From contig JBNLAH010000011.1 in the NCBI GenBank assembly GCA_050302075.1, positions 1-7,560 on the forward strand: a stretch of DNA of 7,560 bases, given 5' to 3'. The position numbers and the translations under genes are program-made. The notes under the pieces were generated by a model. It saw only the letters and a program-made list of their open reading frames with translations, did not search any database and was not told the origin of the DNA. Shown one piece after another: positions 1-7,560 of this stretch (within the stretch, counting starts at the first letter, position 1; every line of letters starts with the position of its first letter). Source of the stretch: Parachlamydiales bacterium (lineage in GTDB: Bacteria; Chlamydiota; Chlamydiia; Chlamydiales; SM23-39).

Positions 1-630
1 TGCGCCAAAAGCTTTATTACATTCTTCAGACTCTTTAATTTTATTGATAGATTGTTTTGCTAGAGCATTTTTTCTCTCTATAAATTTTTCTCTGCTTAAT
101 TTTGTAGCAACATTAAAGCTGCTTGTTGGCTGCTTGTCAGAAAAACAACTAATAGTGGCCACTACATCTGTAGGTAAATCAGAAAATTCTAGGTTTTTGG
201 TTCTATATGGCATTAAATAAATTGTACTGAGAATAACAACATATAAACTTGCTGGAAATCCCATCATTGCTAAGTTTGACCTCTTATATCCAGGTGTCAT
301 TAAGCTGATTATTCCAATGCCAATAAAGGCGGTTTTGAGGATAGTAGGATGGTTTTTTCTAATAAACTTTTTTATAGGAGTTATTCTCTCTAAAAAATTA
401 TTAAAAACTCCTACCTTAGACTCTATTTTTTCAGATTCTATTTCTATCTTAAATAATTTATAACAAGCTTTTTGAGCTAACCTCAATGTTGTTAGAAGAA
501 AGTTAATAACAGCTAAGGCTACTTTTTTAACTAGTGGGTCTTGATCAGAAACACTTCTCTCAGAAATCCTTATAGATGGATAACTTTGTAAAGCTGATTG
601 ATGATTATTTTTTTGATAGTTAATTAACAT
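1..630 (-). CDS. Partial CDS (5' part, runs off left edge): putative host-interaction/effector-like protein with two hydrophobic segments and an F-box-like motif
   Basis: Not in the ORF track. Manual translation from ATG at 630-628 is open for 210 codons to position 1: MLINYQKNNHQSALQSYPSIRISERSVSDQDPLVKKVALAVINFLLTTLRL...ILKTAFIGIGIISLMTPGYKRSNLAMMGFPASLYVVILSTIYLMPYRTKNLEFSDLPTDVVATISCFSDKQPTSSFNVATKLSREKFIERKNALAKQSINKIKESEECNKAFGA. A 630-nt stop-free frame in such AT-rich DNA supports coding. The function is inferred. Confidence 0.8.
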   Translation of the reverse strand, partial: MLINYQKNNHQSALQSYPSIRISERSVSDQDPLVKKVALAVINFLLTTLRLAQKACYKLFKIEIESEKIESKVGVFNNFLERITPIKKFIRKNHPTILKTAFIGIGIISLMTPGYKRSNLAMMGFPASLYVVILSTIYLMPYRTKNLEFSDLPTDVVATISCFSDKQPTSSFNVATKLSREKFIERKNALAKQSINKIKESEECNKAFGA

Positions 631-843
631 AAAAATAAAATTTACAAAACTAAAAAAAATTGTGAGTAGTTTAATAATAAAATTCAAGTAAAGAATAAGA
701 TCTTCTAAATATTTTACTCGATAAAAAAACAATTTTTTGAGAAACTTTTAGTATTTAGAATTATGGTTGTATATATTTTTTTTAATAATTAAGAAATTTT
801 TACAAACTATTTTATCAGCTGAAATAAAAGATTTTTGAAATGA

Positions 844-1344
844 TTAATCTTTCGGCGAAATACAAGGCAAACAATTGAGATAAAAAATTTCAGATTCCAG
901 AGTAAATGAAGGATATTCCTTTATGGTATAGGGAAGTTTAATGCGGGCAAGGGTCAAATGAGGACGATAATTTTCACCATAGTCATTTATAATGGAAAGA
1001 GATTTTGATTGGATTATAGATCTAACTTCTTCGTAAAGTTTGAATAGCTCTTTTTCAAAAGATGTTAACTCAGCCCAGTAGTATCCGTTATTGTCTATTG
1101 TTGATTTAACTAAGCTTAAAGAAGAAAAATGAATTGAAAAAGGGATTGGATATTTTTTTTTTATATTTTCTAATATGACAGAGGTCTCTTCTTCTTTGCA
1201 TTCAAATTGACATATAGTAACATGCGGAATGCCGCCATCCTTAAGAAGGTAACCATAATTTTGTTTAGAAAATAAACTTTGAGATACCTGAATGTATTTT
1301 TTTGCAGCTTCTTTAGATGGCTCTAAAATAATCATATAAGACAT
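844..1344 (-). CDS. 2H phosphoesterase (LigT/ThpR '2'-5' RNA ligase'-like superfamily)
   Basis: Two HxT motifs, PHVTI (HVT at 1216-1224) and PHLTL (HLT at 952-960), 88 aa apart in a 166-aa protein. ATG at 1344 is preferred over TTG at 1347 because GAGGA (1355-1351) lies 6 nt upstream. Confidence 0.88.
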   Translation of the reverse strand: MSYMIILEPSKEAAKKYIQVSQSLFSKQNYGYLLKDGGIPHVTICQFECKEEETSVILENIKKKYPIPFSIHFSSLSLVKSTIDNNGYYWAELTSFEKELFKLYEEVRSIIQSKSLSIINDYGENYRPHLTLARIKLPYTIKEYPSFTLESEIFYLNCLPCISPKD

Positions 1345-1350
1345 CAACTG

Positions 1351-1355
1351 TCCTC
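1351..1355 (-). promoter_or_regulatory. Shine-Dalgarno of the 2H gene, overlapping the DGC stop codon
   Basis: Minus strand reads TGAGGACAGTTGATG. TGA (1356-1354) is the DGC stop, GAGGA is the SD, and a 6-nt spacer precedes ATG. Confidence 0.7.
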
Positions 1356-2247
1356 ATTTTTTTGGACCCCAAAACTGTGTACAGTTTCTTCCAGCAGCCT
1401 TTGCGGCAATTAAGGCTTTGTCAGATCTTTCAATTGTTTCTTCTACAGGAGAGTATAGATCCAAAGGAACTAACCCAAAAGACACCGTTATTTTAATTGG
1501 CTCTGGTGTTTGAACAATATCAGTTTCAGATATTTTAGTGCGTATTTCTTCAATTTTTTTGAACGCGCTATCTGTTTCAGTATTGTTTAAACAAATAAGG
1601 AATTCTTCTCCACCATACCTAAAAATTTTGTCTCCAGCACCTAGGTTGTCTGCAATTAAATGGACTACAGCTGCTAATATACTATCCCCAACCAGATGAT
1701 TATGTTTATCATTAATCTGCTTAAAGTGATCAATATCCATCATCGTAATGAAGCTGCGTTTATGTTCTCTTTTTGCTGATTCTTGCTGCTCTCTTAAAAT
1801 TGTCAACATATTGACTCTGTTAATTGCCCCGGTTAGAGGATCTCGATTGTAAATAAGGTTTTCTAATTCTCTTTTTAAAGTAGTTGTCTCAAGGCGCATC
1901 CTTTCAAGAGAATTAGAAAAATTATCATAATCTGGAGGTGAAATTGAGCTGCCATTTTCAATTAAGTTCAATAGCTTTTTAGCAAGCTGGTGCATCCTTA
2001 TATGCTCTTCACCAATTGATTTAAATCCCGGATGTTCAATTAGTTTTGCAACCTTAGAAGAATAATACCATTGGCCAAATCTACACTCTTTATGTGGGGC
2101 TTCGCTTATGTCATGCTGGTCAGCTGGCAAATGGCAGATAAGTGTTCTTATTAGTGAACTAAACCAGACTTCGTGATTATGTAGAGACTGATCCAAATAA
2201 TTGATAATCATTTGGAGTTCTTCATGCTTCATTTCTTGGAATACCAT
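1354..2247 (-). CDS. dgcZ: CZB (chemoreceptor zinc-binding)-GGDEF diguanylate cyclase, DgcZ/YdeH-like
   Basis: N-terminal H25, C55 (CRFGQW), H82 and H86 match the spacing of the E. coli DgcZ zinc ligands H22/C52/H79/H83. The C-terminal domain has DPLTG..NR, DIDHFKQIND, H..GD, RYGGEEF (GGEEF at 1600-1614), TVSFG and AK..GRN. Length is 297 aa, similar to DgcZ. SD-like AAGGTG lies directly after the upstream stop. The symbol reflects architecture; orthology is not proven. Confidence 0.92.
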   Translation of the reverse strand: MVFQEMKHEELQMIINYLDQSLHNHEVWFSSLIRTLICHLPADQHDISEAPHKECRFGQWYYSSKVAKLIEHPGFKSIGEEHIRMHQLAKKLLNLIENGSSISPPDYDNFSNSLERMRLETTTLKRELENLIYNRDPLTGAINRVNMLTILREQQESAKREHKRSFITMMDIDHFKQINDKHNHLVGDSILAAVVHLIADNLGAGDKIFRYGGEEFLICLNNTETDSAFKKIEEIRTKISETDIVQTPEPIKITVSFGLVPLDLYSPVEETIERSDKALIAAKAAGRNCTQFWGPKK

Positions 2248-2260
2248 CTTAAAAACACCT

Positions 2261-3658
2261 TCACTTTTCTAAAACTGATCTTTTTCCCCTTGTATAAGTA
2301 TAACGATTTTTAGTAAAGAACCTAAAAAAGCCTAAAACTCGCCACCATACTGTAATCGGTCTGTAGGTGAAATTTTCAACTAAGGATAAAAAGACCATTT
2401 TTAGTAAGACTTTAGTAGATTGGTACTTTTTCAGAAAAACTTGCTGCATGATCAAAGAGGCAATTGTTAAAAACATGTCTACTCCCCAAGCAATTAAGAT
2501 AAAATACCACAAAAACGAAAGGTTCAAGACGCCAAAAAAATAGCAAAAAAGAATATAAATATATCCAAAGCTTTCTATTAATGGGCCAATCCCTTCTCCA
2601 AAAAAAAGGTAAGGAAAATGGATAAAGCCTACAATGCCATATTTGGGGTTGAATAGCATATTTCTGCGACGCCAGCAAACTTCAATAATAGAGCAGTGCC
2701 ATCTTTTCCTTTGTATAGCAAGAGAAGAGTATGTTTGCGGTACTTCAGTCCAAACTATTGAATCAAATACATAGTCGATCCGATATGGCTTTTTTTGATC
2801 CCGCATGCTTTTATGGATAGCTAAGGTTAAATCAAGATCACCAGCTAGGACCTGTTTAAATCCTCCAATATCTAGGATTGTCTGTTTATTAAAAAGGCCA
2901 AAGCCACCTGAAATTAAGGGAGTACCACCTAAATCATTCCAGCCTAACCTTCCAAAGAAAAAAGACTTTAGATACTCAATTACTTGCATGGATCCCAAAA
3001 ATGAGGGTGGGAGCCTTACTTCTTTCACCCGGCCTTTTTCTACAACACATCCATTAATGATAGTAAGTATTCCTCCCATAGCATGGATGTCTTTTTCTGT
3101 TAATAAGTGCTGAAAAAGCTTACTAACAGCATCTGGTTCAATAATTGAGTCTGCGTCAATATTGATAAAAAAGGGAGTAGTGCAGGCATTTATCCCAGCA
3201 TTGATGGAATCTTCTCTACCGCCATTTTCTTTATGTATTACCATCAAATTTGGATGAGATTTTGATTGATAATAGTGCTTAATAGGAGCTGTTTTTAAAG
3301 TTGGCCTAAAGATGGGCGGAATGGAAACTAGTTGGTAGGTGTCGATTAATACCTGAAGAGTTTTGTCTGAAGAATCATCATCAACAATAATTATCTTAGC
3401 ATTTGGAAAGTCTACATTTAAAGCAGCTGTTATTGGAGTTAGTATATTGGCTTCTTCATTAAAACAAGGAATAATAATTGAGACTGGAGGTGCAACATCC
3501 AACTTAAATAATTGGTATGATTTTTGCGCTCGTTGTTCTTTTAAGCGGCGAATTAGATTGGGGTTCGTTGCTATTAGAAGGACAATATAAAAGCTATTGA
3601 GCCATAAAAAATAAAATAAGATGAATAAATCAATCACAAAAATGATTTTTTCAGTCAT
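2261..3658 (-). CDS. Processive membrane GT2 glycosyltransferase (PgaC/IcaA/cellulose-synthase-like polysaccharide synthase)
   Basis: N-terminal TM helix, PCFNEE, VDDDSSD, KENGG, IDADS (DxD), QVIEY, LISGGFGLF, GD at the TED position, TEVP, QRKRW (QxxRW at 2699-2713), then several C-terminal TM helices. The start overlaps the HEAT gene stop (ATGACTGA, 3658-3651). Confidence 0.92.
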   Translation of the reverse strand: MTEKIIFVIDLFILFYFLWLNSFYIVLLIATNPNLIRRLKEQRAQKSYQLFKLDVAPPVSIIIPCFNEEANILTPITAALNVDFPNAKIIIVDDDSSDKTLQVLIDTYQLVSIPPIFRPTLKTAPIKHYYQSKSHPNLMVIHKENGGREDSINAGINACTTPFFINIDADSIIEPDAVSKLFQHLLTEKDIHAMGGILTIINGCVVEKGRVKEVRLPPSFLGSMQVIEYLKSFFFGRLGWNDLGGTPLISGGFGLFNKQTILDIGGFKQVLAGDLDLTLAIHKSMRDQKKPYRIDYVFDSIVWTEVPQTYSSLAIQRKRWHCSIIEVCWRRRNMLFNPKYGIVGFIHFPYLFFGEGIGPLIESFGYIYILFCYFFGVLNLSFLWYFILIAWGVDMFLTIASLIMQQVFLKKYQSTKVLLKMVFLSLVENFTYRPITVWWRVLGFFRFFTKNRYTYTRGKRSVLEK

Positions 3659-4694
3659 TAATATCCAATGTTAAAGCATATTGAGCAGCTTCGTAGGCAA
3701 ACTGATCTTTTTCAAAGCTTTGCTGCTTTAATACTTGAATGCCATCTTCTCCTAATCTTTTCAAGGCTAGTGCTGAGTTAATTCGTACCCACCAGCTTTT
3801 ATCTGTTAATAATAAAGAAAGGTCACCAAGAGCTTCTTTAGCTTTTAGATATCCAAGAGAACGAGCTGATACTGAACGAACCTCCCATTCGTTATCTTTT
3901 AGCAGAGGAATTAATAATGAGATGCTAATAGGATTCAAATAACGACCAATAGCACGTATAGCAGCAATCCGTAGGTTTTTATGTGATGAATAAAGATCTC
4001 TCTTGGCTAGCTCGACAATGTGAGGGTTCATGTTATGAGATAAAATCTCAAAGCAGCTTACTCTTGTCCAAGGATCTTTATCTTTTTCTAACCTTTCTTC
4101 TACGAAAGAGAATGATTTAGGGTTGCCTTTTAACAAAGACTCTCTAAAAGGAAATCTTAAGAATCTATTACAGTTCATCTCGTCAATAATAGCATTTACA
4201 GCTGTTGGAGTCCCAAGTTTTGCAGCACAAGCCGCTGCTGAATACTTAATAACGGGGATTGAGTCTTGCAAAAGATGAAGTATTTCTTTTTCATTGTTTA
4301 GATCTGGACAATGAAAAAAACAGCCAATAGCCTGAATTTTTTTTGTCCATCTCTTAGCATAAGTTAATTTTTTTGCTTTGGGAAAAAGAATATTAATAAA
4401 AAGGCTTTCTCTCATTTTTTTCCAATGAGCATCTTGATTTTCTTTGTCTGTATTTATTATCAATGGGATAAGAAACGATATTTTGCGAAATCTGATTGGA
4501 AATAAATTTATTGGCAAAGATCTTTTTTTTTCGATCAACTCTCGAATTTTATCTCTAAATTCAATTAATACTTTTCTCTTCTTTCGAGAAAGGTAAGAAG
4601 AAATAGGCTTTAGAATAAGAGAAAAAAAGACATGAATTACAATAAAGATAAATTGAAAAACAGTAATTAACTTAATAAATTTTAGATAAGACAA
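3651..4694 (-). CDS. HEAT-repeat protein with N-terminal membrane anchor
   Basis: Hydrophobic LITVFQFIFIVIHVFFSLIL followed by basic RKKRK. Repeated HEAT/PBS-lyase-like units: LLQDSIPVIKYSAAACAAKLG, DKDPWTRVSCFEIL, HKNLRIAAIRAIG, LLKDNEWEVRSVSARSLGYL, LLTDKSWWVRINSALALKRLG. TTG start with GGCAGG 6 nt upstream; an in-frame TAA at 4715-4713 bounds the frame. Confidence 0.9.
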   Translation of the reverse strand: MSYLKFIKLITVFQFIFIVIHVFFSLILKPISSYLSRKKRKVLIEFRDKIRELIEKKRSLPINLFPIRFRKISFLIPLIINTDKENQDAHWKKMRESLFINILFPKAKKLTYAKRWTKKIQAIGCFFHCPDLNNEKEILHLLQDSIPVIKYSAAACAAKLGTPTAVNAIIDEMNCNRFLRFPFRESLLKGNPKSFSFVEERLEKDKDPWTRVSCFEILSHNMNPHIVELAKRDLYSSHKNLRIAAIRAIGRYLNPISISLLIPLLKDNEWEVRSVSARSLGYLKAKEALGDLSLLLTDKSWWVRINSALALKRLGEDGIQVLKQQSFEKDQFAYEAAQYALTLDIND

Positions 4695-4711
4695 ATGATG
4701 CCTGCCAATGT

Positions 4712-4717
4712 ATTATA
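4712..4717 (-). promoter_or_regulatory. Candidate sigma70-type -10 box for the HEAT-GT2-DGC-2H unit
   Basis: Perfect TATAAT on the minus strand, 17 nt upstream of the TTG start. Only a weak -35 (TTAAAG, 4739-4734, 16-nt spacer). The AT-rich background lowers significance. Confidence 0.35.
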
Positions 4718-4804
4718 TATAGATTGTTTTGCTCTTTAATGTACTAGTTTATTTAAATAGTTAAACTAACTAAAAATGGCAAGCTTTTGTCAAATTTGTA
4801 AATT

Positions 4805-6091
4805 TTATTTAAGGCAATTTTGATCACAAATTTTTAAGATATATTCTCCTATTTCATGATTTGCCAGTTTATCAGGAAAAACCGGCTGATTGCAAAAAAG
4901 AGTTCCTCTTTGAATGTGCTTTCCTGTTCTTTTGACAATAGCTTTAAAAAAATCAAAAAAGCGATATTGCTTATTTGATATTGTAAGATATGCATCTGAA
5001 TCAACTGGATCTGTGAACTGAATCTTATAAAAAAGCTTAAGTGGATTATTTGGATAAGATTCTATATGAAAAAAAGGAGAGCCTTGAACAGTTATGCTTT
5101 GCAAAATCTCAGCGGATTGCTTCGCTAGCTGAATAGATGGAAAAAAAAGATGGGCATCATGAGTCATATGAGCATCAATTTTTACATCATGGATACCCGC
5201 AGCTTCTAAGAATTTTTTCTGATCGATTTGTCGATATAATACCCAAGGTTTTTCATCATTTGTATTTTTTTGAGACAGAGCATTAGTTATAACTAGCAGA
5301 TCGTCTTTATCTAATTGATTGAAAATTTTTCCTAAAATTTTATCCATCTTCTTAAATCCATGTTTTAGCCCTGGGGAAATTTTATCCAAGTTGTGCCATT
5401 GGTGATGCTGCAAGTGCGCTATGGAATTTAGAAAAAGTAAAGAAAAAGTAGGTTTGTGTCTCATTTGATACTTAAGAAAGAAATGAGATGAGACATAATC
5501 TAAAAATGAGATGAAAACAAAAGGTTTAAAACGATGTAAAAAAGAATTTTTCATAAGAAACAGTATCTCTTTTGAAAGAAAGCCTATTGAATTGTTTTTT
5601 TTCGCAATTTTTAGAAGGTCTTTAATTGAGCTGACTAAAACTCGTTTTGAAAATCTAGTATAGTGCTTAGATACGTAGCGGAGCGGTTGTAATATATAGT
5701 TTAGTTCTTCCGGGTAGGCATTTTCAGCAGTTGTCCAAGGGTCTGGAAAGAAAAATCGGCAGTTTGATGCTTTTGATCGCTTTGAATTCATAGCACCCCA
5801 AATACCACTTGAAATTTCCCTGTCTGAAAGTTTTTCCCAAAGTTGTTGGTGATCAGTCCTAGGAGAGTCACCTAGGTGTTTCACTTGGTGCTCAGAAGAA
5901 GAAAGCCCTGTATGTACATTTACCCACTGCACCCAAGGTTCCAAAAAACCACTATCATAAGTATCATCTGTCCATGTTTGACTTTTATGAAAAGTGAGTA
6001 ATTTTTGAATGTTTTTTAAAGGGAGGCTGTTTACAGCTTTTTGCAATAGATCTTCATTAAATTCATTGAGTTCGAGTAATAAAATTTTCAT
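4805..6091 (-). CDS. Alkaline phosphatase/nucleotide pyrophosphatase superfamily-like protein with non-canonical active-site motifs
   Basis: Motif order ILLLELNE ... EPWVQWVNVHTG ... LWEKLS..ISSGIWG ... LFLNSIAHLQHHQW ... MDKILGKIFNQL..DDLLVITNALSQ parallels the AP/NPP core (IDG ... TxPxWxSxxTG ... DxxGH ... D..LG.L....LVVTSDHG). ATG at 6091 (428 aa, ATGA overlap with the upstream stop) is preferred to the track's TTG at 6109. No signal peptide. Confidence 0.65.
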   Translation of the reverse strand: MKILLLELNEFNEDLLQKAVNSLPLKNIQKLLTFHKSQTWTDDTYDSGFLEPWVQWVNVHTGLSSSEHQVKHLGDSPRTDHQQLWEKLSDREISSGIWGAMNSKRSKASNCRFFFPDPWTTAENAYPEELNYILQPLRYVSKHYTRFSKRVLVSSIKDLLKIAKKNNSIGFLSKEILFLMKNSFLHRFKPFVFISFLDYVSSHFFLKYQMRHKPTFSLLFLNSIAHLQHHQWHNLDKISPGLKHGFKKMDKILGKIFNQLDKDDLLVITNALSQKNTNDEKPWVLYRQIDQKKFLEAAGIHDVKIDAHMTHDAHLFFPSIQLAKQSAEILQSITVQGSPFFHIESYPNNPLKLFYKIQFTDPVDSDAYLTISNKQYRFFDFFKAIVKRTGKHIQRGTLFCNQPVFPDKLANHEIGEYILKICDQNCLK

Positions 6092-6783
6092 ATACGTTTT
6101 GATCTCCAATAGTTAAAAAAAACATGCAAAATTAAGGCTGAATCTTTTATTGCTGAAAAATGTGACGAGCTATTTTTTTTATGATAGATAGTTTTAATTG
6201 GGCATTCTTCAATTTTTAAGTTATCTCTTAAAGCTAACAGTAAACATCGAAATTCCAATTCATATCGATCTCCGTAAATTTCTTTTTCAAATTTTTGAAC
6301 GACTGTTTTATTGAAGGCTCTGTATCCAGATTGAGTATCAATAGGGGCCTTAGGAAAAAGTCTATGTAAAAGAAATGAGATAATTAGGTTTGGAAGCCGC
6401 CTTATAAAAGGTGCATGTTTGAAGTTTCTACTTCCAATTACAAAGTCAGCTCCTTTAGCAACACAGGTTGCTATTGCTGGAATTTCAGATGGTAGATGTT
6501 GCCCATCTGAATCTATTGTGAGCAATGTGTCAAAAGAAATATGATTTAAAGCATATTGAAATCCTTTAAGTAAGGCTACACCTTTACCTTTGTTCTCAGA
6601 AAAAGTTATTAAATGTACTTTTTCTTTATCTTTAGATTGAAATTCCTGGAGGATTTTAGGGGTTTGATCTGTTGATCCATCGTCTATAAGAATCAAAGAT
6701 GTACATTGAGGTAAGATTTGCTCGATTACTGGTCTGCAATATTTTTCTACATTATAGCAGGGGACAACAATGCTAAGTCTCAA
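6088..6783 (-). CDS. GT2 glycosyltransferase, DPM1-like (polyprenol-phosphate glycosyltransferase type)
   Basis: SIVVPCYN, IDDGSTD, NKGKG, DSDGQH, VIGSR, DTQSGYR, RYELE and SHF motifs. TTG at 6783 is preferred because GGAG (6793-6790) lies 6 nt upstream, giving MRLSIVVPCYN. The track's start at 6795 has no evident SD. Confidence 0.9.
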   Translation of the reverse strand: MRLSIVVPCYNVEKYCRPVIEQILPQCTSLILIDDGSTDQTPKILQEFQSKDKEKVHLITFSENKGKGVALLKGFQYALNHISFDTLLTIDSDGQHLPSEIPAIATCVAKGADFVIGSRNFKHAPFIRRLPNLIISFLLHRLFPKAPIDTQSGYRAFNKTVVQKFEKEIYGDRYELEFRCLLLALRDNLKIEECPIKTIYHKKNSSSHFSAIKDSALILHVFFNYWRSKRI

Positions 6784-6927
6784 AGTTAACTCCAAAAGGG
6801 GAATAACTTTTTGTTTTATATAAAAAAAATATTTTTGTCAGCCTCTTTGTAAATTGAAATATTGAAAAAGAGATAATAATGGAAATTACTAGAGAATTTA
6901 ATTATTAAATTTTGATAAAAATTGATT

Positions 6928-6947
6928 AAAGAAACGAAGTAGTTCGT
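6928..6947 (-). terminator. Possible weak intrinsic terminator after the LRR gene
   Basis: Minus strand ACGAA-CTAC-TTCGT (5-bp stem) followed by TTCTTT, a few nt after the tandem TAATAA stops. The stem is short. Confidence 0.3.
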
Positions 6948-6954
6948 ATGTTTA

Positions 6955-7560
6955 TTAGGCTATCTTCAATTTATGCGCGTAAATCTTAACCCAGCTAAGG
7001 AACTTATTAGCATCAATTGGGTTATCACGAAGCAATATATTCACTATATTTCTTAATTCTTTTATAGAGCGTGGCATCCCAGCAATAGTAAGCTTGTTAG
7101 ATCTAAGTTCGAGAACTCTTAGTTGTATTAATTTACCAATAGATTCAGGTAAGGCAATTAGTCGGTTGTTATTGAGATAGAGATTCAATAGATTTTCCAA
7201 GCCAGCTATATCCTTAGGTAAAACAGTAAGTTGGTTGTTATCAAGGGATAGAAGACTTAGCTGTTTTAAATTACCGATAGATTCAGGCAAAAAGGTAAGC
7301 TTGTTAATATTAAGGTTAATAAATCCTAGCTTTATTAATTTACCGATAGACTCAGGTAAAAAAGTAAGCTTGTTAGTACAAATATTGAGAATGTTTAGCT
7401 CTATTAATTCACCGATAGACTCAGGTAAAAAAGTAAGCTTGTTATTATAAAGGTGGAGGAGAGTTAGCTGCTTTAAACCACCAATAGACTCAGGTAAAAA
7501 AGTAAGCTTGTTAGTACAAATATTGAGAATGTTTAGCTCTATTAATTCACCGATAGACTC
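6955..7560 (-). CDS. Partial CDS (3' part; begins beyond right edge): leucine-rich repeat protein with 23-aa LRRs
   Basis: The frame is open from 7560, not just from the track's 7290: ESIGELIELNILNICTNKLTFLP / ESIGGLKQLTLLHLYNNKLTFLP / ESIGELIELNILNICTNKLTFLP / ESIGKLIKLGFINLNINKLTFLP / ESIGNLKQLSLLSLDNNQLTVLP / KDIAGLENLLNLYLNNNRLIALP / ESIGKLIQLRVLELRSNKLTIAGMP / RSIKELRNIVNILLRDNPI... This fits the consensus LxxLxxLxLxxNxLxxLPxxIG. 201 aa are visible. Confidence 0.95.
   Translation of the reverse strand, partial: ESIGELIELNILNICTNKLTFLPESIGGLKQLTLLHLYNNKLTFLPESIGELIELNILNICTNKLTFLPESIGKLIKLGFINLNINKLTFLPESIGNLKQLSLLSLDNNQLTVLPKDIAGLENLLNLYLNNNRLIALPESIGKLIQLRVLELRSNKLTIAGMPRSIKELRNIVNILLRDNPIDANKFLSWVKIYAHKLKIA
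7147..7560. repeat. 69-bp tandem coding repeat (LRR units)
   Basis: The 30-nt core atagactcaggtaaaaaagtaagcttgtta occurs exactly at 7346, 7415 and 7484, with a variant at 7277. Positions 7346-7422 are identical to 7484-7560. Confidence 0.95.

Follow-up and report, generated by a model that had tools for sequence, protein, structure and literature searches.

Genomes that carry diguanylate cyclases but neither EAL nor HD-GYP proteins are a recurring puzzle; to our knowledge, only these two domains are established as erasers of c-di-GMP. The window analysed here, a stretch of 7,560 nucleotides from a chlamydial genome, poses the question in a compact form. A gene for a 2H phosphoesterase directly follows that of a DgcZ-like cyclase, and we asked whether its product could be the missing eraser.

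The 2H (LigT/CPDase-like) gene occupies positions 844-1344 (-) and encodes 166 aa from the ATG at 1344, with a stop codon at 846-844; use of an alternative TTG start would place the reading frame at 844-1347 (-). Both catalytic HxT motifs, PHVT (residues 41-43, with H41 and T43) and PHLT (residues 129-131, with H129 and T131), are intact as first claimed, and are invariant in a family alignment of 9 sequences. In an alignment of 85 sequences, H41, P128 and H129 are invariant. The Pfam profile LigT_PEase (PF02834) scores 27.5 bits, over a gathering cut-off of 23.3, and PF13563 scores 22.9 bits, below its cut-off of 27; no match to EAL (PF00563) or to HD or HD_5 (PF01966/PF13487) was found on the protein by Pfam profile search. 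With two HxT motifs, a 2H fold (see below) and PF02834 above its cut-off, the protein belongs to the 2H phosphoesterase superfamily. The ratio dN/dS, 0.10-0.20 in three pairs versus 0.07-0.08 for the cyclase, indicates that the gene is under purifying selection.

At the junction between the two genes, the minus strand reads ...AAAAAATGAGGACAGTTGATG.... The stop codon of the cyclase (TGA, 1356-1354) shares its GA with GAGGA (1355-1351), a Shine-Dalgarno-like sequence of the 2H gene read directly at 1351-1355 (-), which is followed by a 6-nt spacer and the ATG at 1344-1342. The overlap of ribosome binding site and cyclase stop described in the original prediction was thus confirmed. The intergenic gap is 9 nt in the window. 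No promoter-like site was seen between the two genes, nor any terminator-like site within 600-2400. The data support a real, intact 2H gene that is coupled to the cyclase.

The cyclase itself (1354-2247 (-), 297 aa) was identified by profile matches to CZB (41.2 bits) and GGDEF (120.5 bits) that exceed the respective cut-offs, and its GGEEF motif is intact. On the DgcZ model NF007380 it scores 253.7 bits, just below the cut-off of 256. The CZB ligand positions H25, C55, H82 and H86 and the GGEEF motif are invariant in 7 cyclase orthologues, all 7 of which lack the RxxD I-site for product inhibition. Upstream lies a membrane GT2 glycosyltransferase of the PgaC/IcaA/NodC type (2261-3658 (-), 465 aa, profile matches), for which PgaC/IcaA is the best model and which is presumably the polymer synthase of the cassette. 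Its start is overlapped by 8 nt by a gene for a HEAT-repeat protein (3651-4694 (-), 347 aa), the first of a conserved four-gene core. Further upstream are an alkaline-phosphatase-superfamily protein (4805-6109 (-), 434 aa), whose Pfam Phosphodiest match is marginal (23.4 versus 23.0 bits) and which gave nothing meaningful in a single-sequence PDB search, and a second GT2 glycosyltransferase resembling polyprenyl-phosphate sugar transferases (6088-6795 (-), 235 aa). The alkaline-phosphatase-like gene precedes the core in the window, L002, L003 and L006, and was not found within 6 kb in L004.

In E. coli, the zinc-inhibited cyclase DgcZ controls synthesis of poly-GlcNAc by PgaCD. The chlamydial locus resembles that system in pairing a CZB-GGDEF cyclase with an adjacent PgaC/IcaA-type GT2, but it has no PgaD, PgaA or PgaB, a HEAT protein and, in relatives, a TPR protein standing in their place. 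It differs further in a cyclase without I-site, in a genome without any PilZ match, and in the 2H gene appended at the end.

The core order HEAT, PgaC-like GT2, cyclase, 2H, with 2H as last gene, is shared by all 7 distinct lineages found (the window, L032, L033, L002=L034, L003, L004=L035=L036 and L006=L038), which correspond to 5 species genomes of one chlamydial family and 2 metagenome contigs. The cyclase-to-2H gaps across these lineages are 9, 9, 9, 16, 16, 7 and -4 nt, and the genes beyond 2H differ in every one. A search of all 103 genomes in the family found a DgcZ-like cyclase in 5, belonging to 4 of 53 genera, and in all 5 the 2H gene is directly downstream. Within these 103 genomes the cassette is patchy but never without 2H. 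Six of the seven cassette 2H proteins form one clade in the tree (support 94/84), with the seventh adjacent, so that the cassette 2H probably had a single origin and was recruited once. Since the cassette lineages all belong to one family, their shared gene order counts for roughly a single evolutionary event. Twenty strong-GGDEF loci elsewhere in the phylum showed no HEAT, GT2 or 2H matches, and we rejected the idea that other chlamydial cyclases share the cassette; their identity to the window cyclase is 26-39%, in the GGDEF domain only. PADLOC gave no match for either 2H or cyclase.

Is a known eraser encoded elsewhere? The original prediction held that the window has no EAL or HD-GYP gene, and a scan of 8 window ORFs likewise returned neither. 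The wider check that it called for gave the same answer, the profile search of the window's own genome (1.84 Mb, 96.2% complete) returning EAL 0 and HD_5 0. The window cyclase is the only GGDEF match in this genome. Its only two HD-domain proteins are a PgpH-like 7TMR-HD protein, which could be an alternative eraser, and an HD+HD_assoc_2 protein. A DHH/DHHA1 enzyme of NrnA/GdpP size was not found, the one DHH frame being RecJ-sized (582 aa). EAL or HD-GYP (Pfam HD_5) matches were found in 0 of the 5 cassette genomes, which have 1-3 GGDEF matches each, including in two of them a strong PAS-GGDEF (read in G001).

This was compared with a sample of 301 Chlamydiota genomes, a GGDEF being taken as strong, or catalytic-looking, when matched with E<1e-30. 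Such domains were found in 31 genomes, and 27 of these also encode HD-GYP or EAL. HD_5 is present in 26 of the 31, which include all 26 HD_5 genomes, and one more (G206) carries its eraser domain as a GGDEF-EAL fusion. The strong-GGDEF genomes without EAL or HD_5 are G000 and G280, both with the cyclase-2H pair, and G155 and G222, which have cyclases and neither a known phosphodiesterase nor 2H; these last two establish that cyclase genomes without phosphodiesterase exist. Weak GGDEF matches lacked GG[DE]EF in 5 of 5 cases inspected. On this ground we rejected the idea that they are cyclases devoid of a phosphodiesterase; they do not blur the strong-GGDEF count. In other cyclase modules of patchy occurrence in this phylum, the eraser is encoded next to the cyclase: G080 has an HD-GYP gene immediately upstream of it, and in G206 a GGDEF gene adjoins one for GGDEF-EAL.

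The fold of the 2H protein was then compared with known structures. The AF2 model is confident (pLDDT 93.4, pTM 0.88), and a Foldseek search of the PDB gave 26 matches at E<=0.001, including Usb1, LigT, AKAP18, YjcG, VP3, ns2, CPDases and Acb1. The matches to these proteins all fall within E 5e-5 to 3e-3; as judged from the model, fold searches do not tell 2H substrates apart. Viral structure library matches were mixed 'RNA ligase/CPD/Acb1' entries, the ESM Atlas returned only generic '2'-5' RNA ligase' clusters, and a single-sequence PDB search gave nothing meaningful. Structural alignment over residues 1-166 reached Z 14.8, the nearest folds being the CPDases 5h7e (Z 14.8) and 1jh6 (Z 14.7) and LigT (Z 13.5), with Acb1 behind by about 2.5 Z at most (Z 12.2). 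The comparison with Acb1, ThpR and YjcG proposed at the outset thus had a divided outcome: all of them match, and the protein is slightly nearer to CPDases and LigT than to Acb1.

The CPDases of D. radiodurans (5h7e) and Arabidopsis (Appr>p, 1jh6/1fsi) and E. coli LigT/ThpR (5ldm) have the same fold over the whole protein (147-155 residues aligned), and share the two HxT motifs, a length of about 170-180 aa and the lack of a metal site. Unlike them, with only 14-16% identity, the 2H protein has conserved features of its own (Q46, W90-x-E92, N120 and YRPHLTLARI). We know of none of these three enzymes in a cyclase operon. The sequence profile search hit a single solved structure, that of YjcG from B. 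subtilis (2d4g; E 2.1e-5, mainly over the N-terminal half), a 2H protein without assigned function whose structural Z is 11.6. The phage Acb1 (7t26/7t27, Z 12.2 and 11.4, Foldseek E 4.5e-4) and the penguinpox cGAMP phosphodiesterase (9bkq; Z 10.1 for 9ciw) also have the 2H fold in common, and they demonstrate that 2H chemistry is able to cut 3'-5' cyclic dinucleotides. No sequence-level match to Acb1 was found in profile and single-sequence PDB searches. Both are viral counter-defence proteins and, unlike the cassette 2H, not operon partners of a cyclase. According to a review passage (PMC10419184), Acb1 depends on an adenine contact (E141-N6); the substrates listed there are cGAMP, cUA, cAAA and cAAG, c-di-GMP not being among them.

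Our preferred reading, a tentative one that may well prove wrong, is that the cassette 2H turns over c-di-GMP or GpG and is the candidate eraser of its module. A presumably cytoplasmic, catalytically intact 2H protein would have been recruited to the end of a c-di-GMP module and be co-transcribed with its other genes. The zinc-sensing CZB-GGDEF cyclase would make c-di-GMP, which presumably switches on the adjacent pair of PgaC-like synthase and HEAT protein, and we infer that 2H would erase it. If it works like the 2H enzymes that cleave 3'-5' cyclic dinucleotides, one of its catalytic histidines would activate the ribose 2'-OH for attack on the adjacent 3'-5' phosphodiester. This would open c-di-GMP into linear GpG ending in a 2',3'-cyclic phosphate, and hydrolysis of that end could follow at the same site; or else the role of 2H may be to clear a linear product. 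With EAL and HD-GYP enzymes, 2H would have in common the proposed eraser role and the place beside a cyclase (as in G080 and G206); its fold is unrelated to theirs. EAL and HD-GYP phosphodiesterases are metal-dependent and their product is 5'-pGpG, in contrast to the 2',3'-cyclic or 2'/3'-phosphate end expected for 2H. The further thought in the original prediction, that independence of metals would make such an eraser fit for a zinc-sensing circuit, is speculation. The original prediction had proposed turnover of c-di-GMP or pGpG. What speaks for it is the conserved coupling to the cyclase (7 of 7), the lack of EAL or HD_5 matches in the cassette genomes and the phylum pattern; what weakens it is that relatives are coupled to HAD or kinase genes, often without GGDEF, that active-site residues are unchanged, and that the fold leans slightly towards CPDases and LigT. 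The stronger claim is unlikely, namely that the cassette 2H is a third, metal-independent and c-di-GMP-specific phosphodiesterase class, derived from a cyclic-phosphate-healing enzyme, which acts by 2'-OH transesterification to give the 2',3'-cyclic phosphate of GpG and replaces HD-GYP in one chlamydial lineage. No report of a 2H enzyme cutting c-di-GMP was found in the accessible parts of the literature searched (2H/LigT/Acb1 with c-di-GMP; third phosphodiesterase class).

The main rival is a serious one, and quite possibly correct: 2H may be a conventional 2',3'-cyclic phosphodiesterase whose substrates are RNA ends or 2',3'-cNMP and not c-di-GMP, a single housekeeping enzyme placed by chance, in one clade, at the end of the cyclase operon and inherited along with it. 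The family, found mainly in Chlamydiota and also in Caedibacter varicaedens (L013), lends it weight. Among 100 related loci, GGDEF is nearby in 10, all of the cassette clade. The expectation that close homologues adjoin GGDEF genes therefore held inside one clade, probably of single origin, and failed for the next relatives. The sister and cousin 2H genes immediately follow a gene for a HAD_2 phosphatase in 6 distinct lineages and one for a Zeta-toxin/AAA_33-type P-loop kinase in 5, and others lie beside His_Phos_1/DUF2608; NUDIX is also among the family's partners, and 2H-kinase, HAD-2H and 2H-DUF6829 fusion proteins occur. Such partnering with HAD and kinase proteins, together with the fusions, is the pattern of cyclic-phosphate end-healing. 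Full-length members are present in 18 sampled genomes, and strong GGDEF is absent from 15 of them; in one of the other 3, HD-GYP is present and 2H lies 176 kb away. A HAD-coupled genome (G005/G264) has no GGDEF. Six genomes checked have one family member each, so the cassette copy could be the housekeeping 2H of its genome. Cassette and non-cassette groups are identical in the conserved core (PHxT, Q46, W90, E92, N120 and YRPHLTLARI). The closest folds and the closest solved sequence, YjcG, also agree with an ordinary enzyme. On the side of the eraser reading are changes specific to the cassette proteins: away from the catalytic motifs, H104, conserved in the family, has become Y and P71 I/V, and a short 'PCxP' end replaces the conserved 'LGxxDxxGQ' C-terminal tail. 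The rival also leaves unexplained why the gap between cyclase and 2H stays within -4 to 16 nt in all 7 lineages of a patchy cassette whose downstream genes vary, why the HAD and DUF6829 partners of the sister clade have no homologue in the window's own genome, and why cyclase-bearing cassette genomes are without HD-GYP or EAL when 27 of 31 have one. In addition, the ThpR equivalog model TIGR02258 gives only 32.3 bits against a cut-off of 65.7, aligning residues 91-140 only.

A role in polysaccharide metabolism is improbable. Here 2H would act on a sugar cyclic phosphate or phosphodiester that arises in making or decorating the polymer of the GT2, HEAT and alkaline-phosphatase-like genes. A comparable reaction is that of plant and yeast CPDases with ADP-ribose 1'',2''-cyclic phosphate, and the Arabidopsis Appr>p enzyme is among the best structural matches (rmsd 2.5 Å). 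The cluster holds two GT2 enzymes and an alkaline-phosphatase-superfamily protein, and two relatives lie near a phosphodiester glycosidase (NAGPA, L009) and a polysaccharide deacetylase (L015). Yet 2H is coupled to the cyclase and not to the transferases, no relative is consistently linked to glycosyltransferases, and no 2H accompanies C4, the paralogous GT2+TPR cluster of the window's own genome, which adjoins HisKA and REC genes. That 2H acts against host or foreign nucleotide signals (2-5A or cGAMP-type messengers of a protist host), as viral 2H phosphodiesterases do, is hardly credible: viral 2',5'-phosphodiesterases and Acb1 are among the structural matches and the family reaches Caedibacter, but no link to secretion or defence genes was seen at the loci examined, PADLOC was silent, and the coupling to cyclase and synthase would stay unexplained.

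We thus return to 2H as candidate eraser of c-di-GMP. No published work on c-di-GMP signalling in Chlamydiota was found in the accessible parts of the literature searched. In genomes with a cyclase and neither EAL nor HD-GYP, the locus joins to that cyclase a predicted phosphodiesterase of a third fold, whereas elsewhere in the phylum cyclases are nearly always accompanied by HD-GYP or EAL. Should 2H prove to cut c-di-GMP, it would represent a new class of enzyme whose product differs in ending with a 2',3'-cyclic or 2'/3'-phosphate. This would affect both the annotation and the measurement of c-di-GMP turnover, and 2H would clearly exemplify how an enzyme that heals RNA ends can be drawn into signalling. 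Otherwise, the locus would still be a compact, self-contained c-di-GMP module in Chlamydiota.

The window is the complete 7,560-bp contig C11 of a 1.84-Mb genome (33% GC, 89 contigs, estimated 96.2% complete) assigned to the Chlamydiota, whose relatives are Chlamydiae MAGs. Every substantial ORF lies on the minus strand. In transcription order, they encode an LRR protein truncated by the contig end (6955-7560), a GT2 transferase (6088-6795), an alkaline-phosphatase-superfamily protein (4805-6109; Pfam Phosphodiest, 23.4 vs 23.0 bits), the cassette proper, made of a HEAT-repeat protein (3651-4694), a PgaC/IcaA/NodC-like membrane GT2 (2261-3658), a CZB-GGDEF cyclase (1354-2247) and the 2H phosphoesterase (844-1344), and finally an ORF of 244 aa (1-732) to which no Pfam model matched. 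The LRR protein has near-identical 23-residue repeats and runs off the contig, and similar arrays occur at the Parachlamydiaceae locus L020. The 244-aa ORF belongs to a large paralogous family of the same genome, with 17 further matching stretches by tblastn (contigs C1, C2, C3, C4, C7, C9 and C21, 25-66% identity); as the contig ends inside it, this ORF probably breaks the assembly.

The 2H ORF, which carries PHVT and PHLT, scored above the gathering threshold of LigT_PEase (27.5 vs 23.3) and below the cut-off of the ThpR equivalog model (32.3 vs 65.7). The cyclase-2H junction, read on the coding strand, is AAAAAATGAGGACAGTTGATG: GAGGA shares bases with the stop codon of the cyclase, and 6 nt further on comes the 2H ATG. 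The original prediction, which described two intact catalytic motifs and a Shine-Dalgarno sequence overlapping the cyclase stop, was borne out. No promoter-like site was found between cyclase and 2H, and no terminator-like site in 600-2400.

An AF2 model of the 2H protein was built on an 85-sequence alignment (pLDDT 93.4, pTM 0.88). Foldseek returned 26 PDB matches at E<=0.001, those listed including Usb1, archaeal "2'-5' ligase-like" proteins, AKAP18, LigT, YjcG, rotavirus VP3, MHV ns2, CPDases and Acb1. Upon VIA re-alignment, the D. radiodurans CPDase came first with Z 14.8. The Arabidopsis Appr>p CPDase followed at Z 14.7, with an rmsd of 2.5 A, and E. coli LigT came third at Z 13.5. The Acb1, ThpR and YjcG comparisons proposed at the outset all gave fold matches, but Acb1 (Z 12.2), like AKAP18 (12.4) and Usb1 (12.2), ranked behind CPDases and LigT. 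B. subtilis YjcG was the sole solved relative by sequence profile (E 2e-5). We concluded from these results that the ORF encodes a true 2H enzyme, outside all characterised subfamilies. The modelled fold tilts slightly to cyclic phosphodiesterases and does not settle the substrate.

A word-indexed search with 2H yielded 9 proteins only, and a profile search over 1.84 billion representatives yielded 699 relatives at E<=1e-3 (315 at E<=1e-10). We assembled 100 loci, 30 from species genomes and 70 from metagenomes, all of which were searched with the window proteins and the relatives' neighbours, the neighbours being scanned against Pfam. Three contexts recurred. The predicted association with GGDEF genes held for the first, HEAT-GT2-cyclase-2H with the cyclase directly upstream, found at 10 loci (7 distinct lineages), but not for the others, where a HAD_2 phosphatase or a P-loop kinase takes this place. 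The cyclase context comprises, with identities in brackets and an equals sign joining loci of one lineage, the window, L032 (87%), L033 (79%), L002=L034 (47%), L003 (49%), L004=L035=L036 (39%) and L006=L038 (34%); cyclase-to-2H gaps are 9, 9, 9, 16, 16, 7 and -4 nt in the window, L032, L033, L002, L003, L004 and L006, respectively. Downstream of 2H, each lineage differs (TPR_30 protein, CT021-family protein, opposite-strand M42 peptidase, unknowns). Upstream, a divergent TPR gene of about 620 aa precedes HEAT, after the alkaline-phosphatase-like gene, in three relatives (L002:523-2409, L003:701-2566, L006:674-2521); it is absent there in the window, where a mere 110-bp spacer (4694-4805) is found.

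The HAD_2 gene directly upstream of 2H, often preceded by DUF6829, was found at L005, L037, L007, L008, L041 and L043=L044, and the Zeta-toxin/AAA_33-type kinase at L039, L040, L045, L046=L047 and L049. Rarer neighbours were His_Phos_1/DUF2608 (L012, one case), DUF2608 (L048, one case) and a nearby NUDIX gene (L007, L010). The longer proteins of the family turned out to be fused: 2H-kinase (P0034, P0035), HAD-2H (P0045) and 2H-DUF6829 (P0023). From the logic that kinase/CPD and kinase/phosphatase enzymes follow in end-healing, we infer that the HAD_2 and kinase contexts are those expected for a cyclic-phosphate-opening enzyme partnered with a phosphatase or kinase; PMC7824862 has a passage on 2H enzymes relevant here. 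The string methyltransferase/DUF6829/HAD_2/2H is conserved in other Chlamydiota (L007:134-3886, L037:2582-5735, L091), and DUF6829, which is fused to 2H in P0023, may be a working partner of the ancestral enzyme.

A maximum-likelihood tree was built from the 2H proteins of 31 loci. All cyclase-coupled sequences but one (6 of 7) formed a single clade (94/84), with L006 beside it; nothing in the starred branches requires a second origin. Opposite the cyclase-coupled group, the HAD-coupled pair L005/L037 branches basally in the clade that holds every other relative. The cassette clade shares all residues of the conserved core with the other 23 sequences (P40-H41-x-T43, Q46, W90, E92, N120, Y126-R-P-H-L-T-L-A-R-I135). 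Changes in the cassette proteins are the replacement of the family-conserved H104 by Y (6 of 7), of P71 by I/V in the clade, a different residue at G159, and a short "PCxP" end in place of the "LGxxDxxGQ..." tail. At a dN/dS of 0.10-0.20 (cyclase 0.07-0.08, GT2 0.04-0.07), 2H is the fastest-evolving cassette gene, yet one clearly maintained.

The absence of EAL and HD-GYP genes, noted originally for the window, extends to the whole genome: genome-wide searches found no EAL, no HD_5 (the Pfam match taken for HD-GYP) and no PilZ. The only GGDEF protein is the window's cyclase; the RxxD product-inhibition site is missing from this cyclase in all 7 orthologues. Neither a second 2H family member nor homologues of the HAD or DUF6829 partners were found in this genome. 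One RecJ-sized DHH frame is present, together with two HD proteins, a dGTPase-like HD+HD_assoc_2 protein and a PgpH-like 7TMR-HDED/7TM-7TMR_HD/HD protein (G000:C1:132500-134260, L123). The latter has the architecture of PgpH-type c-di-AMP phosphodiesterases, and may serve this genome as another eraser of cyclic dinucleotides. A GT2 paralogue with 39.5% identity to the synthase of the cassette adjoins a 652-aa TPR protein (G000:C4:228000-236000, L125); this pair, next to HisKA and receiver-domain genes rather than a cyclase and without 2H, resembles a further polymer synthase, here governed by a two-component system. In the genomes of L002, L003, L004 and L006, the cassette copy is the sole 2H family member; each has 1-3 GGDEF matches, and neither EAL nor HD_5. 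The second strong GGDEF match of genome G001 is a solitary PAS-GGDEF. The genome of HAD-coupled L005 lacks GGDEF and has a single 2H family member.

All 103 genomes (53 genera) of the window's family were searched. A DgcZ-like cyclase was present in 5 (4 genera), with 2H directly downstream each time; five further genomes had a non-cassette 2H member, one of them (G356) sharing its genus with cassette genome G280. Of the Chlamydiota genomes sampled, 300 or 301 were scored, G010 being missing from two of the searches; the 2H family occurred in 22 of 300 (18 full-length, 4 fragments), GGDEF in 87 of 301, EAL in 3 of 301 and HD_5 in 26 of 300. GGDEF E-values split into two groups, with a gap from 5e-35 to 2e-22. 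The weak matches were ruled out as cyclases, since all 5 inspected were degenerate (KKGKF, GNGRF, NHGKF, GGGRF, EPGRT, vs GGEEF in the window). A protein of about 300-320 aa with such a degenerate GGDEF-like domain (GNGRF, GGGRF or KKGKF, for example; L128-L132, in G058, G137, G066, G244 and G201) is widespread in several chlamydial families and may be a receptor or structural relic.

Strong matches were found in 31 genomes, including all 26 with HD_5, which span at least 9 families. In G206 a GGDEF-EAL fusion adjoins another GGDEF. Several short contigs of G080 (C83:1450-2842, L106; also C95 and C104) have an HD-GYP gene immediately preceding that of a 287-aa cyclase. Both genes are otherwise rare in that family (GGDEF 2/32, HD_5 1/32), and the arrangement resembles a writer-eraser pair that is mobile or repeated. 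By this count across related genomes, which is not a statistical test, a strong GGDEF without canonical eraser was left in four genomes: G000 and G280, both with the cassette, G155, and G222 (REC-GGDEF; genome 91% complete). G155, without EAL, HD_5 or 2H matches, has two tandem cNMP-binding-GGDEF genes followed by HAD_2 (L103, G155:C141:954-3706), 28-32% identical to the HAD partners of 2H; HAD_2 is linked to cyclases as well as to 2H genes. Among the 18 genomes carrying a full-length 2H gene, a strong GGDEF match is confined to three, G000, G280 and G257, the last with 176 kb between the two genes and an HD-GYP. Other chlamydial cyclases (20 loci) were rejected as orthologues of the cassette cyclase, being 26-39% identical within the GGDEF domain only, and none had HEAT, GT2 or 2H nearby.

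We tentatively rank first the possibility that the cassette 2H acts on c-di-GMP or its linear GpG products. That it is an ordinary cyclic phosphodiesterase, a mere bystander of the cyclase, is a near-equal and quite conceivable rival: the family overall acts like a cyclic-phosphate enzyme unrelated to c-di-GMP, and the active site is unaltered in the cassette clade. However, the bond to the cyclase is tighter and more durable than chance neighbourhood explains, 2H is never missing from an otherwise patchy cassette, and the cassette clade has lost the family's usual partners. Moreover, cassette genomes are the main exception to an otherwise tight rule of the phylum, by which HD-GYP or EAL accompanies an active-looking cyclase and in some cases adjoins it, and the cyclase has no RxxD site; for these reasons c-di-GMP turnover was put first. 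A polysaccharide-linked role is improbable. The gene order, coming from one family and probably from a single origin, counts as roughly one event.

By the 2H chemistry described for Acb1 in passages of PMC10419184, the enzyme would cut by 2'-OH transesterification to a 2',3'-cyclic phosphate, which it would then hydrolyse. Acb1 activity depends, in these passages, on an adenine contact, so that guanine specificity in the cassette 2H would be new. No report of a 2H enzyme hydrolysing c-di-GMP was found in the literature searched. The fold and the kind of chemistry are already known; what is new is a conserved genomic role for 2H. If an enzyme assay were positive, 2H would constitute a new enzyme class for c-di-GMP turnover.

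Follow-up and report, generated by a model that had tools for sequence, protein, structure and literature searches.

Do four adjoining genes of a Parachlamydiales bacterium make up a self-contained polysaccharide system switched by c-di-GMP, as an original prediction from the DNA letters proposed? The window analysed here, 7,560 nt long, is the entire contig C11 of the source genome, G000. Its minus strand carries, in this order, ORFs for a HEAT-repeat protein, a GT2 glycosyltransferase, a CZB-GGDEF cyclase, and a 2H phosphoesterase, which pass the Pfam cut-offs for HEAT_2, Glycos_transf_2, CZB plus GGDEF, and LigT_PEase (Table 1). The junctions are as claimed: the genes are co-oriented, HEAT and GT2 overlap by 8 nt, the later gaps measure 13 and 9 nt, and both gaps have SD-like motifs at the preceding stop codon. 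Promoter-like sites in the window were not above chance (22 found, 29.4 expected). Two further genes, for an alkaline-phosphatase-superfamily (ALP) protein and a short GT2, overlap each other. ALP homologues (50-71%) adjoin the cassettes L017, L056, and L064 and the non-cyclase loci L026, L212, and L214, and short-GT2 homologues occur at L017, L025, L026, and L214; both genes are recurring members of the wider locus. The ALP protein is possibly a polymer-modifying enzyme, and the top NCBIfam matches of the short GT2 are AglJ, PpgS, and ArnC, every one under its cut-off.

Table 1. Features of the 7,560-nt window
Feature	Position	Strand	Basis and remarks
2H phosphoesterase	844..1344	-	ATG start; with a TTG start at 1347 the gap shrinks to 6 nt
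SD-like GAGG	1352..1355	-	overlaps cyclase stop, precedes 2H start; from sequence
DgcZ-type CZB-GGDEF cyclase	1354..2247	-	Pfam CZB 25-92, GGDEF 134-288
SD-like AGGTG	2256..2260	-	abuts GT2 stop, 8 nt before cyclase ATG; from sequence
Membrane GT2	2261..3658	-	Glycos_transf_2, conserved synthase motifs, predicted fold
HEAT-repeat protein	3651..4694	-	Pfam HEAT_2 1.5e-21; TTG start uncertain by few codons
ALP-superfamily protein	4805..6109	-	PF01663 23.4 bits, cut-off 23
Short soluble GT2, polyprenol-phosphate glycosyltransferase-like	6088..6795	-	PF00535 1.4e-24

The complete cassette was found in 5 of the 103 genomes of the family, from four genera (G000 included), and on two metagenome contigs, while one genome from another family has HEAT-GT2-cyclase without 2H. 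Gene order and the 8-nt HEAT/GT2 overlap are repeated in L017, L018, L056, L057, and L144; L143 begins within GT2. Gene neighbourhoods favour the predicted linkage within one clade: among the GT2-clade members whose DNA was seen, the cyclase lies directly downstream in 8/8, starting 6-25 nt after GT2, and the 2H gene is present in 7/8. The cassette-linked GT2s form a single clade (FastTree support 0.99), the trees of the cassette genes agree, and GT2, DGC, and 2H distances correlate over nine sets, two of them grouped solely via contigs equal in length (Mantel rho 0.82-0.84, p<0.001). Purifying selection acts on each of the four genes (dN/dS 0.04-0.21; HEAT 0.17-0.18, GT2 0.04-0.07, cyclase 0.07-0.09, 2H 0.13-0.21). 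The set is inherited together as a cassette, and its recurrence is beyond chance. In G110, a 2.7-kb insert displaces the 5' third of HEAT and leaves the remaining three genes intact. The four-part combination highlighted by the original prediction is real and recurring but clade-specific, and elsewhere, haloarchaea included, HEAT-GT2 goes with phosphorelay genes.

The structure model of the GT2 (pLDDT 90.9) matched hyaluronan synthases best in Foldseek, followed by BcsA and chitin synthases (E 2e-16 to 1e-13, TM 0.5-0.65), and the modelled fold is that of processive polysaccharide synthases, with a GT-A domain and membrane helices. Residues D94/D98, D168-x-D170, D274, and Q316-R-K-R-W320 are invariant in 58 aligned homologues. 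The cyclase-linked clade is marked by K148R, A149E, A252G, G272A, E273G, and G323S, and the acidic residue before the catalytic Asp is missing (G273 here, E in 39/39 outgroup rows); this change of the GED-motif Glu to Gly makes the product and activity of the enzyme uncertain. A hint of an amino-sugar donor comes from distant loci only, where GlmS/nucleotidyltransferase and UDP-sugar dehydrogenase genes are neighbours. The HEAT protein has a single N-terminal membrane helix by hydropathy (residues 9-27). Its gene occurs within 6 kb at 50 of 59 GT2 loci, and in the wider loci, as here, it abuts a 450-490-aa GT2 of the same family. We regard HEAT as a near-constant partner of GT2, likely a synthase co-subunit or regulatory platform.

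HEAT and GT2 form a widespread module, usually accompanied by a TPR/beta-barrel exporter and receiver-domain regulators. Within the 6-kb range, a receiver domain was found at 39 of the 59 GT2 loci, a CZB cyclase at 7, neither at 13, and both at none, so that cyclase-type and receiver-type loci are non-overlapping among those seen. Receiver, Hpt, and kinase genes are absent from the window and from all seven related cyclase-type loci, an exclusion that counts as one event and not seven because these loci form one clade. The module also appears as receiver-YaiO/TPR-HEAT-GT2 on annotated plasmid records of Mesorhizobium, Erythrobacter, Devosia, and Emticicia and as receiver-HEAT-GT2 in two haloarchaea; our literature search found no published description of the HEAT-GT2-YaiO/TPR family. 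As the prediction had stated, PilZ, deacetylase, and export genes are absent among the eight scanned ORFs of the window, and a profile scan of the same ORFs gave no PgaD-like gene. The claim of self-containment fails on the exporter: a TPR/beta-barrel gene is normal for such loci (5/7 cyclase-type, 29/39 receiver-type) and is missing from the window. In relatives it flanks the cassette, encoded divergently beside HEAT, whereas G000 lacks the cognate barrel and carries an exporter gene elsewhere, on contig C4. In L144, a 91%-identical relative, 26 nt separate the 2H gene from the end of a barrel gene 92.5% identical to that on C4. Judged by language-model features only, the C-terminal portion of the TPR protein from relatives scored 0.94-0.95 to the PgaA, PelB, and BcsC barrel clusters.

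The cyclase, about 300 aa long with an N-terminal CZB and a C-terminal GGDEF domain, matches 4h54 over its full length. H25, C55, H82, and H86 align with the His/Cys/His/His zinc ligands of DgcZ (3t9o) and are invariant, as are RYGGEEF, D171, N179, D180, D188, and K277; the NCBIfam PRK09894 score is 253.7 bits for a cut-off of 256. By domains, zinc ligands, and GGEEF, the protein is a DgcZ-type, predicted diguanylate cyclase. Comparable CZB cyclases also occur by themselves at L146 and L147 and in two other chlamydial genomes (L189, L190). E. coli DgcZ is reported to be inhibited by zinc, to be activated by HOCl via C52, and to drive poly-GlcNAc (PMC8262984).

What else in the genome could write, read, or erase the signal? 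In G000 (96% complete), the window's cyclase gave the one GGDEF match, and no other intact GGDEF gene was found; a second search added only a degenerate GGDEF on C4 (E 0.016, lacking RxxD). PilZ had no match in this genome, and the MshEN match is a GspE-like frame without the MshEN motif. With no PilZ or motif-bearing MshEN found and a sole intact GGDEF, the most obvious target is the adjacent synthase, and neither HEAT nor GT2 carries a known c-di-GMP-binding motif (PilZ pair and RxxD looked for). EAL and HD_5 (HD-GYP) were unmatched in G000, G004, G026, G061, and G110; EAL occurs in only 7 of 401 genomes of the phylum, so that a genome without it is the usual case. G000, G004, and G110 each have a DHH match to a frame of 580-600 aa, about the size of RecJ. 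One paper calls the c-di-GMP systems of Chlamydiota "sparsely (if at all) encoded" (PMC4989314).

On balance, we lean towards HEAT and GT2 being a synthase-dependent polysaccharide core switched on by c-di-GMP from the zinc-freed cyclase, with 2H as an accessory nucleotide phosphodiesterase. The zinc-sensing cyclase sits where most relatives have phosphorelay genes, and for this reason its signal likely switches polymer making on. HEAT and GT2 would form the inner-membrane core of a surface-polysaccharide system, in which GT2, judging from its fold and motifs, would polymerise and translocate the chain and HEAT would be the membrane-anchored partner that relays regulation, which in most lineages comes from a receiver protein. 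The cassette clade would have exchanged its receiver input for the cyclase, the GT2 motifs being remodelled as well. If it behaves like E. coli DgcZ, the cyclase would be activated by low zinc or by oxidation of cysteine, and c-di-GMP may act on GT2 or HEAT via a site outside the known motifs. Export would proceed via a TPR/beta-barrel, G000 probably using the barrel of a paralogous receiver-type system on C4. Weighing against this picture are the missing binding motif and PgaD-like gene, the single-clade origin of the cyclase-type loci, a sister clade with neither regulator adjacent, the stand-alone CZB cyclases, the altered GED motif, the displaced HEAT segment of G110, and the lack of the cognate barrel in G000.

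The 2H protein carries H41-x-T43 and H129-x-T131 on the bilobed 2H fold (Z 14.7-8.1 against 21 2H chains). It shares this fold and the two HxT motifs with LigT/ThpR, plant and Deinococcus CPDase, YjcG, and phage Acb1, none of which is reported here to cleave c-di-GMP, at 10-21% identity, and it falls below the TIGR02258 (LigT/ThpR) cut-off (32.3 vs 65.7 bits). It belongs to a clade of 17 members (support 0.995), all ending early, about 12-15 residues before the rest of the family, with Cys161 in 16/16 scored members vs 1% elsewhere. For 12 of the 17, a CZB cyclase could be placed alongside (5 from DNA, 7 via contigs equal in length), and the contigs of the remaining 5 do not exceed 3.2 kb. G000 has no second 2H of this family. 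We consider 2H probably an accessory nucleotide phosphodiesterase. There is about an even chance that it is a general LigT/CPDase-like cyclic-phosphate phosphodiesterase, often HAD-paired, captured once at the operon end and hitch-hiking with no link to c-di-GMP, a reading compatible with our favoured explanation of the other three genes. Indeed, the family was found in 27 of the 401 genomes of the phylum, in 24 of them outside the cassette, and 49 of 53 loci across all prokaryotes are non-cassette with varied neighbours; read by eye, at least 4 of 17 non-cassette chlamydial loci show next to 2H an ORF that starts with a HAD-type motif (FDCDG/IFDCD), and the 2H sequence changes at roughly twice the rate of GT2 and DGC. 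However, selection has kept the gene immediately after the cyclase in lineages that have diverged to 34-50% identity, and the cassette proteins share the truncation and the new invariant Cys.

It is less probable, though worth weighing, that the cyclase is co-transcribed but is not the switch of this synthase, GT2 being constitutive or otherwise controlled and c-di-GMP acting on another, unrecognised target. Besides the missing receptor motif, such independence fits the haloarchaeal family members, which have receivers only, and the sister clade (L187, L188), which keeps HEAT-GT2-barrel with neither regulator adjacent, so that the core may run without either. Against this stand the tight placement of the cyclase behind every clade GT2 seen and the outcome of the G000 search, which gave no other receptor family.

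We find it doubtful that the truncated 2H, a possible eraser in the original prediction, is dedicated to removing the signal by cleaving c-di-GMP or pGpG, as a replacement for EAL/HD-GYP; this idea would add to our favoured explanation without excluding it. The linkage of the truncated clade to CZB cyclases and the unmatched EAL and HD_5 agree with it, as do the loss of the RxxD inhibitory site in the window's cyclase (GAGD instead) and the cleavage of cyclic dinucleotides by two enzymes of the same fold, Acb1 and the poxvirus cGAMP PDE. Yet many cassette cyclases retain RxxD alongside 2H, the rarity of EAL is phylum-wide, and cellular CPDases/LigT are nearer in structure (Z 14.7-13.1) than Acb1 (11.9), which is reported to cut 3' of adenosine and to need an AMP (PMC9117128). 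Furthermore, G377 has HEAT-GT2-DGC without an adjacent 2H, gave no HD_5 match, and is not among the EAL- or 2H-positive genomes, and two more GT2/DGC pairs of its subclade have no 2H on an equal-length contig (37 lengths entered). We rate as improbable the minimal circuit that combines a zinc/oxidant-gated writer, a HEAT-GT2 receptor rewired from phosphorelay, and a truncated-2H eraser of c-di-GMP or pGpG replacing EAL/HD-GYP, with a polysaccharide coat tracking the zinc/oxidant state of host compartments. The changes GED to AGD and GGKAD to GGRED with the other clade-specific substitutions, the polyprenol-phosphate-GT-like and ALP-family genes recurring upstream, and the missing cognate barrel in G000 could suggest that GT2 works with these genes to attach individual sugars to a lipid or protein of the envelope, but this is likewise improbable given the retained QxxRW and catalytic Asp, the fold closest to processive synthases, and the exporter at most related cyclase-type loci.

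Among known systems, E. coli PgaABCD with DgcZ/YdeH resembles the cassette in its full-length DgcZ-type CZB-GGDEF protein, its PgaC-sized membrane GT2, and the TPR/beta-barrel exporter of cassette relatives. It differs in that the cassette GT2 scores 105 bits against its top NCBIfam match, TIGR03937 (PgaC_IcaA), below the equivalog threshold of 422, that HEAT stands in the place of PgaD, that the cyclase lies inside the operon with 2H after it, and that no deacetylase is linked; PF01522 genes are found unlinked only, in 3 of 5 cassette genomes, the single one of G000 on C4. Bcs, Pel, and Nfr are synthase-dependent systems controlled by c-di-GMP, with cyclase control and TPR/barrel export. The cassette shares their processive GT2 fold, BcsA being among the Foldseek matches, and by prediction their export route and cyclase control; it differs in that no PilZ, PelD-type, or MshEN receptor was found in G000. 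For Xanthomonas XagABCD, compared by description only, the text consulted gives XagB-like proteins as annotated monoglucosyldiacylglycerol synthases and does not mention a HEAT gene. The cassette's own family comprises the RefSeq receiver-YaiO/TPR-HEAT-GT2(-Hpt) loci (examples are Mesorhizobium ciceri pMESCI01, Legionella adelaidensis, Erythrobacter aureus, and Haloarcula halophila), which have the same HEAT-GT2 pair, with GT2 30-35% identical, and a barrel/TPR gene wherever an outer membrane exists. Unlike them, the cassette has a CZB cyclase in the regulatory slot instead of receiver/Hpt/kinase genes, altered GT2 motifs, and an added 2H. It is likely a variant of a synthase-dependent system in which the cyclase replaces the receiver input.

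The cassette offers a small c-di-GMP system amenable to testing within Chlamydiota, and, with a single cyclase and none of the recognised receptors or phosphodiesterases found, a clean place to seek a new c-di-GMP-binding site; it is less likely to be the source of a third class of c-di-GMP phosphodiesterase. It also draws attention to a HEAT-GT2-barrel polysaccharide family that is widespread, extending from Proteobacteria to haloarchaea, and suggests that the input of this family may be swapped from phosphorelay to c-di-GMP.

The four genes of the original prediction are present in the window as described, on the minus strand with an 8-nt overlap, 13- and 9-nt gaps and two SD-like motifs, and a gene-neighbourhood check found the order HEAT-GT2-DGC-2H around the cyclase orthologue in five of five family genomes. 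For these genes, the Pfam matches above cut-off were HEAT_2, Glycos_transf_2, CZB with GGDEF, and LigT_PEase. Upstream of the cassette lie a co-oriented ALP-superfamily gene and a short GT2, both of which recur near related loci. A promoter and terminator scan of the window gave signal no better than shuffles, an Rfam search of it gave no match, and a search for c-di-GMP-I riboswitches gave no signal in any control genome and is uninformative. The source genome, G000, has 1.84 Mb at 33.5% GC and is 96% complete; the window is its entire contig C11 (7,560 bases), which breaks where it does because both end ORFs have repeated relatives elsewhere in G000. Contamination or recent transfer of the cassette was rejected: GC and GC3 of its genes depart from the mean for the genome by no more than about 1.3 SD, the left end of C11 has a 94% match to another G000 contig, and the cassette is also present in relatives.

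Coordinates of the cassette genes and of associated features
Feature	Location	Strand	Remarks
HEAT	window:3651-4694	minus	
GT2	window:2261-3658	minus	
CZB-GGDEF cyclase (DGC)	window:1354-2247	minus	
2H	window:844-1344	minus	
Leucine-rich-repeat gene	window:6955-7560		cut by contig end
Unclassified ORF	window:1-732		cut by contig end
Second system of G000 (L020)	G000:C4:229300-238200		includes a MASE3 kinase; GGDEF of the REC-Hpt protein very degenerate; HEAT encoded on opposite strand; CHASE-PAS and kinase genes also present
Replacement of HEAT 5' part in G110	L057:11920-14680		two genes, one beginning with heavy-metal-ATPase-like MQKEYICPMH (by eye)

A close cyclase orthologue occurs in 5 of 103 family genomes, from four genera, and a full-length cyclase match in 6 of 400 phylum genomes, namely three cassette genomes, two with a stand-alone cyclase, and G377, a member of another family with HEAT-GT2-DGC and no 2H. 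Five metagenome loci comprised two new cassettes (L143 and L144), one repeat of a known cassette and two other contexts with the cyclase at 47-50%. In the cassette genome G110, a 2.7-kb insert displaces the 5' part of HEAT, and this two-gene replacement is either an insertion or a misassembly. The cassette GT2s form a single clade (support 0.99; FastTree, midpoint-rooted). Across four pairs, dN/dS was 0.04-0.07 in GT2 and 0.07-0.09 in the cyclase, with higher values in HEAT (0.17-0.18) and 2H (0.13-0.21). In nine sets, the tree distances of GT2, DGC and 2H are correlated (rho 0.82-0.84); two of these sets were grouped solely through contigs of identical size. The cassette is passed on as one block.

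The cassette can be likened in its working to Pga with DgcZ, yet it lies outside Pga, because its GT2 is not PgaC by score and no PgaB or PgaD is linked to it. It is a member of a HEAT-GT2-barrel family, of which we found no published description in a search that covered few subscription journals. XagABCD was considered as a candidate known counterpart and set aside: in a comparison by published description, nothing connected it with a HEAT gene.

Homologues of the GT2 were found in 17 of the 103 genomes of the family and in 51 of the 401 of the phylum. Among 59 mapped loci (four with 1.5-kb flanks and several reaching contig ends; eight more places left out), a receiver gene lay within 6 kb of GT2 in 39, a CZB cyclase in 7, neither in 13 and both in none. 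Within this distance, 50 loci have HEAT and 42 have a TPR/barrel gene. Many of the receiver proteins are Hpt-REC fusions bearing a degenerate GGDEF. Upstream of HEAT, the chlamydial loci L019, L021, L022, L194 and L198-L204 encode proteins of the layout Hpt-REC-REC-(degenerate GGDEF)-REC; their GGEEF loop is gone, and of 13 aligned only L194 keeps RxxD. Of 14 plasmid records with a GT2 homologue, 11 were examined, one of them unannotated; HEAT is annotated directly before GT2 in nine of the ten annotated records, six of which have a response regulator just upstream, six a YaiO or TPR gene and two an Hpt gene. Two plasmid records are haloarchaeal. A Halosolutus plasmid (L269) carries, after receiver-HEAT-GT2, a gene for a sugar-phosphate nucleotidyltransferase and glmS, neighbours that hint at an amino-sugar donor for the HEAT-GT2 family. 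HEAT-GT2 is thus an old module whose usual input is a phosphorelay. The change from receiver to cyclase is one event, and the cassette's sister clade (L187, L188), with neither regulator adjacent, suggests that the receiver was lost first and the cyclase gained later.

The structure model of the GT2 (pLDDT 90.9) matches hyaluronan, cellulose and chitin synthases, and its catalytic residues are invariant; its sequence had no close match among solved structures. When four intermediate rows were excluded, the 15 closest GT2 rows shared changes in 16 columns that are fixed across 39 distant rows, including K148R, A149E, A252G, E273G and G323S, and these motif changes may plausibly reflect an altered donor or linkage.

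The cassette cyclase aligns with DgcZ end to end and keeps the four zinc ligands and RYGGEEF; the RxxD site is gone from the G000 protein and kept by many relatives. It is the sole intact GGDEF found in G000, where searches of the 96% complete genome found no EAL, HD_5 or PilZ domain and an MshEN match lacked the binding motif; neither GT2 nor HEAT contains a known c-di-GMP motif. According to one report, E. coli DgcZ is inhibited by zinc, activated by HOCl through C52 and controls poly-GlcNAc (PMC8262984), and one might conjecture that the chlamydial cyclase meets zinc or oxidants inside a protist host. Another describes c-di-GMP systems as sparse in chlamydial genomes (PMC4989314), and no literature joining environmental chlamydiae with a diguanylate cyclase was found among sources that took in few subscription journals. 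Elsewhere, a conserved ~310-aa degenerate-GGDEF protein is encoded beside GidA/MnmG-like and lipoate-ligase-like genes in several chlamydial genomes (L069-L072), and genomes of family f27 (L227, L228, L231) encode, in a conserved MarC-like context, a ~300-aa protein that begins like a receiver and has a high-scoring GGDEF, two of these three genomes being absent from the EAL-positive set.

The description of the operon as self-contained was not borne out, as a barrel gene flanks the cassette in G004, G026, G061 and G110 and is absent at the G000 locus. In those four genomes, a 615-630-aa TPR protein is encoded divergently upstream of HEAT, and its C-terminal half resembles the PgaA, PelB and BcsC barrels in language-model features. 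No remnant of a cognate barrel was found in the 110-nt ALP/HEAT gap of G000. Contig C4 of G000 carries a second, receiver-type system, with a GT2 40% identical to that of the cassette, a 652-aa TPR/barrel protein, a kinase, a REC-Hpt protein and HEAT, and in the close relative L144 an orthologue (92.5%) of the C4 barrel terminates 26 nt away from 2H. The simplest reading is that the cassette and the C4 system share an exporter in G000; alternatively, the barrel gene of G000 was possibly lost in assembly.

The 2H protein has a clear fold and both HxT motifs, with no close sequence match among solved structures. That it is a dedicated c-di-GMP eraser, a role tentatively proposed in the original prediction, we consider unlikely. 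A 17-member 2H clade does end 12-15 residues early at the C-terminus with an invariant Cys161, and 12 of its members were placed with a cyclase, five seen in DNA and seven via contigs of identical size, the remaining five being on short contigs. Such pairing covered 37 of 120 2H and 39 of 120 cyclase contigs and gave one match outside the clade, so that single identical-size matches can be chance. However, 27 of the 401 phylum genomes have the 2H family, 24 of them outside the cassette, and 49 of 53 2H loci across prokaryotes are non-cassette, two of those with a GGDEF gene 3-4 kb off. Moreover, G377 keeps GT2-DGC but has neither 2H nor HD_5 and is not among the EAL-positive genomes, EAL being found in just 7 of 401 phylum genomes, and cleavage by Acb1 is reported to be restricted to after adenosine (PMC9117128). 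Several non-cassette 2H genes adjoin HAD-like genes, among them those of chlamydial loci L240, L251, L254 and L255, where the neighbours are HAD-like phosphatase genes; such a pair could possibly serve a two-step salvage of cyclic phosphates.

Together, these results identify a real and conserved cassette in which, within one clade, a predicted polysaccharide module has been rewired to a cyclase that is probably zinc-gated, by a mechanism that we infer.
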